Assembly (NCBI GenBank): GCA_050013255.1 | Contig: JBEKFP010000002.1 | Location: 705,185 to 769,184, forward strand | Direction: 5' to 3' | Source: Candidatus Bathyarchaeia archaeon | GTDB taxonomy: Archaea > Thermoproteota > Bathyarchaeia > 40CM-2-53-6 | Length of the DNA stretch: 64,000 nucleotides | Shown here: positions 1 through 64,000 of the stretch, piece after piece | How the letters are laid out: every line of letters starts with the position of its first letter | Position numbering within the stretch: the first letter of the stretch is position 1 | The notes under the pieces: generated by a model | Seen by the model: only the letters and a program-made list of their open reading frames with translations | Databases searched by the model: none | Told to the model about the DNA's origin: nothing | Made by a program: the position numbers and the translations under genes

Positions 1-2
1 TC

Positions 3-182
3 CGACATCCTAAGGCCGGCATCATTAATCAGATCGGTATCCCAATGAAGTTTTCCCAGACCAAATCTGAAATCAGATCCCCACCCCCCCTTCTCGGTGA
101 ACACACCGATGAGGTCTTGCGCACATTGCTAGGTTACAATGCCCAACGCATCTCTGAACTGCACGCGAAAGGTGTGGTCTGA
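3..182 (+). CDS. CaiB/BaiF family (class III) CoA-transferase, C-terminal fragment
   Basis: Manual translation RHPKAGIINQIGIPMKFSQTKSEIRSPPPLLGEHTDEVLRTLLGY...LHAKGVV*; PPLLGEHT-EVL..LGY is the typical family C-terminus; truncated by the window edge. Confidence 0.85.
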   Translation, partial: RHPKAGIINQIGIPMKFSQTKSEIRSPPPLLGEHTDEVLRTLLGYNAQRISELHAKGVV

Positions 183-235
183 AGTCAGCGCAGTTTTTTA
201 TTTGAGCAAGCCTCTCAGCTCAAGAGGCGACGCTA

Positions 236-682
236 GTGCATCTTGAAGGCACTTACATTTTGAATAGACCACGAGAAGAAGTCTGGCAATTCATATCGAA
301 ACCAGAGGAGATTGCCAAGTGTCTTCCCGATCTGCAGAGCCTCGAGGTTAAGGACTCAAAAACCTTCACAGTGAGCGTAAAGGTTGGAATCGCATTCGTT
401 CGTGGCAGTTTCAAATTTGATTTCACCCTACTTGATCAGAAGCCCCCCTCGCACTCAAAATTCGAGGCAGTTGGGAAGGGAGCGGGCGTCTCAGTTCGAT
501 TAACCGCAAGCATGGACCTAAACGAAATCGACGCGGGTACTACGGAATTGGCGTGGAAGACTGATGCCGAGCTTGGTGGCTTGCTAGGTGAAATTTCCCC
601 TAGCCTCATTCAGAACAGCACAAACAAGTTTACAATGCAATTCTTCGACTGCGTCAAGTCTAAGCTTGAATCCACGAAATAA
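236..682 (+). CDS. CoxG / SRPBCC (START-like) family protein
   Basis: PREEVWQFISKPEEIAKCLP and downstream pattern typical of CoxG; paralog at 26774. Confidence 0.8.
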   Translation: MHLEGTYILNRPREEVWQFISKPEEIAKCLPDLQSLEVKDSKTFTVSVKVGIAFVRGSFKFDFTLLDQKPPSHSKFEAVGKGAGVSVRLTASMDLNEIDAGTTELAWKTDAELGGLLGEISPSLIQNSTNKFTMQFFDCVKSKLESTK

Positions 683-1852
683 CTATCGATATGCCTCGTA
701 TTCCTTCCCTAAGACGGCGGATGCAATTTTCAATTTCATAATCTCGTCCGTTCCTTCATAGAGCCTGCATACCCTCACATCCATCAGGTGCCTCCCGGGT
801 CTGAATAAGTAAGAGAAACCTCGACCCCCGAAGACTTGCACTGCCCTATCCGCAGCGTCCCAAGCCGCATTTGAAGCATAGAACTTGCCTTCAGCAATCA
901 ACCGGTCAGCGTAGGCGCGAACCTTAGCGTTCGTCGGGTCTGCGTCATAGGCGTTCTTGGCGCGGGCAGATTTGTAGACTAGGCACCTTGCAGCGTCAAG
1001 TTCTGTTCTGACCATTGCAATATGTTCCTGTATAAGTTGATGTTTTGCAATTGGCTTTCCGTGCTGGCTTCTTTCCTTAGAATATCGCACTATTTCATTT
1101 AGGCAATCGGCAATAACACCGAGGCAGCCTGCGGCCACGCTCAAGCGACCGCTCATCAGAGTGGACATAGCAATCTTGAAACCGTCTCCCTCCTTGCCCA
1201 ACAGGTTCTGTTTCGGTACGGGATAGTCATTCAATTCGAAGAGGGCAGTGTTGGCTGTTGGCATGCCCAGCTTCGTGGTCAAATCCTGCCTTAGAATCCC
1301 TTCCTTGTCAGTGTCGACTATGAAGGCGCTTACGCGGCCTCCGGCCTTAGGGTATGCGAAGGTCACGATGGCATGGGCGATTCCCGCGTTGGAAATTAGG
1401 TACTTCACGCCGTTCAAAACGTAGTGACCTGCCTCTTCTTGATATGTCATTTTCATTTCAAGCGGGTTGCTGCCAGCCTCAGGTTCCGTTAAGCCGAAAG
1501 CGAGAATTTTCTCCCCCTTGGTTGATGGAGGGAGGTAATGGTTACGTTGCTCTTCGTTTCCCCACGTTTGAATTGGAACTTGGCCGATTGAGGTGTGGCC
1601 TGAGAAGAAGGTTCGAATGCCAGTGCCCTCCATTCCGATTCGATCTAAGGCTCTCGTGTACGTCACCGAGTCGGCTCCGCGGCCTCCGTACTCCTTTCGG
1701 ATAGGAATACCGAGAAGGTTGTACTTTCTGCAAAGTGGGATTAGCTGCTCATTGAAAGTATGTTCAATATAGCAGACTTCTTCAACGGGCCTAAGTTCCT
1801 TGCAGAACTCAGCCACGTCACGTAAGAGCGATGCTTGTTCTTCCTTGTCCAA
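683..1852 (-). CDS. Acyl-CoA dehydrogenase
   Basis: AFGLTEPEAGS, LNGVKYLISN, R.QHGKPI, AVQVFGGRG, LYEGTDEI motifs. Confidence 0.95.
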   Translation of the reverse strand: MDKEEQASLLRDVAEFCKELRPVEEVCYIEHTFNEQLIPLCRKYNLLGIPIRKEYGGRGADSVTYTRALDRIGMEGTGIRTFFSGHTSIGQVPIQTWGNEEQRNHYLPPSTKGEKILAFGLTEPEAGSNPLEMKMTYQEEAGHYVLNGVKYLISNAGIAHAIVTFAYPKAGGRVSAFIVDTDKEGILRQDLTTKLGMPTANTALFELNDYPVPKQNLLGKEGDGFKIAMSTLMSGRLSVAAGCLGVIADCLNEIVRYSKERSQHGKPIAKHQLIQEHIAMVRTELDAARCLVYKSARAKNAYDADPTNAKVRAYADRLIAEGKFYASNAAWDAADRAVQVFGGRGFSYLFRPGRHLMDVRVCRLYEGTDEIMKLKIASAVLGKEYEAYR

Positions 1853-2020
1853 TTCTTAACCCACGGATATGACTATTGGACTATTGAACCCCTGAGCGCC
1901 AATATAGTTTCTCCATGACCATCTTACTGAGTCGCCTTCACAACTTCTTGCGGGTGCCTCAACACCGCCAACTAGCTCTTTACATATGACATCAGCAATT
2001 TCACGAGTTACAAATACAGC

Positions 2021-3106
2021 TTGGAAGCAGGCATAATGGGAAAGATTCGCGTTGCAATCGTCGGCGTAGGCAACTGTGCCTCCTCCTTAGTTCAGGGCGT
2101 AGAATTCTACAAGGATGCCAAGGAAGATAAATTCGTTCCAGGATTGATGCACGTTAGGTTAGGGGGCTACCACGTCCGTGATGTAACCTTCACCGCCGCC
2201 TTTGACGTCGACAAGAACAAGGTTGGGAAGGATTTAGCGGAGGCGATTTACACGAAACCCAACAATACGATCAAGTTCAGTAGTGTTCCGAAGCTCGGCG
2301 TTGAAGTCCAAAGAGGGATGACACATGATGGCTTAGGAAAATACCTGAGCAAAGTCATAGAGAAGCACCCTTCTCACACGGTAGACGTTTCCCACGTCTT
2401 GAAGGAGACGAAAACCAACATCCTCCTCAACTATCTTCCCGTTGGCAGTGAGTTTGCGACGAAATGGTATGTGGAACAGGCGCTAGACGCGAGATGCGCA
2501 GTCGTCAACTGCATCCCAGTCTTTATCGCGAGGGAGAAGCGTTGGCAGCAAGTGTTTGAGAAACGCGGCCTTCCAATAATCGGAGACGACATAAAGTCAC
2601 AGGTCGGCGCAACAATTGTTCACAGGGTTCTTACTCAACTGTTCAAGGACCGAGGGGTCAAACTTGAACGCACCATGCAGCTCAATGTGGGCGGAAACAC
2701 AGATTTCCTCAACATGCTCGAACGCGAGAGGCTGGAAAGTAAGAAAATCTCAAAAACAGGCGCGGTGACTTCGGTACTTGACTATAAGATGAACCCCGAC
2801 AATGTTCACATTGGCCCGAGCGATTATGTGCCCTGGCTGCTCGACCGCAAGTGGGCTTACATTCGTTTGGAAGGGACAACATTCGGAAACGTCCCACTCA
2901 ATATCGAAACCAAGCTTGAAGTCTGGGATTCCCCGAACAGCGCGGGCGTCGTAATCGATGCCATCAGGTGTGCCAAGTTGGCATTGGATAGGGGCATCGG
3001 CGGCGCACTGAAGGCGCCTTCAGCATACTTCATGAAATCACCACCAGAGCAATACCCCGACGACGCGGCAAGGCGTATGCTCGAAGAGTTCATCAAAGGC
3101 CGATAA
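2021..3106 (+). CDS. ino1: Myo-inositol-1-phosphate synthase
   Basis: [45 protein letters not shown] motifs; real start probably ATG 2036. Confidence 0.97.
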
Positions 3107-3145
3107 GGCCGGACTAGGGCTATCGAAGCGATGGCTGCAAGATAT

Positions 3146-3796
3146 TCATGAAATTAACGTGAGAGCTGCTGCCATAGCGCCGTGATCGGCTGTTACCCTG
3201 TCGGTAGCGCTGCTCAAGACAATAACGTCTCCCTCTCCCGGGCTAAACGATTTTTTCAAATCTTGGAACAGCGGATCATCACTGGTCAAACTCCACTCCT
3301 CGTTTTCACTCATTGGCATCGAAAATTGTCGACCTTGAAATACGAGTGTACAAGCTCCAGTCGCACCCGACCGTATGGCCGCGTCTCTTTGCTCGATACC
3401 TCTCTTCACCAGGTGCCCTACATGCCTTACCAAGACAGCCGCACTAACTTTGTCGAGGGCGAGCTGCTTAGCATCTATTATGGAAACCTTCGAAACTTTC
3501 GACCTCAGTGAATTGTAGAGTTGTACTCCACGCTTCGTTAGCACGCATCCACCTTTCGCGATATTGATAATGTTGGCCTGCATCAGATGCTTAATGATTG
3601 TACGTATTGTGCCTTCGCCGATCCCTAGTCTCCTTGAAAGCTCAATTCTCCCAATCTGGCCTTCATCACCAATTGTTAGAATTGCCTGTGTTACATCAAC
3701 GTGTGTGAACGCAGGAGCTGGCCCTGGACTTGGTAGTCTAGAAAGCGCTTGCAGCGTGTTGAGGACTTTTCCGGAAGCCATTCGATCCAATGCCAC
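3146..3796 (-). CDS. Winged-HTH protein, archaeal DUF4443/DUF2111-like
   Basis: IGRIELSRRLGIGEGTIRTII HTH plus GIEQRDAAIRSGATGA motif. Confidence 0.7.
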   Translation of the reverse strand: MALDRMASGKVLNTLQALSRLPSPGPAPAFTHVDVTQAILTIGDEGQIGRIELSRRLGIGEGTIRTIIKHLMQANIINIAKGGCVLTKRGVQLYNSLRSKVSKVSIIDAKQLALDKVSAAVLVRHVGHLVKRGIEQRDAAIRSGATGACTLVFQGRQFSMPMSENEEWSLTSDDPLFQDLKKSFSPGEGDVIVLSSATDRVTADHGAMAAALTLIS

Positions 3797-3799
3797 CGA

Positions 3800-4996
3800 T
3801 TACAATTTGGTTCTGACTGCGGGCTTGGATTTGGGTTTCTCAGCGAATTTCCTAAATCGCCGCCTAACGTCTTGCAAGGTTGTATCCTTCTTGCAGTAAG
3901 CTAAGCGCACTTTCTTTCGCCCCAGATCTTTATCGTGGCAGAGAGCGTTGGCTGGCAAAACGGCTACTCCGATTTTTTTCAGAAGATAATCGCTGAATTC
4001 TTCGTCGTCTTTGAATGCGTCTGGAACGTTCACTAGAATGTAGTAAGCGCCCTCTGGCCGCTGGTATTGTAGCCCGGCCTCATCGAGAATTTTCATCATC
4101 ATCCGTCGCTTTCTATCGTAGGCTTCTCTGAGCCTCTCATAGTACGAGGATTGGAAGTTCAGGGCAGTCACAAGCGCCTCTTGCAATGGAGTCGGTGCGC
4201 AGATGGTGAAGTAATCGTGAACCTTTCGGAGGGCATCAGTAAGTCTTGCGTCCGCTACAGCCCAACCAACTCTCCAACCTGTGACACTGTAGGTCTTTGA
4301 GGCACTACCCACCGTTACAGTTTGTTCCTGCATGCCACTCAAGGACGCTAAGCTGATGTGCTTCTTCCCGTCGTAAACTATGTATTCGTATATCTCGTCC
4401 GTAATTGCGATTGTTTTATTTTCTTGACATAAGTCAGCAATTAGCTTCAACTGCTCTTTGTCCACGACCTTTCCTGTTGGGTTGTTTGGTGTGTTTAGAA
4501 CGATGAGTTTTGGATGCTTTTCCATAGCGCTCTTCAAGCTCTCTTCGTCAAGCGCTTGATCCCTCCGGGAGAATGGGACATAGATTGGTTCGCAGCCCGC
4601 CAAAATCGCGTCGGGAACGTAGTTTTCGTAGAATGGGTCGGTGATGATTATGCGATCGCCTGGGTTGGTTAAGCCGAAGACAGCGGCCGCTAGGGCTTCG
4701 GTTGAACCGCAGGTGATTGTAATGTTCTTTTCAGGATTGGCTTCAATCCCGTTGTACTCCCTGACTCTGTTAGCCACCGCTTCCCTGAGGCCCCCGTGCC
4801 CCCATGTAGTAGCATACTGATTTGACCCACGTCGTATGGCTTCAACGGCGGCTTCAATCAGATTTGGAGAAGGGTCGAAGTCTGGCATGCCCTGACTGAG
4901 GTTGATGGCTCCGTACTGCTCACTGAGCCGCGTCATTTCACGAATAACGGATTCGGTGAAGGACTTGAGCTTAGTCGAAGCCGCCAACAAAACCAC
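3800..4996 (-). CDS. PLP-dependent aminotransferase class I/II
   Basis: INLSQGMPDF, NTPNNPTG, TDEIYE, SASKTYSVTGWRVGW. Confidence 0.95.
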   Translation of the reverse strand: MVLLAASTKLKSFTESVIREMTRLSEQYGAINLSQGMPDFDPSPNLIEAAVEAIRRGSNQYATTWGHGGLREAVANRVREYNGIEANPEKNITITCGSTEALAAAVFGLTNPGDRIIITDPFYENYVPDAILAGCEPIYVPFSRRDQALDEESLKSAMEKHPKLIVLNTPNNPTGKVVDKEQLKLIADLCQENKTIAITDEIYEYIVYDGKKHISLASLSGMQEQTVTVGSASKTYSVTGWRVGWAVADARLTDALRKVHDYFTICAPTPLQEALVTALNFQSSYYERLREAYDRKRRMMMKILDEAGLQYQRPEGAYYILVNVPDAFKDDEEFSDYLLKKIGVAVLPANALCHDKDLGRKKVRLAYCKKDTTLQDVRRRFRKFAEKPKSKPAVRTKL

Positions 4997-5040
4997 TCAT
5001 CCGGAATGATGGAGGACTGTAGGTTTAAAGTCAATCATTC

Positions 5041-6609
5041 CTAATCTCGCCCAATTGAATCCGACTGAGTCCGACTGAATCTTTTTCGAACGAACCAGGC
5101 CGCGATAGCCACCACTAGGAGGGGAATCAGGACCAGTAGAGTTGGGTACCCCAAAAACGGAGCAGGAACCGAATTCGCTGGTGTCACATCGACCTGTACC
5201 ATACTCGACACTCGGACTGCCCCGGCGTCTATCCCGATTGCGAGCGTGTAATTGCCAGGGTTCACTTTGCTTGAGACCTTTACCTCCGCTTGCCCAAGTT
5301 TAGATTGGCCTTCAAGCGAAGGGTATGGGTTGGGAGAGAAGGTTACTCCAACTTCACTGGGCATGTATGATGACCAAGAATACGAGAAGGTCCCGTTACC
5401 GGCAACTACTGAAGTAACTTTTGTTGAGATTGTGAGGGTAGCCTCTTCTCCTGCAGCCACGCTCAAATTGACTTCGGAAATGGCAAGAGAGAAAGGCACC
5501 ATTGGCCCAGCGTGTAAGACTCCAATGTTGTTCGCGCTCCACTCTGTGAACCATATGTCGCCATTGGGGGTTTGAGCAATCCAAAGAGCCGTACTGATGG
5601 GCCCAGTTGGAATAGGAAACTCGACCATTGTATTTGTGCTTGGGTCAAAGTATCCAATCCGGTTTCCCCAATGCTCGGAAAACCATACTCTTCCACGGCC
5701 GTCAATTAACAGGCCATTTGGTATCGCTATCCCATACGAATACCCAGAGGGCGCCGTCGTAGGGTAGCGCCTCAACGCCTTCGAAACAGGATTGAATTCG
5801 GCTATCCAGTTGCCGCCGTGGTCCGCGAACCAAACGTTCCCATCTTGCCCTATCGCGATTCCAACAGGCGATGAGATGAATCGCGATGGATCGTTTGTCG
5901 AGAGATGGTATTCGACGAAGCTCCTAGTTGTAGGCTGGAACTCCGCTACAGATTCGTTATAGGCCTCTGTAAACCACAGGTTTCCTCGATTGTCGAAGGT
6001 TAGGTCAGCTGGGCCTGCGAAGTATGAAGGGACAGGATATTCTTGAAGCTGATTTGAAAGTGGGTCGTAAACACCTATCTTGTTACCTAGCAACTCTGTA
6101 AACCATATCCGACCGGCTTCATCTGTGACGAGCCTGAAGGGGAAAGACCCTTCGGAGGCAATGTCTACAATTGTGAAGTTTTCGGTTCTTGGATCAAAGC
6201 GCAGTAGTCGTCCATGGCCTCCACCGACAATGACCCCACCTGGGTTCACGGACCCCTTGCCAGCGTATTGTGCCAACCAAACGTAACCATTCTGATCAAC
6301 CGTCATGCCCCACATGTCGCCGACCCCCGGTACTGGATATTCTTTGAAGGTGTTGGTTGCAGGGTCGAACCTCCCCAGTTTGGTTGCGTTTGATTCAGTG
6401 AACCAAACGATGCCGTTTTTGTCGGCAGTTATAGCGAGCGGTGCAGAGTTAGGCGTCGGAACTGCATATTCGTCAATGTATTTTGGTAGGCCGCTAGACG
6501 CCATCGCTGGGGTTGTAGAAGAGAGAACAACGGTTAGGAGAAATGCAAGGATAATTATGCCACTGGCCCGATGAGAAACGTATCTTTCGGCCCTGTTGTC
6601 TCGCAACAA
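5041..6609 (-). CDS. Secreted, membrane-anchored Vgb (virginiamycin B lyase)-like beta-propeller protein
   Basis: Signal peptide; repeated P..IT.D..G.VWFTE...NKIG.FDP blades; C-terminal TM helix. Confidence 0.8.
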   Translation of the reverse strand: MLRDNRAERYVSHRASGIIILAFLLTVVLSSTTPAMASSGLPKYIDEYAVPTPNSAPLAITADKNGIVWFTESNATKLGRFDPATNTFKEYPVPGVGDMWGMTVDQNGYVWLAQYAGKGSVNPGGVIVGGGHGRLLRFDPRTENFTIVDIASEGSFPFRLVTDEAGRIWFTELLGNKIGVYDPLSNQLQEYPVPSYFAGPADLTFDNRGNLWFTEAYNESVAEFQPTTRSFVEYHLSTNDPSRFISSPVGIAIGQDGNVWFADHGGNWIAEFNPVSKALRRYPTTAPSGYSYGIAIPNGLLIDGRGRVWFSEHWGNRIGYFDPSTNTMVEFPIPTGPISTALWIAQTPNGDIWFTEWSANNIGVLHAGPMVPFSLAISEVNLSVAAGEEATLTISTKVTSVVAGNGTFSYSWSSYMPSEVGVTFSPNPYPSLEGQSKLGQAEVKVSSKVNPGNYTLAIGIDAGAVRVSSMVQVDVTPANSVPAPFLGYPTLLVLIPLLVVAIAAWFVRKRFSRTQSDSIGRD

Positions 6610-7043
6610 TGAAAACGCGCCACGAGCACACTCTCCGATGACTAAACAAAGCTTACTGTGAAAGATGTCTGGTTAGTAGTGCAGCCCGCAATTTGTGCAG
6701 TAGAACCGGTTATAGTACGGAATCTCCGTTAACTCACGACCGCATTCTTCACACACGTAAACGTAAACACCAGTCTCTGCCACAAACTCAACCTCAACCG
6801 GTTCTTCGACTTCTATCAATGGAGAACACGTCAACTATATTCCTTGTGTTCTTTGCTCAAAAGCCTTTCGAGGGAATAGACTAAATCCTGCTTATTCTCA
6901 GATGTAACCCCACACCTGTTGCGGACCGTTTTATGTTAGCTTCTTTGTGAATATGGCCTGCAATGAAACTTTGAATCTGGAATCTAGAAATCTTCTTTAC
7001 TCAAGCTGTGCGCAATAGCGGCTCGTGCTAGCTTAGCTTTCTT

Positions 7044-7145
7044 GGGGGCGTAGTCTAGCATGGTTATGATACGCGGCTTGGGCCCGCGTGAGTTGCCTAA
7101 ACCGCAACCGCGAAGCCCTGGGTTCAAATCCCAGCGCCCCCACCA
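7044..7145 (+). tRNA. tRNA-Pro(TGG) with a 24-nt non-canonical intron at 45/46 (7091-7114)
   Basis: Acceptor GGGGGCG/CGCCCCC-A-CCA; anticodon arm CGCGG-CT TGG GC-CCGCG; T arm CTGGG-TTCAAAT-CCCAG; BHB-like CGCG-TGA-GTTGC...GCAAC-CGCG-AAG. Confidence 0.92.
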
Positions 7146-7264
7146 CGCTACCTGCAATCATATTGTAGGCAAGAAGAACCAAGATGAGTGCAACAGCTAG
7201 TTGAGCTGAGGAGCTCGGAATTTCTGAAAAGAAGCTTGCCGCCCGTTCCGCCACTGCAAGTGGG

Positions 7265-7450
7265 TTAGGAAGTTGCACGAGTACCTCCCCCGTAGTTTGG
7301 AATGCTATCTCGGTGCGCTTTGACATAATGCTGCTTGAGTTTAGGCTTGGTGTTGAAATGGCATTCACAGATAACGCAGGCGTAGAGTCCGATGAGCGGT
7401 CGACCATTTTTCGGCTCATTCCCCTGATAGTCTAGGTATGTTTGACCCAT
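7265..7450 (-). CDS. Small C2H2 zinc-finger protein
   Basis: YACVICECHFNTKPKLKQHYVKAH fits C-x2-C-x3-F-x5-L-x2-H-x4-H; TATA-like TTATAAG upstream on the minus strand. Confidence 0.7.
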   Translation of the reverse strand: MGQTYLDYQGNEPKNGRPLIGLYACVICECHFNTKPKLKQHYVKAHRDSIPNYGGGTRATS

Positions 7451-7471
7451 CGTTTGTCCGCAGCGAACTTG

Positions 7472-7488
7472 AACTACGCGTTATAGTT
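7472..7488. promoter_or_regulatory. Palindromic operator copy 1 (AACTA-N7-TAGTT), candidate BlaI-family site
   Basis: AACTACGCGTTATAGTT; lies between a TATA-like box and the start of 7265..7450. Confidence 0.6.
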
Positions 7489-7579
7489 AGCTTATAACTA
7501 AGATGGATGAATCATCCTCAATCGCTTTAACCTGCGAGGCCGCGCGTGCGGGAAGGCGGAGGGAGGTGAGTGGAGGAAA

Positions 7580-7726
7580 ATGGCACATATCCCAATGGGC
7601 TTTGGAATCTTCGCGCTTATTCGAGGTATAGTTGGAGTCGCGATAGCGGTAGCGTTCATTTGGTTAATTTACAAGCTTGGCAAACTAGCCGACGCGTATA
7701 CAAGAAAGATCAAGGGGAAGAGCTAG
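7580..7726 (+). CDS. 48-aa single-TM membrane protein (not in ORF track)
   Basis: MAHIPMGFGIFALIRGIVGVAIAVAFIWLIYKLGKLADAYTRKIKGKS*; GGAGG Shine-Dalgarno just upstream. Confidence 0.7.
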   Translation: MAHIPMGFGIFALIRGIVGVAIAVAFIWLIYKLGKLADAYTRKIKGKS

Positions 7727-7804
7727 GCACCGATCCCTACCCCATTCCGTCGAGCTGAGCGTTCCTCGCTGCTAACACAGCGCAAGGTGTAAATGTGCAA
7801 AGTG

Positions 7805-7821
7805 AACTATGCCATGTAGTT
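7805..7821. promoter_or_regulatory. Palindromic operator copy 2
   Basis: AACTATGCCATGTAGTT directly at the ABC ATPase start; 16/17 identical to the copy at 12320. Confidence 0.7.
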
Positions 7822-8554
7822 GATGCCTGTGGCAACACGATCCGCCCCTGCAGTGCAAACGGTAGATGTAACCAAGGTCTACCGCATAGGCCACACTGGA
7901 TACCCCGCGCTAAGGGGCATCAACATTAAGATCGAAAGGGGCGAATTTGTGGCGATTATGGGACCGTCCGGCAGCGGGAAATCGACACTCCTCAACTTGA
8001 TCGGAGCCCTCGACCGACCCACCTCAGGCAGAGTAATCATAGACGGAGTCGACTTGAAGAAGTTGGATGAAGACAGGCTTTCCCTCCTCCGAAATCGAAA
8101 GCTGGGTTTTGTATACCAGTCCTTCAACTTGATTCAGAGGCTCACCTCGGTTGAGAACGTGGAGATGCCACTAATCTCCAGAGGAATCCCCGAAGGGATT
8201 CGAAAGGCTAGATCACTGAAGATGCTCAGTGCAGTTGGGTTGCATGGTAAGGGGAGCAAGCGGCCGGCCGAACTCAGTGGAGGAGAACAGCAACGCGTCG
8301 CAATTGCCAGAGCGCTAGTAACAGAACCAGCACTAATTATCGCCGATGAACCCACAGGTAACTTGGACTCGAAGACCACTCGTGAAGTGGTCGACCAGTT
8401 CGTCCAAGTGAACAAAGGATTCGGAACCACGATTCTGATCGTCACCCATAACTCGGAAATCGCTACAATGACTCAACGCGTAATCTCCCTGAAGGACGGG
8501 TTGGTAGACAAGGAGGAATACATCCAACGTTTGGACTCATATTCAGCAACGTGA
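7820..8554 (+). CDS. ABC transporter ATP-binding protein (LolD/MacB type)
   Basis: GPSGSGKST Walker A, LSGGEQQRVAIARAL, ADEPTGNLD. Confidence 0.95.
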   Translation: MMPVATRSAPAVQTVDVTKVYRIGHTGYPALRGINIKIERGEFVAIMGPSGSGKSTLLNLIGALDRPTSGRVIIDGVDLKKLDEDRLSLLRNRKLGFVYQSFNLIQRLTSVENVEMPLISRGIPEGIRKARSLKMLSAVGLHGKGSKRPAELSGGEQQRVAIARALVTEPALIIADEPTGNLDSKTTREVVDQFVQVNKGFGTTILIVTHNSEIATMTQRVISLKDGLVDKEEYIQRLDSYSAT

Positions 8555-8628
8555 GCGATATGCAAATATTTCCCTGGTTTATGCATTCGTCAGTGACAGC
8601 GATCAATTTTAGCCTGGAGATGTAAGCA

Positions 8629-9876
8629 ATGCAATTAGCAGATATGTTCAAACTAGCTTACAAGGCACTGATTGATAGAAAGGTCCGCAGCGTATTGACT
8701 ATCCTCGGGATAGCGGTAGGTTCAGCTATCATCCTTTCCCTAATAGCAAGCTCAGCGGGCCTTAACGCCGGTATAGCCGGAAACATTGCTAAAACAGGAG
8801 CGAACATTCTCACAATACGAAATGCGGGAGGATTCTTCGCCAGCGGTTCAACGAACACTTACCAGCTAAGCCAACAGGACATAACCTACCTCAAATCAAT
8901 ACCTGGCGTGACTGCGGCTTATCCGTACTACAGCTATGGTGCAAACATCAACAATGGAGGAGAATCGATTCAAGCCAGCGTGGTCGCCATAGACCTGGTG
9001 GCTCTGCCCGCCTTATACCAAGGGTTGACCGTCGCTGAAGGCTCCATACCGCTCTTGGGCGACACGACATCGGCCGCCATAGGATGGGGAATAGCTAATC
9101 CGACGTCTGGAACGCCAATCGGGCTTCACCAAATGGTTTCCATGTCTATATCAGGGATCAAAGGAAGCAAAGGAGCCGTGTCTTACGCTGTTCTCGCCAG
9201 TGGAATTCTGGCTCAGTATGGTACGGCATTATTCGCCAATATTGATGAAACCATCTACATGTCGTTCCAGGCAGGAAGCATTCTCTCTAAATCCCCGTAC
9301 TTCACGGGCATCTATGTCATAATCGATAACACTGATGATGTTGCGACCGTTCAGAACACAATAACGACTTACTATTCCAATAATGTTCGAGTGATAAGCC
9401 CGGGACAAATCCTGTCAAGCATCCAAGGGATCACGGCCAGTCTAACAGTCTTTTTGGGCAGCATAGGCGCGGTATCGTTGTTTGTAGCAACTGTTGGAAT
9501 AGTCAACACGATGTACGTATCAGTAATGGAGCGTACAAGAGAAATTGGAATACTGAAAGCCATTGGTTACAGGCCGAAGCAAATAATGGGCATGTTCCTA
9601 GCAGAGGCTGCACTCACGGGAGTAATCGGAGGCGTCTGCGGACTCGCACTGGGTTATGCGCTATCCTTCCTGATGGGAGGAATGCTCGCTGGATCCACTT
9701 TTGCCGGGAGATTTGGAGGAGGGGGAGGAGGGGGCGCAACCATAGTTCCCGTCTTCTCGACTGAGCTCATCGTCTTCTCGCTAACATTTCCAGTCCTACT
9801 AGCCACAGTAGCAGGACTCTACCCAGCATGGAGAGCCTCTAGAATGAACGCAGTTGTCGCCTTGAAGTATGAATAA
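8629..9876 (+). CDS. ABC transporter permease (MacB/FtsX type)
   Basis: RSVLTILGIAVG, SVMERTREIGILKAIG, GLYPAWRASRM..V.ALKYE. Confidence 0.95.
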   Translation: MQLADMFKLAYKALIDRKVRSVLTILGIAVGSAIILSLIASSAGLNAGIAGNIAKTGANILTIRNAGGFFASGSTNTYQLSQQDITYLKSIPGVTAAYPYYSYGANINNGGESIQASVVAIDLVALPALYQGLTVAEGSIPLLGDTTSAAIGWGIANPTSGTPIGLHQMVSMSISGIKGSKGAVSYAVLASGILAQYGTALFANIDETIYMSFQAGSILSKSPYFTGIYVIIDNTDDVATVQNTITTYYSNNVRVISPGQILSSIQGITASLTVFLGSIGAVSLFVATVGIVNTMYVSVMERTREIGILKAIGYRPKQIMGMFLAEAALTGVIGGVCGLALGYALSFLMGGMLAGSTFAGRFGGGGGGGATIVPVFSTELIVFSLTFPVLLATVAGLYPAWRASRMNAVVALKYE

Positions 9877-9979
9877 GTGTCGCGCACAAATTTACCGTTA
9901 CCTACTCACCTACTACCCACCTTTGCTCACACAGAACTCACAGTGTGCCGTTAAGGTTCAGTCGTAGAGTGGCGGTCCC

Positions 9980-10945
9980 TTAATCGTAGGAGAAGTGCAC
10001 CGAAACGTAAACGGACATAACGAGATTTCTAGCATAGATGAATGAGGATTGCCGAAAGTTGAAGGCACTTGTGGAGCCGAAGAATGCGCCCTCAAGGTAC
10101 CTTAGAATCTCGAAGAGAACTGCGATTATTCCGGTTGGCCCTCCTCCGCGTCTCTGGTTCGGGTTCACGGTGCTTCTGCTCAGTTGGATATTTGCAGAGC
10201 CTTCGGCTACGTAAGGTGAACCGGGTCTACCGTTGTCTATCGCAGATGCTCTCACCAGCAGGGAATAGTTTCCTACAGGAATATTGCCTTTGAATACAAC
10301 CAACATGCTGAATGGCCTGGGAATGTTTGGGTCAATTTCGCCGATGAATGTGCTCGATAAAGAGCTCGGCACCACAATATTCGAGAGTACGGAAACGTTA
10401 GCATTATAGGCAGCTAAGTTTCCGTTGTTGAGCAAGTTTCCTGAGATTGTTGCGTTGCCACCTGGGGATGTGGTTGAAGGTGTCACCTGCATCCCATATA
10501 GGATGAGGTTAATGTAAGCAAAAACAGAAAAACTCACATCGTGAACTTCTTGCGTGTAGGATATGTCTCCTAGCGCTTTGTATGTCACAGTTATTGAGCC
10601 CTGATACGTAACCCCAATGGCTGCGGCTGGGGCATATACTTGAAAGCTTATCGTAGCAGATTGGCCAAGCTGCATCGAGTCATAATGCCAATGGTTATCA
10701 CCGTACATTGTCAAACCAGCTGGAATGCTCACCGCAAGATCGACGTCGTAGATTGCGGGGTAGTTGTAGTAGTTGTTCGTTACCGTAATGGTGACGTTGT
10801 TGTTGAAGCCTGCTGTCATGGCTTGTCCCGTCAGCGTGACAGTCAAGTGTGGGATAGTTTGAGCTTGGACTGATCCGGTCGGAATAGACACTAGACATAC
10901 TACTAGGATAACAAGAAACAAAGGCCGAAATTGGGACGCTTTCAC
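9980..10945 (-). CDS. Secreted COG1361-like S-layer/Ig-fold protein
   Basis: Signal peptide; beta-rich domains; N.GN..AYN and FIGEIDP motifs; family commonly adjacent to MacB-type ABC systems in archaea. Confidence 0.6.
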   Translation of the reverse strand: MKASQFRPLFLVILVVCLVSIPTGSVQAQTIPHLTVTLTGQAMTAGFNNNVTITVTNNYYNYPAIYDVDLAVSIPAGLTMYGDNHWHYDSMQLGQSATISFQVYAPAAAIGVTYQGSITVTYKALGDISYTQEVHDVSFSVFAYINLILYGMQVTPSTTSPGGNATISGNLLNNGNLAAYNANVSVLSNIVVPSSLSSTFIGEIDPNIPRPFSMLVVFKGNIPVGNYSLLVRASAIDNGRPGSPYVAEGSANIQLSRSTVNPNQRRGGGPTGIIAVLFEILRYLEGAFFGSTSAFNFRQSSFIYARNLVMSVYVSVHFSYD

Positions 10946-11880
10946 TTTTGCTTCATTTCCCGGAGTGCTCTTAATCTGTCTTCTAACGCTGGATGTTTGT
11001 CGAAAATTCTACAGACGCCTCTTGGGGCAGTCAGATTGCATAGGCATGAGGAGCCTGGAATCGCCGTGTCGACATTATTAGACTCCTTAAGCTGCGACAA
11101 GGCGGAGATCAGCGCCTCCGGTCCGCCCACCAGCCTAGCGGCTGTAATATCTGCCATGAATTCGCGAGCCCTGTAAACCGCAGGTTCAAGAAGGTAGCTC
11201 AATGGCCTTGCGAATAAGGCAACCTTCGCCACAGTTGCAATGAACCGCACGGTAAAATCATTGTTCTTCAGGTGCGCAACCTCATGAGCAAGACAAGCTT
11301 CTACCTCTTTGTCGTCCAACGACTCTAGGAGGCCCACCGAGAGTGTGATAGTGTATTTTCGATTCGCTCGCGCTGTGAAAGCGGAAGGTACACCAGAATC
11401 AACCATACAAACATCTGGAACTCGGATGTGAGATGCGTGTGCTAGCCGAGTGATGGAATCTTTTATTTCAGCAGGAGGTTCGAGAAATGTAAGCTGGGGA
11501 AAAGCTTTCGCGAGGCTCATTCGCGACTTCCCGAATTCAATGAAAAAGGCGGCGCATCCAGCGGCTAACGCTCCAAGGAAGATTTCGCCGATGCTCAAAT
11601 AATGAAATAGGTCAAAGATACCTCTTGAGTTCTCCACAAGGTGGCTCGGTTCGCCCCCGAACATAAAATGAACAGCAACTCCGACGACAAAAACACTTTC
11701 AGCTAGCATTAGACCGAACATTCCGAGCAAGGCAGCAGTTCTCTTACCATGCGACCGTCGCAAAAACAAGACGAGAGTTATTCCTAACGCTGTCAGGCCT
11801 ATCGTAGGAAGTGCAAGTCTAGATGGCCCGACAATCAGCAAGCTAATGAATATGAGGTATCGCGGAAAAAACGGGATCAT
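10942..11880 (-). CDS. Membrane zinc metalloprotease, M56 (BlaR1-like)/M48 family, no penicillin-sensor domain
   Basis: LAHEVAH (HExxH), REFMAD, HP.LEDRL; N-terminal TMs; overlaps the stop of the BlaI gene. Confidence 0.85.
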   Translation of the reverse strand: MIPFFPRYLIFISLLIVGPSRLALPTIGLTALGITLVLFLRRSHGKRTAALLGMFGLMLAESVFVVGVAVHFMFGGEPSHLVENSRGIFDLFHYLSIGEIFLGALAAGCAAFFIEFGKSRMSLAKAFPQLTFLEPPAEIKDSITRLAHASHIRVPDVCMVDSGVPSAFTARANRKYTITLSVGLLESLDDKEVEACLAHEVAHLKNNDFTVRFIATVAKVALFARPLSYLLEPAVYRAREFMADITAARLVGGPEALISALSQLKESNNVDTAIPGSSCLCNLTAPRGVCRIFDKHPALEDRLRALREMKQK

Positions 11881-12308
11881 TTCATTTCCTTCTTGCGCAG
11901 CCGATTCAAGTATTTTGACACAACATGGAGATCGTTGCCCTCAGGGGCACCCATCTTTTCGGCCAGGTATGCTACGGTCACGTCATTAAAGCTTTGAAGT
12001 AACCCTTCCATTACGTTTTTTACTACAACTTGCTTGAATTCTTCCTCTGAAATTTTGGCCCTGTACAAATAGTGTGGGCTGCCGTCTCTTGCGAGCTGCC
12101 TCAAAACCAACCCTTTCCCATATAGGCGATCTAAGATTGTTGCCACCGTCGTTACCGCAACTGGCCGGGTTCTCGCAGTTCTTGATTGAGATTCTCTAAC
12201 TGAAAGTGGTCTGCTTGATTCCCAAAGCTGCCTGAGCACAACTGACTCAAGATCGCCCAACGCAAATCTAAGATTAGGATGATTAGGGCGGACTGTGTGA
12301 AGCTTCAA
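11877..12308 (-). CDS. BlaI/MecI/CopY family transcriptional repressor
   Basis: LGDLESVVLRQLW, TTVATILDRLYGKGLV.R, YLYRA.ISEEEF. Confidence 0.9.
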   Translation of the reverse strand: MKLHTVRPNHPNLRFALGDLESVVLRQLWESSRPLSVRESQSRTARTRPVAVTTVATILDRLYGKGLVLRQLARDGSPHYLYRAKISEEEFKQVVVKNVMEGLLQSFNDVTVAYLAEKMGAPEGNDLHVVSKYLNRLRKKEMK

Positions 12309-12317
12309 CGTGTTCCC

Positions 12318-12338
12318 CTAACTATGCCACGTAGTTAG
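12318..12338. promoter_or_regulatory. Palindromic operator copy 3, between the blaI TATA box and start codon
   Basis: CTAACTA-TGCCACG-TAGTTAG with 7-bp perfect arms; TTTATATAA-type box at about 12341-12349. Confidence 0.75.
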
Positions 12339-12360
12339 CCTTATATAAACACGGTCGCCT

Positions 12361-12774
12361 TTGCCCCCGCGCTGTTGGAGTTCAGGCAAGATGCCACAGT
12401 TACCCGTAATCATTCCGCTCATCATAATTGGGATTTCATTTGGTTCGTTGCTGAAATCAGAGAAACCGAAAATATCATTGAGAAGAGTCATGATCTGGGC
12501 TTTAGTTGCTGGCCTACTCAATGCCGTCAACGCCTATGCCGTTTACCTCTTAACGCCTCAACCAACCTTTGGAGGCGCGACCTTCGCCCGTACGACTACG
12601 ACTACGTTAATCCCTTTTACCGCGGCTTCATTCTTGGCGGGATTCATTATTGTCGCGGCGGTTTTCGCCATTGCACGTGTGGTTGGTCGAGGGCATCAAG
12701 GCGATGCTGAACTTGGTGAAGAGTCAGAATCCGAGTTAGGTAACGAGGAACCAACGAAACTCAAAACCGGCTAA
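12361..12774 (+). CDS. Hypothetical 3-TM membrane protein
   Basis: Three hydrophobic helices and an acidic tail; start probably ATG 12391. Confidence 0.65.
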   Translation: MPPRCWSSGKMPQLPVIIPLIIIGISFGSLLKSEKPKISLRRVMIWALVAGLLNAVNAYAVYLLTPQPTFGGATFARTTTTTLIPFTAASFLAGFIIVAAVFAIARVVGRGHQGDAELGEESESELGNEEPTKLKTG

Positions 12775-12793
12775 TCTTCATCTATTTCTATCG

Positions 12794-15700
12794 ATGAGTT
12801 CATTATTGTTACGTTGTCTGGCTCCCTCAATGTTGCATCGTCGTTCTAGGCGGCGAGCGGCCATGAGACTCACGCTCCTGGTACTGCTAGCCTTGCTCCT
12901 AGTCTCTGAAGCTCCCAATTCTGCCTTTTCGAACAATGTGAACAATGTGACGGTCTCGCCCGGCAAATACGACCTAACACTGGGCGCAGGATTCCCCGGC
13001 TTTGGCCCAGTCAAGTTAAGCTACCCGAACAGCAGCATATTGACCAACAGTGTCGGAGACCTGCTGTTCACTGTCACTTTGAATCCTCTCATGCTCAATT
13101 CATCCTCAGGTCAAGTGTGGTCTTTGGCCTTGCCAACCCCTGAGGTTCAAGTGTGGAGTTCCGGGTTCTCGCCGAGTGATACAAGCTGCACACTGTCAGG
13201 CACCCCGGTCGGCCAACCTCCTGACTTCCCCGCTCCCACTTGCTCAATTTCAGGCGGCATTCTGACTGGCTCGTTTGATGTCGGTAATGCTCTCGCAGGA
13301 GCACACACTATCACTGGAATCGGTAGCCCTACAGACGATTTCTCATCATCCACATTCACTGTCCTTCCGCCGTCACTTGTTCTCAATCCGTCTTCAGGTC
13401 CGGTCAGCGCGGTCCAGTATGTAGGAGTCTCTGGGTTCGGGTTTTATTCGACTGATGCTACTTGCACTCTGACAGGTGAGCCCGTATCCGCGTACACCTG
13501 CGCTATTGTAGGCGGCATCTTGACCGGCACATTTTCTGTTGCAGGTCCGACCGGCACCTACACGGTTACCGCGACGACCGATGGAGCCGATTCAGGTGAA
13601 GCTGTGGCTTCATTTACGGTTACAACCGGTTCTCAACAAGTCTTCACTATTCTTCCCCACTCCGGCTCCGGCCACGTTGGTGACTTCGTCTCCGTGTCGG
13701 GTTCAGGATTCTTGCCCGCCGACTCGACATGCACTTTGAGTGGGAGAATTGTTACGGCAGTAACACCCTGCACCATTGCAGGCGGGATTCCAACTGTGTC
13801 GTTCACGGTGGGTAATGTGGCGCCGGGTATCTACACCATTACTGTCATCGGAACCCAAAAAGGCGACTTGGCAACAGCGAACTTTCAGGTCTTGCCCCTC
13901 CTCGCTCCCACGGTACCATACTCGGCGACAGTCTTACTCGATATCTACGTCCCTCCAGATTTCGCGGGACTGACGTTGAGCAACGTTTGGACCAGCTTTA
14001 CGAATAATTACGACTCGCACTTCATCTCGGTGTCTAGGCTGTCGGGTTCGGATCAGATTGGGCCCAACTGGTGGAAAATTACGATTAGCAATATCACCGT
14101 AACACATAGCCCTAGATCCTATCTGCCACCACTGGTTGAACGCGAAATCTTCATTGTAAACCAAACCCAATACGTCAGGCTCTTTCAGGTTACGTCTCCT
14201 TCCATTGCCGGACGCTACTTTTTCAAAGTTTTCATGAATGGGCTTTCGATAGGAGAGGGAAATTTCCCAACGATAGTAGTGAAAGGCAGTAGGGACCCCG
14301 CCTATATTTCCGGAGTTCTCAGGGACTCCGGCCAACACAATGCATCATTGATTGGGCAACCAATACAACTGCTAAACGATACCGGAGCCCAAGTCGTAGC
14401 GAACGGCATAGACTATCTCGGGAGGCGGGTTTCAGCTCAAACGTTCATCAACGCCACCGCCAATGGCAGTTACACGCTATTCGGGGTCGCTCCAGGCACA
14501 TACAACATCACTGCCATCGCTGCAGGATACATTCCAACTACCCTACTTCGAACAGTAAGTGTAGGTCCTGCTCAATCTCTGGAAGGAGTCGACATTTACA
14601 TGACCCAAAGCGTCAGGATAACAGGAACCGTGCTGTCCAAGTCCGCTGAAATATCACCCATACCCTGGGGAACGCTCTTTGGTGTCAGCAGTTTCGGAGG
14701 CTCACGTGAAACGAACCGGTCGATTTCGGTGAAGGTTCTTAATCTGGACGGATCTGTTGCAGCCTCGATTCCTGCACCTTTCGGTTTCGGATTGCAAACA
14801 GACAGCCATTCGACGACTTTCCCTTTTGAGATTTTCTACCAAGTCGGATTCGACGGGCGAATTCCTCAGGATTATGCTAACTACACATCCGGCCTTACCT
14901 CTGGCGACTATTTGCTGTATGCCTACGTGACATCGTACGTCCAGCTTGACGAGGTCAGAGTGCATGTAGACAACGAAACTACCCAAACCTTTTCCATGAT
15001 TCCACTCATAAGAACGGGGGCGTTCATCGTTACAGTACACTTCAGAAATGAAAATGGTACCTTGGGGCCGGATAGTATTCCCGTCGATGCAACGCTAACC
15101 GTTTCGGCATATGACGCTAGGGGCACGTTGAGAGCGCAAAACGTAACCTTCGTTACAGCCGGCGCGACGGAAGCCACGGTCGAGCTCCAGGGATTCAGTA
15201 ACGCCAGAAGCTTTGGAGTCGCATCACTCTTCTCACAGAACTATGGGCTCTTACCGGGAACCTATCAAATCGTAGCTCGCGTCTCTTCTGCCCCAACTGT
15301 AGCTGGAAATGCCAATTTCGGCATCAAACAGTTCTACTACCAGACCGCTAACTTTGAAGCAACTATTGGCCTAGGAGAAGGTTTCGTTAGCATTAGCTTC
15401 CCCGTATACATAGCCGGTGGGATACTCCTTAAGATATACTCCATTGACGACCAGTCGCCATCAGTAGATACACCATGGAACTATCCGGGCAAAACGATTA
15501 ACGTCATGATAATAGAGTCAAACGGCGCGGTCTACCAAGCAAACACTACGCAACCTGCAGGCTCAACGGTTGCAGCCTTCATTTACACCGGACTGCTTAC
15601 AGACAGTTACTCTATTTTCGTACAGACACTTGGGTACACCCAAAGTGAAATAATTCATCTAAACGTGGTGTTGGGCGGAACTAGCGATGTGGCCGTGTGG

Positions 15701-16540
15701 ATGATTGCAAATCCCGTAATTGATCTTGACTTAGCTTTCAGGCATGAAGCAATTCTTTCAAACATCACCTCCACTTTGCCTTTCGCGCAACCAATCAATC
15801 ACATAGACGCCACTCCGGTGCGCTTTGAGGTATACGACCAGTTTGGAGATTTCGTTGCGGCAAATGCGACTTATGTTCTCAACAACTCCACGATCGTGCA
15901 TTTCACCCTGGCGGGCTTCGATAGGTACTTCGGGGATCCACGTTTTGTTTGGTCAGGTTTCTATGATACTACCGACGGCGCCAGTCAAAGCCCAGGAGGC
16001 TTAGTCTTGTATCCGTGGAGTGACCTGCCCCGCGAGTACACTATCAGGATATGGGTCGAAGGGTATTATCAGGAAAACCAGTTGCAAGTACTCGTGCCGA
16101 CGAGGGGGAGAGGGAGTGTTTCGGTTGTGGAGCTCCTTGATCGTGCGACTAGAATAGCTGGGAATATTGCAGGCCCAGACTTTTTCGAATTCGCAAGGCC
16201 TCTCTCCTGGGCAACCATAACCCTAGAACCGAACGATTACACGTTGACCAGCATCATTGATGTTACACCAGGAAATTACACGACGTACAGTCTTGATGGC
16301 TCATTCCAATTGTGGGTGCCCGAAGGCAGCTACGGAATGGGAGTATCACTTGCAGGTTACTCTTCGTACTCGGCTCAAATTCAAGTTGCTCCAGGCTCAG
16401 ACATCAACATGCAGATTTGGCTGGACAACTACCAGCCAACGCTAGTTACAAACGCATTTGCGTTCCAAGGCGACACTCTGATGGTACAGGTAGCCGGAAA
16501 TATGAGGTATCAAGACGACAGGCTATTGTTTACGATCTGA
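12794..16540 (+). CDS. Large secreted S-layer-like protein with Ig-like and carboxypeptidase-regulatory-like domains
   Basis: Signal peptide; T/S/G/V-rich; three Cys-paired internal repeats; GVAPGTYNITA.AAGY and PEGSY.MGVS.AGY CarboxypepD_reg-like segments; many NxS/T sequons. Confidence 0.75.
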   Translation: MSSLLLRCLAPSMLHRRSRRRAAMRLTLLVLLALLLVSEAPNSAFSNNVNNVTVSPGKYDLTLGAGFPGFGPVKLSYPNSSILTNSVGDLLFTVTLNPLMLNSSSGQVWSLALPTPEVQVWSSGFSPSDTSCTLSGTPVGQPPDFPAPTCSISGGILTGSFDVGNALAGAHTITGIGSPTDDFSSSTFTVLPPSLVLNPSSGPVSAVQYVGVSGFGFYSTDATCTLTGEPVSAYTCAIVGGILTGTFSVAGPTGTYTVTATTDGADSGEAVASFTVTTGSQQVFTILPHSGSGHVGDFVSVSGSGFLPADSTCTLSGRIVTAVTPCTIAGGIPTVSFTVGNVAPGIYTITVIGTQKGDLATANFQVLPLLAPTVPYSATVLLDIYVPPDFAGLTLSNVWTSFTNNYDSHFISVSRLSGSDQIGPNWWKITISNITVTHSPRSYLPPLVEREIFIVNQTQYVRLFQVTSPSIAGRYFFKVFMNGLSIGEGNFPTIVVKGSRDPAYISGVLRDSGQHNASLIGQPIQLLNDTGAQVVANGIDYLGRRVSAQTFINATANGSYTLFGVAPGTYNITAIAAGYIPTTLLRTVSVGPAQSLEGVDIYMTQSVRITGTVLSKSAEISPIPWGTLFGVSSFGGSRETNRSISVKVLNLDGSVAASIPAPFGFGLQTDSHSTTFPFEIFYQVGFDGRIPQDYANYTSGLTSGDYLLYAYVTSYVQLDEVRVHVDNETTQTFSMIPLIRTGAFIVTVHFRNENGTLGPDSIPVDATLTVSAYDARGTLRAQNVTFVTAGATEATVELQGFSNARSFGVASLFSQNYGLLPGTYQIVARVSSAPTVAGNANFGIKQFYYQTANFEATIGLGEGFVSISFPVYIAGGILLKIYSIDDQSPSVDTPWNYPGKTINVMIIESNGAVYQANTTQPAGSTVAAFIYTGLLTDSYSIFVQTLGYTQSEIIHLNVVLGGTSDVAVWMIANPVIDLDLAFRHEAILSNITSTLPFAQPINHIDATPVRFEVYDQFGDFVAANATYVLNNSTIVHFTLAGFDRYFGDPRFVWSGFYDTTDGASQSPGGLVLYPWSDLPREYTIRIWVEGYYQENQLQVLVPTRGRGSVSVVELLDRATRIAGNIAGPDFFEFARPLSWATITLEPNDYTLTSIIDVTPGNYTTYSLDGSFQLWVPEGSYGMGVSLAGYSSYSAQIQVAPGSDINMQIWLDNYQPTLVTNAFAFQGDTLMVQVAGNMRYQDDRLLFTI

Positions 16541-16685
16541 ATTGGACTCTGAAAATCATGAGTTTTCTTGTTCATTCTCCTAGAATTGGGCAAGCCGGTA
16601 AAGGAACCTATCGAACCCGATGACTTCCGGAGAATTGCCCCTGAGCACCATAGCCGGATACAGGTAGAATAGGTGACCTGTTCGG

Positions 16686-18326
16686 ATGGCTCGGCAACTG
16701 CGACTTTTGCTCTCGGTTTTCGTTTCAGGCGCTGTAGTAATGGCTCTTGAGCTGCTGGGAAGTAGATTACTCGCCCCGGTTTTCGGTAGTTCAATTTTCG
16801 TCTGGGGGAGCCTGATCGGTGTCGTTCTTGCGGCTCTGAGCACTGGATACTACTTGGGCGGAAAGATTGCCGACCTGAGACCGGATTTCCAAGTCCTTTC
16901 AATCGTGATTTTTCTGGCAGGTCTTTTCGTCATTGGCTTGCCAGCGCTCGCGCCACCTCTCTTCGACTGGGTCGTCAAGCTGAGTATTGGAGATAGGTAT
17001 TCGCCGCTTCTAGCCACGGTAGCTCTGCTTGGGCTCCCAAGCGTTTTGTTGGGCATGGTTTCTCCTTTTGCGATTCGCCTCGCAGCAAAGAGCTTCGAGA
17101 AATTGGGAAAGCTATCTGGAAATCTCTACGCGCTCTCGACGCTTGGTAGTATAGTGGGAACGTTCCTCACCGTCTTCGTATTAATCCCAGAATTTGGCGT
17201 GAACAAAATCATACTCAGCCTAGGGGTTACCTTGTTGGTTGTTGCGTTCTTCGGGCTTGGTTTTCGATTGAAAGTCTTTGTGCTCCTTCTGCTCTTGGTC
17301 CTACCTCTTGCGGCGCCTTACATGGTTAGCCGCAGATTAACGGTCGCTGCCTATACCTTGGCGCTTGGCGACACAATCTACGAAACTGATACGCCCTACC
17401 ATCACTTGATTGTAGCCGACGCTTTCGACCCCGTGCACCAATCAACCGTCCGCTACCTGATCCTTGATGACAACTTGCATAGCGCCATGGACTTGAATAA
17501 TCCTAACCGCACAGTCTTCGAATACACGGATTACTTCAACCTCGGTTTTCTGCTTAGTTCGAATATCGCTCGTGTATTGTTCATCGGGGGCGGTGGCTTT
17601 ACCGGCCCTAAAGCGTTTCTTAACGATTATCCAAAGGTTACAGTCTATGTAGCCGAAATCGACCCAGAGGTTATCCGAGTCGCTGAGGAATATTTCGCCG
17701 TGAACGCCAGCAACCCTAGACTACATATTTACAATGAAGATGGCCGCATCCTCCTCCAAGAGAACTCCCAGAAATATGACTTAATGGTCTTGGATGCGTA
17801 CTCGAAAAGTTACGTACCTTTTCACTTGATGACTACTGAGTTCTTCAAGGAAGCGGCCTCTCACCTGACCAGCGGGGGAAGCGTCATTTCCAACCTCATC
17901 GCCGCGACTTCCGGAGACCAAGCACAGCTGCTTAGGGCAGAGGTCAGAACTATGAACACAGTTTTCCCCAATGTCTACGTTTTCCCCGTTAGAGGGGCTG
18001 ATTACCAAGACCCACAGAACGTCATAATACTTGGAACATTGCTCCCCAGCCACTTAACTAAAGTCGACTTCACAAATCTAGCAGCAAACACGACAACGCC
18101 CAAAATACCCGCTAACTACGCCGAGAACTACTTCACCCTAGACACCAGTAAAGCTCCCGTTCTTACCGATGACTACGCACCAGTTGAGAACATGCTCAAC
18201 CCACTAACAGGGCAAACCCTCACGAGCCAGTCAACAATTAACTGGAGCGAGGTGGAAACCTTAACCGCGGCTCTCTTGGTTATCGCAGTAATCTTCTTGG
18301 TTCTCGTTAAGAAAAAAGTCTTCTAG
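16686..18326 (+). CDS. Fused MFS-like / spermidine synthase-like protein
   Basis: N-terminal TM block (MALELLGSRLLAP.FG), LFIGGGG, EIDPEV, DGR, LDAY, LTDDYAP. Confidence 0.9.
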   Translation: MARQLRLLLSVFVSGAVVMALELLGSRLLAPVFGSSIFVWGSLIGVVLAALSTGYYLGGKIADLRPDFQVLSIVIFLAGLFVIGLPALAPPLFDWVVKLSIGDRYSPLLATVALLGLPSVLLGMVSPFAIRLAAKSFEKLGKLSGNLYALSTLGSIVGTFLTVFVLIPEFGVNKIILSLGVTLLVVAFFGLGFRLKVFVLLLLLVLPLAAPYMVSRRLTVAAYTLALGDTIYETDTPYHHLIVADAFDPVHQSTVRYLILDDNLHSAMDLNNPNRTVFEYTDYFNLGFLLSSNIARVLFIGGGGFTGPKAFLNDYPKVTVYVAEIDPEVIRVAEEYFAVNASNPRLHIYNEDGRILLQENSQKYDLMVLDAYSKSYVPFHLMTTEFFKEAASHLTSGGSVISNLIAATSGDQAQLLRAEVRTMNTVFPNVYVFPVRGADYQDPQNVIILGTLLPSHLTKVDFTNLAANTTTPKIPANYAENYFTLDTSKAPVLTDDYAPVENMLNPLTGQTLTSQSTINWSEVETLTAALLVIAVIFLVLVKKKVF

Positions 18327-18362
18327 CGATGGCGTTCAACGCTGCCTGCGGTTGGTTAGTGC

Positions 18363-20735
18363 TCATTTCTGCATTATGTTTCTGACAAGTCGGTCATAAG
18401 TTCGTAGTCTCTCAAGCCCCGCTTTGATTCCTACGTCCGCTTCAGGCATACTGTGCGTCTCAAAGAAGCTCTCAACTTCCTGAATTCTGCCGACCCCTAA
18501 AATTGGTATTATCGTAAGGAATACTCCCGAAAGGGCACCTGTATTGGCGTACATCTCCCGAATCTTCTCTATTTTAGATTGCAGCCAGTTCCAGGTGATA
18601 CGTGCAGTATGTGGTTTCTCAGTTGCGGCGAGAATTACTCCAATGACGTCCTGCCTTTTGACCTCCCCACTTAGGGCGAATTCCAATGTCTTTTGGAGTA
18701 ATCCCTGGTCGGTGAAGGAAGTCATCGCGCTAAGAAACCTGACCTTGTCCTCGTCGGAGTTGCTTTGTCTATAGGCCTTTACGAGGCCATCGAAGTCGTT
18801 TGTCGACCTAGCGTAAGCTAATGCTACAGCTTGCTTCATGTCAGGTAGTGCCTTATTGTAATCGGTGAAATCCTTACCTAACTTGGAGGCATAGCCTTCA
18901 TCGACTAATGCCAGTCGGCAGGCCATTTTGCCTCGAGCGACCAAGCTAACCTTATCGTTCTTGCCTTCCAGTAACTCCAACTGGACCCGATGAAATGCCC
19001 TTGAGATTTCCATGATTTCAGAAGGAACCAGAGCGTATAGGAACCCGAGCTGGTCCGACACTTCCCCAGCGGGAAGTGTTTCGCGCTCCCTACTGAAACG
19101 CTCTATTACTTTCAGATACTCATTGAAAGTCAACTTTCCGGAAATGAGAAACAAGTATGAATCGAATACGATGCCCCATTTATCAAATGGCGAAAGCTTG
19201 CTCGTCCAAACAAGGTCGTCAAGGCCCAGATAGTGAACCAGGTAGAAACCGGTGCGGTCAGGGTTTATTCTTAGGGACTTGAGGGGTTTGGTGTCAATTA
19301 TTTTCTCCGCACCTTCCATTAGAGTACTTCGTGTCTCTCCATTTACTTCAAGCACCAATGGCAACGGCCAAATCGCGTTTTCGGAACCCTCCGAGATGAG
19401 AAAACGTTCCTGCGTCAAGCTGAGCTTCCCGTCACGATATGAAGCGGTCACAACAGGATAACCAGGTTGTTTTACCCAACGAGACATTATCTGCTTCACT
19501 GGCTTCCCGGAAGTATCCTCAAGAGCAGACCAGAGATCGTCTCCGGTAGCGTTGGAGTAGGCGTGAGCGGAGAGGTAACGGCTTATCCCTTGCCTGAATG
19601 CTTCTTCTCCAATGTACGCCTCGAGCATCTGAAGAACGTGCGCACCTTTTCCATAGCTAATCGCGTCGAAAATTTGTTCGATTTCATCGGGAGAACTTAC
19701 CGGAACTTGGATGGGGTGAGTGTTCATCAAACAGTCTCTAGCCAGAGCTCCAGCGAGCGTTTCAACTTTTGGCTCTCCGTTGAAGAAGTTATCCCAGATC
19801 TTCCAGTCTGGATGAATCGAGTTCAGCGCCTTATACGCCATAAATGTTGCAAAACTTTCGTTAAGCCAGATATCATCCCACCACTTCATTGTTACTAGGT
19901 CTCCAAACCACTGATGAGCTAGCTCGTGAGCCACTCCCATCGAAACTCGCATCTTTGTCTTTATGCTCGTTTTTGCATCAACCAACAACATGACCTCACG
20001 AAAGGTAATCGCTCCCCAATTTTCCATAGCCCCCATCGCGAACTCAGGAACGCCGATCAAGTGGACCTTAGGAAGCGAATAGGGCAAGCTATAGTAGGAA
20101 TTGAAGAATTGAATTGCACTACGGGCTTCGTCTTGCGCGAATTTTCCAAGCTTCGCCTTTCCTGGAACGGTTGCTAGGATTATGTCGGTCGTGCCAAGTT
20201 TCACAGTTTGCGTTTCGAACTTGCCAACTCCAAGGTAGAGAAGATAGGTCGACATTCGCGGCGTCTTCTCAAAAGTGACAAGTTTCTTCTCGCCATCGTT
20301 GTCCACAGACTGGACGGGCATGTTCGAGATCGCGTCCAAGTCTCTGCTTATTCTTACGGCGAGTTTGAACTCGGCCTTAACGTCGGGCCGATCGATGCAA
20401 GGGAACATTCGCCTCGCTTGAGCCGCTTCAAAATGCGTGGTTATGATGTGTGTATGGTCGTAGGGAGCCCTGTAAATCCCCGCCAACGAATCAGGAATAG
20501 AGCCTGTATAATCTACCTGCAATGTCCCGTCAAATGGTCCTGTCTCGACAATCAGGTCCTCTCCTTTCTGCCTGAAGGAAAAACTGCGCTTCCCTGAACT
20601 CACATTCGATATGCCTAGACCAACCGAGTTCAGAACCACATCTTGCTCTGCGTTCAGCTTGATAAGCAGTCGTCCTTTGAATTTCAATCCCTCAAAATCA
20701 ATGTCGAGCAGCAGATTATAATCTGCAACTTGCAC
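18363..20735 (-). CDS. M1 family aminopeptidase (tricorn-interacting factor F2/F3 / PSA-like)
   Basis: GAMENWG, HELAHQWFG...WLNESFA, ISYGKGA. Confidence 0.97.
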   Translation of the reverse strand: MQVADYNLLLDIDFEGLKFKGRLLIKLNAEQDVVLNSVGLGISNVSSGKRSFSFRQKGEDLIVETGPFDGTLQVDYTGSIPDSLAGIYRAPYDHTHIITTHFEAAQARRMFPCIDRPDVKAEFKLAVRISRDLDAISNMPVQSVDNDGEKKLVTFEKTPRMSTYLLYLGVGKFETQTVKLGTTDIILATVPGKAKLGKFAQDEARSAIQFFNSYYSLPYSLPKVHLIGVPEFAMGAMENWGAITFREVMLLVDAKTSIKTKMRVSMGVAHELAHQWFGDLVTMKWWDDIWLNESFATFMAYKALNSIHPDWKIWDNFFNGEPKVETLAGALARDCLMNTHPIQVPVSSPDEIEQIFDAISYGKGAHVLQMLEAYIGEEAFRQGISRYLSAHAYSNATGDDLWSALEDTSGKPVKQIMSRWVKQPGYPVVTASYRDGKLSLTQERFLISEGSENAIWPLPLVLEVNGETRSTLMEGAEKIIDTKPLKSLRINPDRTGFYLVHYLGLDDLVWTSKLSPFDKWGIVFDSYLFLISGKLTFNEYLKVIERFSRERETLPAGEVSDQLGFLYALVPSEIMEISRAFHRVQLELLEGKNDKVSLVARGKMACRLALVDEGYASKLGKDFTDYNKALPDMKQAVALAYARSTNDFDGLVKAYRQSNSDEDKVRFLSAMTSFTDQGLLQKTLEFALSGEVKRQDVIGVILAATEKPHTARITWNWLQSKIEKIREMYANTGALSGVFLTIIPILGVGRIQEVESFFETHSMPEADVGIKAGLERLRTYDRLVRNIMQK

Positions 20736-20952
20736 GAAAACACACCTTGCTAGCTGGGGAAACGCGTCAGACCTAAGTAACTTTTCCGGACCTCGTTCAC
20801 TCCGACGAAACTGCCAGGATGGGATAGGATCGAGCGAGCATTGTTTCGGTTCCTAGATGAATACGGTTGCCCTGACGTCCTCCTTTGCTTGCAATCTGAA
20901 CAGCTGGCTTAACTTATGCGCAGGGGAAAGAGCCGCGAGTCACATTCATTCG

Positions 20953-21690
20953 TTAGAGTGCTGAGAGAGTGATATAGACTCCAACCGTAAGTAGAACGAG
21001 GCCGATCGTCCGCTTCACATTCACTTGGCTTAGCCGCTTGGACCCGAAGTGGCTCCCAAGTTGAGCTGCTACAATCAAAACGGGGATGCTCAAACCGAAG
21101 ACTGGAGTGGTCATAATCATACCGCTTAAACGAGGGATTCTAGCCACTATCCCCGAAACTGAGTTTAGTAGAATGAACACCGTTGTGGTCGCGGCTGTTG
21201 TCTTAGGCTTGGCAATTCCAGCCAGAATCAATACCGGAGCCAGATAGACGCCACCCCCGATTCCGGTGAACCCGGCAACACCCCCGATGACGAGGCCAAT
21301 CAAGACTTTGAATGGCCAACTAAGACGTACATGACCCAAAGGGAATGTGATAATGACTAGACTCACACCGCCGACAGAAATGGCCACACCCATGAATATT
21401 TTCAGTAGGTTATCAGGCAAAATGAATAAGCCTGCGTAGAAAGCGGCTGGAACCGAACCGACAATGAACCACACGAACCCCTTTGAGAAATGCGTTCGCC
21501 ATCGAAATATGGAACTAGAGGCGGATACTACGTTGAATAGCAGGCCGCCTACCACAGCTTGACCGGCAGACAAACCTACCAGAAGTAGAAGCGCGGTAAA
21601 CGTTGAACCGCCAGCAAATCCCGCCATCGTGTAAAAGAAACTGGCCAACCCAAGCAAAAGCACGGTGACTACGGTACTGAGAACATCCAT
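20953..21690 (-). CDS. TSUP (TauE/SafE) family transporter
   Basis: G.AGG and GFTGIGGG.YLAP repeats; about 8 TMs. Confidence 0.85.
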   Translation of the reverse strand: MDVLSTVVTVLLLGLASFFYTMAGFAGGSTFTALLLLVGLSAGQAVVGGLLFNVVSASSSIFRWRTHFSKGFVWFIVGSVPAAFYAGLFILPDNLLKIFMGVAISVGGVSLVIITFPLGHVRLSWPFKVLIGLVIGGVAGFTGIGGGVYLAPVLILAGIAKPKTTAATTTVFILLNSVSGIVARIPRLSGMIMTTPVFGLSIPVLIVAAQLGSHFGSKRLSQVNVKRTIGLVLLTVGVYITLSAL

Positions 21691-21784
21691 GTGAGATCAA
21701 TTCACGATGGGTTTAATGAGACAACTGATTTTGCAATACCACTTACTGGACATAAAGGAAATCGCTGGTTGGAGTGTGCGGTCT

Positions 21785-22255
21785 TCATTTATCAGCAATT
21801 TTGGCCGAACTGATCTTCACTGCTTCGAGAGGCCGATCATGATTGTCTGTTCGAACTTTACCTATTCGTTGCATGACATCCATGCCCTCGGTGACTTTTC
21901 CGAAGATAGTGTGTTTTCCGTCGAGCCATGGTGTGGGGGCGAGTGTGATGAAGAATTGTGAGCCGCCGGTGTTTGGGCCAGCGTTTGCCATGGATAGAAT
22001 CCCTGGCGTGCTATGTTTCAAACTTGCAACAAACTCGTCTTTGATGGCATATCCCGGACCTCCGGTTCCATCTCCAATTGGACAACCACCTTGAATCATG
22101 AAGCCGGCAATTACACGGTGGAAAATCAAGCCATCATAGAAGCCACTTCCGCAAAGTTTCATAAAATTCTGAACAGTGATGGGCGCTTCGTTAGCGAACA
22201 ACTCTAACTTAATCACGCCCATGCTCGTGTCAAGGACCGCGGTGGGGTTTGTCAG
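21785..22255 (-). CDS. Cyclophilin-type peptidyl-prolyl cis-trans isomerase
   Basis: [41 protein letters not shown]; in-frame extension [11 protein letters not shown] upstream of the track's ATG suggests a CTG start at 22255. Confidence 0.95.
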
Positions 22256-22405
22256 GTCAAATCACGCCTGCCCTCCCTGTGGATGCGATTGTGTATAAGG
22301 AGAAATGCCGTATTTTTACTTCTGTTCGTAAACCTTATGGAGATGCGTATAATAATAAAGTCCAAGTTCTGAGAGTAATGTGCTTATGAAAACCCCCATG
22401 AGCGA

Positions 22406-23170
22406 ATGAGAATGGTTTACAAAATCCAACGATATGGATGGGTTTCCGACACTCCTGACAAAAGAGACCTACTCTACACAGCCCTACCCGAAATTGTAGT
22501 CCTCCCCGTAAGCGCCGACCTGCGACTGCAGTGTCCAACAATTTACGACCAGGGACAACTTGGAAGCTGCACAGCCAACGCCATCACCGCAGCAGTGGAA
22601 TTCGACCTAATGAAGGAACAGAAACACATCTTCATGCCTTCACGATTATTCCTGTACTACAACGAGCGAGCTATCGAAGGAACCGTAAGCTCAGACTCCG
22701 GCGCCCAGATTCGAGATGGCATCAAAAGCGTCTCCCACCAAGGCGACTGCCCAGAAACCCTTTGGCCCTATGACATATCAAAATTCTCAGCTAAGCCACC
22801 GCCGCAATGCTACACGCAAGCTAGAAAGTATCAGGCGGTACAATACCAGAGACTAACACAAACCTCAGATTTGCTAAAGGGGTGTTTAGCTTCAGGTTAC
22901 CCCTTTGTGTTCGGTTTCAAAGTGTATGAGAGCTTCGAAAGCCAGCTAGTGGCCCAGACTGGCCACGCTTCCTTGCCCGCATCAGGTGATCAGCTGATTG
23001 GAGGCCACGCAGTGATGGCAGTTGGCTATGATGATTCCCAGCAGTGGTTCACCGTGAGAAACTCTTGGGGAGAAGGCTGGGGAATGAAAGGCTACTTCAC
23101 GCTACCCTACCAGTACCTGTTAGACCGCAACCAATCCAGCGACTTCTGGACAATCCGAGTAGTAACCTAA
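22406..23170 (+). CDS. C1A (papain-like) cysteine protease
   Basis: DQGQLGSCTA (catalytic Cys), GGHAV (His), RNSWG (Asn). Confidence 0.93.
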   Translation: MRMVYKIQRYGWVSDTPDKRDLLYTALPEIVVLPVSADLRLQCPTIYDQGQLGSCTANAITAAVEFDLMKEQKHIFMPSRLFLYYNERAIEGTVSSDSGAQIRDGIKSVSHQGDCPETLWPYDISKFSAKPPPQCYTQARKYQAVQYQRLTQTSDLLKGCLASGYPFVFGFKVYESFESQLVAQTGHASLPASGDQLIGGHAVMAVGYDDSQQWFTVRNSWGEGWGMKGYFTLPYQYLLDRNQSSDFWTIRVVT

Positions 23171-23446
23171 CCGGCACATTCGTTAAGCATGGTGAAGGCA
23201 GGTTGCGCAAAAAATCTCGAATCGGACGCTAACGAGGGGACGAGTCCAGTTGCCGAATACTGATCTTCTCCCTGTTCTCGGGGAGAATTTTCCATTGATG
23301 TGCAGTATGCGTAGGGCGTTTTCGTACCTGCGCTCGATGATTTGGATGTCGTCACTTTCGATTCCGGTCTCGGTCATGGTTCAGGTTCCTTAAGGCGCTT
23401 TAAAGCGGGCGGACCTGGTTTTCGTAATTGCTCCGGACTGAGAATT

Positions 23447-23563
23447 TGGAGCCTCGGGCGGGGTTCGAACCCGCGACCTGCCGCTTTCTTGAGGCCAGGT
23501 TTACAAGGCGGCTGCTCCCCAGTGCCCGAAATATGGGCATCTACCAGGCTGAGCCACCGAGGC
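23447..23563 (-). tRNA. tRNA-Thr(TGT) with two introns (about 24 nt in the D-arm; 16 nt at 37/38)
   Basis: Reverse complement: GCCTCGG...GCCGC-CT TGT A[intron]A-GCGGC...GCGGG-TTCGAAC-CCCGC-CCGAGGC-T-CCA; U73 discriminator fits archaeal Thr. Confidence 0.92.
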
Positions 23564-23614
23564 GCCGGCCGACTATCGTCGAACGTGCTTAAAATTCTCG
23601 CGAAGAATAACTTG

Positions 23615-24850
23615 TTACTTGTTGTGGCGCTTGGCTGCGTCCACTAGCGCCTCGATGGCGGGGAGCTCTTCTCCGGCCAATAGAGAGAGCATTGCTCCCC
23701 CAGCTGTACTGACATGCGATAGCTTATCCGAAATGCCGAGTATACCCGCGTAACCTGAAAGATGCCCCCCGCCTATCACGGTGAAGGCATCAGAGTTGCC
23801 CATTGATTCTAGCACGGCCTTGGTTCCAGTTTCAAAGCCGTCTTCCTCGAAGACGCCCATCGGCCCGGCGGCCACTACAGTTCGTGATTTACTAATTATT
23901 TCTGAGAATCTTTCAGCCGTTTTCGTCCCTATATCAAGTGCTCTCCCGGCGCGTCGCAACCTCGTGACTGGTGTGTTAGCACGTTTACCGTCAATGATGG
24001 TTCCGAAATCGCTAGGGAGAACGATGCGTTTTCGAAATTTCGAAATAATTCGGTTCGCTTTCAAAACCTCATCAGTAACATTTCCCAATTCCTCTTCGTC
24101 GAACTGGCCAAACTTCCGATCAACAGCCTTTAGGAATACCTTCGCAACGTTTCCTCCCACAAGAACATGATCAGCTTTTCCGCTCGAAAGGATGTTCTCG
24201 ATGACGGGTACTTTGTCCTCAACTTTTGCCCCACCAAGAATGTAGGTGCTGGGCCGGTCAGGCTCAACGAGTAACCGCTTGAGCGCCACAAGCTCTTTCT
24301 CCATCAGTTTCCCGGCAGCGGAAGGAAGTAGGAATGGGAAGCCTACGAGTGATGCCTGCGACCTGTGAGCGGCTGCGAAAGCGTCATTCACGTATAAATC
24401 AAAGAGAGGGGCCAACCTCGATACGAGGTTTGTTCTAGCAAGCTTCTCGCCACTAGCTTCCAAGATTTCCTCGGCGCAGAACCGAACATTATCTAACACC
24501 AAAACCTCTCCGCTTCTAACCTCTCTTATTGCCTGGCGGGCGGCAGGCCCCATAACATCCTCAACGAACCGAACTGATTGCGAACAGTTCTTTTGCAGGA
24601 GTTTCGCGTGTTGCTGAAGTGACGTGAAATCATCCCTCCCCGGGCGGCTTTGGTGTGAAAGAACTGTCACCTTGGCCGCTGCTAACGCGTCAAGTGTGGG
24701 CGTGGCGGCTATGATCCGGCCTTCGTCTAGGATATTCTTGGTGTTGGGATCTAAAGGCACGTTGATGTCTAACCTTAACAGTACGTGCTTGTCTCGCAGC
24801 TCGAAGTCGTCGAGGGTTAGGTAGTCGAACTCCATGCGCGCTGCGTCCAA
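23615..24850 (-). CDS. pgk: Phosphoglycerate kinase
   Basis: RLDINVP, SHQSRPG, DNVRF, VNDAFAAAHR, LGGAKV.DK, HVSTAGGA. Confidence 0.97.
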   Translation of the reverse strand: MDAARMEFDYLTLDDFELRDKHVLLRLDINVPLDPNTKNILDEGRIIAATPTLDALAAAKVTVLSHQSRPGRDDFTSLQQHAKLLQKNCSQSVRFVEDVMGPAARQAIREVRSGEVLVLDNVRFCAEEILEASGEKLARTNLVSRLAPLFDLYVNDAFAAAHRSQASLVGFPFLLPSAAGKLMEKELVALKRLLVEPDRPSTYILGGAKVEDKVPVIENILSSGKADHVLVGGNVAKVFLKAVDRKFGQFDEEELGNVTDEVLKANRIISKFRKRIVLPSDFGTIIDGKRANTPVTRLRRAGRALDIGTKTAERFSEIISKSRTVVAAGPMGVFEEDGFETGTKAVLESMGNSDAFTVIGGGHLSGYAGILGISDKLSHVSTAGGAMLSLLAGEELPAIEALVDAAKRHNK

Positions 24851-24952
24851 CCTACGAACTCAAACAGGTTGCCTATTCATTTAACGTCTTGTAAGGCGCG
24901 GAAGATATGGATAGAGAACGTTTTTACATCAATCGATTGGTTTCTGCTCTGG

Positions 24953-25063
24953 GCCGGGGTGGCTCAGACTGGTAGAGCGCCAGCCAGGCTAAAGGGACGA
25001 AACTCATAATCTGGAAAGCATTGGGCCCAGAAGCCGCGGGTTCGAATCCCGCTCCCGGCACCA
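24953..25063 (+). tRNA. tRNA-Met(CAT), probably elongator, with two non-canonical introns (about 18 nt at 30/31; 16 nt at 45/46)
   Basis: GCCGGGG/TCCCGGC-A-CCA; reconstituted CCAGA-CT CAT AA-TCTGG; BHB CTGG-AAA-GC..GC-CCAG-AAG. Confidence 0.88.
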
Positions 25064-25300
25064 CTCACACTGGTTCGCATAGTCAAACAGCACTCTTGGC
25101 ACCGTTTGGCACCACCCCTCAATGGGTGGATCCACCCGCTTGCCCACGGGCTCTGGAAGCAAGGATTCGACAGGCCTTCGATTTCTTACTAGGTTATGCC
25201 AAAACACTTGTTCGCTTCAAGTAGGAGACGACTTCTTCGGCCAATGGAATCCTAACAATATTGTCAATGCTGGCCTTTCAAACCCAATTGGGGGCAAAGG

Positions 25301-25993
25301 CTACTCCAATAGGTCAACTTTTCCATTCTGCCGGCCCACATAGACGGCATCAACCATGTTCAAGAATAGCCCAGTCTCGATTACACCTGGTACCGCCTTC
25401 AACCGCCGTTCGAGCCGCGCTGCATTTTCAATCCGTCCGAAGTCAGCATCTAGGATGAAATTTCCATTATCTGTTATCACTGGTCCAACCTTCCCCGCGC
25501 CTTCGCGTAACTTTGCTCTTCCCCCCATTTTGGTTACCCGAATCTGGACGGACCTATGCGCCATCGGCAAAACCTCTAATGGAACAGGTTGTCGGCCGCC
25601 TAAGTGTCTGGACAGTTTGGTTTCATCGACCACTATCGCCAGCCTACGCGCAGCAGAATCAACTATCTTCTCCCTCAGCAAGGCTGCCCCTCCACCTTTG
25701 ATTAAGTTGAGCGATGGCAACTGTACTTGGTCAGCTCCATCAATCGCATAATCAATTACGACTGCTTCGTTGAGGCTCCGGACACTAAGCCCGTGAGATA
25801 TGGCTAGGTTTTCAATTTGGTGGGACGTTGGGACAACCGATACCTGAAGTTTCCTCGCCTTACTGGCCCTGCCGAGTTCGACGACCGCATAGGCCATTGT
25901 GGAACCGCTCCCGACGCCGATTACCCAACCGTTCTTAATGGGCGACAGAGCTTTGAGGACGGCCCTGCTCTTAGCGCCCTCAACCCAAGACAA
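25301..25993 (-). CDS. rpiA: Ribose-5-phosphate isomerase A
   Basis: GVGSGST, DGADQV, IKGGGAALLREKIV, TDNGNFILD. Confidence 0.97.
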   Translation of the reverse strand: MSWVEGAKSRAVLKALSPIKNGWVIGVGSGSTMAYAVVELGRASKARKLQVSVVPTSHQIENLAISHGLSVRSLNEAVVIDYAIDGADQVQLPSLNLIKGGGAALLREKIVDSAARRLAIVVDETKLSRHLGGRQPVPLEVLPMAHRSVQIRVTKMGGRAKLREGAGKVGPVITDNGNFILDADFGRIENAARLERRLKAVPGVIETGLFLNMVDAVYVGRQNGKVDLLE

Positions 25994-25995
25994 GC

Positions 25996-26637
25996 CTATT
26001 CTTCCGTTTCAATCTGTTCGAGTCGATCCATGGCCTGAAGAATTTCCTCGCGGATTTTGTCAATTCGCTTTTCCGCGTCGGTGACCTGTTCATCTTCCTT
26101 CTGGTTTCCCTGCGGGTCTTGGCTTGGCTGCCCCTCTCGACTTTCTCCAGAAATCTTCTTCTCGGTTTGCCCCTGAGTTCGGCGTATTGGATTTTCCGAT
26201 CGTGAGGGGGAGCCGGATTTTAGGTCTTTGAGTTTTGCGTCTATCTCAGCAAGTCTGGCCTTGTAATTCTTGATGACATCTTCCCTCTCAACCTCCAAAT
26301 CATAGAGGTCCACCACATCCTGGTTTTCATTGATAGCCTTCTCAAGCCGCTTCAGGTCTACCTTATACTTCTCCAGCAGTTGATCCCTTTCGGCTTCGGT
26401 GATGATTCCTTTCGTCTGGGATTCGTAGATGGTGGTTACAGCGGACCCGAGTATCTGCCGTTCTAGCTTTAGCACTTTCAAAGTCTCTCTCGCACGGTTC
26501 ACGGCTTCGAGTGAAGTGGAGCGAGGTGTTTCCAAAGTCGATGCGGGCAGGTTTGGGAGGGGGATTATCCGTTCAGGTTCAAGGGTTTGGGAGTTCTTTT
26601 TCTTCCAAAATGCGATGAGCGTGACCAAACTGACCAA
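25996..26637 (-). CDS. Hypothetical coiled-coil protein
   Basis: Charged heptad-rich ORF, 2 nt upstream of rpiA, probably co-transcribed. Confidence 0.65.
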   Translation of the reverse strand: MVSLVTLIAFWKKKNSQTLEPERIIPLPNLPASTLETPRSTSLEAVNRARETLKVLKLERQILGSAVTTIYESQTKGIITEAERDQLLEKYKVDLKRLEKAINENQDVVDLYDLEVEREDVIKNYKARLAEIDAKLKDLKSGSPSRSENPIRRTQGQTEKKISGESREGQPSQDPQGNQKEDEQVTDAEKRIDKIREEILQAMDRLEQIETEE

Positions 26638-26773
26638 GATCGGCCCCTGAATTATGCTGGTTATCTTTGGTTGAGCGTATTAATGCTTCGTGAATTGTCA
26701 GAGTCATTCTTAGCTTAACGAGATCGGTTTTTGACGGTTAAAACCTAGACTCTCGTCGGCAGTTTCGGAGTCA

Positions 26774-27328
26774 TTGGTTGAAAAATCATATCATGTCCTC
26801 GCGCTTCCTTTGCGCGAATATGAAGCCTTTTACCATCCCCTGCATCAAAGGCGGGCAACTACGGAGGACATAAAACGCATGCATCTTGAAGGATCATTCG
26901 AAACTCCAGCTCCTCAAAAGACCGTGTGGGATTTCCTCCTTAACCCCAAGGATATCGCACCATGCTTCCCCGACCTGCAATCCATGGAGGTACTCTCTCC
27001 GGATAACTTCAAGGCCAAGATCAGAGTGGGCTTATCTCTTGTAAAGGGAACCATGGATTTCGATTTTCGAACAACCGACAAGATCCCGCCCAGTTCGGCG
27101 AAACTCATCGGTACCGGTCGTGGGGTGGGTAGCACAATCGAAATCCAGACAGGATTCACCATTCAAGAAGCAGCGACTGGAAGTAAAGTTGGTTGGGTCG
27201 CCGACGTGAATGTTGGAGGCATTATGGCTGGGCTTGGGACAAAACTTCTAGATTCCACGTCCAGCAAGATGGTTGAACAGGTTATCGAGAACCTCAAGAC
27301 CAAGTTGAAGGAAAAGACGACCGTATAG
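26774..27328 (+). CDS. CoxG / SRPBCC family protein (paralog of 236..682)
   Basis: MHLEGSF...VWDFLLNPKDIAPCFPDLQS aligns with the 236 ORF; real start ATG about 26879. Confidence 0.8.
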   Translation: MVEKSYHVLALPLREYEAFYHPLHQRRATTEDIKRMHLEGSFETPAPQKTVWDFLLNPKDIAPCFPDLQSMEVLSPDNFKAKIRVGLSLVKGTMDFDFRTTDKIPPSSAKLIGTGRGVGSTIEIQTGFTIQEAATGSKVGWVADVNVGGIMAGLGTKLLDSTSSKMVEQVIENLKTKLKEKTTV

Positions 27329-27334
27329 GCTCTT

Positions 27335-28564
27335 TCAGCTGTACGCTTCGAAACCTTTCCCTAGAATCAATGAAGCAATCTTAAGCTCCATTATCTCGTC
27401 GGTTCCCTCGTAGATTCTTGCCACTCGGGCATCGCAGAAGTGTCTAGCAACCGGAGAGAGCAGGGAATAGCCGAAGCCGCCGAACACCTGAACGGCTAGG
27501 TCGGCGCTCTCGTACGCCAATCGGGACGCAATGCGCTTTGCGACAGCGGATTGGAGGTCAACCTTCTTTCTTAGCTCGAGGTCGTTGGGGTTCGTGTCTA
27601 GTTTGGCTTTCTCTGCAGCCGCGTAATAAGTCGGCCATCTTGCCATCTCTAAGTTCATAGCAATGTTTGCGAGGTGGCGTTGAATCAATTGGTGCTTGCC
27701 AATCGGTTTGCCATGCTGCACACGGGACTTGGCCCTTTCCGTTACCGAGTTCAGGCAGTCTCCTATGATACCGACGCATCCCGCCCCTATCCCAATCCTG
27801 CCGTTCAACAGTGCCGAGTACGCAACATGCAAACCCTTCCCAGGCTCTCCCAGCAGGTTCTCCTCAGGGACGTGCACATCAGAAAGTTCAAGCATCGCCG
27901 TATCCGATGTGAAGAGTCCGATCTTCTCCTCCAAGTGCATGGCAACAGAGAAACCCTCAGACTTCGAATCGACGACAAAAGCCGACATGCCCTGCTTCTT
28001 GCCCTTCGGATAGGCAAATATGATCAGCGCGTCAGCGACGGATCCGTTTGATATCAGGTACTTCGTACCGCTGAGAACATACTTGCCATCACGCTCCTCG
28101 TAACTCGTCTTTAGTGAGGTGGGGTCACTTCCGGCCTCGGGCTCCGTCAAGCCATAAGCTAGAATCTTCTCTCCTTTGGCTGCGGGGGTAAGGTATTCCG
28201 CTTTCAAATGTTCGTTGCCCCATTGTTGAATCGCTAACGAAGCTAGGAGGCAGTGGACATCGACGAAGGTAACCACGCTCAACCCAAGCTGCCCGAATCG
28301 TTCAAGTGCTAGTGCCCAGGTCAGCGAGTCTGCCCCAACTCCTCCATATTCGGGCGAAACTGTCAGGCCCATGAGATTGTATTTCTTCAAGATGGTATGG
28401 GTCTCAGGATTGTACTTGTGCGCTAGGTAGTGCTCGAACTCAGGAAGGTAGAGTTCCTTGCAGGCTTCGTCAACTCGTTCAAGAATCCCCCGCTGCTGAT
28501 CGCTTAACTCGCGCAGGCGACTGGCTAGCTGAATCGATTCCGAGAATGAACCTTCCAATCCCAA
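27335..28564 (-). CDS. Acyl-CoA dehydrogenase (paralog of 683..1852)
   Basis: AYGLTEPEAGSD, GTKYLISNG, QHGKPIGKHQLIQ, IYEGTDEI. Confidence 0.95.
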   Translation of the reverse strand: MGLEGSFSESIQLASRLRELSDQQRGILERVDEACKELYLPEFEHYLAHKYNPETHTILKKYNLMGLTVSPEYGGVGADSLTWALALERFGQLGLSVVTFVDVHCLLASLAIQQWGNEHLKAEYLTPAAKGEKILAYGLTEPEAGSDPTSLKTSYEERDGKYVLSGTKYLISNGSVADALIIFAYPKGKKQGMSAFVVDSKSEGFSVAMHLEEKIGLFTSDTAMLELSDVHVPEENLLGEPGKGLHVAYSALLNGRIGIGAGCVGIIGDCLNSVTERAKSRVQHGKPIGKHQLIQRHLANIAMNLEMARWPTYYAAAEKAKLDTNPNDLELRKKVDLQSAVAKRIASRLAYESADLAVQVFGGFGYSLLSPVARHFCDARVARIYEGTDEIMELKIASLILGKGFEAYS

Positions 28565-28674
28565 CCTTCCTTGGGGCTGTGAAATTCCATTTGCGCCTTT
28601 TCAAACCTCCGGCCCGTCACTTCCCGTCCCAGGCTGGTAAGCTTCTTACATATCCAGATACCATGATCTAGTGG

Positions 28675-29097
28675 TTGGTAGCAATGCGCTTCGTTTACTT
28701 TGGCATCCGTGTAAGGAACATGAATCGATCACTACGGTTCTACACGAGAGTTTTGGGCATGAAGGTAATCCATAAGGGAACGATGCTTCACGGAGGCGTC
28801 TTTGTCCACTTAAGGCACCCCGGTTCAGCACAGAGGCTAGAACTGAACTACTACCCCCCCAAGAACAGGTTCTACGAGAAATATCGTCCGGGAACGGAGA
28901 TGGACCATCTCGGGTTCTGGGTTGATGATGTTGACCGAACTTACGCTCAGCTGATTAGAAGGGGGGCTAGAAGAGCCGTAGCACCATTCTCGAATGGTGG
29001 AGAAAGACTCGCGTATGTGAAGGACTCTGACGGTATTTGGATTGAGTTCTTCGGAGCAGACAAACGGAAGAAAAAGTCTCGTCGCAATCCGAGATAA
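28675..29097 (+). CDS. VOC (glyoxalase/lactoylglutathione lyase) family protein
   Basis: GIRV.NM.RSLRFY..VLGM, LELNY, DHLGF.VDD, YVKDSDGIWIE. Confidence 0.88.
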   Translation: MVAMRFVYFGIRVRNMNRSLRFYTRVLGMKVIHKGTMLHGGVFVHLRHPGSAQRLELNYYPPKNRFYEKYRPGTEMDHLGFWVDDVDRTYAQLIRRGARRAVAPFSNGGERLAYVKDSDGIWIEFFGADKRKKKSRRNPR

Positions 29098-29165
29098 TCC
29101 AATTTCTTCCTATCGCTCGCTGAAGTCGCCATTTAATATATTGAGGCAATCGTAATTAATTCTTG

Positions 29166-29264
29166 GTGAGTTGTACGTCCCAAGGAACATATGTTTGTCC
29201 AGCCTGTAAGATGTTCTTCAAAACGAAGGAAGAACTCGAAACACACGCAAAAACCGCACACTAG
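29166..29264 (+). CDS. 32-aa C2H2 zinc-finger microprotein (not in ORF track)
   Basis: MSCTSQGTYVCPACKMFFKTKEELETHAKTAH*, a complete C2H2 consensus; TATA-like TTTAATAT upstream. Confidence 0.7.
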   Translation: MSCTSQGTYVCPACKMFFKTKEELETHAKTAH

Positions 29265-29407
29265 CCAAAGAATACCCAAGTCTTTCGCACATTGAATTCG
29301 CGAATTCGCGCTACTCATCCCCTCTTTTTCCAACTTGGCTAAGTGCGAGAAGGCGTGATGCCAGCCTAGGAAAGCCTACACACTGGCCAGTCTATTCTAG
29401 AATATGG

Positions 29408-29535
29408 TGGAGCCCCGGGCGGGACTTTCAGCGATAGCACGATCGCTTTTGAACCCGCGGCCTTCGCCTCTTTGTGAGTTCGTACCAAGGCGGCGCTGTT
29501 GGCGCTTTATTTCTACCAAGCTGAGCCACCGGGGC
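29408..29535 (-). tRNA. tRNA-Thr(GGT) with three introns (15 nt at 22/23, 13 nt at 37/38, 23 nt at 59/60)
   Basis: GCCCCGG/CCGGGGC-T-CCA; BHB TGGT-AGA...GCCA-ACA in the D-arm and TTCA-AAA-GCGAT...ATCGC-TGAA-AGT in the T-loop. Confidence 0.88.
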
Positions 29536-30072
29536 TTCGCGAACTGCCCCTATGCACAACTTCGCTAAATAGATGCTGAACTCAGAACAGGTTTCGAAAA
29601 AAATTAGAAATTCAGTCGACACATTTCATGAGAAGCTAGCTACAAGACTCTGAACGTTTCATAAGATGTTCAAGAATTCAGAATGAACGGTGATGGTACG
29701 CAATCATTGGGCGTTGACCAGGAACTCTTTGCGTCTAATTCCATATGTGAGCTTCTCAGAATCAAACGACTCTGACAACGCCCCACTTGCCCAAGATTCT
29801 AACCCTGCCCGCTTACATGATTCTTCATTGTTTCCTAGTGGTTTGCAATGATGGTGCCATTGGTGAAAAGCAAGTATTACTGGTCAGCTGGCTTACACCT
29901 CGAAGCCCCCCGTTGAAATGTTCTGAGCAATTGTCTATCTTTTGCGTCAAGAAATGGTATGATTAGGGTTTTATCATTCACCGATTTGACAATGCTTATC
30001 CAAACGCTTAAGTGCGTTTACGACGGCACGGTAGTTCCGAGTTAATTCAACTAAAGGAGGCTAATTAGGAAA

Positions 30073-30888
30073 ATGGTCAAGAAATGCCCATCATGCGGCT
30101 ACAATAACCGCGACGACGCAGCATTCTGTTCAAGTTGTGGATCCTCAGTCGGTGGCTCAGTGGGGCCAGCACTCAAACCAGTCCCTTCAGTCCGCGTTGT
30201 GACTCCCGTCAGCCCGGGCAACCCAATCAGGGTTCCGGCACCCGGCCAATGCTACTATCACCCCAACCTGCCCGCCGTCTACGTCTGTAACCGGTGTGGA
30301 AGAGCAATTTGCCGCGACGACTCCAAGGCCTACATGGACCTGGTACTCTGTCCGCAGTGTTACCAAGGCGTTGTACCAATGGTAGCAGCTCCGCAAATGC
30401 AACAACCACCTATGCAAATGCAACAACCTATGCAGATGCAGCAACCACCTATGCAAATGGGACCACCACCTATGCAAATGCAAATGGGACCACCGATGGG
30501 TGGCCCTCAGGCTTTCATGGCGCCGATGCCACAATACTATCAACCGTCCCCGCCAAGAGCGCTATGGGGATTCATACTAGCAATGATTGCAGGAATCCTC
30601 GTGATCCTTAACGCAGCAGCTTTGCTCTCACCAAGTTTCTACAGCTTATGGACCGGCATCTTCTTCTGGTTGCCAGCTGTTGGCCCCCCGAGCCTAACGT
30701 TCGCGATAGGCGCGATTATCGGGCTCATACTGGTAATCGGATCGATACTAATGCTGCTAGGATTCGGTACAATTGGAAGCATCGTAGTCTTTCCGTTGGC
30801 GGTCCTGAGCCTGTTGATCGGCGGAGGGTTTGTGGCCGGATTCGTTTTGGGCGTGCTGGGCGGAATACTCGGCATGCTCGGACGCTAG
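30073..30888 (+). CDS. Zinc-ribbon + B-box-type zinc finger + P/Q/M-rich linker + C-terminal membrane domain protein
   Basis: CPSC..FCSSC; CYYHP..AVYVCNRCGRAIC...LCPQC; QQPPMQM repeats; about 4 Gly-rich TMs; GGAGG SD upstream. Confidence 0.85.
   Translation: MVKKCPSCGYNNRDDAAFCSSCGSSVGGSVGPALKPVPSVRVVTPVSPGNPIRVPAPGQCYYHPNLPAVYVCNRCGRAICRDDSKAYMDLVLCPQCYQGVVPMVAAPQMQQPPMQMQQPMQMQQPPMQMGPPPMQMQMGPPMGGPQAFMAPMPQYYQPSPPRALWGFILAMIAGILVILNAAALLSPSFYSLWTGIFFWLPAVGPPSLTFAIGAIIGLILVIGSILMLLGFGTIGSIVVFPLAVLSLLIGGGFVAGFVLGVLGGILGMLGR
30391..30500 (+). repeat. Imperfect coding tandem repeat (CAACCACCTATGCAAATG-like units) encoding a Q/P/M linker
   Basis: About 5 units of 15-21 nt visible in the sequence. 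Confidence 0.8.
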
Positions 30889-30943
30889 GGCCAAAAGGAA
30901 AATTCCCGTTTTTTTGTTTCCTTCCGATTTCTGGGTGTAGGCT

Positions 30944-32215
30944 TTGTCCTACGTGAGCATAGGGAAGCCTGTTAACGAAAAGATAGTGCACGCTGCGCGT
31001 AACAACAAAAATGAGATCGTCGGCCTGCTATTAGGAAGACTTGAAGGTAATACGCTAATAATAGAAAACTCAATTACCGGTGAATCCTCAGCCGCGCCGC
31101 ACAGGGTAAGCCTCTCTTCGAACGCTCTGGCGAAAATCGCGGACGGGCTTGTGACTGGGCTAATAAAAGGGAACATTGTGGGTTGGTACCATTCACATAC
31201 CTTGGGCGGACTTTTCTTCTCTGAAACAGACATCGAGACTCAAAGAACCCTTCAGCAATTCTCGAAACTGATTGTGGGAATGGTCGTGGACACATTGACC
31301 GGGGAAGTTGGGTTCTTTCGCGTGGACTCTCGGACAGGTGAGGCCGTACGTTTACCCGCTGAGAGGATCAGTGTCTTTTCCGGAGTTTATGAAGCGATTC
31401 CCCAAGAAACGATTGCTCCCCGCATGAGTGTACCAACGCTGGAAGTAGGGAGTGCAACTCCATCAAGGATGCCTCGAACACTCGGCGTTTTCGGGGCCGT
31501 GGGTCCCGTCATTTATCTTTCAGCCCTGTTGCTTGGCGGGTTTCTGTGGCCCGGCTACTCACAATACCGCGATACAGTTAGCACTCTCACTTCGGCAAGT
31601 TCACCCAATCAAGTCAGAGAGGTAATGCTTCTCCTCTTCGGGCTCTACAATGTCTGCGTAATCCTCTTGGCGGTCGGCCTCTACTACGGAATCGAGGGCG
31701 GGCACCTCTGGGGACCAGTGTCGCTTTTGGGCACGGGCGCCTTAGGCCTAGTCCTGTTTCTGTTTCCAGAGGACTATCCCCAAGGGTTTCCTGTTACGAT
31801 AACGGGCACCTTCCACATTGTGCTTGCCGGAGTCATCACCTTCCTCTCGCTGACCGCAATGGCATTCTTTTGGCGTCATTTCCGCCCCGACCCACACTGG
31901 AAGAATTACGTCCATTTCAGCATCGCAATGCTGCCGATCTCGACCGCCCTTGGTGTGTTTGTAGTAATCTCGATTTCCGCTCCGTACCTAGGACTTGCCG
32001 AACGTTTGTCGATTGGTTCAATCTTGTTCTGGATGGAGGCTGTCTCAATTAGACTTATCCTTCCCAGAAGGAAAGGCAACACGTCAACCAACCCAGCTGT
32101 GTTAGCCGCAGGCCTAGAGTTGCGTTCAAATGTCGGGGCATCTCAGCAAGCGATATATCCCGAAAGTAATCAGGGCGGCTGGGACCGCATTTTTCCATTC
32201 GGTCCCCCCTCATAG
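30944..32215 (+). CDS. Rpn11-like JAMM/MPN+ metalloprotease fused to a DUF998-like multi-pass membrane domain
   Basis: NEIVGLLLG...IVGWYHSH-x7-S-x2-D (FSETDIETQ); C-terminal about 6 TMs with PGYS..DTVS.L and GLAERL. Confidence 0.88.
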   Translation: MSYVSIGKPVNEKIVHAARNNKNEIVGLLLGRLEGNTLIIENSITGESSAAPHRVSLSSNALAKIADGLVTGLIKGNIVGWYHSHTLGGLFFSETDIETQRTLQQFSKLIVGMVVDTLTGEVGFFRVDSRTGEAVRLPAERISVFSGVYEAIPQETIAPRMSVPTLEVGSATPSRMPRTLGVFGAVGPVIYLSALLLGGFLWPGYSQYRDTVSTLTSASSPNQVREVMLLLFGLYNVCVILLAVGLYYGIEGGHLWGPVSLLGTGALGLVLFLFPEDYPQGFPVTITGTFHIVLAGVITFLSLTAMAFFWRHFRPDPHWKNYVHFSIAMLPISTALGVFVVISISAPYLGLAERLSIGSILFWMEAVSIRLILPRRKGNTSTNPAVLAAGLELRSNVGASQQAIYPESNQGGWDRIFPFGPPS

Positions 32216-32255
32216 TAAGATAGTTTAAGCACATCTGTGAAAATGAAAGGTCAGC

Positions 32256-32522
32256 ATGAGTGGAGGTGAAACGTCGCAAATGAAACTTTTTGTTCAAGCG
32301 CCTATTGGCCCTCAGACAGGCCTTGCGGAGATCGATGTTATTCCAGACCACACGGTTGCGGAGATAAAGCAACAGGTCTGCCAATCCTTCAACGTTGACC
32401 CAAGTACTGTGGCTCTCATGTATGGTGGCGCAATACTGGACGAGAGCACGACCGTTGCAAGGTTAGGCATTCCAGAGAATTCTCAGCTTGCACTCATGCC
32501 ATACAATATCATCGGCGGGTAG
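32256..32522 (+). CDS. Eukaryote-like ubiquitin
   Basis: MKLFVQ...DHTVAEIKQQV...LMYGGAILDESTTVARLGIPENSQL pattern matches the Ub beta-grasp; ends in GG-stop. Confidence 0.92.
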   Translation: MSGGETSQMKLFVQAPIGPQTGLAEIDVIPDHTVAEIKQQVCQSFNVDPSTVALMYGGAILDESTTVARLGIPENSQLALMPYNIIGG

Positions 32523-32533
32523 TCTGACTAGCA

Positions 32534-33130
32534 ATGGATGTTCCACTCCTGCTCAAGGAGAAGAACCTGCTCAACCACCAATTCCCAACAGTCACCGCAA
32601 TGAACGATCCTCCAACCCAATTCGAAGGCCTGATCCGCTGCGAAAAGGGGGAGGTCATGAAGCTATCGGAGAAGGGAGTCTGGCCCTTCACTGATTACAC
32701 CAACTGGCACCGGTTCAGACTTGACATTCCCCCAGAATACCCGTTGAAACCACCCGTGGCGACTTGGCTCACGGAAATTTCACACCCAAACATAGTACCG
32801 AAAATCCCGAATGCTGTATGCGTTTCAATACTCGGAGAAAAATGGGACCCCAGACTGAAACTCATTTCGGTCGTAAATGCGTTACATTACCTGCTAACGG
32901 ATCCGAACCCTCAGAGCGTGTTCGACAATCCCCGCGCCCTCAAAGCGGCAAACGTATGCCGCTCCTATGGATTCCCCAAAATGACAAAAGTCAAACCGAA
33001 AAGTAAGGAAACCGACGACATCGTCCGATTCAACGTGGTGCCTGTGCCAGAAACGAGGAATGCGGCTTCAGAGGCTGGGGATATCGTTAGGTTCGACCTT
33101 TCTGGACGGGGACATCGAGCGTCTTCTTGA
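32534..33130 (+). CDS. Ubiquitin-conjugating enzyme E2 (UBC fold)
   Basis: FRLDIPPEYPLKPP...HPNI...VCVSIL..KWDP...LLTDPNP; HPN motif and catalytic Cys intact. Confidence 0.95.
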   Translation: MDVPLLLKEKNLLNHQFPTVTAMNDPPTQFEGLIRCEKGEVMKLSEKGVWPFTDYTNWHRFRLDIPPEYPLKPPVATWLTEISHPNIVPKIPNAVCVSILGEKWDPRLKLISVVNALHYLLTDPNPQSVFDNPRALKAANVCRSYGFPKMTKVKPKSKETDDIVRFNVVPVPETRNAASEAGDIVRFDLSGRGHRASS

Positions 33131-34371
33131 TGCGCGTGAATGCTTCCCTCCCTTCCTACAAGCAAATAGAAGTGGAGCTGAACCCCAACAAGACGGCGAG
33201 AGACCTTAAAGGAATAATTTGCAAAAAACTAGGGATCGAACCTGAACTCACCAGACTACTAGCCCACGGGAAACCGCTACCGGATCATACACGTCTCTCG
33301 AGAATTAAGGAAACGGTGACCATTGACTACCTGTGGGCGCGACACTTGCTCCTCTGGGGCCTGGATGGCCAAAGAAGGATAAGAGATTCATCGGTGCTCC
33401 TCGCAGGCGCCGGCGCCATTGGCAACGAGGTAGCCAAGAACCTAGCTATGCTAGGTGTCGGGCGAATTATCATCGTAGATAGGGACACCGTGGAAATGTC
33501 TAATGTTAGCCGCATGGTCTTCTTCGAAAAAAGCGACTTGGGAAAGAACAAGGCTGAAGTCCTTGCAAGGAAAATCCACAGGAAATATCCCTTCGTCCAA
33601 ACGATCGCCTTCCGTGGCGCCCTTGAACGATTGCCACTGAAATTCTATTTGGATTCAAACGTGATAGTGTGCGGCCTCGACAACGTCGTTTCGCGAATCT
33701 TCCTAACCCAGATCTGCAGAAAATACTCTGTCCCGTTGGTTGATGGCGGAATCACGGGGATGAACGGCAGAATCCACGTATACCTCCCCCCCAACGATGC
33801 CTGCCCTGTATGCATGTTTCCGCCCAACCAATACTCGAAAATCGTTGGTTTGCGAAACCCGTGTGACGCCCCGTTGGAGCAGGAAGCCGTCCCATCCTTT
33901 TCGACAACAATCTCACTGGTCTCATCAATACTTGCCCAAGAAACGATCAAGCTGATCATTGGAATGGAAGAATACCGATCCAATGCAAGATGGCCAGAAA
34001 GTAGCGGCCAGCCACTAAGGTCAGTTCTGTTCTTGGATTTGAGAAATAATCGGTACACTCCGATGGATTTGAAGCGAGGCGAGAAATGCCTCGTATGCGG
34101 AAAGGAGGGGACGACCAGGGAACCTGCCCAACGGGGCGACCTAATGATCTCCACGGTCAGTCGTTCAAAGGGGAATTTGGCTGAAAACATTCGTCGCCAC
34201 GCCAAAATCGATGGCAAAGTGCTGCGCATACTCTTAGAAACGTCTGAGGGAACAAGGTTGTTGGATGGGCATTCGAAGCGGGGAAAGAGTGTGGGCCGAG
34301 GTGACTATCTCAGGGTTCTTGTTGACGGCAAAGACGAGGAGTTTCATGAATCAATTCTAAGGTTGACGTAG
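33127..34371 (+). CDS. Ubiquitin-activating enzyme E1 (ThiF/MoeB fold) with an N-terminal ubiquitin-like domain
   Basis: N-terminal Ubl (KTARDLKGIICKKLGIEPELTRLLAHGKPLPD); RHLLLWG, GAGAIGNEVAKNL, DRDTVEMSNVSR, GLDN, CPVC, NPC (candidate catalytic Cys), CLVC. Confidence 0.93.
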   Translation: MMRVNASLPSYKQIEVELNPNKTARDLKGIICKKLGIEPELTRLLAHGKPLPDHTRLSRIKETVTIDYLWARHLLLWGLDGQRRIRDSSVLLAGAGAIGNEVAKNLAMLGVGRIIIVDRDTVEMSNVSRMVFFEKSDLGKNKAEVLARKIHRKYPFVQTIAFRGALERLPLKFYLDSNVIVCGLDNVVSRIFLTQICRKYSVPLVDGGITGMNGRIHVYLPPNDACPVCMFPPNQYSKIVGLRNPCDAPLEQEAVPSFSTTISLVSSILAQETIKLIIGMEEYRSNARWPESSGQPLRSVLFLDLRNNRYTPMDLKRGEKCLVCGKEGTTREPAQRGDLMISTVSRSKGNLAENIRRHAKIDGKVLRILLETSEGTRLLDGHSKRGKSVGRGDYLRVLVDGKDEEFHESILRLT

Positions 34372-34512
34372 GAAGAATCTTGTATCAACCGTGTCACACA
34401 TTCGCAAGAGACCTATCGCCAAAGCCATCAATTGCCACATTTCACGGCGAATTTGAATGGGTAAGCGCATCCGCGCTTAAGTAACCGTTAAGAAATGCTT
34501 GATACCAATTGA

Positions 34513-34929
34513 ATGCGTGGTTCAAAGATGCCAATGTGTCAGGCCTGTGGCAAAGCCAACTCGGATGATGCAAGGTACTGTTTCAGCTGCGGCGTGTCGC
34601 TTGTCAATATACCACCTGTCAAAGTTGATGTGAAGTCACCTCTGACAGCTTCCATGAAGCCAACCCCCGCAGCTCCTATGTCCCCATTAACCTATGCTCC
34701 GAGGCAATTGCAGAGGCAAGGAAGCTGCTACTATCACTCCGAGTTGCCATCAGCATTCGTCTGCTCAAGATGTGGAAGGTCAATTTGTGCATCCTGTAAC
34801 AGACAATATGGAGTCCTAAGCCTGTGCACGGAATGTTACTGGGGATTGGCGCCGAAGCTGGGGTCTCAATCCGACCAATACGTGATGGGTGGCGAACAGC
34901 AAGCGCGTTCACCCTTCTCGCCTTTCTAG
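34513..34929 (+). CDS. Soluble zinc-ribbon + B-box-type zinc-finger protein (paralog of the 30073 N-terminus)
   Basis: CQACG..NSDDARYCFSCG; CYYH..AFVCSRCGRSICASC...LCTEC. Confidence 0.85.
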   Translation: MRGSKMPMCQACGKANSDDARYCFSCGVSLVNIPPVKVDVKSPLTASMKPTPAAPMSPLTYAPRQLQRQGSCYYHSELPSAFVCSRCGRSICASCNRQYGVLSLCTECYWGLAPKLGSQSDQYVMGGEQQARSPFSPF

Positions 34930-36626
34930 GCTAAGCGACCCTGATTCTTTAGCCGACTCGTTATTGTCTTGAGTTCTTCAATAGGAATTCCGAGTTCCGC
35001 TGAGGCCGTGCTTAACGAGATTACGCCTTCATGCTTCACGATGTAATCGTATACCTTATCATCCAAAGGCGGTACCATGGGCGCTTCCATCGGAGCTCCG
35101 CACTTTTCACAGAATGTCCCCTTCGGAACAAGATTCCCACAGGTACTGCAAATCTGCATTCCAACCGGGGCGGTGGGCGCGCCTACTGAAGCAGGAGGAT
35201 TAAGCATTGGTCGCGCACGGTCGAACGCACCGCGTCTGCGTGCAAGAACGAACGCCACCGCGACGACCACGACCGCGATTCCGCCACCACCAAAGAGTTC
35301 GACAAGCGGAAGATAGTCAAAGCTCCACTCAGCTTGGACAACGTACGGTCTGTCCACAGTCAGACTCCATGAATGATCAGTCTTCGTGAGGACCCCTGAC
35401 GAGGGCTCGAGCTGCCAACCAGTTAGAGTGTATGAAATAGGCCAAGTTTGAGAACTAGTAGTGGCAGTGATATTTGCTGTGGACCCGCGGTCATACCACC
35501 CTGACCCTGCAACCGAACCCTGCGAAGATCGCACATCCACATAATACTGGGTCTTGTACGAGATGGTGATTGTACGCGGCTGATCCATGACCACTGTGTA
35601 GGACGGGTTTGAAGAAGTTGAATTATTGTCGGTCCAACCGATGAAGCTAAGGCGCTCGACGGAGCTCAATTTGACAGTTGATGGAGCTGGGCCAAGCTGG
35701 ACATTTGAGTTGACATCATACCAGCCTGCATGAGATTCGTTATATCCTGAGGAAATGCTCACTGGGTTGTATTGAACGGCAAGCAAGTATTGAGCGAGAA
35801 AATTCGCACTGACTGTCTGTGGCCGGTCCATTAGGACCCGCCCAGTCGTTGATTGACCCGAGTAGTCTCCGCTCCAGTGTTCAAACATAAGACGCGTATT
35901 GTCACTGGCCGGCAGAACTGCAGCAGCGGAGAAGGTCGCTTCGCTCCCCGAATCATACCAACCAGAGCCGGAGAGGCCCGAAACGTTGGCGGGGTTGGAC
36001 ACCACTGTCAAAAGGAATTGCGTCTTCCAGTTCGCTATGGCGGTCTTCGGCCCAGTCATGAATATTTGCGCCGTAGTCAAACTAGTTCCAGACGCGTCTC
36101 CTGACCATCCTGTGAAGACTTCTCGTGTTCCTTGACCCTGATCGACATTCGCGTCATTCACGGTCGCTTGCACCGCCGTGTCAGATTCATACCACCCTTG
36201 ACCGGTCGAGGTGCTGTAAGATGTTTTTACGGTGAGATAGTATTGCGCTGTGTAAGTGAAAATGTGGCTGCCGGCCGCGGTGAAGCTCCATGACGCGTCC
36301 TGCTCATAGAAACGCGTGCCGTTAGCTAAGATGCTATTCGGGACGTAAGAATCTACTGTGATTATGTGGCCGGTGTTTGGAACGGAGAACGTTAAGGAAA
36401 GGGTCTGGCCCCCGTTAATGGTTGTGTTGAAGGTCCCATCAACGTAGAGGTTAGTGCTAACGGTTGATGGAAGGCCTGCTATGCTAACTGAAACCGAGTA
36501 AGAGAGCTGGGCTCCGACATATGGTGTGATAAGACCAGCTACGACAAGGCAAAACGCGAGCGTTAACAATGGCCGCGCGGAAAGATGCAACCCCGGTCTT
36601 CTCGTCTCGTGAGTTCGAAGCCCCAT
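34926..36626 (-). CDS. Single-pass surface protein: extracellular beta-repeat domains, TM, cytoplasmic double zinc ribbon and wHTH (PCI-like) tail
   Basis: Signal peptide; four QY.L.V...G.GWYD...GW...MD.P repeats; TM then RRRG; CSTC/CEKC; KVYDYIVKHEGVISLSTASAELGI. Confidence 0.8.
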   Translation of the reverse strand: MGLRTHETRRPGLHLSARPLLTLAFCLVVAGLITPYVGAQLSYSVSVSIAGLPSTVSTNLYVDGTFNTTINGGQTLSLTFSVPNTGHIITVDSYVPNSILANGTRFYEQDASWSFTAAGSHIFTYTAQYYLTVKTSYSTSTGQGWYESDTAVQATVNDANVDQGQGTREVFTGWSGDASGTSLTTAQIFMTGPKTAIANWKTQFLLTVVSNPANVSGLSGSGWYDSGSEATFSAAAVLPASDNTRLMFEHWSGDYSGQSTTGRVLMDRPQTVSANFLAQYLLAVQYNPVSISSGYNESHAGWYDVNSNVQLGPAPSTVKLSSVERLSFIGWTDNNSTSSNPSYTVVMDQPRTITISYKTQYYVDVRSSQGSVAGSGWYDRGSTANITATTSSQTWPISYTLTGWQLEPSSGVLTKTDHSWSLTVDRPYVVQAEWSFDYLPLVELFGGGGIAVVVVAVAFVLARRRGAFDRARPMLNPPASVGAPTAPVGMQICSTCGNLVPKGTFCEKCGAPMEAPMVPPLDDKVYDYIVKHEGVISLSTASAELGIPIEELKTITSRLKNQGRLA

Positions 36627-37235
36627 GCCTTAAGTATTTTAGAGCACGCTATAGTGTTGGTTAAACCGCGAAAAGGGTTTCATTTTGAGCTGATTCAATG
36701 AAAATTGAATTCAGTTGCATGGAAACTTACTTTGAAAGTAGTAACTCAACAAGGTCGATAAGAGAACGCCTCCGATGAGAGCAGACTTCCGACAATTCTC
36801 CTTGAAGAGCTAACGCAGATATAACGCCCCGACAGAAGAACATGACAGGAAGTGGCCTTTGTACGTGCCTAGCCGGTCTGTGTCGAAAAAAATGAGACAA
36901 TAACAACTAGATTCCTGCTCGTTCAATTGCTCTGTTAAACATGTAGTCCCATAGCGTCCTCGGGTATTTGCCCCCTTCGTCCAAAAAGATCCTCAATCTC
37001 GATAAATGATGCATTTTGGATGTTCTCTGTAGAGACCAAGCGCTTTGAGGTACAAGGCCTTCGCGACTGTGCCTCCATCAGTAAAACAGGAGTCAGAGTC
37101 TTTCGGTAGATCTCTTCGACCCTTCTCTTGGCTCCGTCGGTGAAATCATGGGAAAGAACCAAGAACCCCAAAGATCTCGCTTCAAGTCCCCTTCTTTAGA
37201 ATTAATTTTCGTTGCCATAATTTGTGTGGTTCCGC

Positions 37236-37658
37236 TCAATTTCCTTTGTCAGTTATTGCCTGTTCTATTCCCTGTTTGAATGCATTTAGAACACTCGGTA
37301 TAACCTCAAAGTATAGAAGATGTTCTTCGTCAGGATGCGGTTCTCCGTAGTGCTTTATGGACTTGGATTCTAAGGTCAGACCGAGCCAACTTGAGAGTAT
37401 CAAGCTAGCCGCCCAGCAAAGGTTCTCAAAAGTCATCGAGGCGGGCCTTCCGTCGTTGTTAACTCTTTGATACTTTGAACTCAATTCAGCGCATAACCTC
37501 TGGGATAACTCTCTTAGCGTCTCGAAAGCCGCTGAAGCAGTATCTCCCTTTTCAGAATTAAATTTCCGAGCTAAACCCGTTAAGTTGATACCTGTTGGAT
37601 TTCTCGCGTCGAGATAGAAGATGGTGGGTTTTGCCGACGATCCTTTATTGGTAATCAT
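37236..37658 (-). CDS. Hypothetical protein
   Basis: 140-aa ATG ORF with TATA-like TTTAAA upstream; no recognisable motif. Confidence 0.5.
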   Translation of the reverse strand: MITNKGSSAKPTIFYLDARNPTGINLTGLARKFNSEKGDTASAAFETLRELSQRLCAELSSKYQRVNNDGRPASMTFENLCWAASLILSSWLGLTLESKSIKHYGEPHPDEEHLLYFEVIPSVLNAFKQGIEQAITDKGN

Positions 37659-37804
37659 GCAAACGTGTGTGCTGATCCTGACTTTAAAGAACTTCGAAGT
37701 TGTTTGGAACTAATGGTACCCACACACACAAACGACGATTCAAATTCTAGTGCTCGCACCACTAGTACCACACGCTCAACCATAATCCCGTTGGCGAAAT
37801 GGAA

Positions 37805-37969
37805 ATGGACAAACTCGTATTCATCGCAGGCCTCTTCCTCCTGATCGACGCAGTAGGCTCAATCCTACTACCCGGCAACACGCATCGCTTCTGGTACAAC
37901 GCTGAACGAGTCGCACGCGGCATACTCGCAATCGGACTCATGTATTACGCGTGGAAATACCTGAAATAG
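37805..37969 (+). CDS. 54-aa two-TM membrane microprotein (not in ORF track)
   Basis: MDKLVFIAGLFLLIDAVGSILLPGNTHRFWYNAERVARGILAIGLMYYAWKYLK*. Confidence 0.6.
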   Translation: MDKLVFIAGLFLLIDAVGSILLPGNTHRFWYNAERVARGILAIGLMYYAWKYLK

Positions 37970-38170
37970 GAAGTGGCGAAAATGAGTCAAGAACAAGATG
38001 CGGGGCGATTTGTCACGTGGCCTGAATACTTGAAAGGCCATCTGGAACGCACCAGTTATACCACATACGAAGAACCACCGGTTTGTTTCACGCCCTAGCT
38101 GTGGTTGGACAAGTTGCGTCCCATGAGAACCCACGCTCACAATTAGGGCGAAATCGCAAATATGATGCAA

Positions 38171-38281
38171 CTAAACTCGTGGACAATTCTTTTTGTGGAG
38201 TGCAAATATCTCCGGACTGTTTGTCTCGAAGCCGCATTTTTGGCAAACTGCTCGTTTTCCTTCCTGGTTAGATCCCGACAT
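38171..38281 (-). CDS. 36-aa C2HC zinc-finger microprotein, copy 1
   Basis: MSGSNQEGKRAVCQKCGFETNSPEIFALHKKNCPRV*; paralog at 39718. Confidence 0.7.
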   Translation of the reverse strand: MSGSNQEGKRAVCQKCGFETNSPEIFALHKKNCPRV

Positions 38282-38453
38282 AGCAAACTCGTTGGTCAAG
38301 GAGGCCAAGGTCAAGTAAGAACATGCCGCCGAACAACACATGTAAGAACGAGCCGCGTAAGTCTGAACCTTTCCAAAAGAAGGCTCCACCCAGATAACCC
38401 TCAGCCTTCATCGATGGCTCAGGCAATGAAATTGCGGGAACCAACGTGTCGGC

Positions 38454-38651
38454 TCATGGCGTGATCTTCCTGATTGCGCTGATTGGAAAACCGCCATGTT
38501 CTCTGGCATACTGGAGGCAGTCATCGCAAACCCACCACACATTATGAATATTATTCGTGACTTTATCGCACTTCACGGGTTTACCGTCACGTTCAACGAT
38601 GACATCGCATTTGCCTGATTCTGGAATTTGCCTCCCCATATCTATGCGCAT
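38454..38651 (-). CDS. Small Cys-rich (possible zinc-binding) hypothetical protein
   Basis: C-x12-C...CDDC pattern. Confidence 0.5.
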   Translation of the reverse strand: MRIDMGRQIPESGKCDVIVERDGKPVKCDKVTNNIHNVWWVCDDCLQYAREHGGFPISAIRKITP

Positions 38652-38782
38652 TGCGTGACATTACTTGCTGGATGAGGAAGCGGAAATTCTATTCTCAATC
38701 AAGGGTTCAGGAACTTCTTGCGTGCTCCGCAAATTGTATTCATATAGGCTTCCCTCACTAGAGCACCTTAAGTATCACTCAG

Positions 38783-39352
38783 GTGCGCCCTCTGGCCGAA
38801 CACAAAGCGTACATCAACATCGAGAACGTGGTCGCGACAGCAACTATCCATCAGAATATTGATTTGAACTCTATCGTACGCGTATTCCCTGGCGTAGAAT
38901 ATAGGCCTGAGCAATTTCCGGGCTTAGTATATCGATTGAAGAAACCGAAGGCCACCACCTTGATCTTCGGCTCGGGTAAAATGGTCTGTACTGGGTCGAA
39001 GTCGGAGCGGCAGGCTCACAAGGCCGTCATGAAGGTTGTGGACGAGCTCAGCCGTAACGGGATCGTCATTTTGGGTAAGCCTGAGATTCAGGTTCAAAAC
39101 ATAGTAGCCTCGGCAGGTTTAGGCGGCCATATTGATTTGGAAAAGGTAACCTACTCACTGAAACGCACCATGTATGAACCCGAACAGTTCCCTGGCCTCA
39201 TCTACAGAATGGACGACCCCAAAGTAGTCATACTAATCTTCACAACCGGAAAGCTCGTTTGTACGGGCGCCAAGAAAGAGGCGGACGTTCACAGATCCAT
39301 CGCAAAACTGCAAGAAACGCTTGAAGAGAAAGAGCTCATAACCTACCCGTAG
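38783..39352 (+). CDS. tbp: TATA-box binding protein
   Basis: Two repeats: IENVVA..Y.PEQFPGLVYR..LIFGSGKMVCTG and VQNIVAS..YEPEQFPGLIYR..LIFTTGKLVCTGAK. Confidence 0.98.
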   Translation: MRPLAEHKAYINIENVVATATIHQNIDLNSIVRVFPGVEYRPEQFPGLVYRLKKPKATTLIFGSGKMVCTGSKSERQAHKAVMKVVDELSRNGIVILGKPEIQVQNIVASAGLGGHIDLEKVTYSLKRTMYEPEQFPGLIYRMDDPKVVILIFTTGKLVCTGAKKEADVHRSIAKLQETLEEKELITYP

Positions 39353-39717
39353 TCCCGAATCGGAGACGCACTGCTCCCTTCTATCCTTGACATGGCATTC
39401 AAGGGAAAATTGTAATCATTGACTCATGTTCCTTAACGCTTACACGTGGACATCCACGTCCCCCAAACCACATCCACATGGCCATCCCAAAACAGCGCTT
39501 ACGTAATATGCCCGTACTATTGGTGCGTACACACACGAAAATCTTGTCTGATTTTAGTGGAGTGCCCCCTAACTACCACTCTTTCACCAATTTCACCACG
39601 AGCCAATTCTGAGACCAGTGCATCAACTCACCTCTAGCCTGGGCCGGGGCCTAATTGAAGTAGGGGAATCGATAAGGTATTAGTGTATGTTTGAATAACT
39701 GATGGCGTTGTTTAACC

Positions 39718-39831
39718 ATGATGTCTAGGTTCGAAAAGGAAGGACAACGATTTGTGTGCGATAAGTGTGGTTTCGAAACGAACAGTTCAGAAATCTTTCC
39801 TTTACACAAGAAGAATTGTCCCAGAATTTAG
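39718..39831 (+). CDS. 37-aa C2HC zinc-finger microprotein, copy 2 (not in ORF track)
   Basis: MMSRFEKEGQRFVCDKCGFETNSSEIFPLHKKNCPRI*. Confidence 0.7.
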   Translation: MMSRFEKEGQRFVCDKCGFETNSSEIFPLHKKNCPRI

Positions 39832-39922
39832 TTTCCTCTGCCCGCACCATAAGACCCACGCACACGAAAATGTTTGACAAAAAACTGGGATTTCCGTTCA
39901 TTACCGGTCCTAGGATGTTCGC

Positions 39923-40075
39923 CTAGTATCTTCGGTGCTTCTGGTAGCACTCTCTACAGTAGACCGGTTTACCCGTCGTCGGCACAAACGGTACTTCCGT
40001 ATCTGCACCGCACTCAGAGCATTTGACTTTCGTCATTTGCCTCGGGGCACCGTAACTTCTATTCTGATAACCCAT
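39923..40075 (-). CDS. CxxC-x17-CxxC domain small protein (not in ORF track)
   Basis: MGYQNRSYGAPRQMTKVKCSECGADTEVPFVPTTGKPVYCRECYQKHRRY*; EVPF.P...PVYC is the family hallmark. Confidence 0.88.
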   Translation of the reverse strand: MGYQNRSYGAPRQMTKVKCSECGADTEVPFVPTTGKPVYCRECYQKHRRY

Positions 40076-40423
40076 TTTGTTTTCCACCGTCCTATTCTCT
40101 AGTTATACGAAAGATAATACTCGCCGCGATAATCGGCACGAGCTTGACGGCTCTCCCATCATCCACGCAGGTAAGACCTCCAGTATACTGCCTACGCAAT
40201 AGGCAAGACCACCATAAAAACTGATTTCGTGCTCATACTTTGTGACAATTGAAGATGGAAGATCAGAAGAAAAGCAAACGTGCCTCATTTCCTGGTTCGA
40301 CATAGGATCGCTACTACGTTTTCTCAGAGGTGGGTATGGTTCTTTGACGAAGTCTCAACGAAGTAAGAAAGGAAGATTAAATGCGTATATGACTGCACGC
40401 CCGCAATTCGGTTGTAGTCTAGC

Positions 40424-40747
40424 ATGCAGTTCTTCCCGAAATGTAGTTTGGCGCTCATTCCAATTAAGAAGGAAAAGATTGTTGTGCTAGCATGCCCTAA
40501 GTGCGGAGAAGAAACTAGACCGTCGGATCCGATGGTACAGAAATTCGGAAAGGCCAAGGAATCCGTCGTGGTAATCGGTAAGGGTGAGAAGAACCTACAG
40601 ACTCTCCCGACCATGAAAGTTAGCTGCCAAAAATGCGGGCATGGAGAAGCCTTCTATTGGATGGTACAAACTCGCGGTGGCGATGAAGCCTCGACACAGT
40701 TCTTCAGGTGTACGAAATGCGGACGGACATGGCGAGAGTATTCATGA
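40424..40747 (+). CDS. tfs: Transcription factor S (TFS/RpoM)
   Basis: C-terminal CQKC..WMVQTRGGDE..TQFFRCTKCGRTWREY with the acidic DE hairpin. Confidence 0.95.
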   Translation: MQFFPKCSLALIPIKKEKIVVLACPKCGEETRPSDPMVQKFGKAKESVVVIGKGEKNLQTLPTMKVSCQKCGHGEAFYWMVQTRGGDEASTQFFRCTKCGRTWREYS

Positions 40748-41007
40748 AATTACAATGATTAGAGGTATGTGAACACCATTAGACCCACTACCACGACCGA
40801 CAAGAACAGGAAGAAAGCAGATAATGCAAGCAGAACTAGCACTTGAACGCCACGCAAGAGAACCAATCGCAGAGAAGAATCCTAGGCTACCGACTTTTCA
40901 TAGGTGTGGGTCTAATGGTGCGCACACACACAAAGTACTACTGAGACGAGGGAAAAACAGGGAAGGCTAGGATGGTACGATACGAGAGCAGGAGTACATT
41001 CGAATCG

Positions 41008-41283
41008 TTACCTGTAAGATTCCGCGTCAACTTTCGCCATTGGGTATACTCCGTCTACTGGAAGCCCAGGAACTTTAGCGAGAACCTTGCGTATTGACTC
41101 AGCATCTTTTGCGTCCCACTCACAGAATATCTTAACCGCCTTTCCTTGTTCGTTTAGCTGTATCGTACCACCAATCCAATAAGCGTCCAAGGTGACATTG
41201 GCTTTGGCTTTCTTAGCGAACACTCCAGCCTCCTCAATCGTTGCGGGCGACGGTAGCGTGTGAGCCACTAGGAACTTTCCCAT
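41008..41283 (-). CDS. Small DUF4242/DUF3303-like protein
   Basis: KFLVAH...YW...KIFCEWDAKDAESI pattern; GGAGGTGA SD upstream. Confidence 0.6.
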   Translation of the reverse strand: MGKFLVAHTLPSPATIEEAGVFAKKAKANVTLDAYWIGGTIQLNEQGKAVKIFCEWDAKDAESIRKVLAKVPGLPVDGVYPMAKVDAESYR

Positions 41284-41540
41284 CTCATTTCACCTCCTCT
41301 GTTTCCTCATATCGTAATTGCTTAACTTGCCCAGCCGGAAAAGGACGAAGAACAATAGTCATCTATGCGTGGTTAACACTTGCCATTCCATACGGAATTA
41401 CCGCTGTGAATTCGATAGCTGATATTCCCAAACGAAATCCGAAGCGGTCTCTTCGCCACGCAGACAGGGCATCACTCACATATCCGGATTCATACCGCAA
41501 AGAAATCTGACTATGAGGAGTTTTGTGTGTGTGGGTCTAA

Positions 41541-41564
41541 TGGTGCGGGCGACCGAATTTGAAC
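41541..41564 (-). other. tRNA 3'-end-like fragment (att-like remnant)
   Basis: Reverse complement GTTCAAATTCGGTCGCCCGCACCA gives T-loop + acceptor 3' strand + ACCA; no 5' half present. Confidence 0.6.
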
Positions 41565-41862
41565 ACGTTCTCTAGGCTACTGTTAAACGCAACCTAGACC
41601 ACGCTAGATGAGCTTCATTTTCAGACTAGAATTGAGTCTTATTCCTACAGAACTTTAGGATGAAAATACTTTGCCCCGAAGGAATCGTCGTCATGACAGA
41701 ACTCGATTATGTAAGCTGTTGAGCCAAGAAATGTGTTTTAACCAGCATTATAGAGTGGTGTTAAGCATTTTACATATCTGCGTTCGAGGTAAACACCCAG
41801 CGCTAATGAGAATACCACGCATTCAAGGTGGAGAATAGAAGACTCGAGGGAATTGATGCAGA

Positions 41863-42159
41863 ATGGTGTCCACGCCTTATACAAGGGGCCGAAGCCGCGA
41901 ATACCAAGTCCTACGCTTATTGAGAGCAGAAGGTTGGTTCTGCAGTAGAAGCGCGGCCTCCCATGGACCAGTTGACATTTTCGCAGGACGTGGCGGGCGT
42001 ATACTCATGGTTCAGGTCAAAAGCGGACAGGGCAGAGCAACGGAATCAGAACGGAAAACGCTCAAGCTTTGGGGAGAAGCTTTCCGGGGAACAGTTGAGA
42101 TATGGAAGTTTAGGAAGGGTAAAGCCCTGGAGAAGGAAACTGTGTATGAGTACGAATAA
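41863..42159 (+). CDS. Hjc-like PD-(D/E)xK nuclease (archaeal Holliday junction resolvase family)
   Basis: G..REY.V...L...GW...RSAAS.GPVDIFA...MVQVKS. Confidence 0.8.
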   Translation: MVSTPYTRGRSREYQVLRLLRAEGWFCSRSAASHGPVDIFAGRGGRILMVQVKSGQGRATESERKTLKLWGEAFRGTVEIWKFRKGKALEKETVYEYE

Positions 42160-42164
42160 AGGGC

Positions 42165-42488
42165 CTAATGCGTTGCGTGCATCTCGATTTCTTTGAGGGT
42201 CTCCTCGATGGCTTTCTTCGGTAGGCCACGGCCCTGTACACCGTCCCTTCTGAAGACCGGCCGGCCGTCTCTGAAGACAATTACTGTTGGGACAATGCTG
42301 ATCCCGAACCTTTCCCACAACGGATTATCATCGTCACTAATGTCAACCTCAGCCCATCGGACTCCATTGCCGTTTAACGCTTCGTTAAATTCCGCATAGA
42401 AACTTCTGCAAAACGGGCACCATTCGGCGTAGAAAAGCACGGGAATTGTATCCGTACTCTTCAGACGATCCCCCTCAAAATCCGCCAA
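42165..42488 (-). CDS. Thioredoxin
   Basis: FYAEWCPFC; cis-Pro IVPTVIVFRDG. Confidence 0.92.
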   Translation of the reverse strand: MADFEGDRLKSTDTIPVLFYAEWCPFCRSFYAEFNEALNGNGVRWAEVDISDDDNPLWERFGISIVPTVIVFRDGRPVFRRDGVQGRGLPKKAIEETLKEIEMHATH

Positions 42489-42603
42489 GTGTAATTCCGT
42501 ATTCCTTTCCCTGTTGCTGCGCGAGGAGTGCTCATGGCTTTGAAGCTATCCCTGAACAACAAGTCAAATTCTCCACTAATGCTTTCCGTGAGCAAGACTT
42601 ATT

Positions 42604-43233
42604 ATGCTCGAATTGAATTCGGTTTTTCTCAAACCCAATTTGGTGATGAAATTGCCCGAGAAAATCAACGAATCACCCGACAACATTGGCAACCTGAAGG
42701 AAGAAGTGGCTCGGTTAAGAGAAGAAGTACAGCGCCTCTCGCAAGCTATTCCTTCTCAGAAAGCCAAACAGTCGGAAACATCGAGCAGACCAAGTTTCGG
42801 CGAGTCCCTATCAGAGTACGTTAACGACGTTGTTCAGAGCGTAATCTCCGGGATATCCTCGGAGATTGAACGATCGGTCCTTGTGGATCCCACAGGCGCT
42901 TGGTTCGATCGTCACGTGGCAAAAGCCCAAGCGAGGTCGATGAGCGCCGCGGAAGCAGAAAGGGCTTCCACCTTGATGGGCGCGATGGCCAGCGAGCATC
43001 GCCTTCGAATTTTGAGCGAACTCCTTTACGGAGGGAGGTACGCGAGCGAGATAGAATCCGTTCTCAAGGATATCTCCCCGAGCACAATCTCTAGTCACCT
43101 CAAAATCCTTGAAGAAGCTGGCCTCGTGGTACAGGAAGGGGACCGAGGGCGCTATCTCATTACCCTCCCAGGGAGAATTGCGTTGAAGATGTCGACACGC
43201 CTAACCCGTTTCCTTGAGCATAGGCGATCATAG
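42604..43233 (+). CDS. ArsR/SmtB-family wHTH regulator with N-terminal extension
   Basis: ASEHRLRILSEL...SPSTISSHLKILEEAGLV...RGRYLIT. Confidence 0.85.
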   Translation: MLELNSVFLKPNLVMKLPEKINESPDNIGNLKEEVARLREEVQRLSQAIPSQKAKQSETSSRPSFGESLSEYVNDVVQSVISGISSEIERSVLVDPTGAWFDRHVAKAQARSMSAAEAERASTLMGAMASEHRLRILSELLYGGRYASEIESVLKDISPSTISSHLKILEEAGLVVQEGDRGRYLITLPGRIALKMSTRLTRFLEHRRS

Positions 43234-43324
43234 ACTGCTCAAGCATTCAGCCTTAGTGAGCATACTCACGATGCGAACGCATTTTAGTTAGCGCAGCAAA
43301 CGGCTTTCGCGGCGAATTGTCTCT

Positions 43325-44227
43325 ATGGTGGACAACTTTAGGCTCCGAGGAATCATAACGGCGCTCGTTACCCCTTTCACCCAGAACGGCGAGGTTGACG
43401 AAGAGGCCTTACGCGAAATTGTCAGATTCCAGTTGAAAGCCAGAGTGAACGGTTTCTATCCCCTGGGGACCACGGGCTTGGGTCCGGCAATGGAGGCCTT
43501 TGAGAGAAAACGAGTCGCTGAAGTTGTTGTGGAAGAAACAAATGGGCACGTCCCTGTCATTGTGCAGATTGGTGCTTCCGAGCCCAGAGTCAGCCTGGAA
43601 CTTGCGCTCCACGCCGAGAAGATCGGAGCCGACGCGGTGGCCAGCCTAACCCCCTTCTATTATCATCCGGGAGACGAAGCAATCATCGAGTATTATCAGA
43701 AATTATCACGTACCACGAGCCTCCCCTTGTTCGTATACAACATTCCACCAAATACAGGGTTTAACGTCGATGCCAAACTACTCCAGAAATTGAGTGAAAT
43801 TCCGAAAGTTATTGGCATCAAGGATAGCAGTGGAGACTTTACGCAGCTTCTAGATTACATGCGCAATGTTCCCGACGACTTCAACGTAATCACAGGAACG
43901 GACTCATACCTTTTCTCAGCCCTTTGCGCCGGTATCCACGGCGGCGTTTCAGCTACCGCAAACGCATTTCCCGAACATTTTGTGGAAATGTACGAAGCTT
44001 ACAACACGAAGGATTTTGAAAAGGGAAAGGCTCTGCAAATCAAAATACGCGCCCTTCGCAATGCGTTGTCCACACCTCCCCTGGCACCAATCCTGGAGGC
44101 TCTGAAGATGAGGGGCCTGAAAAGAGGCTATGTGAGACTACCACTACGATCGATGCATGCTAACGAGGTAGAGGCCTTACGCGTTACAGTAAACCGCATT
44201 CTGCCAGAGATGAAACTACCAGCTTAA
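43325..44227 (+). CDS. DapA/DHDPS-family class I aldolase
   Basis: ALVTPF, GTTG, TPFYY, YNIP..TG, GIKDSSGD. Confidence 0.92.
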   Translation: MVDNFRLRGIITALVTPFTQNGEVDEEALREIVRFQLKARVNGFYPLGTTGLGPAMEAFERKRVAEVVVEETNGHVPVIVQIGASEPRVSLELALHAEKIGADAVASLTPFYYHPGDEAIIEYYQKLSRTTSLPLFVYNIPPNTGFNVDAKLLQKLSEIPKVIGIKDSSGDFTQLLDYMRNVPDDFNVITGTDSYLFSALCAGIHGGVSATANAFPEHFVEMYEAYNTKDFEKGKALQIKIRALRNALSTPPLAPILEALKMRGLKRGYVRLPLRSMHANEVEALRVTVNRILPEMKLPA

Positions 44228-45330
44228 GGACTAGTCGCCGCAAACGAATCCAACGTCCCCTTCGCGATGGGCTTCCCAGCCTTCTCTTTTTCCAAACCTG
44301 ACAGCCTGACCCCGACAAGCCGTACCTTCTTTGGATTATTCCTGAATTCGGCTGCGAGGGCTCGTATTCCCTCAACTATCGGTTCCTTACTCGAGGTTGC
44401 GAACCGTAGTGACTTTGCTCGGGTGTAGGTTTGAAAGCCGGTAAATCGCACCTTCAAGGTTATTGTTCGAAAAGCCTTGTTTTCGTTCATCAATCGATTG
44501 TAGACCTGGTCAATCAGGTCAGACAGCTGCCTATCTATGACAGGCCAATCATTAGTATCCACCTCAAATGTGTGTTCGGCCCCGATAGATTTCATCACGT
44601 AGTTCTCTTGAACTTCTACTTGCTCCTCTGCGTTGGCTATAGCCCACAGCCATACTGCTGGCTTGCCAAATTTCTTAAGCAAATCTTTGGGAGGGTACTT
44701 GGCAAGATCGCCAATCGTCTTGATTCCAAGTTGGATAAGTGTTTGCTCTGTTTTCTTTCCAACCCCGCTTATCTTGGAAACTGGCAGGGGAGCGAGGAAC
44801 TCCTTCACGTGCGCGGCTTCCACGTAAGTTAACCCCTCGGGTTTTTGGAAATCCGACGCTATCTTGGCCGTAGATTTGTTCGGAGCTATCCCAATCGAAC
44901 AAGTGAGTCCTTCCTCTTCCTTTAGTTCAGTTTTGATCAGCCTCGCCAATTCAAGGGGGCCGCCATGGCGTTTGCAGCTCTCAGTTACATCCAAGTAGGC
45001 TTCGTCTATGCTAACCTGTTCAAACCTGTCAGCATATTTCTTGATTCTCTCCATAACATCGGTTGAGACCTGGCCGTACAAAGCTAGGTTGGGTGGCACG
45101 TAGACGCCTTGTGGACACAACTTGTAAGCTCTAGATATTGGCTGGCCCGAATGCAATCCAAGCTTTCTCGCTTCGTACGAACATGCAACGACGACGCCCC
45201 TACCCTTGCCCTCCTTAGGCTCAGCGCCAATGACAAGCGAAACGCCACGTAGAGAAGGGTTCTCCCTTTGCTCCACTGAAGCATAGAACGCATCTAGGTC
45301 CACATGGAATATGACTCGCGCCAACTTCAC
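44224..45330 (-). CDS. dinB: Y-family DNA polymerase IV
   Basis: HVDLDAFYASVE, SYEARK.G, SIDEAYLD, AKIASD.QKP.G, GVGKKT. Confidence 0.96.
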   Translation of the reverse strand: MKLARVIFHVDLDAFYASVEQRENPSLRGVSLVIGAEPKEGKGRGVVVACSYEARKLGLHSGQPISRAYKLCPQGVYVPPNLALYGQVSTDVMERIKKYADRFEQVSIDEAYLDVTESCKRHGGPLELARLIKTELKEEEGLTCSIGIAPNKSTAKIASDFQKPEGLTYVEAAHVKEFLAPLPVSKISGVGKKTEQTLIQLGIKTIGDLAKYPPKDLLKKFGKPAVWLWAIANAEEQVEVQENYVMKSIGAEHTFEVDTNDWPVIDRQLSDLIDQVYNRLMNENKAFRTITLKVRFTGFQTYTRAKSLRFATSSKEPIVEGIRALAAEFRNNPKKVRLVGVRLSGLEKEKAGKPIAKGTLDSFAATSP

Positions 45331-45342
45331 TCCACCACTAGA

Positions 45343-46167
45343 TTAGTGTGATTTAGAGAAGTCGAAGAGCGTTTTCTGCGGGCCTTCACCGTCCTTTAGT
45401 CCTGACCAATCTAACTGAACCAACCCCATCAGTCGTCTGAACTCGTTCACTGAGGCTGGACCGAAACCGGCGAAGTGGTTGTTGAAGAAAATGAAACGCT
45501 CCCTGACTTCATCACCAACCTCCTGCAGCGTCTTACTCCAAGTCTTCGTTACTTCAGATTGATCCCTCTGTATCGTGCCGAACTTGGTGAGTTCCCTGTC
45601 CCCAACGAACCGCATGTAGACGAAATCCGATGTTACAGTGGGAGGCGTGGTCAAGTATTGGTTCACTGACCAGGCTTGGCAGACTTTCTTGGTTCGGAGT
45701 AGTTTTTCCACCCTTGGGTTGAACCACGATTTGTGGCGGAACTCTATAGCGAACTTGTACTTTGGGTCTAGGGTTGTAATGAAATCTGTGAAAGCTTTTT
45801 CATGCTTGGGAAGCTTGAAGGATGGAGGCAGTTGAACAACGAATGGGCCCAGCTTCTCCCTAAGCTGGCCTAAGGTCCTTTCGAAATGCTCCAAGTAAGA
45901 TGAAACGTCCTTCAGTTTCTGGTCATGTGTAATCCGTTTTGGAAGCTTCGGCGCAAAAATGAAACCGGATGGAGTTACGTGGCTCCATTGCTGTACCATT
46001 GCTGGTGATGGCGCGCGGTAAAACGTGGAATCAATCTCCACACAATCAAAGACACGTGAATAGACTTTCAAGTAATCCTGCGGTGCAGTATCTTTCGGGT
46101 AGAATGGGCCAACCCAATCTCCGTACGACCAGCCGCTGCACCCTATCTTGACACTCAAAGCCATCAT
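45343..46167 (-). CDS. DUF72 family protein
   Basis: IGCSGWSY.DW.G.FYP, VEIDSTFY, QLPPSF, EFRH.SW, FFNNH. Confidence 0.93.
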   Translation of the reverse strand: MMALSVKIGCSGWSYGDWVGPFYPKDTAPQDYLKVYSRVFDCVEIDSTFYRAPSPAMVQQWSHVTPSGFIFAPKLPKRITHDQKLKDVSSYLEHFERTLGQLREKLGPFVVQLPPSFKLPKHEKAFTDFITTLDPKYKFAIEFRHKSWFNPRVEKLLRTKKVCQAWSVNQYLTTPPTVTSDFVYMRFVGDRELTKFGTIQRDQSEVTKTWSKTLQEVGDEVRERFIFFNNHFAGFGPASVNEFRRLMGLVQLDWSGLKDGEGPQKTLFDFSKSH

Positions 46168-46321
46168 CGCATATAGTTAGGTAACTCCTGACTTAGAAGA
46201 ATTATCCAGTCTTGAGGGGACTGAACCGGCGCCTTTGGAACCTAGAGGCTGTTCTGGAGGACTTGACCGTTCGAGGACCAGCAAGCTTTACTTCAACAGG
46301 GAGTTCTTCAAATGAATTGGG

Positions 46322-47056
46322 ATGCTAGAACCGTTGAGCGTTGCGGAAGTCGCGAGCCGGCGTACAAGAGATTCTGAGGAGGAACCAGGGGGTACTTTCC
46401 GGAAGACACTACAAATAGCTACTGTAGGCGAAGATTCTGAGGGAGTCTTAGCCGGAGTCAGGAACGCCCCCGCGAACAAGCTCGCGTTGATTTGTTATGA
46501 CCACGACAAGGAGAGTGCCAAACGCTTGGCAACACGGATCTCAGACACACTCAAGGCTGAGGTTGAGGTTTACGACACGATTAGGCCTGAACATTCGTAC
46601 AAAGACATCATGCAGGTTTTCTCAGATATTGTCGGAAAGAACAAGGAGCAGTTCGATGATTTCCTCCTAAACGTTAGCAGCGGAGATAAGATGATTTGCA
46701 TAGCTGCTGCCGTCACGTCGTTCATCTTGGGTTTCAAAGCGTTCTTCTGCAAGGGAGATGAATGCGTCATGCTTCCACCAATGAAACTCAGCTATACTGA
46801 GATGGTTTCTGACGTGAAATTGGACATACTCAGGGCTTTGGATAAAGCTGGGGGAGAAGTTGAGAGCCTAGATGAATTGAGCAAACTAACAAACTATGGC
46901 AAACCCCTACTCAGCTATCATATTCATGGTTCAGAAGACGCACGAGGCCTAATTGACCTAGGCCTAGCTCAAGCAACTAGACACGCTAGGGGAAAGACTA
47001 AAGTCACATTAACTACGCTTGGAAAAATGCTGCTCGTAGAGAAAATCAAAACCTAG
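46322..47056 (+). CDS. CARF-domain + wHTH transcriptional regulator (Csa3/DUF6293-like)
   Basis: Rossmann-like IATVG...LNVSSGDK motif; C-terminal LDELSK...LSYHI...GLIDLGL...LTTLGK. Confidence 0.7.
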   Translation: MLEPLSVAEVASRRTRDSEEEPGGTFRKTLQIATVGEDSEGVLAGVRNAPANKLALICYDHDKESAKRLATRISDTLKAEVEVYDTIRPEHSYKDIMQVFSDIVGKNKEQFDDFLLNVSSGDKMICIAAAVTSFILGFKAFFCKGDECVMLPPMKLSYTEMVSDVKLDILRALDKAGGEVESLDELSKLTNYGKPLLSYHIHGSEDARGLIDLGLAQATRHARGKTKVTLTTLGKMLLVEKIKT

Positions 47057-47077
47057 AGAATAAGGTGGCTTCTGTCA

Positions 47078-47701
47078 TTGCTCATTTTCTTCCAAGAACC
47101 GTTCAGCCACTGGTGCGTTAAAGCCAGAAAAATCATGGATTACAAAGGCATCAAATTCGAGACGAAAATGGTCGGTTACCACGATAAGAGGGAACTCATC
47201 AAGGCGACTGGACAGGATTATGTTCCCACCATAGTGAACGATGGCCAGGTCGTGACCTACTCAAGCATTCCCGACTTCTTAGAGCAGCTCCACGCCCACC
47301 CCACAATTTACCCGGACGGAACCAAAGCTTTGACGAAAGCGATCGAAGACTGGGCACATTACCGGCTTGAGGAGATTGTGTGGCGGTACGCTGTCGCCGA
47401 TTTCCCCAAGACGTTCAAGGACGATTTAGAACGTTGGGTATTCATCGAAATACAAGAATTGAAGCGCGGGCCTCTGCAAGCCTTGGAAGCCAGACGGCCC
47501 GAATTCAAGGCCGACATGGAGAACCACTTCCAAATCGTCGAAGATATGTTGAAGGACCATCGTTTTCTCGTCGCTGAGAAGCCAAGCCTCGCCGACTTTG
47601 CAGTCTTCGGAGCGGTCAACCCATTGATCTACTCGGGAAACGAATTTTCTGATAAGTTTGCAAAACTGCGTTCTTGGTACGAGTTCATAGACCGCCTCTG
47701 A
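47078..47701 (+). CDS. Glutathione S-transferase family protein
   Basis: FSHWCVKAR, VPTI, SS.I..FLE, FLV.EKPSLADFAVFG. Confidence 0.85.
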   Translation: MLIFFQEPFSHWCVKARKIMDYKGIKFETKMVGYHDKRELIKATGQDYVPTIVNDGQVVTYSSIPDFLEQLHAHPTIYPDGTKALTKAIEDWAHYRLEEIVWRYAVADFPKTFKDDLERWVFIEIQELKRGPLQALEARRPEFKADMENHFQIVEDMLKDHRFLVAEKPSLADFAVFGAVNPLIYSGNEFSDKFAKLRSWYEFIDRL

Positions 47702-47719
47702 CCACGTCTCCAATGCGTG

Positions 47720-48604
47720 CTAGGATTGAGTATCGGACCGGAAGACGATAGACATCTCACCGACCGGCTCAATAATCGCTGAGACTATTTCGAGTAACTT
47801 CTTCCGCAATTGCTCAGTCTCCGTCACGCTCTTTGAACCGTCAACCAAAACAGCGATTATTCCAGTCAAGAATTGGCCGGAAGGCCGCAACCTTATGCTC
47901 GTTACGCCTCGAATTCCTTCCACAGTCTTGAGAGCTGCAGCCAAAGCAGATGTCAACTCGGGACTTTCGCATGCATCCAACAAGATTAGAGAGGATTCCC
48001 TGAAGGCGATGTACGCTATTGCGACAATGTAGACGGCGATTATCATTCCTCCCACAGCGTCGAGTTGCCGAAATCCAAGGGATGCGCCAAGAACGCTAGC
48101 GAAGACGACGAATGAGGCAGTTCCGTCCTTGATCGAATTATTCGCATCTGTCCGAAGTGACAGTAGGCCGTACTTATTCGCGACATTTCGCATCTGAAAA
48201 GCGCGGTACGTTGAGATCGTTCCACAACCGAGTAACGTTGCGAGAGCTAGATACGGATAGGCGATCTCCCTTGGGTTTAGGAAGGTTGCGTAGGCATGGA
48301 ACATTACGTAGGCTGCTAGACCCACCATTCCTATTGAAACAATGAGCGCAGATAGGCTTTCCACCTTCTGGTAGCCAAAATGAAAACGCGCATCCGGCCG
48401 CCTTCTGGAATAATGCAACCCAAGCCATACGATTAAGGAAATCACAGAATCAGAGATTGAGTCCGCTCCATCAGCTTTGAGCCCAAGGCTCCCCGTCAAG
48501 AATCCAATTGTAAGTTCCACTAACCCTATGCTGACTAGGGTGATTACAGAGAGCTTGGCGATGCGTTCGCCAGCTTGAAATGCTTCCGCTGGAGCTGTTG
48601 ACAC
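47720..48604 (-). CDS. Cation diffusion facilitator (CDF) transporter
   Basis: S.GLKADG.DS.SD, FHFGYQKVE, DA.NSIKD, LDA. Confidence 0.92.
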   Translation of the reverse strand: MSTAPAEAFQAGERIAKLSVITLVSIGLVELTIGFLTGSLGLKADGADSISDSVISLIVWLGLHYSRRRPDARFHFGYQKVESLSALIVSIGMVGLAAYVMFHAYATFLNPREIAYPYLALATLLGCGTISTYRAFQMRNVANKYGLLSLRTDANNSIKDGTASFVVFASVLGASLGFRQLDAVGGMIIAVYIVAIAYIAFRESSLILLDACESPELTSALAAALKTVEGIRGVTSIRLRPSGQFLTGIIAVLVDGSKSVTETEQLRKKLLEIVSAIIEPVGEMSIVFRSDTQS

Positions 48605-48651
48605 AAATTCCCTGAGATTGCGATTTCACTTATTAAATCGGACTAGAGGAA

Positions 48652-49239
48652 GTGCCTTATCAGCTCAGGCGAGGCAAAGCGATGGAAAGCGGACACAATT
48701 CACGAATCAGGGATTCACCCTCAGTCTGGATGTCAGTAATCCTAGTAATCGTCTACTTGGTCTTGGGAGTTGCAGGAGGCAATATTCTTTCATTGAATTA
48801 TGATATGTTCTATCCGCTGGCCCAAGTTAACACGGACGTGTGGCACGGCGCGGTTTGGATGTTGCTTACGGCCATGTTCCTACATGCAAACCCAACGCAT
48901 TTGGGCGGAAACGTGCTTTTCCTCTTGATATTCGGAACGTCCCTAGAAGAACAAATCTCTACCCGAAAGTGGCTGACAACATATTTTGCAAGTGGAATTG
49001 CAGGGAACATCGCCTTCCTGTTCCTAGGAGGAAACGCAATTGGCGTTGGGGCTTCTGGCGCAATATGGGGTTTGCTAGGAGCAGCTGGGGGGGTGAAAGG
49101 CCTTGTGGGAATGATCTTTTTCATAGGCCTCGACATCTTCGCGGGTGGCGGTTTCTTGGCCCACGCAGGTGGCTTAGTTGTCGGTTTAGCATTGCATTAC
49201 TCTTGGCTCAAGAAGGCGCGGCTTGGAACCAGGGTCTAG
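48652..49239 (+). CDS. Rhomboid intramembrane serine protease
   Basis: LTAMFLHA..HLGGN, VGASGAIWG, AHAGG. Confidence 0.92.
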   Translation: MPYQLRRGKAMESGHNSRIRDSPSVWMSVILVIVYLVLGVAGGNILSLNYDMFYPLAQVNTDVWHGAVWMLLTAMFLHANPTHLGGNVLFLLIFGTSLEEQISTRKWLTTYFASGIAGNIAFLFLGGNAIGVGASGAIWGLLGAAGGVKGLVGMIFFIGLDIFAGGGFLAHAGGLVVGLALHYSWLKKARLGTRV

Positions 49240-49282
49240 CCATGCGTTTTCATATATACAATGAAATGGAAACTGACCAAGC

Positions 49283-50164
49283 ATGAGCTCCGAGCCTAGA
49301 ATGCGCGGGACAAGATTTCGCAGGCCATCAACCAGGAAACATTCAAAGGAGAGGAGGGGCGAACACGAAGCCTCGGTGTCCTATCTAGAAGAAGAACCAA
49401 TCGATCCGTCACAAGTTTCTTCAAGAATTTTGAACGCCCTCGAACACCTTGGCACACAACGCTTTGCTCTTCCACCTTTCTCCGAGCATTTTCAACGCTG
49501 GACCAAGGATGTCGAGACAGTATTGATGGAATTCGAGACGAAGCTGCCTGAAATGGCGGACGAGGCGTACAGAGTAACCGTCCAAGACCATCTGTCCTTA
49601 CTCCGCGAGGCACTGGGTAAACAAGTCGATGCAGAGAAAAACACTTCTGGAGAAACATCAAAAATACTGCAAGAGTTGAGTGCATTCGAACTTGAGCTCT
49701 CAAAGCTCGAACATGAGTATAGAACTGCAACGAATGAAGCCAGAAAAAGACATGAAAAAGTATTGGGGAAGCTCAGGAACGAGATTGATTTACTCGACAA
49801 GCGACGGCTCAAGCTGCTTCGAAAGCAACCTTCAATCGTTGAAAGAATCTTACATAGGTCTAGCGCGAAACTCGACGCGAGCACGAATGCGCTGCAATCG
49901 AAGAGAACTGACCTTGATCACGAGGGGACATTGCTGCAAACTAACCTAGACGAACTAAGGGCAAACTTTGAGGTAAAGAGGGGTCGCCTAAGAGAGCGCC
50001 AGGAGTTCTTGAAGGCCAAGCTCGATGAATTCAATAGAACCACCTCGAACGACGCGCTGGAGGTGAGAAAGGCTGCCTGTCAAGAATTCGGCCTAGCAGT
50101 GACTCAAACTGTTGAGCGGTCATCGAAGAGACAAATTACTCCAGATGCAGACAATATTCAATAG
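49283..50164 (+). CDS. Hypothetical coiled-coil protein
   Basis: Long heptad-rich charged sequence; N-terminal LGTQRFALPPFSEHF..W block. Confidence 0.7.
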   Translation: MSSEPRMRGTRFRRPSTRKHSKERRGEHEASVSYLEEEPIDPSQVSSRILNALEHLGTQRFALPPFSEHFQRWTKDVETVLMEFETKLPEMADEAYRVTVQDHLSLLREALGKQVDAEKNTSGETSKILQELSAFELELSKLEHEYRTATNEARKRHEKVLGKLRNEIDLLDKRRLKLLRKQPSIVERILHRSSAKLDASTNALQSKRTDLDHEGTLLQTNLDELRANFEVKRGRLRERQEFLKAKLDEFNRTTSNDALEVRKAACQEFGLAVTQTVERSSKRQITPDADNIQ

Positions 50165-50205
50165 AACCTTAATTCTGCCTATGGTTCTCATGGGCACCGG
50201 ACAGG

Positions 50206-51450
50206 TTGATTATCCTGAGTGCTAGCGAAGTCCCCATCGAGAAAGTCATCGAGTTCTGCGACTCATTGGCACGAGACGTAATGAAAGGCCATGAAAAACG
50301 GTTTGCGGAAAGGACTAGGGCGATAAGAGAAACCTCAAGCACACTCTCAATCACTGCTGGCAGATTTGAATCAAGCGTGAAAAATGCGTGGGGAACCATG
50401 GACAAAGTTGCATCTGAGTATGGGATGCGCTTAGCACGCACGATACAAGAAACAACCGAACAACTTACCCGAGCGGAACCTAAGACGAAGTTTCCAGATG
50501 CTCAGAAATTCCATGAAGAATCCATTCATGCCCTCAATAAAATCATAGTTACAATACGAAAGTATCTTCCCAAACTTCATCGGGGCCTCAAGACCGAAAT
50601 GGCTGCTCTAAACACCGCCCTAGCAAAACTCGAAAACTCCGTGCGGTCACTAGGCGCAGCATTGGATGAGTCACCCGGAGCCAAGATCGAATCAATCAGA
50701 AGAGAAACAGACATACTAGCGCGAAGGCTAGAGGACTTTCTCACGCTAAGGAAAGATGAAACGGAATGCGTGGCCACATTGCAGTCAATCTCAGAGCGAG
50801 AAAACGATTTCTTACGAGGCCAGATGGAATTGACCTCGCAAGGAGAATTTCTTGAATTGCGACGTTACGAGGAATTAATGCGTGTGAAGGAGGATGAAAT
50901 AAGGCAGTTCTTTCAACCGGTCGTAAAGCCGCTCGTCAAGCTTGAGAGAGTAGTATCGGCCAAGCAGAGCCCTGCTCTTGACACTCAAACGTTACGTGGC
51001 TTAGTCGAATCGCCCGTTGAAACTCTAGCAACGGGCCAAACGTTCGCCATCCTCAAAATCCTGGGACAGTTGGACGACGCATTATCGCACAATGAGTTGG
51101 ACGTCGAAGAACGGAAAAAACGAAAAGCGCAGGACACAATTCTGAGCGTCAAGAACGGAGCTATCGAGGCAATGCGTCAGGAATACTTGACCATCCAGGC
51201 AAACATTCAGGAAACACTCAGGCAGCTGCGCGCAAATGGGCTTCTCCAGAAAAGGGATAAAACCGAAGAATCACTAACCCAAGCCCGCAACGAAAAAGAA
51301 ACAGTAGAGACACGTCACAGAGAAGTGCAAAGAAGAATCGACGAGGTCGGTAAGGACATACTCAAACAAAAAACCGCCCTAGAATCCCAACTCTCCAAAT
51401 TGGCTCATAGAACAATAACAATACGCGCTGATCAGCTGGCTATTTCTTAG
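50206..51450 (+). CDS. Hypothetical coiled-coil protein
   Basis: All-helical charged sequence, no Walker motifs. Confidence 0.7.
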   Translation: MIILSASEVPIEKVIEFCDSLARDVMKGHEKRFAERTRAIRETSSTLSITAGRFESSVKNAWGTMDKVASEYGMRLARTIQETTEQLTRAEPKTKFPDAQKFHEESIHALNKIIVTIRKYLPKLHRGLKTEMAALNTALAKLENSVRSLGAALDESPGAKIESIRRETDILARRLEDFLTLRKDETECVATLQSISERENDFLRGQMELTSQGEFLELRRYEELMRVKEDEIRQFFQPVVKPLVKLERVVSAKQSPALDTQTLRGLVESPVETLATGQTFAILKILGQLDDALSHNELDVEERKKRKAQDTILSVKNGAIEAMRQEYLTIQANIQETLRQLRANGLLQKRDKTEESLTQARNEKETVETRHREVQRRIDEVGKDILKQKTALESQLSKLAHRTITIRADQLAIS

Positions 51451-51808
51451 CCATGCCATAACCACTATAGAGCATCAATATGCCCATCAGCAACATAACA
51501 GAACCCGAAAGCGTTGAACCCTGCATCATCGAGAACACTTGCCCGAGCATAGCCACTCCCAAAACCAACATAATTACACCGTAGAGCACCATTACTCCTC
51601 CAATCGTCGAGCGGTTCTTCATCACATGCGACGTGAGCAAATACAGGCCGGTCAATAGAACCATTGACCCCAACATCAGAAGGAAATAGCCGCCCCACAT
51701 AGCAGTGGAAGAAACCATCATTCCCGCAGGTTGAAGAAGCGCCAAGCCTGCAACCATGTCAACAATGCCGCCGATGACTCCCATCGCGGCCGAGTAGGTT
51801 TGCTTCAA
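51440..51808 (-). CDS. Met-rich 4-TM membrane protein
   Basis: Four hydrophobic helices, internal two-fold repeat. Confidence 0.65.
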   Translation of the reverse strand: MKQTYSAAMGVIGGIVDMVAGLALLQPAGMMVSSTAMWGGYFLLMLGSMVLLTGLYLLTSHVMKNRSTIGGVMVLYGVIMLVLGVAMLGQVFSMMQGSTLSGSVMLLMGILMLYSGYGMAKK

Positions 51809-51937
51809 GCCATTACCACAACCCTATCTGAGATCCACCACAAGCCAATCCCAGTACAAAAGCATCTTGGCATCAGTTCCTGCGAGCAGTTCTAATCCTT
51901 ATCACCGCAGACCGAATAAGGAAAGGCGAGGTGGAAG

Positions 51938-52804
51938 TTGGTGTCCTCGGAAAAGAAGGGCGGTTACATTGATGTGCATGTTCATCCGCCCACCAAAGAG
52001 TTCCTAATAGATTCTGGCGGACGGCATGTTGAAGCTGCCGTCAAGAAATTCGGCCGCACAATTGAACTTAGAACTTTCGAACAGATGCTCGATGAATACA
52101 CGAGGTGTGGCGTTGAAAAATTAGTTCTGTTCGCTTGGGACGCCGAAACAACCAGCCACATGCCGAGAGTTACGAATGAATTTGTCGCCAAAGTCGCTGA
52201 CCAGTATCCTGAGCGAATCATAGGGTTCGCGTCAGTTGACCCGCATAAGAAATCCGCTGTCAAGGACTTTGAATATGCAATCCGTGAACTGAGTCTTGTT
52301 GGTTTGAAACTCCACCCGCAAGTGCAAGCCTTCGAGCCGAACGACCCCGCCTATTATCCGCTTTACTCTAAGTGTGTCGAACTTGGTGTGCCAGTTACAT
52401 TCCATACTGGTTCAACGTACTGGGGCGCTGGTCTGGAGGGCGGAGGGGGCATAAAGCTGCGGTTCTCAGACCCCATGCTTCTGGATGATGTGGCTGCAGA
52501 CTTTCCCGACCTGAAGCTTATCATGGCGCATCCCGGATGGCCGTGGCAGGACGAGCAGCTGGCAATCGCGACTCACAAAAACAATGTGTACATTGACCTT
52601 TCGGGTTGGTCTCCCAAATACTTCCAGCCACTTCTGATCACTTACATGACGAAAATGATCCCACAGAAATTCCTGTTCGGGACAGACTATCCCATGCTGA
52701 GCCCACAACGATGGCTCCTAGACTTCGAAGGGCTCGGTCTGAGTTCAGAAATCAAAAGTATGGTTCTAAGGGAGAACGCCAAGAACCTCTTGAAACTGAA
52801 ATGA
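51938..52804 (+). CDS. Amidohydrolase_2 family protein
   Basis: IDVHVH, GLKLHP, FHTG, MAHPG.PW, FGTDYP. Confidence 0.93.
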   Translation: MVSSEKKGGYIDVHVHPPTKEFLIDSGGRHVEAAVKKFGRTIELRTFEQMLDEYTRCGVEKLVLFAWDAETTSHMPRVTNEFVAKVADQYPERIIGFASVDPHKKSAVKDFEYAIRELSLVGLKLHPQVQAFEPNDPAYYPLYSKCVELGVPVTFHTGSTYWGAGLEGGGGIKLRFSDPMLLDDVAADFPDLKLIMAHPGWPWQDEQLAIATHKNNVYIDLSGWSPKYFQPLLITYMTKMIPQKFLFGTDYPMLSPQRWLLDFEGLGLSSEIKSMVLRENAKNLLKLK

Positions 52805-52897
52805 GCCTCTAATTCCACGTGGCTGGTCAGCTGCTCAGTCCGAGGACCGAACGGTATGCATCGATGTCCAAGCGCTATTTGCGCCTGTTTCAACTAC

Positions 52898-53080
52898 CTA
52901 TGCCTGCGGTCTGCGAATGGCGTGCGAGAGAATCCAAAGGCCTATGATTATTGCGACTACCGCCCACCAAGAAATAGGTAGTTTTATCCCTAGAACTTGA
53001 CTCGCCAGCGTTGCGATTCCCCAAATGAGGACCAACGCACCAATCAGAAGGGGCCAGAAGTGGACTCGCATCTGAATCAT
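52898..53080 (-). CDS. Small 2-TM membrane protein
   Basis: FWPLLIGALVLIWG...WWAVVAIIIGLWIL. Confidence 0.6.
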   Translation of the reverse strand: MIQMRVHFWPLLIGALVLIWGIATLASQVLGIKLPISWWAVVAIIIGLWILSHAIRRPQA

Positions 53081-53164
53081 GTGGACGGCCTTGGAAATAG
53101 ACCTTTAAGGGTTCCCCGTGAGATTCTGGTGCGATAAAACACGTTGCAGAACCATTTTGGTTGA

Positions 53165-53797
53165 ATGAGACCTGTGCCTCGAAACAGAGCCGGGCCGATT
53201 CCCCGACCGCGCATTGAAACTCTGTCCGACCTTGTATTTGGATTGGCATTGTCGATCGGTGCATTGACTCTCATCGGCAAAACCCCAAGTACGCCGGCTG
53301 ACATTCGAAGTGCTGTCCTCGGCTTCGGATTTAGTTTCATAATTCTAATTTCGGTATGGCTACGCTATACTAAGATAATGTCCGCGCTACCGCTAGAGAC
53401 CGCAACAGCAGTCTCCTGGAACATAGCATTACTCTTCCTAGTATCCGTTGAACCATATTTGCTCAGCCTTGTCAATACAGCAAAGGCAATTTCGATGTTC
53501 GATTATGCCTCCATCGTTTATGCCTTGGACCTGGCCGGTCTTGTGGCAATCTTGGGGCTTTTCACTCACATGTTGACCATTGAGGAGAGGAAACTGATCC
53601 CGGCTCGCTTGGTAGGACGGCAAAGGAGGATTCGAAATGCTTTCCTCTTCTCGGCATTTCTTTTCTTGATTAGCACGCTGCCTCAGTTCCTGGCATGGAG
53701 GGTTGATGGAACGCCGTTGAGAGTGATTTTCTGGTATGTTCCCTTAATCATATTGTGGTCTCTACAGGTGCCAAGGGTGTGGAAAAGGAATAGATAA
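53165..53797 (+). CDS. TMEM175 (DUF1211) family potassium channel-like protein
   Basis: RIETLSDLVFGLALSI, SF.I...VW.RY; about 6 TMs. Confidence 0.85.
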   Translation: MRPVPRNRAGPIPRPRIETLSDLVFGLALSIGALTLIGKTPSTPADIRSAVLGFGFSFIILISVWLRYTKIMSALPLETATAVSWNIALLFLVSVEPYLLSLVNTAKAISMFDYASIVYALDLAGLVAILGLFTHMLTIEERKLIPARLVGRQRRIRNAFLFSAFLFLISTLPQFLAWRVDGTPLRVIFWYVPLIILWSLQVPRVWKRNR

Positions 53798-53819
53798 GCC
53801 TGGAAGCTCGGTAGATATT

Positions 53820-54539
53820 TCAGCGGATCTTCGGGTAGGCAAGGCTTCTGTTGAATAGTAGCAACATGCCAGCGTTGATCGCGTAGTAAGTCGTCAAGTA
53901 AGGGTACCCATATTTCTTGATTCTCCGGAGCGAGGTGTAGGCTACCATGTCAGGGTTGAATAGGATTCGTCCTTCATGGCGAATTCTCAGGCTGAGCATT
54001 ACGTCCTCGGATAGTTCCCTGCTCTCGTCGAATCCTCCCGCCTGCCAAAACGCTCCTTTCCTGTAGGCGCAGTTGAACCCAGCAACATGTGGTAAACCGA
54101 GTTTCAGTGACAAACGCTGCGCCCATCCCGTCGCTACTTGGTACGCAAGCTCGTCTAACTTGGTTCCACTATAGGGTAGTGTTGGGCCCGTTACTCCAAC
54201 CGCGTTGGGGTCGTCACCGAAGGATCGGGCAATTTCCTCGAGCCAGTCAACAGATGCTATTGTGTCAGCGTCGATGAAGGCGAGAATTTCTCCCTTGGCC
54301 TCTGTTGCGCCGATATTTCGAGATGCTCCCACGGCTTGACCGGGCTTCACCAAAACCTTGTCTGAGTATTTTCGTGCCACCTCAACGGTCTCGTCAGAGC
54401 TACCTCCATCTACAACTATGATCTCGCGGATTTCTTTTCGTGACTGGTTAATGAGGGAGCTGAGGCATCTAGGCAGGTACTTCTCCTCGTTCAGGGTCGG
54501 AACGATAACTGAAATGTCGGTCGCCGCAACCATGAACAT
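53820..54539 (-). CDS. Glycosyltransferase family 2
   Basis: ISVIVPTLNEE, VVDGGSSD, FIDAD, GGFD...SED; start likely 54539 or 54533 rather than 54899. Confidence 0.9.
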   Translation of the reverse strand: MFMVAATDISVIVPTLNEEKYLPRCLSSLINQSRKEIREIIVVDGGSSDETVEVARKYSDKVLVKPGQAVGASRNIGATEAKGEILAFIDADTIASVDWLEEIARSFGDDPNAVGVTGPTLPYSGTKLDELAYQVATGWAQRLSLKLGLPHVAGFNCAYRKGAFWQAGGFDESRELSEDVMLSLRIRHEGRILFNPDMVAYTSLRRIKKYGYPYLTTYYAINAGMLLLFNRSLAYPKIR

Positions 54540-54944
54540 GTACCTAAGCCTCACCCCTATTGGCGAAGGCTGAGGCCGAAGGTCGAATGATGCCAATTCT
54601 CCTTTAGCTATTATTTGACCAGAGAAATTCTGCAGTATCTCCGCCTGGGTGCGGACAAATGCGAAATCGAAGTGAGCATAGAGCTCAGAAAATTGCTGAA
54701 CTCTAGTAAACGTGGATAGGAAGAACGCTGTTAATTCTGGCGACTTGAAAAGAAGCGCGAATGCAATCATCGAGGCAAGAATTGTGAGGATGATGGATGG
54801 TTGAGCCAACCTCTCCCTAGATGAATTTTCATCTGCCAGCTTTGGCCTCAACATATTGGCAACTCTCACAATAATGATTCGAAGGCGAATCTCAATCACT
54901 TGCTAATAGAGTTACTCGAAACACATGGAAATGGTCACGAAATC

Positions 54945-55062
54945 TGGTGGACCGGGCGGGATTTGAACCCGCGGCCTTCCGGTTTTTCTTTCAGATGAAT
55001 GCGAACCGGACGTTCTTTGGCCTCAGCCACAAGTTGAGTATACCAGGCTGAACTACCGGCCC
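54945..55062 (-). tRNA. tRNA-Ala(CGC) with two introns (24 nt in the D-loop; 16 nt at 37/38)
   Basis: GGGCCGG/CCGGTCC (G3-U70 Ala determinant)-A-CCA; BHB TGGT-ATA-CTCA...TGAG-GCCA-AAG. Confidence 0.92.
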
Positions 55063-55319
55063 TGAACCCTAGAAAACCAACTCTCCTTTAAACGGTTTAT
55101 TCGAGGCAGTATGCAGCCAGAAGAAGATGATGGCAGGTCTGGAATTCTTACCCTCCAAGTATCATGCTCGGTGGGCAGTGAAGGCACACGTCGTATGGTC
55201 CAGATCCGCAAATCGTGCATTGTGAACAATCATTACCATAGCAATCCCGGCACTCGGCGCACCTTCCGATCGTTCCCAATCATTTTCACCTCCCTACATC
55301 TGAGTTCGACTAGATTACG

Positions 55320-56240
55320 TTACCACGTCGGGTGTCTTCCCTGGCAGAGCTCTTGGAGTGCAGCCCACTTCTGGTCTACTTGAGTTTTCAGAGCATCTAG
55401 CTCGTAGGCATACTGTGGCTGGAAGAGGTGGCTGAATCGGCCCTGCATTCTGAGGAAGGTCTCGAGAGGCTCAACATGGGGGTTTACGCTGAGTTTGTAC
55501 TTCCCTTTCTCGACCTCATACAGGGGGAAGTAGCGCGTTTGTACTGCGAGTCTTCCCATCTGGATTGTTTGCTCAGTCTTGAAGTGCCATCCCAGTGGGC
55601 ATGGAGCTAAGGCATGAACTAGCGCTGGGCCTTCGACCGCCGCTGCTTTCTGCACCTTCATGATAAAATCACTCCAGTAAGCGGTTGAGGCGGTAGCTAC
55701 GTAATCCACGTGGTGTGCTAATGCGAACGCGATTAGGTCCTTCTTTGGCCCCACCTTCCCAGGCGATGCCACGCCTACTGGTGTGGTTGTTGTCCACGCT
55801 CCTTCTGGGGTTGCGCTTGAACGTTGAATTCCCGTATTCATGTACGCCTCATTGTCATAACAAATGTACACGAAGTCGTGCCTTCTTTCAAAAGCACCTG
55901 ACAGTGCTTGAAGGCCAATATCGAAAGTTCCTCCATCGCCGCCGAATATTATGATGTCTGAATCCAGTTTGCCGTCGTTCCTTGATTTGAGGTAGGTCTC
56001 GACTCCGCTCGCTATAGCCGGGGCGTTTTCAAAAAGTCCGTGAACCCAAGGAACACGCCAAGCCGTGTAGGGGTAAATTGTAGTTGCGACTTCAAGACAA
56101 CCGGTTGCGTTTACAACATACGTCGGTCGCTTCATTGCTTTCAGCGTCATCCTAGCTGTAATCGATGCACCGCATCCAGCGCAGAGGCGATGTCCTGGGC
56201 CGTAGAGTTCTTCGACTTGTAGCTCTCTTAGCATTGGCAT
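55320..56240 (-). CDS. porB: Pyruvate/2-oxoacid:ferredoxin oxidoreductase beta subunit
   Basis: GHRLCAGC, TGCLEV, GGDGG..DIG, DNEAYMNTGIQRS. Confidence 0.93.
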   Translation of the reverse strand: MPMLRELQVEELYGPGHRLCAGCGASITARMTLKAMKRPTYVVNATGCLEVATTIYPYTAWRVPWVHGLFENAPAIASGVETYLKSRNDGKLDSDIIIFGGDGGTFDIGLQALSGAFERRHDFVYICYDNEAYMNTGIQRSSATPEGAWTTTTPVGVASPGKVGPKKDLIAFALAHHVDYVATASTAYWSDFIMKVQKAAAVEGPALVHALAPCPLGWHFKTEQTIQMGRLAVQTRYFPLYEVEKGKYKLSVNPHVEPLETFLRMQGRFSHLFQPQYAYELDALKTQVDQKWAALQELCQGRHPTW

Positions 56241-57431
56241 CTACTCTCGCACCCCCGCAAACTCCATTTCTAAGCCCGTAGGCCTTGACGTGGCCTCCAG
56301 CCCAGTCCTAAAGATCTGCTCGATGCTATCAGGCGAGAGGTCGCGTCCTCCCAAACCAGCAACAATGTCCAACACTTTTGGTTGCCCTGAACGGCTGTAT
56401 AAGGAGCAGACTACGTCGTTCCCAAGTGGTCCGCAATGCGCGCCTAGGCTAAGGGCACGTTCCAAGACTATTACGACATCGAGGTGCTCGAGGAGTTCTC
56501 CTACCTGCTCATGCGGGAAGGGCCTATAGAGTGCAATTTTCAAAGCGCCCACAGGCAGTCCTTGTTTTCGCAGGTTTCGTACAACCCACCTCACTGTTCC
56601 CGAGGCACTACCTAAGGAAACAATCGCGACCTTCGCATCTTCCAGAGCGTAAGGAGTAAGCCGATCGTAGGCGCGGTTTGTTAGTTTGGCAAACTCCCGC
56701 GTCACTTCACTGAAGACTTCCGGGACGGCTCGCATCGCTTCGTCTTGTTGCTTCTTGAACTCAGAATAGTAGTCAGGCAGCGTTAGTGTCCCAAACGTCA
56801 TTGGTTTCTGGACGTCGAGCTTCATGAGGGATTGTCTCGGGGGTAGAAACTTGTTGACTTCGGTTTGATCGACTAGCGCTAAGGGTTCAACTGAATGTGT
56901 TATCACGTAACCGTCCATGTTTACTGTAAAAGGTAGCGCAACACGTTCGTCTTCTGCAATACGGTAGGCCTGCATCACCCAATCGTATCCTTCTTGTGCG
57001 TTTTCAACGTAGAGCTGTATCCATCCGGAATCTCTTGATCCCATCATGTCGGAGTGATCGCCGTGAATGTTGATCGGAGCCGAGAGTGCTCGGTTCGCGA
57101 CCGCCGTCACAATTGGGCATCTGAGACCAGACGTGAGGTAGAGGACTTCATGCATCAAAGCCAATCCTTGGCTTGAGGTTGCGGTAAAGGCACGCCCACC
57201 AGCCAGGCTTGCCCCAACGCACGCTGAGAGGGCTGAGTGCTCTGATTCTACGTTCACGAACTTTGCTTTGGTCTCACCGCCCGCTACAAGATCGGCGAGG
57301 CGTTCGACGATTATTGTCTGTGGTGTGATCGGGTAGGCAGAGATGAAATCCACGTTTGACTGGATCACTGCTTTGGCAATGGCTTCCGACCCGCTCATCG
57401 GAACAAGTTGGGTCTTTTGCGTATTTTGCAT
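56241..57431 (-). CDS. porA: Pyruvate/2-oxoacid:ferredoxin oxidoreductase alpha subunit
   Basis: AYPITPQT, ESEHSA, TATSSQGL, NRALSAPINIH.DHSD. Confidence 0.93.
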   Translation of the reverse strand: MQNTQKTQLVPMSGSEAIAKAVIQSNVDFISAYPITPQTIIVERLADLVAGGETKAKFVNVESEHSALSACVGASLAGGRAFTATSSQGLALMHEVLYLTSGLRCPIVTAVANRALSAPINIHGDHSDMMGSRDSGWIQLYVENAQEGYDWVMQAYRIAEDERVALPFTVNMDGYVITHSVEPLALVDQTEVNKFLPPRQSLMKLDVQKPMTFGTLTLPDYYSEFKKQQDEAMRAVPEVFSEVTREFAKLTNRAYDRLTPYALEDAKVAIVSLGSASGTVRWVVRNLRKQGLPVGALKIALYRPFPHEQVGELLEHLDVVIVLERALSLGAHCGPLGNDVVCSLYSRSGQPKVLDIVAGLGGRDLSPDSIEQIFRTGLEATSRPTGLEMEFAGVRE

Positions 57432-57434
57432 TGT

Positions 57435-57716
57435 TCATTCTTCCTCCATCGTGATTGCTTTCACTGGGCATTCAACTGCGCATATGCCGCAACCCTTGCA
57501 ATAGTCGTAGTCGAAGGAGATTGCTTTCGGCCCGCGCAAGATTGCCGGCTCGGGGCACCAAATCCAACAGAAGAGGCAGTTGGTACACTTCGCCTCATTC
57601 AAAACAGGTTTCTTGGTCTTCCAGTCACCGGTCTTGAATTCTCTCGCTGAACCCGGTTCAACGATTACAGCGCCGCGAACCATCGCGCGCCAGCCTGGCT
57701 TGGTCCCCGTCTTCAA
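57435..57716 (-). CDS. porD: Pyruvate/2-oxoacid:ferredoxin oxidoreductase delta subunit (2x4Fe-4S)
   Basis: KTGDW, CTNCLFCWIWCP, DYDYCKGCGICAVECP. Confidence 0.93.
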   Translation of the reverse strand: MKTGTKPGWRAMVRGAVIVEPGSAREFKTGDWKTKKPVLNEAKCTNCLFCWIWCPEPAILRGPKAISFDYDYCKGCGICAVECPVKAITMEEE

Positions 57717-58267
57717 ATTTGTTTGACCTCCTTGAAACCCATCCTAACCATCTTCGCGTTAACTTCCCCCAAATCGCCATGGAACCTCTGTTTCACAGCG
57801 GCCTCCAAAGCTTCAATGCCTATACACCCTGACGCGTTCGCCAAGGCCCCAAGCATGATCGTGCTCACGGTCGGGGTGCCGATTAGCTCCCTTGCGATGC
57901 GAGAAGCGTCGACAAGGAAGGCGGAGGCCTTAGTCTCGTCACTCATCTTCTTGACAACGGACGCCTCTGAATCTGTCGAGTTTACGACGAACTTTCCATT
58001 TTGAATTAGGCCTCGCGTTACAGGTACTGTGGCCAGCAAGCTTTTTTCGAAGACGGCGACCGCGGTTGGTGTGTAGATTTGACTCCTAATTTCGATGGGT
58101 TGGTCATCTATGCGGGCGAACGCTGCTACGGGCGACCCCAATCTTTCCGGGCCAAAGTCGGGGAAGGCCTGTGCGTATTTCCCGTCTAGAATTGCGGCTT
58201 GCGCGACCAAGCGGCTGGCAGTCAGAATGCCTTGACCTGCTCTACCGTGAAATCTAACCTCATGCAC
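57713..58267 (-). CDS. porC: Pyruvate/2-oxoacid:ferredoxin oxidoreductase gamma subunit
   Basis: EVRFHGRAGQG, AFPDFGPERLGSPV.AF.RI. Confidence 0.93.
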   Translation of the reverse strand: MHEVRFHGRAGQGILTASRLVAQAAILDGKYAQAFPDFGPERLGSPVAAFARIDDQPIEIRSQIYTPTAVAVFEKSLLATVPVTRGLIQNGKFVVNSTDSEASVVKKMSDETKASAFLVDASRIARELIGTPTVSTIMLGALANASGCIGIEALEAAVKQRFHGDLGEVNAKMVRMGFKEVKQI

Positions 58268-58562
58268 TAGCTTCAGACTCCAATATATGCAGCCACCCTG
58301 TAAGTATATGCTAATTATAGTGGCGTATGGATTCTATAGAGGGAACATACGATAGCTCACGACCTGACCTCCTGAGGCGGGATTGCGGATTACGCAATGA
58401 CTACGCACAATCAGCCTGTGGTTCCATAAGTCATGACTTGCCGCGGCTTCTTCGACTGACCCAGTCCCCCGAGCTCCGCGATTGGTGTTTCAACTACTGC
58501 ACTCCACGCGAGCCAAAGTTCGAACAAATCCTTAAAACAAAAGACTCGAAAACGGCACGGTA

Positions 58563-58655
58563 GGGCCTGTAGCTCAGCTTGGCTGGAGCACACGACTGAT
58601 AGGATGCATCTCAGAAATCGTGGGGTCGCCGGTTCGAATCCGGCCAGGCCCACCA
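58563..58655 (+). tRNA. tRNA-Ile(GAT) with a 15-nt canonical 37/38 intron
   Basis: GGGCCTG/CAGGCCC-A-CCA; CACGA-CT GAT A[GGATGCATCTCAGAA]A-TCGTG. Confidence 0.95.
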
Positions 58656-58683
58656 AGTTCTACTTCATTCGTCGGCGTATTAG

Positions 58684-59289
58684 GTGGAAAATCGCAGCAA
58701 GAAAATGGCAGAAGGAAACATGAGAATGGGACACAAACGTTTTCCTGAAAGACTCGCATTCATGTTGAACAATCCATTGAGGAGGCGCCTTAGCCCGCCA
58801 GAGAATCTCATCTCGAAACTTGAGATCGGCCCGGAAGATGTGATGGTGGACTTTGGATGTGGGCCTGGATACTTTACGGTTCCTCTTGCAAGAATCGCGC
58901 GAAAGACGTATGGGGTTGATATTTCGTCAGGCATGCTTGAAAGGACGGCCGCGTATGCGAAAAAGAAACGGGTCGATATTGGACTAATCCAAAGTGATGG
59001 AACGCGAATCGATCTTCCGGATGAGAGTGTTGACGGCATCCTCCTCGTTCATGTCTTCCATGAAGTCGAATCGCGGGCTAAGGTCCTTGGCGAGTTCCTA
59101 AGAATTCTCAGGCCTGCCCGTAGGCTGCTAATTGTCGAGAAGACTCACGGGGGCCGCATGCTGAGAAAGCTTGGCCCGCCAATCATCAACGAAGATGAAA
59201 TCATTGATGATATCTCCAAGGCAGGGTTTGCCGCAATCCGCACAGTCCCTGCCGGAAATGATTCAATCATCATTGGGAAAAAACCGTGA
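58684..59289 (+). CDS. Class I SAM-dependent methyltransferase
   Basis: VDFGCGPG, GVDISSGML, E.LRILRP. Confidence 0.9.
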   Translation: MENRSKKMAEGNMRMGHKRFPERLAFMLNNPLRRRLSPPENLISKLEIGPEDVMVDFGCGPGYFTVPLARIARKTYGVDISSGMLERTAAYAKKKRVDIGLIQSDGTRIDLPDESVDGILLVHVFHEVESRAKVLGEFLRILRPARRLLIVEKTHGGRMLRKLGPPIINEDEIIDDISKAGFAAIRTVPAGNDSIIIGKKP

Positions 59290-59468
59290 AAACCCTCTCA
59301 ATGCAAATTCTTATTGAATCTGTTAATTGTGAATAGCGAAACATCGAGGTTGGTCCCGCCGGTTTCGATCATTTCTCTGACGAACCAGTCAGGGGTCGAA
59401 ATGGCATCGGTTATAATTCAGTCTCTTCGGGGAAGCTATAGTTGGTTCTGTCTAGGATTACGTTTGGC

Positions 59469-59729
59469 TCATGGGAAGAGCAGACCTGACAGTATCAGTA
59501 TAGCTAGTCCAATTGAACCCGTCAGGAGCCAAGGCCTGCTCGGAAGCTTAGTCCATCGCTGCGTCCGGTATATGTGAGAGATCATGGCGAATGAGAGTAG
59601 ATCTACCGCTAGGAAGACTGCGAACTTCCCCTCGCTTACGCTGCTCAACGCGCTGAGGGTCCAAAGGAATACGGTCGCGATTGCCTGCAGCAGAAAGAGT
59701 AGACTAACTATCTGTTCATTTTGGTTCAT
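59469..59729 (-). CDS. Small 3-TM protein, last gene of the Rieske/cytochrome b operon
   Basis: Hydrophobic; overlaps the cytochrome b stop. Confidence 0.7.
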   Translation of the reverse strand: MNQNEQIVSLLFLLQAIATVFLWTLSALSSVSEGKFAVFLAVDLLSFAMISHIYRTQRWTKLPSRPWLLTGSIGLAILILSGLLFP

Positions 59730-61206
59730 TTCTATCCACCATTAATTCGAACAAGTGGGTTCTCCTCTTGAGTGAACCTTCTTCGAAGCCCAGCCGGTAC
59801 AATAGGTACATTGAGGCGAACACTGCGCTCCCAATCAAGGTAAGGGAAAAGCCGAGGCTGACGCCCCTCGCGAGGCTTAACCCGTTTAAAGCCATCTCCA
59901 CGATACTATTCAGAGATGTGCCGATTCCAAGAGAACCAAGCGCTATTACACCAACGAAACCAAACGCGACGGGCAGTCTCCGTGAAGCTCCCAGCGGGGT
60001 TTTTCCGGATTGGAGGTTGCCTACCATTTTCTTCTGTGCGAGTCTGTAAAGAACGAATGAGGTTAGAGCAATGAGAAGAGCCGTTCCTCCTAGGACTTCG
60101 ACTGCTTGAACCGAGGCAATGACCTGGCCTGGCGTCAATAGGCCCCAATATGCAAGGACAATTAGTTCGCCGACGAAGATCAAACCCAGGGTGACAAAAT
60201 TAGGCCTTTCAACAATCATCCTGCTCTCGCCGCGATCGATGAAAGGAAGAAGAAATAGTATGATGAAGAGCACGGTTACCAATGCGAGCGCCACAGGAAG
60301 ACCCGCCCCCTCGAACACTGAGATCTTGAGTATCTGGTAGATCCAGAGGAAGTACCAATCTGGTTGCGGGACGAATTGGGCTGCAAGTTCTGGAGTGTAT
60401 TGCGGAGGAAGGCTCAGCGGGAAAATAGCGGAAATTAACAACATAACACTCCCGAAGATTGCTGCCAGTTCGAGGAGATATATGAGAACATCTGGAAAAA
60501 TCGGGATTAGCTTAGTCTCTTTCCGGCGTCCGGGTTGCCGCGTGGCCGGCTTTGATATGCCATGGGTTTCCAGCATGTACATCTTCGCTGTGAGGAGAAC
60601 TAGCAAGACCGCTGGGAGAACCACGACGTGTAGGTCATAGAAACGGAGGAGCTCTGTGGCATCCCCACCTGCACCAACAATTAGGAAGCTAACAAATGAA
60701 GCCAGCTGCGACGGTAAGGCATCAATTATTCCAATTCCAACATCCGTCGCGGATTTTGAGACCACCGTCCACGGGAGCAAATATCCTGTGAAACCGAAAC
60801 CCAGCGTAATGAAACCCATTACCATCCCAACAACCCACATCATTTCTCGCGGTTTCTTGTAGACCGACACGAAGTAACCTCGCATCATGTGCATGAATGC
60901 AAGCATTATCATTGCATAGGCCGTGTAGAGATGAACAGTTTGCAGAAACCTACCATAGTAGACGTTTTGGAAGATGTACTGAGTTGACGGAAAAGCCGCG
61001 GCCGGGCTGGGGACGTAGTAGAGCATCATTATGACGCCCGTGACACCTTGAATCAGAAAGGCTACGACGGTGAGCGCTCCCAACCAGTAGAACGGGTTGA
61101 TGGAATAGGCGGGGGCAGGCCTTAGGAGTGGGTAAGAGAGCCCCAGCCTACTATCAAACCATTTAACCAGACGGGCAAGCCGGTTATCGTATTCGCTTCG
61201 TTTCAC
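59716..61206 (-). CDS. Cytochrome b of a Rieske/cytb (bc-type) complex, SoxN/SoxC-like, with extra C-terminal TMs
   Basis: TG..M..YY.PS, heme ligands VHLY/MHMMR/LHVV, GFTGYLLPW, PDWY (PEWY) motif. Confidence 0.93.
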   Translation of the reverse strand: MKRSEYDNRLARLVKWFDSRLGLSYPLLRPAPAYSINPFYWLGALTVVAFLIQGVTGVIMMLYYVPSPAAAFPSTQYIFQNVYYGRFLQTVHLYTAYAMIMLAFMHMMRGYFVSVYKKPREMMWVVGMVMGFITLGFGFTGYLLPWTVVSKSATDVGIGIIDALPSQLASFVSFLIVGAGGDATELLRFYDLHVVVLPAVLLVLLTAKMYMLETHGISKPATRQPGRRKETKLIPIFPDVLIYLLELAAIFGSVMLLISAIFPLSLPPQYTPELAAQFVPQPDWYFLWIYQILKISVFEGAGLPVALALVTVLFIILFLLPFIDRGESRMIVERPNFVTLGLIFVGELIVLAYWGLLTPGQVIASVQAVEVLGGTALLIALTSFVLYRLAQKKMVGNLQSGKTPLGASRRLPVAFGFVGVIALGSLGIGTSLNSIVEMALNGLSLARGVSLGFSLTLIGSAVFASMYLLYRLGFEEGSLKRRTHLFELMVDRNEPK

Positions 61207-61212
61207 AGGACA

Positions 61213-61842
61213 TTAACTCACTGGGTTTCCGCCTTCAAGATCTGAGGAAATGTCGTTGGACCCGGTGTTATGTCCGAAGATTGTAGGCGGAGTCATTCCC
61301 GTCGCGTAGACATTACCTGATTCATCAACTTCCAAGAGAACTTGAGGTTGAGGCCTCGGAGAGGGGCCTGAAAGCACTTTTGCTCCATGTAGAAAGTCGA
61401 AGACGCTCCCATGGCAACAGCAATACCCTTCTGGCCCCGCAGCGCTGTAGGAAGCGTTACACGCCGGAGATGTTCCGGGCGCCTGAAAGGCGTAGATGCA
61501 CCCCAAGTGCTGGCAGACGCCACTAAATGCGACCAAGTCTCCATCCGGGCCAACTCCACCGTCGGCCTTCTGCCCCAACTTAACCAAAATATTCGGCTCA
61601 TTGTCCAATGGATACGCAAAGACCACTGGTTGATTGATGCTCAAATCAGCCAGTTGGGCGACCTTCACCCTTGGGAATGATTTTGTTCCGACAGGGTTCT
61701 TCGTGCCTTGAGCTGAATTTGTTATGGATTTGGCGATCGCCGCAACACCGCCGACAACCAACAGACCCGAGAAGGTCATGATGAGCTTTAGGAAGTTCCG
61801 TCTTGTTTCCTTAACTCTCCGCCACCGTTCTTGCGCGGCCAT
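61213..61842 (-). CDS. Rieske [2Fe-2S] protein with Tat signal (SoxL/AioB-like)
   Basis: TRRNFLK twin-Arg signal; VCQHLGC and CCCHGSVFD boxes; GPSPRP; start ATG 61842 with a GGCGGTGA SD. Confidence 0.92.
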   Translation of the reverse strand: MAAQERWRRVKETRRNFLKLIMTFSGLLVVGGVAAIAKSITNSAQGTKNPVGTKSFPRVKVAQLADLSINQPVVFAYPLDNEPNILVKLGQKADGGVGPDGDLVAFSGVCQHLGCIYAFQAPGTSPACNASYSAAGPEGYCCCHGSVFDFLHGAKVLSGPSPRPQPQVLLEVDESGNVYATGMTPPTIFGHNTGSNDISSDLEGGNPVS

Positions 61843-61846
61843 TGCG

Positions 61847-63001
61847 TCACCGCCTGCTTCTCTTCGGTTTTGGTCTTGCCAGGATTCCAATGACGACTCC
61901 AACGATAAGGAGACCAATCGCAACTACAGCGGATAGTGTCGGGCTAACGCCGCCTACAGTGGGTTGGGTTGTTGGTGTTGGTGGTGTTTGGTTGCTCATC
62001 GTTAGGTTGTACCATTGTGAAACAGACTTGATATGGGCAGACTCTCCCAACCTTCCGTTCCAAATAGCGAAGGCAGCGAGATAATTCGCCCCGTTTGCAA
62101 GCAGAACTCTATATCCCGCCGCGTCCGAGGGATTGAAAGCCCTGACCATTTCAACCGTCCAAGTCTTGTCAGTTGTAGAGAAGGAATTTCCAGCATGGAC
62201 TAGGTAGGGGTCTGCGTAAGGCACTAGGTTCGGTGAGTCTTGTCCAAAACTGCCTGCAATGACAAAGAATCCTGTTGTGTTGGTGTAGTCATCCTCCGCG
62301 AACGACAGGTTATCGGATGGGAAGATGGGGTTTCCGGATGGGTCTGTATAGCCCCCTGGGAAATCCGTATCGTTGGGGTTATTGTCGGTTGGCACTGACT
62401 GCCAATGCCAAATGTCCGCGGCGCCGCCAGTAATGGCGCCACTTGACCCAAGTTCCATTACAGGCGACTGCTGTCTGTTGGAAGCACTTGGAAGGAACCA
62501 GAGCACTGCTGCTCGGTCTTGGTAGTAGTAGGTTGAATTGTAAAACAATTGGCCCACGTTGGAAGTGCTCGCAGGATCCAAAGGTAGCAGCGTTCCATTC
62601 TGAGCTTGGTAGATTTCGCTTGCGGAGCCAAAGGACGGGCCCTGGTCATCATGCCACTGAAGTAGGACATAGATATCGTACCCATTATTGGCGGACTTGA
62701 CAAGAACATTCGCAGTATGACCCCCACCTGGTGACGCCGAGGCCGCTAAAGGAACTGTTGTCGCGCCGATACCATTCCAGAATGACTCGCTCCCGGGGGC
62801 ATCATAGTTAGGGGCACCGTCTACGCGGTATGAGATTATGCTCGGAATCGATCCCTGAGCACTTGCGAACTTCGTCGCTTGGATTCCATTTGTGAAGAGG
62901 ACTATGAAGGCGAGTAGCAGGAGCAAGGCACAGCGATATTGAATGTGAATCTTTTTGGTCATGCTGAGGTCTCCATGGTTAGAAAGAAGCAGGATTATCA
63001 T
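61847..63001 (-). CDS. Membrane-anchored DOMON-like heme-b protein (ethylbenzene dehydrogenase gamma / CbsA cytochrome b558/566-like)
   Basis: Signal peptide; IYVLLQW.D, DRAAVLW, Met ligand candidate, ADIWHW, WTVE..R, AFAIWNG..GE...KS; C-terminal TM. Confidence 0.78.
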   Translation of the reverse strand: MIILLLSNHGDLSMTKKIHIQYRCALLLLLAFIVLFTNGIQATKFASAQGSIPSIISYRVDGAPNYDAPGSESFWNGIGATTVPLAASASPGGGHTANVLVKSANNGYDIYVLLQWHDDQGPSFGSASEIYQAQNGTLLPLDPASTSNVGQLFYNSTYYYQDRAAVLWFLPSASNRQQSPVMELGSSGAITGGAADIWHWQSVPTDNNPNDTDFPGGYTDPSGNPIFPSDNLSFAEDDYTNTTGFFVIAGSFGQDSPNLVPYADPYLVHAGNSFSTTDKTWTVEMVRAFNPSDAAGYRVLLANGANYLAAFAIWNGRLGESAHIKSVSQWYNLTMSNQTPPTPTTQPTVGGVSPTLSAVVAIGLLIVGVVIGILARPKPKRSRR

Positions 63002-63106
63002 AAGATGCGACGCGTATAAGAAACTAAGGGGCAGGAGTTCTGCCTCGCCAGCCGGTAAGCCAGTGGCCTAAACTGGAGTGAAATCAAAAATGAATTTGCA
63101 TGGGAA

Positions 63107-63517
63107 CTATCGCAGCTCATATTCTAGCTCGCAGTTACAACTTTCCTGGGTCGCAACATACGATCCCTTACCGGTTATTCCTTTGAGTTCTGCTGTCCCA
63201 GAACCTGGAATGACAGTCAAAATGGAATGAGCTGTCCCACCTTCAAAGACGCCTTTATCTTCCATTGCAAAACTACCAGAGTGGCCATTGAGCTTACCCT
63301 GAAGCCGGATTAGGCCAACGTAGTTTGCTGCTGCTTTGTGTGGGTCCTTTTCATCATAATCCCTATAGAACATCAGATACTCAACTGAGGCGTTACCTTC
63401 AATTTGCCCTACAAAGGCAAATGCGACGGAGGCTTTTGTCATCTTCATGTTTGTCGATATATGCTCGTAAGGTTTTTCGTCCCATTTGATCGGAGTATAG
63501 GTTGCTACTGCTTTCAT
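63107..63517 (-). CDS. DUF3224 family protein
   Basis: WDEKPY, F.G.IEG, YVG..R..GKL.G.SGSF, V.PGSGT.EL.GITG. Confidence 0.85.
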   Translation of the reverse strand: MKAVATYTPIKWDEKPYEHISTNMKMTKASVAFAFVGQIEGNASVEYLMFYRDYDEKDPHKAAANYVGLIRLQGKLNGHSGSFAMEDKGVFEGGTAHSILTVIPGSGTAELKGITGKGSYVATQESCNCELEYELR

Positions 63518-64000
63518 TTACGCGTCACTCGGCATACGATTTTCTGCGGCCGTATTTAATCGATGGGGCTCGATTTTGATTGTCCCCAGAAAACTACGCC
63601 ACAATCCTCCGCTGCGCTGAAGGGTTATCGGCAGACGAAAAAGGGTTTGGATAGACCACACATTGAAATCAACGATGAAGCGTGCGGGCACTCACACTTT
63701 CTTGCTGACACGCCAAGGATTGGGCGTGATTCATGGAGAATGTGTCATAAGGTTCTGTGTGGCACGATTGGTTTTCCGCGTCTCCACTAGTTCTTGGCTA
63801 AATGAGAAAAATGGTTCGCACTGTGCATAGGCCTCGAACGTCCATTTGACGGTGGGTTCCATTTTCAGTTCAACACCTTGAGCGATTGGGGGCAGCACGC
63901 TAAACACGTCGACCGAAGTCTTCGTGCGTACACGCCTGCTCCATCAAACCCATCTTCTTTGGGAGCCCTCGTCCAACCCTGACGCCCGTTACCGAGTGTC

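Follow-up and report, generated by a model that had tools for sequence, protein, structure and literature searches.

The closest described relative of the locus analysed here is the ubiquitin operon of Candidatus Caldiarchaeum subterraneum, in which an rpn11-like gene accompanies genes for ubiquitin, an E2-like protein, an E1-like protein and srfp (Nunoura 2011, PMC3082918; Hennell James 2017, PMC5654768; Fuchs 2018, PMC6043591). E3 activity has been proven for the Caldiarchaeum srfp (PMC5654768). We found relatives of this operon in sister lineages of the phylum to which our host belongs (L061-L065), where genes for a soluble JAMM protein, ubiquitin, E2 and E1 are followed, directly after E1, by a gene for a 75-80 aa zf-RING_2 / Prok-RING_1 protein. 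B-box zinc fingers also occur in prokaryotes; in the passage of PMC4506424 that summarises Burroughs, Iyer and Aravind (2011), they are linked to membrane-protein folding, stability and proteolysis, and not to ubiquitin.

We analysed a 64,000-nucleotide stretch of DNA (the window) from a soil/peat archaeon of the class Bathyarchaeia, and describe seven of its open reading frames, labelled A to G, of which A-F lie on the same strand and G is convergent (Table 1). The locus is a real and hitherto undescribed variant of the archaeal ubiquitin operon; no description of the architecture was found in the literature searched. We consider it rather probable that A-G form a eukaryote-type ubiquitylation operon that is complete, vertically inherited and specific to one Bathyarchaeia order, and a membrane-tethered B-box variant of the Caldiarchaeum/Asgard operon.

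Table 1. Genes and signals of the locus. Positions are nucleotides of the window; numbers in the last column are residues of the encoded protein.
Feature	Position	Strand	Product	Description and layout
Probable BRE/TATA promoter element	30001..30014	+		AAACGCTTAAGTGC, ~60 nt upstream of the start of A; read from sequence only
Ribosome-binding site	30056-30060			GGAGG, before A
A	30073-30888	+	271 aa	Predicted membrane-anchored zinc ribbon and B-box protein; zinc ribbon 4-25; B-box ~60-96; P/Q/M-rich linker; C-terminal multi-TM anchor ~160-271
B	30944-32215	+	423 aa	Rpn11-like JAMM fused to DUF998; JAMM 1 to ~150 (E24 ... H83-x-H85-x7-S93-x2-D96); six-TM DUF998 186-368
C	32256-32522	+	88 aa	Ubiquitin, ends GG-stop
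D	32534-33130	+	198 aa	E2 (UBC)
E	33127-34371	+	414 aa	E1; N-terminal ubiquitin-like domain 11-59; ThiF adenylation domain 71-284; 80-81 aa C-terminal domain
Probable promoter of F	34474-34482			CGCTTAAGT
F	34513-34929	+	138 aa	Soluble zinc ribbon and B-box protein, paralogue of A; zinc ribbon 9-27; B-box 72-108; eight invariant ligands C,H,C,C,C,C,C,C
G	34926-36626	-	566 aa	Single-pass surface protein, convergent; signal/TM 12-42; ectodomain with InlB-type B-repeats; TM 438-468; cytoplasmic zinc ribbon ~492-510; winged-helix-like ~520-566

All seven reading frames of the first-pass annotation of this DNA were recovered at the same coordinates and with the same domains by an open reading frame check and Pfam searches. 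Two gene pairs share 4 nt, namely D and E and the convergent F and G (34926-34929), and the F/G overlap is retained in about ten genus-level relatives. Hydropathy places TMs at the C-terminus of A, about six TMs in B and, in G, one TM besides a signal/TM; A, B and G are thus predicted to be membrane-anchored.

The ubiquitin, E2 and E1 proteins

Protein C matches ubiquitin (PF00240) with 42 bits, and its structural relatives are eukaryotic ubiquitin, the Rad23 UBL and CsUb (6fj7). It shares a GG tail with its Caldiarchaeum counterpart; unlike the latter, it requires no C-terminal processing, ending in NIIGG-stop without a pro-peptide, and the GG tail is kept in 27 sequences. Identity across the order is 75-99%, with K38 invariant and K10 85% conserved. 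The true start of C is probably the ATG at 32280, giving a protein of 80 aa, because the open reading frames of many relatives start there. Protein D is the only E2 of the genome (a single UQ_con match, 62 bits), and its best solved relatives are eukaryotic UBCs (E ~3e-12). As in Caldiarchaeum, which also has one UBC-type E2 with HPN/Cys, D carries an HPN motif (residues 84-86) and a catalytic Cys (Cys96). In 21-22 orthologues H84, P85, N86 and C96 do not vary, and W104 is invariant too. The E2s of the Bathyarchaeia operon and of the sister-lineage (Caldiarchaeum) type resemble each other only at about E 1e-17. By contrast with the Caldiarchaeum E2, D has a conserved C-terminal tail (~150-198) in which two (D)xVRF motifs are conserved; sister-class E2s, at 146-159 aa, therefore appear, judged by unaligned lengths, to be without most of a D-type tail.

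Protein E matches the Pfam ubiquitin family (residues 11-59) and ThiF (168 bits), and orthologues were found in 35 of the 40 relatives searched. Among solved structures it is closest to the active adenylation domains of eukaryotic UBA1 (E ~8e-34), with ThiF (7e-23) and MoeB behind. Like the UBA1-like E1 of Caldiarchaeum it has a Zn site, here CxxC226-229 / CxxC321-324, and C226, C229, C321 and C324 are invariant, as is C246. Lying in a short crossover loop, Cys246 is the candidate thioester Cys, whereas in the Caldiarchaeum type the Cys lies in an ~85-aa insert. The Pfam-detectable ubiquitin domain is C-terminal in sister-lineage E1s; in E it lies at the N-terminus instead of the UFD position, and the C-terminal 80-81 aa match no known family. 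Matches of E to ThiF, MoeB and UbaA models, all below their cut-offs, would fit a sulfur-carrier or cofactor pathway with a MoaD/ThiS-type ubiquitin-like protein, an E1 and no protein conjugation. We regard such a pathway as exceedingly improbable: E scores far better on UBA1 than on ThiF or MoeB, the locus encodes a UBC-type E2 that has HPN/Cys as well as an Rpn11-like JAMM protein, and a separate MoeB/ThiF-like gene lies elsewhere in the genome (C2:240636).

The JAMM protein and its membrane modules

Protein B matches JAB (44.9 bits) and DUF998 (PF06197; 68.3 bits, the cut-off being 30). Its closest solved structure is the Caldiarchaeum protein CsRpn11 (6fjv, E 5e-17), followed by CSN5 and Rpn11, and the JAMM motif (E...HxHx7Sx2D) is intact in B and in the homologues of 23 relatives. 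The ubiquitin, E2, E1 and JAMM core is closest to Caldiarchaeum and eukaryotic enzymes. Unlike the soluble and divergently encoded Caldiarchaeum JAMM protein, B is co-directional with the other core genes and predicted to be membrane-anchored. The earlier description of the deubiquitinase as a membrane protein extends to 22 of the 23 relatives' homologues scored, which carry TM segments by way of different membrane modules; the L028 homologue is a 244-aa open reading frame with just a marginal 19-residue hydrophobic stretch. The fusion to DUF998, however, is limited to the subclade of the window (among relatives, L013, L014, L015 and L039 only), and most of the other homologues have a single TM and an ectodomain, with ~300 aa beyond the TM.

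Conservation of the block

Each of the 27 relatives' loci that we examined, from about ten families of one Bathyarchaeia order, has A-F and the convergent G as a complete or almost complete block; the block is single-copy, with fixed synteny across the order, and the genes that flank it are conserved among close relatives only. The E2 is encoded in 36 of the 201 genomes of the class, and full-length A in the same genomes; A and E2 are both absent from genera g2 and g3 (0/13), from family f9 and from G158. The B-box and membrane genes A, B, F and G thus accompany ubiquitin, E2 and E1 order-wide, and this co-conserved set with membrane accessory proteins (27 loci, and the co-occurrence of A with E2) supports the earlier proposal of a distinct ubiquitin system. 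The same annotation had also proposed virus defence. In an anti-virus system of the Bil/CBASS-Cap2 kind, the ubiquitin-like protein would be conjugated to viral or signalling proteins, and the E1 adenylation domain does match the PADLOC E1-E2 (Cap2) and BilD models (E 1e-17 to 1e-7). However, PADLOC gave no match on E2, ubiquitin, JAMM, A, F or G, leaving the generic E1 fold as the sole match; the fixed order-wide inheritance is not that of a variable island; and the core is closest to housekeeping enzymes of Caldiarchaeum and eukaryotes. We consider a defence role very unlikely.

B-box proteins and the RING position

Profile searches of the whole genome with RING (zf-RING_2), Prok-RING_1, zf-C3HC4, U-box and the sister-lineage srfp gave no match above cut-off or noise, consistent with the absence of a RING that the first-pass annotation had noted, and thus no alternative E3 of the RING, U-box or srfp type was found. 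Its term "RING-less" is correct by name, there being no RING family match; in substance it is not, since A and F carry a RING-like, eight-ligand binuclear finger. Similarly, B-box proteins do bracket the core by position, but F fills a particular slot: it is the next gene after E1, where sister lineages (L061-L065) encode the RING ligase srfp. The RING srfp has been replaced, in position, by F, and because F sits in this slot, A and F are likely E3 equivalents, and not mere brackets. The Caldiarchaeum operon has the same layout, with a small zinc-finger gene directly 3' of E1; it differs in that the Bathyarchaeia finger is a zinc ribbon plus B-box, not RING-H2, and in that a second B-box paralogue, predicted to be membrane-anchored, heads the Bathyarchaeia operon.

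The top Pfam family for all 30 domain copies searched was zf-B_box (best E 6e-7). Individually, A matches Zn_Ribbon_1 (31 bits) and zf-B_box (17.2 bits), and F matches a zinc ribbon and zf-B_box (18.3-21.7 bits), the B-box scores lying under the 24.1-bit cut-off in both. All 48 copies, drawn from 27 loci, keep the ligands of the pattern C-x2-H-x7/8-C-x2-C-x4-C-x2-[C/D]-x(n)-[C/H]-x2-[C/H]; ligand six is Cys in F and basal A copies but Asp in most A copies, that of the window among them. A profile of the A/F family retrieves prokaryotic B-box proteins, 9 of 10 sampled having a zf-B_box match (5 above the Pfam cut-off). In an AF2 model of F, the B-box has a pLDDT of ~80-84 and weakly matches the cross-brace fingers of FYVE, Slp, RING and B-box proteins (Z 2.5-3.5 in the best VIA rows); none of the Foldseek rows for it is significant, and sequential LIM fingers are among them. 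Additional B-box proteins with TM segments are encoded elsewhere in the same genome, outside the operon.

Two prokaryotic families invite comparison. Prokaryotic B-box zinc fingers (PF00643, bacteria and archaea) have the same eight-ligand finger and are often fused to, or encoded near, membrane proteins and a peptidase; unlike those B-boxes, which have been read as unrelated to ubiquitin, A and F are fixed in an operon with ubiquitin, E2, E1 and JAMM. Burroughs and colleagues are said to have paired prokaryotic B-boxes with membrane proteases and to have assigned them no function in ubiquitin pathways. The membrane-associated prokaryotic RINGs of Prok-RING_1 (PF14446), some versions of which carry TM helices, resemble A and F as zinc fingers, possibly membrane-tethered, that are encoded with ubiquitin, E1, E2 and JAB. 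Unlike the sister-lineage srfps, which do reach this family, A and F stay below its cut-off: the best score on A is 14.6 bits against 29.1, and just 8 of the 30 A/F domain copies match at all.

Alternatively, A and F might not be ligases. The E2 could work without an E3 or with G, and A and F could be substrates, adaptors that bind ubiquitin or peptides, or partners that bring substrates to the membrane-anchored JAMM peptidase. The residue after the last Zn ligand of the B-box is Tyr (consensus CPQCY) and not the Arg/Lys linchpin of active RINGs, which reads CRR or CKR in sister-lineage srfps, and profile-profile comparison of the B-box with these srfps detected no specific relationship (probability 8.5%). 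A non-ligase role would also agree with the B-box and TM proteins outside the operon, with the fusion of retrieved family members elsewhere to kinases, DnaJ, HTH and Toastrack domains, and with the ties to membrane-protein folding, stability and proteolysis in the cited passage of PMC4506424 (citing Burroughs 2011). By contrast, the srfp slot of F, the strict co-inheritance of two B-box paralogues with a single E2, and the genome-wide search for other E3s, which found none, argue for ligases. On balance, the non-ligase explanation is possible, if on the unlikely side, and we favour A and F as E3 equivalents, with A a candidate membrane E3 or adaptor.

The surface protein G

A, F and G share a zinc ribbon, which the JAMM protein of one relative carries as well; it is probably a common docking module. 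The presence in the block of G, a receptor-like protein with a Zn-ribbon/winged-helix tail, is a further difference from Caldiarchaeum. Pfam detects InlB B-repeats in G. The tail is kept order-wide, whereas the ectodomain varies (Flg_new_2 versus Big_3_5/Big_1). We regard G as a candidate substrate, substrate receptor or membrane-tethered regulator. As a one-component regulator, with the ectodomain as sensor and the winged helix as DNA binder, G would either regulate the operon or itself be set free by the system. The conserved tail and variable ectodomain would suit such a role, as would the three-helix winged-helix part of an AF2 model of the tail (pLDDT 81-87), Foldseek rows of the Lrp/AsnC, ArsR and Z-alpha types, and the HTH_24 found in 19% of members of the Atlas neighbour cluster of G. 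However, none of these fold matches is significant (all E >0.1), and the top row is the winged helix of CdvB (2xvc_A), which binds protein. Moreover, the tail has no Pfam HTH match, and no operator was identified, the CTTAAG element upstream of A, F and G reading as a TATA box. We judge the regulator role unlikely; it is compatible with the ubiquitylation operon proposed here.

A proposed model for ubiquitylation at the membrane

In the ubiquitylation operon that we favour, E1 would adenylate the ready-made Ub-GG and load it on Cys246, from which ubiquitin would move to Cys96 of the E2. The B-box of A, held by its TMs at the inner face of the membrane, and soluble F would act as RING-like E3 or adaptor and deliver E2~Ub to substrates at the membrane, for which the cytoplasmic zinc ribbon and winged-helix tail of G would be the best candidate substrate or substrate receptor. 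The membrane-anchored, Rpn11-like JAMM protein would then strip the tag on site. The JAMM protein and two partner proteins are predicted to be membrane-anchored, and tagging is therefore probably at the membrane; it might, as the first-pass annotation proposed, serve quality control or sorting. Physiologically, the outcome could be that surface proteins are turned over or sorted, or that a tethered regulator is released.

By analogy only, the combination of a ligase-like finger and a deubiquitinase held at the membrane resembles the ERAD membrane RING ligases (Hrd1, Doa10) and membrane/endosomal JAMM deubiquitinases (AMSH), and a B-box in a ubiquitin context resembles eukaryotic TRIM/RBCC proteins. 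B-box E3 activity is marginal in eukaryotes. Unlike in these proteins, no RING or coiled coil stands beside the B-box of A or F, and the membrane parts are not homologous. A more far-reaching reading, which we hold to be doubtful, takes the operon for a prokaryotic precursor of the ubiquitylation of membrane proteins, in which a B-box in place of a RING is the working E3 finger and tags the cytoplasmic tails of G and other surface proteins for handover to ESCRT-III/Vps4 or the Cdc48-proteasome, with the membrane Rpn11-like protein editing the tag. If true, membrane proteins would have been sorted or extracted by way of ubiquitin, and B-boxes would have acted as E3s, outside Asgard and before eukaryotes.

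Expression signals

Contigs from peat/soil in three metatranscriptome studies cover A, ubiquitin, E2, parts of E1, F and G, and these RNA-library contigs lack the intergenic DNA that flanks the block. This coverage is a hint of expression, the contigs being assembled, mostly from relatives 90-95% alike, with DNA carry-over possible. We compared the DNA ahead of the A orthologue in 24 relatives. Most of these regions carry an element of the AAACGCTTAAGTGC type, as far from the gene as in the window; its form is AAAYGCTTAAGWG within the genus, GGAAAGGCTTAAGA for the majority of the remaining families and GGAAAGGTTTAARA for L033-L035. Most of the 24 also have AAGGAGG before the start codon of A.

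Gene block and core enzymes

The first-pass annotation had listed seven ORFs as a eukaryote-like ubiquitylation cluster, and a check of the ORFs in the window found all seven (7/7) at their coordinates (see table). The genome measures 2.46 Mb; the window is part of one of its contigs, 769 kb long, and has an archaeal 23S rRNA at its end. Going by the database names of close homologues, the organism belongs to Candidatus Bathyarchaeia. A Pfam scan assigned no family to the transmembrane (TM) part of A, the N-terminal part of G or the last 81 aa of E1.

Features of the ubiquitin block (A–G, window positions) and related membrane proteins elsewhere in the same genome (G000; contig and position, with fetched locus in brackets)
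Feature	Location	Strand	Description
A	30073-30888	+	N-terminal zinc ribbon, second Cys/His finger, Pro/Gln/Met-rich linker, C-terminal TM helices
B	30944-32215	+	JAB/MPN domain, then DUF998 with ~six TM segments
C	32256-32522	+	Ubiquitin; stop codon directly after Gly-Gly
D	32534-33130	+	UBC E2
E	33127-34371	+	E1; ubiquitin-like (Ubl) domain N-terminal of ThiF fold
F	34513-34929	+	Soluble; two fingers as in A
G	34926-36626	-	Single-pass surface protein; stop overlaps F stop by 4 nt
B-box + TM protein, 189 aa	G000:C3:274810-275376 (L069:511-1080)		TM module as in A, without zinc ribbon
B-box + TM protein, 139 aa	G000:C2:584095-584514 (L070:396-815)		B-box + DUF131
798-aa protein	G000:C2:176420-178816 (L068:621-3017)		No Pfam family; C-terminal TM module as in A

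Judged by sequence, the catalytic parts look active and of the eukaryote/Caldiarchaeum kind. In the E2, the sole UQ_con protein of the genome, the HPN motif, Cys96 and Trp104 are invariant among 21–22 orthologues, and eukaryotic UBCs are its best solved relatives. For the E1, the best match is eukaryotic UBA1 in its active adenylation domain (E ~8e-34), with ThiF and MoeB scoring worse; the E1 also has invariant cysteines in both CxxC pairs and, in the short loop that follows the first of them, an invariant Cys246. An intact JAMM motif (HxHx7Sx2D) is present in the window's protein and in those of 23 relatives, and the best solved match to the former is the Caldiarchaeum Rpn11 homologue, with CSN5 and Rpn11 ranking behind. 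Ubiquitin sequences of the order share 75–99% identity, and the GG tail is retained; since the ubiquitin ORFs of many relatives begin at the residue matching ATG 32280, the true ubiquitin is probably 80 aa long.

The E2 carries a tail (window 33005–33110, residues ~158–192) with two conserved (D)x[VI]RF motifs, the first followed by N-[IV]-[IV]-P-x-P; F166, P170, P172 and F187 show no variation across the order. By contrast, E2s of the sister class are 146–159 aa long and, by this length, seem to lack most of the tail, which may serve for docking to the E1 Ubl, a zinc ribbon or ubiquitin.

A probable B-box as the second finger of A and F

In 48 copies of the second finger, the ligand spacing C-x2-H-x8-C-x2-C-x4-C-x2-[C/D]-x9-C-x2-C does not vary; the sixth ligand is Asp instead of Cys in most A proteins, with Cys kept in basal A. 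When 30 domain copies were scanned singly, zf-B_box was the top Pfam family for every one (best E 6e-7), the window's own A and F copies falling slightly below the Pfam cut-off, and Prok-RING_1 or RING models gave weak matches to 5–9 of the 30. A search of 1.84 billion representatives with the domain profile returned 527 proteins. Nine of ten distant matches sampled from these carried zf-B_box (five above the Pfam cut-off), fused to kinases, WD40/InlB repeats, HTH or Toastrack; the tenth was a DnaJ protein with a weak RING-type match only.

The AF2 model of F was confident in the two fingers only. Its B-box resembles FYVE, Slp, RING and B-box fingers, all cross-brace and binuclear, at a Z of just 2.5–3.5, and on this model a cross-brace fold class is plausible. 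Against the PDB, Foldseek with the F model returned nothing at E ≤ 0.001, the top rows being uS14 and LIM fingers, and an hmmsearch of PDB sequences with the F family returned zinc-ribbon matches only, plus TRIM28 at E 1.2. In 2011, Burroughs et al. reportedly interpreted prokaryotic B-boxes as partners of membrane peptidases.

The zinc ribbon is common to A, F and G. In A and F its spacing, C-x2-C-x3-N-x6-C-x2-C, is that of RanBP2/NZF fingers, to which it gave weak fold matches, but it lacks the Thr-Phe pair through which NZF fingers bind ubiquitin. That it acts as a docking module is no more than a suggestion.

The block is conserved as a unit across one order

We fetched E1 neighbourhoods from 27 relatives, spanning the window's genus and about ten families of the same Bathyarchaeia order. 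The gene order A, JAMM protein, ubiquitin, E2, E1, F and convergent G recurs in the loci long enough to show the full block, and one accessory gene is absent or displaced in a few of the 27. Upstream, genes for an acyl-CoA dehydrogenase and a glyoxalase are common to close relatives only; downstream, the locus comparison found no gene shared with relatives. The whole block thus recurs across the order while the flanks beyond it change, which bears out the first-pass grouping of the B-box and membrane genes with the ubiquitin-E2-E1 core.

We found the E2 in 36 of 201 sampled genomes of the class, all but one of them within this order. Two sister genera from the same family as the window gave no E2 (0/13 genomes, many more than 90% complete), and none was detected in another family (f9) or in one genome of the genus g17. 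The distribution of full-length A parallels that of E2, and genomes without E2 gave only partial matches to the A membrane module or weak finger matches. Relatives are not independent, but about three joint absences of A and E2 can be counted as separate.

One locus from another order of the class (L066; G051:C5:10000-27500) has A, a short 212-aa JAMM protein, ubiquitin, E2 and E1, with no F after E1 and with two G-like genes on the opposite side. This arrangement may be an intermediate or a reduced form.

A B-box protein in the gene slot of the RING E3

The cluster had been described as RING-less. This is formally right, in that a whole-genome profile search found no RING of any tested kind encoded in the window's genome, but the position that a RING protein would hold is not vacant: the slot directly after E1, occupied in Caldiarchaeum-type operons by the small RING finger protein srfp, is filled in the Bathyarchaeia operon by F. 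Searching the phylum with the E2 profile returned a second, distant E2 set in other families (E ~1e-17), and four of the six loci examined from it are classical Caldiarchaeum-type operons. These encode a divergent JAMM homologue of ~200–270 aa, with JAB/MPN as the sole Pfam domains where checked, together with ubiquitin, E2 and an E1 whose Ubl is C-terminal; the next gene after E1 specifies a 75–80 aa protein with scores above cut-off for both zf-RING_2 and Prok-RING_1 and with CRR or CKR at its end. This last protein is the srfp homologue. In vitro, srfp is the E3 needed for substrate ubiquitylation (PMC5654768).

Because of this positional replacement, strict co-inheritance and the lack of any other candidate, A and F are likely E3s or E3-like adaptors. 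Against this reading, however, the A/F finger is without the basic linchpin residue, and hhalign of the B-box against the sister-lineage srfps found no specific similarity (probability 8.5%). Prokaryotic B-boxes were also reportedly taken earlier as membrane-peptidase partners and not as ubiquitin factors (as summarised in PMC4506424). Finally, the genome encodes two further B-box proteins with TM segments outside the operon, which may serve the single E2 as additional adaptors or have no connection with it. Prediction of a complex between the E2 core (1–155) and the B-box domain of F, with two Zn ions included and run without controls, gave an ipSAE of 0.00 in two runs, which is evidence neither way on binding.

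The TM module of the 798-aa protein is 55% identical to A over A residues 133–271, and relatives encode similar proteins of ~725–827 aa. The N-terminal Ubl of the Bathyarchaeia E1 (window 33127–33340) aligns weakly (E 0.17) with the C-terminal Ubl (residues 317–360) of the E1 in one sister-lineage locus (L064), a comparison that hints at relocation of the domain from one end of the protein to the other.

Membrane association and possible roles

In 22 of the 23 JAMM homologues scored in relatives, the catalytic domain is followed by a clear TM segment; the 244-aa ORF of locus L028 has just a marginal 19-residue hydrophobic stretch. The six-TM DUF998 fusion is limited to the window's subclade, and most other homologues have a single TM segment followed by ~300 residues with weak Ig-like matches. 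Two are short, one of which (L030) has an added N-terminal zinc ribbon. The tail of G, consisting of a TM segment, the zinc ribbon and a three-helix winged-helix-like domain, is kept across the order, and its ectodomain alternates between InlB-type and Big-type repeats. The membrane theme is kept, but the membrane parts themselves are not. Because the soluble N- and C-terminal parts of A, the JAMM domain and the G tail carry no export signal, we infer that they should face the cytoplasm at the membrane. Every Foldseek match to the G tail had E > 0.1, and an Atlas search with it gave one lead at 0.80, under the meaningful level.

Virus defence had been proposed as one role for the system. This proposal fared poorly: PADLOC detected only a generic E1 fold in the block, and a defence island is unlikely because the block is single-copy and syntenic. 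The E2 and JAMM proteins rule out a sulfur-carrier role, as does a MoeB-like gene that the genome encodes separately at another site. An ESCRT-III/Vps4-type cluster lies ~470 kb from the ubiquitin operon, where a Vps4-like ATPase (Vps4_C above cut-off) adjoins two weak Snf7-like ORFs (G000:C2:264404-268725), and a link between tagging and ESCRT-type machinery is possible.

Relation to known archaeal ubiquitin systems

In a full-text literature search, no paper connected an E2 or ubiquitin operon with the Bathyarchaeota or Bathyarchaeia; an M67 peptidase is all that one paper lists. In the literature searched, surveys of such operons in archaea do not name the lineage and mention no B-box or membrane-anchored parts, and the Hennell James supplement gives Clusters I–III and names no Bathyarchaeota. 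The view that this is a distinct architecture holds, with no account of it in the literature searched. As archaeal ubiquitin systems go, the core is of the usual kind; the novelty lies in the pair of B-box proteins, the JAMM protein anchored in the membrane, the N-terminal placement of the E1 Ubl, the tail on the E2 and the receptor-like partner.

For the origin of the eukaryotic ubiquitin system, the archaeal systems offer the best models at hand, and they are known to date as soluble ubiquitin-E1-E2-RING-Rpn11 sets. The variant described here has its deubiquitinase and a ligase-like protein built into the membrane, and its conserved receptor-like partner is a concrete candidate substrate. 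A B-box in the place of the RING bears on why B-boxes adjoin RINGs in eukaryotic TRIM ligases, and also on whether prokaryotic B-boxes are truly unrelated to ubiquitin. The system is small, five soluble domains being sufficient to reconstitute it, and these questions are open to direct bench test. The operon is common in one order of archaea that abound in soil and peat, where it is apparently transcribed.

Promoter elements and expression

In most relatives compared, a conserved BRE/TATA-like element and a GGAGG site lie upstream of A, and F is preceded by a TATA-like element of its own. The 9-mer CGCTTAAGT (one mismatch allowed) is not enriched in the window, and its meaning derives solely from its positional conservation in relatives. 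A scan for bacterial promoters and terminators gave chance-level results, as expected for an archaeon. Neither Rfam (gathering score) nor ARAGORN detected a tRNA at window 29408–29535, where a tRNA-Thr with three introns had been proposed; a tRNA of the multi-intron archaeal type may still be present.

Peat and soil contigs from three metatranscriptome studies, at 90–99% identity, cover A (many contigs), ubiquitin, E2, parts of E1, F and G, and none of them lies on the intergenic DNA on either side of the operon. The RNA runs were assembled contigs with just 5–8% of sampled words; genes were not ranked by depth, and uncovered bins count as no evidence. This cover fits transcription of the operon in close relatives, although contigs are no proof of it. 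The P/Q/M-rich linker of A (window 30380–30560) differs in length between close relatives, and RNA-library contigs over it carry in-frame insertions or deletions of 3–21 nt, as well as larger skips.

Follow-up and report, generated by a model that had tools for sequence, protein, structure and literature searches.

Two paralogous genes, which we call BBm and BBs, bracket a eukaryote-like ubiquitin gene set of the order JAMM(membrane)-Ub-E2-E1 in the source Bathyarchaeia genome (Table 1; the window is the whole stretch of 64,000 nucleotides analyzed). Both open reading frames of the original prediction are present on the + strand at the positions it gave. The two proteins are 37% identical over 118 aa (BLASTP, E 9e-23), a likeness far beyond chance, and together with the Pfam matches this confirms that they are paralogs sharing a layout of ribbon, Pro-rich linker, and finger. 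One copy is indeed membrane anchored and the other soluble: BBm ends in a hydrophobic domain, and no hydrophobic segment was found in the 138 aa of BBs. The start of BBs is likely Met6 (34528) rather than 34513, since most orthologs begin there.

Table 1. Positions of BBm, BBs, their domains, and the adjoining genes and promoter-like elements in the window
Feature	Position	Strand	Remarks
Promoter-like BRE/TATA element	30005..30013	+	~65 nt upstream of BBm gene; conservation only
BBm, anchored paralog, 271 aa	30073..30888	+	zinc ribbon, linker, B-box, P/Q/M-rich spacer, membrane domain
BBm zinc ribbon, residues 5-23	30085..30141	+	Zn_Ribbon_1, 31.4 bits
BBm linker motif KPVPSVRVV, residues 35-43	30175..30201	+	best-conserved element of BBm
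BBm B-box-type binuclear finger, residues 58-98	30244..30366	+	Asp83 at ligand position 6; pLDDT ~90
BBm membrane domain, residues 161-271	30553..30885	+	hydropathy and AF2 helices
JAMM/MPN deubiquitinase fused to DUF998 polytopic membrane domain	30944..32215	+	JAB 44.9 bits, DUF998 68.3 bits
Ubiquitin ending GG-stop	32256..32522	+	Pfam ubiquitin, 42.1 bits
E2 (UQ_con), HPN motif, Cys96, conserved C-terminal tail	32534..33130	+	61.9 bits
E1 (ThiF) with N-terminal ubiquitin-like domain	33127..34371	+	ThiF 168.5 bits; ubiquitin 30.9 bits, residues 11-59
TATA-like box upstream of BBs	34485..34494	+	conservation only
BBs, soluble paralog, 138 aa	34513..34929	+	zinc ribbon, linker, B-box, Q/Y/P-rich tail
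BBs zinc ribbon, residues 9-27	34537..34593	+	Zn_Ribbon_1, 23.2 bits
BBs linker motif PPVKVDVKSPL, residues 34-44	34612..34644	+	best-conserved element of BBs
BBs B-box-type binuclear finger, residues 70-110	34720..34842	+	ligands C72, H75, C84, C87, C92, C95, C105, C108
Convergent neighbor, receptor-like single-pass protein	34926..36626	-	Flg_new_2, 48.7 bits

Within the core, ubiquitin orthologs are 74-86% identical, and H84, P85, N86, C96, Y69-P70, W104, and P106 are invariant among E2 orthologs; the E2 retains the canonical E3-contact loops (Y-P-L-K-P-P, plus W104 and P106). In 31 of 45 orthologous loci the BBm start is preceded, at a distance of 59-69 nt, by a CTTAAG-type box; most of the others have TTTAAG variants at the same site, and GGAGG directly precedes the start codon. 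About 30-45 nt upstream of the BBs start, GTTAAGAA/GTTAAAGA is conserved in the closer orthologous loci, and this TATA-like box suggests a separate promoter for BBs. The convergent receptor-like neighbor, with InlB B-repeats outside and a zinc ribbon and C-terminal domain inside, is found in 54 of 64 related loci.

The ribbon of both proteins follows the pattern C-x2-C-G-x2-N-x-DDA-x-[FY]-C-x-S-C-G (Pfam Zn_Ribbon_1). This is the layout described at the outset, except that two residues, not one, separate G from N. The resulting spacing, C-x2-C-x3-N-x6-C-x2-C, is that of RanBP2/NZF ribbons, and the BBs ribbon matches RanBP2/NZF fingers at Z 3.0-3.6 (VIA).

The finger, C-x2-H-x8-C-x2-C-x4-C-x2-[C/D]-x9-C-x2-C, is of B-box type, as had been proposed: all 41 finger domain sequences compared with Pfam score best against zf-B_box (21.7 bits on the isolated BBs domain, where pLDDT is 88-92), and no RING Pfam model reaches threshold on either protein. 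Structural matches to solved B-boxes are weak. All eight BBs ligands are invariant across 70 sequences. The difference between ICRDD in BBm and ICASC in BBs, also noticed earlier, does not reflect decay, since 118 of 120 BBm orthologs retain Asp as their sixth ligand. With mean pairwise identities of 0.84 (BBm) and 0.77 (BBs), the finger is under strong constraint.

Even so, the best-conserved element of each protein is the linker motif. Its mean pairwise identity is 0.98 in BBm, where the B-box has 0.84 (62 orthologs); in BBs it is 0.85, with the B-box at 0.77 and the ribbon at 0.66. K35, P36, V37, P38, V42, and V43 are invariant in BBm; P34, P35, V36, K37, V38, and P43 are conserved at ≥90% in BBs. 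In the monomer models, the BBm motif has pLDDT <50 and the BBs motif is likewise disordered, as are the linkers between ribbon and B-box generally. That a Lys-bearing linker, and not the finger, is best conserved is compatible with a part in docking or as an acceptor no less than with a catalytic-scaffold role.

In the AlphaFold2 model of BBm, transmembrane helices span residues 164-183, 187-203, 206-228, 232-250, and 254-269 (pLDDT ~90), and the membrane part is a generic four-helix bundle. A resemblance to DUF6114/DUF4064 was seen as a lead only.

The flanking of the ubiquitin core by the paralogs is conserved. The order BBm-JAMM-Ub-E2-E1-BBs recurs in metagenomic contigs and in 20 genomes from at least seven families, and of 64 species-level loci, 61 have one or both B-box genes next to E2/E1, the 3 exceptions being contigs of ≤3.2 kb; both copies are present in 27 of 35 full-length loci. 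More distant systems keep the link: they include a Thermoprotei contig in which a ribbon-B-box-TM protein (zf-B_box 28 bits) accompanies a Ub-E2 fusion, E1, and JAMM-TM, and a contig labeled Thermoleophilia in which a ribbon-B-box-DUF4190 protein is found with JAMM-TM, a Ub-E2 fusion, and E1; a JAB-Ub-E2-E1 operon headed by a ribbon-less B-box-TM protein was also seen. Across genomes, the paralogs co-occur with E2. Among 151 Bathyarchaeia genomes, E2 was found in 25, all of which have ribbon+B-box matches, compared with one B-box match among the 126 E2-negative genomes; one E2-negative genome, 98% complete, still carries a close B-box paralog. We consider it very probable that BBm and BBs are dedicated partners of the ubiquitin system.

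The wider B-box superfamily is another matter. At E≤1e-3 it comprises 1176 clusters, and most of its members are fusions with membrane domains (for example DUF4190, Rce1-like, rhomboid, LiaF) from prokaryotes without E2; zf-B_box is matched by 89 of 148 top relatives (best 2.4e-16). The finger mostly sits on the cytoplasmic side of the membrane domain, frequently as tandem copies and in some cases alongside membrane peptidases. A further B-box membrane protein of the source genome, which has DUF131, is present in 70 of 151 Bathyarchaeia whether or not they have E2, and a tandem array of four B-box membrane paralogs has no ubiquitin genes nearby. The original prediction had named homologs distributed independently of ubiquitin systems, such as those on rhomboids, as evidence that would count against it. 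This independence holds for the superfamily, which is broadly spread in prokaryotes without ubiquitin, but not for the subfamily that combines ribbon, linker motif, and B-box, which is tied to the ubiquitin operon. Prokaryotic B-boxes have been assigned to membrane-protein folding, stability, and proteolysis, not ubiquitin (Burroughs, Iyer and Aravind 2011, as cited in PMC4506424). BBm and BBs share this finger family but, unlike that radiation as portrayed there, are embedded in an E1/E2/Ub/JAMM operon and co-occur with E2.

In keeping with the missing RING of the original prediction, neither zf-RING_2, Prok-RING_1, and RINGv nor a profile built from Caldarchaeal RINGs detected a RING gene in the source genome, which is 100% complete by markers; that profile also does not retrieve BBm or BBs. 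In Caldarchaeales, E1 is followed by srfp, a 75-88 aa RING (zf-RING_2 39.6 bits), and about 1.2 kb further on by a 4-TM protein with the same RING at its end (38.1 bits); this soluble and anchored pair is present in 4 of 4 Caldarchaeales loci having srfp. The srfp of Caldiarchaeum subterraneum is an experimentally proven E3 that needs Trp58 and Ile30 for activity (Hennell James 2017, PMC5654768). That operon and ours share the core Ub-E2-E1 order with an adjacent JAMM, a small soluble binuclear zinc-finger protein directly after E1, in the slot of BBs, and a second, membrane-anchored finger copy nearby, like BBm. They differ in that the anchor is C-terminal in BBm and N-terminal in the Caldarchaeales protein, that BBm and BBs add an N-terminal zinc ribbon and the conserved linker motif, and that in the Bathyarchaeia operon the JAMM is membrane fused and co-oriented and E1 has an N-terminal ubiquitin-like domain.

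The fingers themselves can be compared. Ligands 3-8 of srfp, whose pattern is C-X2-C-X11-C-X2-C-X4-H-X2-C-X10-C-X2-C (Nunoura 2011, PMC3082918), are in register with those of the B-box (hhalign, probability 50.8%, E 1.6e-4). In this alignment the conserved Tyr99 falls opposite srfp Trp58, and Thr/Pro106 opposite srfp Pro66; another conserved aromatic, Tyr74, lies between B-box ligands 1 and 2. Unlike srfp, the BBm/BBs finger matches Pfam B-box; its second ligand is His, its first loop is shorter, and Tyr/Phe stands in place of the RING linchpin Arg (srfp R69). The label "non-RING" may make the contrast look too strong, given that srfp's own finger is noncanonical and in register over these six ligands.

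We tentatively regard an E3-like role as plausible, with BBm and BBs as targeting and ligation-step components and functional counterparts of the Caldarchaeales RING pair. Weighing against this reading are the many B-boxes of prokaryotes without ubiquitin, the lack of the linchpin Arg, the failure of RING models to match the finger, a profile-profile probability of only about 51%, and a linker better conserved than the finger. One could instead imagine that they are principal substrates or autoregulators, their Lys-bearing linker being an acceptor read directly by E2, as Ubc9 reads ψ-K-x-E, with ubiquitylation switching the proteins or their membrane partners. The conservation of the linker (0.98 and 0.85), its invariant or near-invariant Lys (K35 in BBm, K37 in BBs), its disorder in both models, the V-K-V-[E/D] of the soluble family, which fits ψ-K-x-[E/D], and the self-modification of Caldiarchaeum E2 without an E3 (PMC5654768) are all consistent with this. 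We nevertheless find it unlikely as the main role: the acidic position is not kept in BBm or in distant homologs, and neither the constraint on the eight-ligand finger nor the positional equivalence with the Caldarchaeales pair is explained. The two roles are not exclusive, since E3s are commonly autoubiquitylated.

Equally improbable, in our estimate, is that the proteins are adaptors or receptors rather than E2 activators, the finger binding peptides and presenting membrane or ubiquitylated proteins to the membrane JAMM while ribbon and strand bind ubiquitin noncovalently. BBm does adjoin the membrane-fused JAMM, both here and in the majority of Bathyarchaeia loci as well as the Thermoprotei one, but BBs adjoins E1, and both B-box genes are kept where the JAMM is replaced by an unrelated single-pass protein (one family; L022, L023, L035) or where nothing occupies its site (L025, L033). 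Prokaryotic B-boxes are fused to Rce1-like and rhomboid peptidases, and are described in PMC4506424 as partners in membrane-protein stability and proteolysis. A ribbon is present in all three accessory proteins of the cluster, and its NZF spacing and matches to Npl4 and TAB2 NZF structures would suit ubiquitin binding; those matches (Z 3.0-3.3) are weak for 30 residues, however, and the ubiquitin-binding Thr-Phe dipeptide and leading Trp of NZFs are absent. Finally, the breadth of the superfamily, mostly outside ubiquitin contexts, and the four-paralog array might suggest inherited synteny of generic membrane-associated modules unrelated to ubiquitin. This is already disfavored and highly improbable: the linkage persists over at least seven families and also in two distant lineages whose operons are rearranged and contain Ub-E2 fusions, and the phyletic pattern is 25 of 25 against 1 of 126.

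Returning to the E3-like role, eukaryotic systems offer partial parallels. TRIM/MID1 proteins also carry a B-box-type cross-brace finger in a ubiquitin-system protein, and weak E3 activity has been reported for MID1 B-box1; BBm and BBs, however, are without RING or coiled coil, and their last ligand pair is C-x2-C, not H-x2-H. MARCH, Hrd1, and Doa10, like BBm, combine a cytoplasmic cross-brace finger on a small helical membrane domain with a soluble E2, although the finger type differs and the membrane parts have no sequence relationship. SIM-assisted E3s (RNF4, PIAS, ZNF451, RanBP2) place a hydrophobic strand beside a zinc finger, as the linkers do (V-x-V-V or V-K-V-x-V). By analogy only, the donor modifier, which is ubiquitin-like here and not SUMO, could be kept in place by the strand and E2 by the finger.

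The data show paralogy, domain architecture, close gene linkage, co-occurrence across genomes, and a parallel RING pair in Caldarchaeales; E2 binding, stimulation of ubiquitin transfer, and a role for the linker motif are what we infer. We imagine that the GG-ended ubiquitin would be activated by E1 and loaded on E2, whose canonical loop-4/loop-7 surface would be bound by the cross-brace finger of each paralog, while the invariant linker strand and/or the zinc ribbon might hold ubiquitin, the E1 ubiquitin-like domain, or the E2 tail. BBm would recruit E2~Ub to the membrane, on its cytoplasmic face, near targets such as the tail of the receptor-like neighbor, BBs would do the equivalent in the cytosol, and the membrane JAMM would undo the modification. 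Because they accompany a ubiquitin gene set and occupy the slot of a proven RING in a related archaeon, BBm and BBs are likely candidates for the ligases or adaptors of a membrane-linked ubiquitin system.

BBm and BBs, the membrane-anchored and soluble zinc-finger paralogues, stand at either end of a run of six closely spaced genes on the + strand, BBm-JAMM-Ub-E2-E1-BBs, in which JAMM is a deubiquitinase with its own membrane domain. The seven-gene arrangement listed in the table is repeated in metagenomic contigs and in 20 genomes from at least seven families. At least one gene for a ribbon-B-box protein (a zinc ribbon followed by a B-box-type finger) adjoins E2/E1 in 61 of 64 species-level loci, and the three loci without one are all contigs of 3.2 kb or less. 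Both copies are present in 27 of the 35 loci with full flanks, and the anchored copy alone in 6. Co-occurrence with E2 across genomes, one of the checks named with the original prediction, came out in its favor: in an evenly drawn sample of 151 Bathyarchaeia genomes, all 25 with an E2 have these proteins, and a B-box match of this subfamily was found in only 1 of the 126 E2-negative genomes. The objection that homologues might be distributed independently of ubiquitin systems holds for the B-box superfamily, which is wide and includes rhomboid fusions, and fails for the ribbon-B-box subfamily, which follows E2. The linkage alone makes us highly confident that BBm and BBs are dedicated partners of the ubiquitin system.

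Features of the ubiquitin operon and of related loci. Positions with an L-number are in the coordinates of that extracted locus; all others are in the window.
Feature	Position	Strand	Annotation
BBm, anchored paralogue, 271 aa	30073-30888	+	
JAB/MPN peptidase fused to DUF998 membrane domain (JAMM)	30944-32215	+	Pfam
Ubiquitin, GG-stop end	32256-32522	+	Pfam
E2 (UQ_con)	32534-33130	+	Pfam
E2 C-terminal tail, residues about 158-193	33005-33110		
E1 (ThiF) with N-terminal ubiquitin-like domain	33127-34371	+	Pfam
BBs, soluble paralogue, 138 aa	34513-34929	+	
BBs C-terminus	34843-34926		
Receptor-like single-pass protein: InlB B-repeats outside the cell, zinc ribbon inside	34926-36626	- (convergent)	Pfam
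Ribbon-less B-box protein, own genome	L003:1489-2058		
Ribbon and degenerate B-box paralogue, 122 aa, own genome	L004:1408-1776	-	
B-box and DUF131 membrane protein, 139 aa, own genome	L014:1483-1902 (= C2:584095-584511)		
P0212, 983 aa	L145:7001-9952		
Four-gene B-box array	L144:183-3731		
JAMM-replacing protein	L022:7021-8175; L023:7095-8261; L035:7298-8383	- (all three)	
Ub-E2 fusion	L100:5752-6627; L101:5758-6465; L106:5584-6291; L141:5232-6050		
Membrane-RING gene	L137:8880-9632; L138:9430-10125; L140:9295-10020; L142:2514-3218	+ (L137)	

The linkage is kept in rearranged operons. On a Thermoprotei contig, a Ub-E2 fusion and E1 are accompanied by a ribbon-B-box-TM protein adjoining JAMM-TM; on a contig labelled 'Thermoleophilia', a ribbon-B-box-DUF4190 protein is found with JAMM-TM, a Ub-E2 fusion and E1; and a ribbon-less B-box-TM protein is the head gene of another JAB-Ub-E2-E1 operon. 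Thus, the anchored form looks like a universal partner of the ubiquitin genes, and the soluble copy like a Bathyarchaeial duplicate.

Other parts of the operon vary as well. In three loci of one Bathyarchaeia family, the place of JAMM is taken by a single-pass protein of 360-388 aa, whose N-terminal tail is rich in Pro, Arg and Tyr and which has beta-rich repeats outside the cell; in L025 and L033, the anchored B-box gene and Ub are direct neighbors. The natural Ub-E2 fusions, in which the Ub GG runs directly into E2, come from Thermoprotei, 'Thermoleophilia' and Thermoplasmata contigs and a Caldarchaeal-type genome. Five operon contigs sit in bacteria-labelled bins: L048, L051, L054, L060 and L101, labelled Acidiferrales, Nitrospiraceae, Acidoferrum, Methylomirabilota and Thermoleophilia. 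The E2s of the first four are 72-76% identical to that of the window, and all four are probably archaeal contigs binned in error; L101 has actinobacterial-looking neighbors and could be a genuine transfer.

The two proteins are indeed paralogues of common layout, as had been proposed, with 37% identity over 118 residues (E 9e-23): in each, a PF13240-type zinc ribbon comes first, then a Pro-rich linker, then a finger with eight ligands. Those of BBs are C72, H75, C84, C87, C92, C95, C105 and C108, all invariant in 70 sequences. In BBm, a P/Q/M-rich spacer and a hydrophobic domain follow; the AlphaFold2 model makes the latter a helical membrane bundle (pLDDT about 90), in agreement with the predicted anchoring of one copy. 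In VIA-align, the matches to the BBm model are mostly four-helix bundles of a generic kind, with Z up to 10.6, and are uninformative on the identity of the membrane domain. In an ESM-Atlas feature search, a resemblance of the membrane domain to DUF6114/DUF4064, and Prok-RING_1-plus-ribbon proteins at 0.77-0.80, are leads below trust level. BBm has Asp at ligand position 6 (CRDD), which might have been read as decay of the second zinc site; this reading was rejected because the Asp is kept in 118 of 120 orthologues. After its Q/Y/P-rich tail, the BBs family closes with a conserved R/H-S-x-F, to which -x-P-F is sometimes added; this ending is no HbYX motif.

By sequence, the finger belongs to the known prokaryotic B-box radiation, since zf-B_box (PF00643) is its top family and its relatives and fusions are of that type. 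zf-B_box ranks first among Pfam families for all 41 finger domain sequences (best 1.3e-6). Scores of 17.2 and 18.3 bits for the full window proteins and 21.7 bits for the isolated BBs domain all lie under the gathering score of 24.1 bits; a Thermoprotei orthologue reaches 28 bits. A finger-domain profile retrieved 1176 clusters at E<=1e-3 among 1.84 billion representatives. Of the best 148, 89 match zf-B_box at E<=1e-3 (best 2.4e-16). In these best 148, the finger mostly precedes multi-pass membrane domains, often in tandem, with fusions that include DUF4190, Rce1-like peptidases and DnaJ, and UQ_con, ThiF, ubiquitin and JAB are absent from the 25 commonest Pfam families. Among structure neighbors in the ESM Atlas are fusions of a B-box to LiaF and to rhomboid, and a Rosetta-stone search for longer forms gave no candidate fusions of the finger to E1, E2 or Ub. 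The spacing is of the B-box2 type (C-x2-H-x7-9-C-x2-[CDHE]-x4-C-x2-C, then an H/C pair), with C-x2-H-x8-C-x2-C-x4-C-x2-[C/D] invariant. However, the last ligand pair is C-x2-C after 9 residues rather than the H-x2-4-H of B-boxes, and the Pfam match spans only profile positions 2-30 of 42. According to PMC4506424, the role of the prokaryotic B-box radiation (Burroughs 2011) lies in membrane-protein stability and proteolysis, not in ubiquitin.

Structure comparison was less specific. The AlphaFold2 finger domain is confident (pLDDT 88-92), and its closest solved structures are cross-brace FYVE/RIM/Slp domains (Z 4.0-4.5, rmsd 2.1-3.1 A, 44-49 residues), a weak and generic likeness. A Foldseek search of the BBs model against the PDB gave nothing at E<=0.001, and the MuRF1 B-box reached an E of only 2.5. 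A solved-structure HMM search with the B-box profile gave weak zinc-finger matches (TraR, 0.0065; RNF4, 0.12; TIF1-beta B-box, 0.33).

The closest parallel comes from the Caldarchaeales. A scan of the whole phylum turned up UQ_con E2s in additional families; one of the genomes is Caldiarchaeum subterraneum itself, recognized because its E2 matches the sequence in the PMC5654768 supplement. The gene order there is JAMM(-), Ub, E2, E1, srfp, the last being the small RING finger protein that is a proven E3; directly after E1, srfp therefore occupies exactly the BBs slot. About 1.2 kb beyond srfp lies a gene for a membrane protein with four helices and, at its end, an srfp-like RING-H2 (zf-RING_2, 38.1 bits), present in all 4 Caldarchaeal loci that have srfp, those of Caldiarchaeum subterraneum and three other Caldarchaeales. 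This membrane RING protein is probably the anchored E3 partner of soluble srfp. With srfp in the BBs slot and the membrane RING close by, both lineages pair a soluble and an anchored binuclear finger with Ub-E2-E1.

At the level of residues, the likeness is modest. The first loop and the identity of two ligands set the srfp pattern, C-X2-C-X11-C-X2-C-X4-H-X2-C-X10-C-X2-C (Nunoura, PMC3082918), apart from the finger here; the second-half register is common to both, with C replacing H and X9 replacing X10. An hhalign comparison with the Caldarchaeal RING put ligands 3-8 in register over 36 columns (probability 50.8%, E 1.6e-4), a modest similarity, and paired Tyr99 with srfp Trp58, Thr/Pro106 with Pro66, and Tyr109 with the linchpin Arg69. 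Activity of srfp needs Trp58, Ile30 and Arg69 (PMC5654768). RINGs contact E2 through a hydrophobic residue between ligands 1 and 2, a Trp after ligand 6 and a Pro after ligand 7; Tyr74 (beyond the hhalign range), Tyr99 and Pro/Thr106 are conserved at these positions, similar but not identical to the RING residues. The linchpin Arg/Lys is absent, with Tyr or Phe after the last Cys in both families. BBm and BBs have no match to zf-RING_2, Prok-RING_1 scores 14.6 bits against a cutoff of 29.1, and an HMM of the Caldarchaeal RINGs retrieves neither protein at E<=1. The original prediction spoke of a missing RING, and no RING family reached threshold anywhere in this genome (2.46 Mb, 3 contigs, marker-gene completeness 100%, contamination 8.55%).

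By mean pairwise identity, the best-conserved part of each paralogue is a short linker motif and not the finger: 0.98 for KPVPSVRVV against 0.84 for the finger in BBm, and 0.85 for PPVKVDVKSPL against 0.77 in BBs. The motif is disordered in both monomer models, and P-x-K-V-x-V-x-K-x-P-like strings are present in two distant homologues. By analogy, it could work as a SIM does, docking by strand addition with Ub, the E1 ubiquitin-like domain or the E2 tail as partner. A role as lysine acceptor would fit equally well, as the soluble family reads V-K-V-[E/D]; that BBm and BBs are substrates or auto-regulators of the system is, in our judgment, rather unlikely. Both ribbons have the RanBP2/NZF spacing C-x2-C-x3-N-x6-C-x2-C, and that of BBs matches RanBP2/NZF structures in VIA at Z 3.0-3.6; Pfam Zn_ribbon_RanBP scores of 13.9 bits here and 19.7 bits for a Thermoprotei homologue are both under the cutoff of 27. 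The leading Trp of NZF and its ubiquitin-binding Thr-Phe dipeptide (after the second Cys) are absent from both ribbons, with Lys/Met in place of Trp and Gly-Tyr or Gly-Lys in place of Thr-Phe.

That leaves the role of the pair to be weighed. Prokaryotic B-boxes are described as partners of membrane peptidases (Burroughs 2011), and BBm likewise adjoins JAMM-DUF998, in the window and in 45 of 64 loci; this partnership is not universal for BBm, since one family has no JAMM in the cluster. We consider it rather unlikely that the two proteins are JAMM adaptors or ubiquitin receptors. The best single reading, which we hold tentatively, gives them an E3-like role, mainly because of the one-for-one parallel in position and architecture with the RING pair; the E2 retains canonical E3-contact loops. 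We imagine that in such an E3-like role the finger would sit on E2, the linker or ribbon would hold the modifier, and one copy would act at the membrane and the other in the cytosol. That the B-box finger, aided by the invariant SIM-like strand and the NZF-like ribbon, is a true archaeal E3 in membrane-tethered and soluble forms seems less likely than not.

A BRE/TATA-like CTTAAG box, 59-69 nt 5' of BBm and kept in 31 of 45 loci, marks BBm as the first gene of the operon. Conservation in closer relatives of a separate GTTAAGAA-type box 5' of BBs suggests that BBs may be transcribed from its own promoter. The window has just two occurrences of the 9-mer CGCTTAAGT, one 5' of each paralogue; it was rejected as a regulatory site common to both, as two matches also arise in 11 of 100 shuffles and the occurrence 5' of BBs is not kept in orthologous loci. 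In the E2 C-terminal tail, R-F-N-[IV]-[IV]-P-[VI]-P and a second, RF-containing motif are conserved across 23 orthologues; pairing of these short, strand-like elements with a ubiquitin-like domain, or with the linker motif of BBm and BBs, is conceivable. The receptor-like gene, whose product has InlB B-repeats, a TM, a zinc ribbon and a C-terminal domain, is convergent with BBs in 54 of 64 loci. Similarity among distant orthologues is mainly confined to a 46- to 130-aa stretch, which may be the cytoplasmic tail, and the protein could be a target of the ubiquitin system or a partner in it.

Fingers of this kind occur elsewhere. Outside the operon, this genome encodes a ribbon-less B-box protein with a BBm-type membrane domain, of which no close orthologue was found among 150 other genomes sampled, and a ribbon protein with a degenerate B-box; both could be part of a small finger repertoire serving one E2. 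The B-box and DUF131 protein is encoded between the gene for RNA polymerase subunit D and those for ribosomal proteins, and has orthologues in 70 of 151 Bathyarchaeia, with or without E2 or the ubiquitin operon. P0212 carries a beta-propeller and Flg_new_2 ectodomain with a BBm-type B-box (CRDD) as cytoplasmic tail, a natural fusion that ties receptor-like ectodomains to this B-box; its neighbors are Ser/Thr kinase, FHA and PP2C genes. On one metagenomic contig, genes for four multi-pass B-box membrane proteins, paralogous to one another, stand in tandem, and ubiquitin genes are absent from the 5 kb around them.

The ancestor of eukaryotic ubiquitylation is, in the accepted view, modelled on archaeal E1/E2/RING cascades, of which, to our knowledge, the sole one reconstituted is the Caldiarchaeum version, which is soluble. 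No published description of a B-box-type archaeal ubiquitin system was found in the literature searched, which did not cover the key 2011 survey. Among Bathyarchaeia, archaea that abound in soil and sediment, the present version is widespread; it has a B-box-type finger in place of the RING, and its ligation-step protein, its deubiquitinase and a receptor-like neighbor are tied to the membrane. The parallel soluble and anchored pairs, RING in Caldarchaeales and B-box in Bathyarchaeia, make component swaps in the established in vitro assay feasible. If the B-box proteins are ligases, they would offer a small, bacterially expressible model for activation of E2~Ub by a non-RING cross-brace finger, and ubiquitylation of membrane proteins would be older than eukaryotes. 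Were the finger a true E3, RING and B-box would be interchangeable at the E3 position of an ancestral five-gene archaeal cassette, and both the TRIM-like connection of B-boxes with ubiquitin and MARCH/ERAD-like, membrane-anchored ubiquitin ligation would be pre-eukaryotic.

Follow-up and report, generated by a model that had tools for sequence, protein, structure and literature searches.

A single polypeptide from a member of the Bathyarchaeia joins a JAMM isopeptidase domain to a six-helix DUF998 membrane domain and is encoded in a ubiquitin operon of the eukaryotic type. It is best explained as a membrane-tethered deubiquitylase for the operon's own ubiquitin (Ub), a reading that we consider likely and in which the isopeptidase activity is a predicted one. 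The gene lies in a window of 64,000 nucleotides (the whole stretch of DNA that was analyzed) and is an uninterrupted ORF, which as read from the DNA encodes 423 amino acids plus stop (Table 1). Translation can start at TTG 30944 or GTG 30953, and some homologs use GTG. A literature search returned no paper on a JAMM-DUF998 fusion, on a membrane-anchored archaeal JAMM protein or on Bathyarchaeota, ubiquitin and JAMM together.

Table 1. Features of the JAMM-DUF998 gene and of the surrounding operon (positions in the window).
Feature	Position	Strand	Basis
JAMM-DUF998 ORF, whole	30944..32215	+	ORF reading, codon reading, Pfam
JAMM/MPN+ catalytic domain, residues 1-150	30944..31393	+	Pfam JAB, AlphaFold2, Foldseek, phmmer
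Flexible Pro/Thr-rich linker, residues 151-175	31394..31468	+	pLDDT, shared motif, K/R enrichment
DUF998 six-helix membrane domain, residues 176-372, predicted N-in/C-in	31469..32059	+	Pfam, models, positive-inside count
C-terminal tail, predicted cytoplasmic, residues 373-423	32060..32212	+	Low model confidence
Exchange cassette: linker and DUF998 up to stop codon	31385..32211	+	blastn against L004
Zn-ribbon gene (cytoplasmic Zn-ribbon, weak B-box-like Cys cluster, P/Q/M-rich linker, C-terminal TM region)	30073..30888	+	Pfam; position kept in L001-L004, L013, L017, L018
Ubiquitin, GG-stop end; likely true start ATG 32280 (MKLF...)	32256..32522	+	Pfam ubiquitin
E2 (UQ_con)	32534..33130	+	Pfam
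E1 (ThiF adenylation domain and N-terminal ubiquitin-like domain)	33127..34371	+	Pfam
Small soluble Zn-ribbon / weak B-box-like protein	34513..34929	+	Pfam
Convergent surface protein (InlB-B-repeat-like ectodomain, TM helix, cytoplasmic Zn-ribbon)	34926..36626	-	Kept beside operon in L001, L002, L013, L018

The N-terminal domain is an MPN+ metalloprotease according to motif, profile score and fold. A preliminary description of this DNA had reported an intact E...GWYHSH-x7-S-x2-D motif, and the codons bear this out: E24 (gag, 31013-31015), H83-S-H85 (cat tca cat, 31190-31198), S93 (tct, 31220-31222), which follows seven residues later, and D96 (gac, 31229-31231) make up the complete pattern E...HSH-x7-S-x2-D inside GWYHSH. 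Pfam recognizes JAB (PF01398) at residues 10-106 with 44.9 bits (cut-off 22.5) and Prok-JAB with 33.4 bits (cut-off 25). The domain is modeled by AlphaFold2 with a pLDDT >90, and Foldseek superimposes this model on CsRpn11 in complex with Ub (6fnn_A) with a TM score of 0.82 and an rmsd of 2.2 over 149 residues at 35% identity. CsRpn11 is also the best phmmer match in the PDB (E 4e-17), followed by CSN5 (5e-12) and eukaryotic Rpn11 (2e-7); the alignment to CsRpn11 is gap-free over 106 residues and pairs E24, H83, H85, S93 and D96 with their equivalents. The close likeness to eukaryotic Rpn11 that had been proposed needs one correction, as CsRpn11 is closest by sequence and CSN5 next. An Rpn11 or CSN5 ortholog would be a soluble subunit with C-terminal assembly helices, but beyond residue ~150 the protein continues with a disordered linker and six TM helices. 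The JGI label "proteasome lid subunit RPN8/RPN11" is a domain-level name only.

The genome comprises 2.46 Mb in three contigs and the window is interior to one of them (C2). Homologs with the same fusion form about 20 clusters of 58-93% identity from JGI, ENA, NCBI and Logan assemblies, and the contigs that hold them include some of 2.36 Mb, 698 kb and 250 kb. Because the genome consists of so few contigs, the ~20 fused clusters are independent of each other and L001, L003 and L004 show the same operon synteny, the fusion is not a chimera. One might suspect that two separate genes were joined by an assembly chimera or a sequencing frameshift, as some database entries give JAB and DUF998 as adjacent separate ORFs (P0085 with P0231; P0229 with an upstream JAB). 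However, the apparent split forms (P0229, P0231/P0085, P0230, P0081) belong to the same operon and are found at a contig start or on contigs with other broken genes, among them E1, the Zn-ribbon gene and MTTB, and the split ORFs share 1-4 nt, an overlap of the kind that frameshift errors produce. These forms are frameshifted or truncated contigs. Moreover, codon-level purifying selection acts on both halves in one frame, and the sister clade of standalone DUF998 proteins is located elsewhere in the genomes. An artefact is thus so improbable as to be negligible, and neither homologs that are always split nor a chimeric junction, the two outcomes that the preliminary description had named as fatal to the fusion, was encountered. 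An internal start that would give a separate DUF998 protein was considered and rejected, as the in-frame Met near residue 175 is not kept in homologs. Among 201 sampled species genomes of the class, the full-length fusion is present in this genome only. The DUF998 form of the JAMM protein is thus limited to a small lineage and may represent neutral variation.

The six or so TM segments that had been noticed in the JAMM frame are evident from a hydropathy scan of the single ORF (six segments) and from AlphaFold2 (six long helices at residues 176-372). A Pfam match to DUF998 (PF06197) at residues 186-368 scores 68.3 bits (cut-off 30), spans profile positions 2-182 of 184 and was confirmed on the genome, with a DUF998 family member of Sulfolobus acidocaldarius as control. 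Modeled alone, the domain reaches a pLDDT of 92.4 and a pTM of 0.88, and it matches an ESM Atlas DUF998 cluster with TM scores of 0.86/0.91. The full-length model (pTM 0.61) shows two confident domains separated by a disordered stretch (residues 157-171, pLDDT <50), and AlphaFold2 predicts no fixed contact between JAMM and DUF998. The linker contains a juxtamembrane P-T-x-E-V motif, which is common to JAMM-DUF998 and its 510-aa relatives, as well as a basic stretch before TM1. At the other end, the last ~40 residues of the tail occur only in the closest homologs (forms of 419-423 aa). Lysine and arginine number 2.9, 1.4, 1.6 and 1.9 in the loops predicted to face inward and 0.8, 0 and 0 in those predicted to face outward. 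By the positive-inside rule, and provided that an ATP-dependent Ub system operates in the cytoplasm, the JAMM domain would be in the cytoplasm and DUF998 N-in/C-in, which agrees with the membrane tethering of JAMM suggested before.

In this predicted topology, the polar motifs conserved in DUF998 fall in loops and helix ends on the outer face, with the membrane between them and the JAMM domain. The fused DUF998 retains every residue conserved in standalone DUF998 proteins, in both the invariant and the near-invariant columns; the conserved residues of the family are Y, S-x-L, P, H, W, G and W. Values of dN/dS are ~0.14-0.15 in both the JAMM and the DUF998 domain and 0.12 in E1/E2, with two of the comparisons saturated (dS >1). 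The codon comparisons thus indicate that the fused DUF998 is under purifying selection like the JAMM domain. DUF998 is placed by Pfam in the Frag1/DRAM/Sfk1 clan (cited in PMC13370385). A Pfam search of JAMM-DUF998 gave no Frag1-family match at E up to 0.1, and the ESM Atlas search gave DUF998 clusters only. Among solved structures, the best Foldseek match in the PDB has an E-value of only 0.16, and a wide VIA-align search returned a de novo six-helix barrel (top Z 10.1) followed by GPCRs and rhodopsins. Such matches reflect a generic likeness among helical bundles and do not point to a function.

Nearly all relatives of the JAMM domain down to E ~1e-20 continue directly behind the catalytic domain with a TM helix (residues ~170-220), which is usually followed by PKD/Big/Ig-like surface domains, and the 510-aa type occupies the same operon locus. 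Since almost every close JAMM relative has this membrane helix, membrane anchoring of JAMM is ancestral. In the JAMM tree, the DUF998 forms constitute one clade (SH-aLRT 91, a value from a quick search and not a starred one) that is nested in a starred clade (99) of forms with a TM helix and ectodomain. In the DUF998 tree, the fused domains are a starred clade (97) and sister to standalone Bathyarchaeia DUF998 proteins of ~205 aa with 48-59% identity. The trees therefore mark the DUF998 anchor as a derived replacement, evidently taken from standalone Bathyarchaeia DUF998 genes. These genes have variable neighborhoods in which no Ub-related neighbors were found.

A further exchange is apparent in a close relative (L004). 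Its nucleotide sequence aligns with the window at 30944-31384 (84% identity) and 32212-32600 (95%) with nothing in between (blastn), and on the protein level the cassette part is 22% identical and the JAMM domain 81%. The neighboring genes are 92-95% identical. By this alignment, the tract 31385-32211 has been swapped cleanly for a different DUF998, which still carries the family invariants; the swap is known from a single lineage, in which two contigs of two JGI samples show it. The best database relatives of this second DUF998 cassette (P0023) are just 29% identical. In the tree it groups with the other DUF998 protein of this genome, but this is a long-branch pair, and a direct BLASTP comparison of the two gives no significant match. 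That other protein (L006; Zn-ribbon, four TM helices, DUF998) was also considered as a paralog of the first gene of the operon, but only the Zn-ribbon aligns (E 6e-4), and hence it was dismissed as a second link between Ub and DUF998. In the relatives, the membrane part that follows the JAMM domain is thus a cassette that can be exchanged.

In homologs of the fusion, the operon is arranged in the order Zn-ribbon/JAMM/Ub/E2/E1, and synteny is kept in eight further loci. Ub with a GG end, E1 (ThiF), E2 (UQ_con) and JAMM are encoded together, as in a Caldiarchaeum-type system. The ubiquitin gene is the sole free one in the genome, and its product is 91-99% identical among the compared loci. It ends in NIIGG-stop in all nine loci examined for this end (this one and eight homologous). 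As had been pointed out in the preliminary description, Ub is thus encoded already mature and precursor processing is not needed. A Pfam search for a small RING-finger E3 (srfp) gave Zn-ribbon matches only, plus sub-cut-off B-box / Prok-RING matches (E 0.003-0.03) in two flanking Cys-rich proteins. The upstream Zn-ribbon protein is a candidate membrane-bound adaptor or E3. As a link to ESCRT, the genome offers only a Snf7 match below cut-off.

In the arrangement that we favor, a Zn-dependent JAMM isopeptidase of the CsRpn11/CSN5/Rpn11 type would reside N-terminally in the cytoplasm, where ~25 flexible residues would connect it to a six-helix DUF998 inserted N-in/C-in in the cell membrane. The protein would be the dedicated deubiquitylase for the operon's own mature Ub. 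Since Ub is made with a GG-stop end, the task of the enzyme would be deconjugation, and it might be the "pure deconjugase" of the preliminary description. Ub would be removed or recycled from targets at or near the membrane, which may include auto-modified E1/E2. The membrane location would be a conserved and selected property of the JAMM clade. What follows the catalytic domain is an exchangeable cassette, consisting of a single TM helix and an Ig/PKD-like ectodomain in most relatives and of DUF998 in this sub-lineage. DUF998 was acquired from a standalone Bathyarchaeia gene together with its own conserved site, which is predicted to lie in the outer membrane half. Because this site has been kept, DUF998 most likely retains an activity of its own, probably lipid- or envelope-related, while serving as anchor.

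Instead of being an anchor with an independent job, DUF998 might be functionally coupled to deubiquitylation, which we consider rather unlikely. A lipid or envelope state sensed or changed by DUF998 could control the place or timing of JAMM action, or both domains could work on one membrane-embedded substrate, which at the extreme would be ubiquitin on an amine-bearing lipid. An unrelated anchor would suffice for mere tethering, and the replacement of one DUF998 by another therefore speaks for coupling, as do the selection shared with the JAMM domain, the retention of all family motifs and the connection of DrmA to lysinylated glycolipid levels (PMC13370385). Yet the replacement was observed in a single lineage only, the orthologous JAMM proteins encoded at this place in the operon have unrelated modules (one TM helix with Ig/PKD-like or coiled-coil ectodomains), and the standalone DUF998 relatives are without Ub-related neighbors. 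Whether the fusion gives a clue to the role of DUF998, as had been suggested, accordingly finds a mixed answer: the selected family signature and the DUF998-for-DUF998 swap agree with it, but the unrelated modules in orthologs, the lack of a predicted interdomain contact and the predicted position of the motifs on the face opposite JAMM do not. A broader proposal makes DUF998 a working partner of a Bathyarchaeia Ub cycle that runs on the membrane and is coupled to envelope-lipid handling, with DUF998 gating or positioning deubiquitylation or with both domains acting on a membrane-embedded conjugate, possibly a Ub-amine lipid; this seems distinctly unlikely. If true, it would provide the first mechanistic context for DUF998, and archaea would have a ubiquitin pathway on the membrane that could be likened to ERAD/ESCRT of eukaryotes or to Atg8-lipid cycles.

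The clade-wide architecture of cytoplasmic enzyme, TM segment and variable outside module is also reminiscent of a receptor. The extracytoplasmic part, whether an Ig/PKD ectodomain or the outward side of DUF998, might sense an external cue and switch the cytoplasmic JAMM on or off, resulting in one-component transmembrane ubiquitin signaling. The outside modules diversify fast and are exchanged even inside one genus, and a cytoplasmic Zn-ribbon is present in the adjoining conserved surface protein, too. However, a long and disordered linker is a poor conduit for conformational signaling, Pfam identifies no dimerization or signaling domains (HAMP, PAS), and CsRpn11 is constitutively active alone (PMC5654768), which makes such a switch very unlikely compared to a membrane-tethered deubiquitylase with an exchangeable anchor.

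New here are the ancestral anchoring, the clean DUF998 exchange, the DUF998 conservation together with dN/dS, and the predicted topology. To our knowledge, only soluble Caldiarchaeum enzymes have been studied among the eukaryote-like ubiquitin systems of archaea. The whole Bathyarchaeia clade would have its deubiquitylase, along with a partner that contains a Zn-finger, built into the membrane and would exchange the outward-facing module like a cassette between close relatives. A swappable membrane anchor suggests that the cell membrane is where Ub is removed or used in this archaeon, which has no endomembranes, and the arrangement might serve as a simple model for the beginnings of membrane-linked ubiquitylation. 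For the widespread and unexplained DUF998 family, it adds a second, independent context.

Rpn11, CSN5, BRCC36 and AMSH/STAMBP have the MPN+ fold and the catalytic motif in common with JAMM-DUF998, which is devoid of the C-terminal helices by which Rpn11 and CSN5 are positioned in their complexes. Eukaryotic JAMM deubiquitylases are soluble complex subunits that reach the membrane via partners. AMSH also acts at membranes, recruited to ESCRT-III. We know of no eukaryotic JAMM deubiquitylase with a transmembrane domain. The best match in sequence and structure is CsRpn11 of Candidatus Caldiarchaeum subterraneum (PDB 6FJU/6FJV/6FNN/6FNO; PMC6043591, PMC5654768), which shares the E/HSH/S/D metal site and is likewise a member of an archaeal Ub/E1/E2 gene set. 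In contrast to the predicted integral membrane protein with its DUF998 C-terminus and a Ub encoded mature, CsRpn11 is small and soluble and also matures a pro-ubiquitin with a C-terminal extension (PMC6043591, PMC5654768). The operon described here further differs from the CsRpn11 system in its Zn-ribbon/B-box-like proteins, with no RING finger recognized by Pfam.

For the membrane part, DrmA of Enterococcus faecalis is the only DUF998 family member with a phenotype or experimental study; it modulates the levels of the lysinylated glycolipid Lys-Glc2-DAG (preprint PMC13370385). DrmA and the fused DUF998 have the Pfam family PF06197 and six TM helices in common, but DrmA is standalone, bacterial and without a Ub link. 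Bacterial beta-lactamase-DUF998 fusions (ESM Atlas cluster, 653 aa, Gemmatimonadota) also combine DUF998 with a hydrolase (TM 0.85 over the DUF998 part), but the partner is a serine hydrolase with no known Ub context. The JAMM-TM-ectodomain proteins of other Bathyarchaeia (500-760 aa; for example P0027, P0054 and P0094) have an orthologous JAMM domain (55-70% identity) and agree with JAMM-DUF998 in their place in the operon and in the Pro-rich juxtamembrane linker. In these proteins one TM helix leads to PKD/Big/Ig-like or unannotated beta-rich domains or to a coiled coil (P0078), whereas JAMM-DUF998 carries DUF998 in their place.

The JAMM-DUF998 frame carries a complete JAMM/MPN+ motif, read directly from the DNA: E24, GWYHSH with H83 and H85, S93 seven residues on, and D96. 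Pfam matches JAB over residues 10-106 (44.9 bits; threshold 22.5) and, with nearly the whole profile covered, DUF998 over residues 186-368 (68.3 bits; threshold 30). Six TM segments show up in a hydropathy scan. The JAMM motif and about six TMs reported in one frame by the preliminary description are thus confirmed. Among solved proteins, the JAMM domain is nearest in sequence to CsRpn11 of Caldiarchaeum subterraneum (E 4e-17, gap-free over 106 residues), followed by CSN5 (5e-12), Rpn11 (2e-7), and BRCC36. An AlphaFold2 model of the protein (102 aligned sequences) reaches a mean pLDDT of 87.9, and its JAMM part superimposes on the CsRpn11:ubiquitin complex (6fnn_A) with a TM score of 0.82 and an rmsd of 2.2 over 149 residues. 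Two further small JAB-domain frames, probably SAMP/MoaD-type JAMMs, lie away from the ubiquitin operon.

Features of the JAMM-DUF998 system and of compared loci (DUF998 motifs listed are those predicted to lie on the outer side)
Feature	Location	Strand	Remark
JAMM-DUF998 ORF	window 30944-32215	+	single open frame, 423 aa
Linker motif	window 31394-31468		P-T-(P/V/L)-x-(V/I)-E-V-(R/K)
Ubiquitin gene	window 32256-32522		probable start at MKLF Met, 32280
LAGLIDADG-type gene	L001 3724-4659		upstream of operon
Extra segment	L004 4209-4595		about 385 bp
Small JAB frame	G000:C3:69245-69556	-	145 aa
Small JAB frame	G000:C2:189142-189411	+	141 aa
Second DUF998 fusion	L006 1459-2853 (G000:C1 about 886107-887501)	-	464 aa
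DUF998 motif	loop 1-2		Y-S...T-V-S-T-L-x-S...P-N-Q
DUF998 motif	loop 3-4		F-P-Q-D-x-P
DUF998 residue	outer end of TM4		H291
DUF998 motif	loop 5-6		Y-x-G-L-A-E-R

The fusion is genuine. The source genome amounts to 2.46 Mb on three contigs, with the window deep inside contig C2. A search of 5.8 billion proteins recovered about 20 independent clusters with the JAB+DUF998 architecture at 58-93% identity, from JGI, ENA, NCBI, and Logan assemblies, some of them on contigs 2.36 Mb, 698 kb, or 250 kb long; the named homologues are Candidatus Bathyarchaeia according to NCBI. Gene order is kept at 60% identity, with acyl-CoA dehydrogenase, glyoxalase, and the Zn-ribbon membrane protein ahead of JAB-DUF998, then ubiquitin, E2, and E1, and lastly a convergent surface protein. 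Four database entries appear split (P0081, P0085+P0231, P0229, and P0230), all in the same operon slot. Their contigs also have breaks in E1, in the Zn-ribbon gene, or in other genes, with ORF overlaps of 1-4 nt, or the entry sits at the contig start, and three "standalone" entries from such loci nest in the fused clade of the DUF998 tree on very short branches. In the ENA assemblies ERZ25039512 and ERZ25039515 (L013, L014, L015), many neighboring genes (E1, Zn-ribbon protein, MTTB, JAB/DUF998) occur as overlapping halves, a pattern typical of indel errors that creates artificial "standalone" JAB and DUF998 entries in protein databases. No credible natural split form was found among the homologues examined; hence neither objection in the preliminary description, consistently split homologues or a chimeric junction, holds. 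That the fusion is an artefact is next to impossible and excluded for practical purposes.

Membrane anchoring is the ancestral state, with DUF998 as a derived cassette. Queried with just the JAMM domain, an exhaustive HMMER search gave 29 relatives at E values below 1e-30 and 92 at E values below 1e-10. Nearly all of those to about 1e-20 carry a hydrophobic helix at residues ~170-220, just past the Pro-rich linker that follows the catalytic domain, and extend 300-550 residues further; tails recognized by Pfam contain PKD, Big, or Ig-like surface domains, and a long coiled coil occurs in one type. A 510-aa type, with one TM helix and an ectodomain in place of DUF998, occupies the identical operon slot, also in two species of the source genome's own GTDB genus. 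In the JAMM-domain tree, the DUF998 forms are one clade (SH-aLRT 91) within a starred clade (99) otherwise made up of TM+ectodomain forms. The DUF998 tree places the fused domains in a starred clade (97), and sister to it is a large set of Bathyarchaeia proteins that consist of DUF998 alone (~205 aa, 48-59% identical) and have unrelated and variable gene neighborhoods. In the simplest history, a JAMM already anchored in the membrane gave up its TM+ectodomain and took a resident DUF998 gene in its place. The resulting lineage is narrow, as only the source genome gave a full-length match among 201 sampled species genomes of the class. The only other DUF998 in this genome is also fused, behind an N-terminal Zn-ribbon, a Pro-rich linker, and four TM helices (weak DUF2127 match); outside the Zn-ribbon it has no detectable relationship to the operon's first gene.

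A second exchange is seen in a very close relative of the source genome (contigs L003 and L004, protein P0023), which shares 95% identity in acyl-CoA dehydrogenase, 93% in the Zn-ribbon protein, 99% in ubiquitin, 93% in E2, and 92% in E1. The JAMM domains are 81-85% identical, the DUF998 parts only 22-23%. DNA homology runs up to 31384 (84%), is lost from 31385 to 32211, and picks up again at 32212 (95%), within four bases of the stop codon's end. The linker and membrane module were thus exchanged cleanly and in frame (827 bp in the window, 809 bp in the relative). The replacement is again a DUF998 that keeps the family invariants, with nearest database relatives just 29% identical. This swap, seen in one lineage, is the best hint that the sub-lineage prefers a DUF998-type module to just any anchor. 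Furthermore, dS of the JAMM domain (window 30944-31384 versus L004 4595-5035) is 0.61, roughly double the value for E1/E2 on the flank (0.31-0.35); the recombination that swapped the cassette may therefore have drawn on a more distant donor for the JAMM part as well.

The membrane tether proposed in the preliminary description agrees with the predicted topology. Across 21 fused homologues, the segment before TM1 averages 2.9 K+R residues, loop 2-3 has 1.4, loop 4-5 has 1.6, and the stretch past TM6 has 1.9, versus 0.8, 0, and 0 in the remaining three loops. This suggests an N-in/C-in arrangement with the JAMM domain in the cytoplasm, on the same side as ubiquitin, E1, and E2; the conserved polar DUF998 motifs would then face away from it (Table). 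AlphaFold2 predicts two confident domains and a disordered linker (residues 157-171, pLDDT <50); together with a pTM of 0.61, no fixed contact between JAMM and DUF998 is predicted. Though predicted disordered, the linker keeps a motif shared by DUF998-type and 510-aa-type enzymes, which could be a docking motif. Modeled by itself, DUF998 forms six long helices (pLDDT 92.4, pTM 0.88). Structure searches with this model found no informative solved structure, and ESM Atlas DUF998 clusters match it with TM scores of 0.86/0.91. The ESM Atlas matches include ~653-aa Gemmatimonadota proteins joining a beta-lactamase-family serine hydrolase to DUF998, a second hydrolase-DUF998 architecture that might bear on the role of DUF998.

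The operon's ubiquitin gene is the only free one in the genome. As previously described, ubiquitin already ends in GG-stop: the tail is NIIGG-stop in all nine translated loci, where the protein is nearly invariant, so no precursor maturation is needed. An upstream MSGGETSQ extension appears in some gene calls only, which argues for a later start (Table). The gene upstream of JAMM-DUF998 is membrane-bound too (Zn-ribbon, weak B-box-like cluster, TM region), and the surface protein encoded by the conserved convergent gene has its Zn-ribbon in the cytoplasm; taken together, the system thus looks membrane-centered. The intergenic space upstream of the operon varies, with a LAGLIDADG-type gene in L001, and L004 has a segment directly before the JAMM gene that is missing from the window. 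In a distant lineage (Logan contig of P0078), a 670-aa JAMM-TM-coiled-coil protein is followed by a 243-aa gene with ubiquitin and UQ_con Pfam matches (a Ub-E2 fusion), a short ThiF E1, and a B-box-like protein.

We consider it probable that the protein is a CsRpn11-type cytoplasmic deubiquitylase on a short flexible membrane leash. It would serve the operon's own mature ubiquitin; membrane location would be the conserved requirement, the module behind the JAMM domain being exchangeable, and DUF998 would be an anchor that keeps its own outer-face function. Functional coupling of DUF998 to deubiquitylation, at the extreme with a Ub-lipid as the substrate, would fit the replacement of one DUF998 by another in the close relative and the selection data. 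All positions at least 80% conserved in standalone relatives are retained in the fused proteins, and in deeper comparisons the Nei-Gojobori method gives the DUF998 part a dN/dS of 0.14-0.15, compared with 0.14 for JAMM and ~0.12 for E1/E2 (dS >1 in two of these comparisons). A decaying anchor is rejected on these grounds. Coupling is nevertheless unlikely, since the DUF998 motifs and JAMM are predicted to lie on opposite membrane faces, orthologues bear unrelated modules, and no contact between the domains is predicted. Receptor-like switching of the JAMM domain is poorly served by a disordered linker and is more improbable still.

Our literature search found no paper on an archaeal JAMM anchored in the membrane, nor on a fusion of JAB with DUF998, and the only database labels for these proteins are "DUF998 domain-containing protein" or "proteasome lid subunit RPN8/RPN11". 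One study places DUF998 in the Frag1/DRAM/Sfk1 clan and remarks on the absence of structures (PMC13370385), and an esterase selection in a metagenomic screen yielded one DUF998 clone (PMC6302743); neither study offers a mechanism. Ubiquitin is 91-99% identical across loci (L001-L004, L013-L016), versus 58-92% for E1 and 60-85% for the JAMM domain, a constraint that is extreme and eukaryote-like. CsRpn11 alone works as a deubiquitylase and a pro-ubiquitin processing enzyme (PMC5654768; PMC6043591); for the membrane-anchored enzyme, the ubiquitin encoded in mature form suggests that its job is likely deconjugation.
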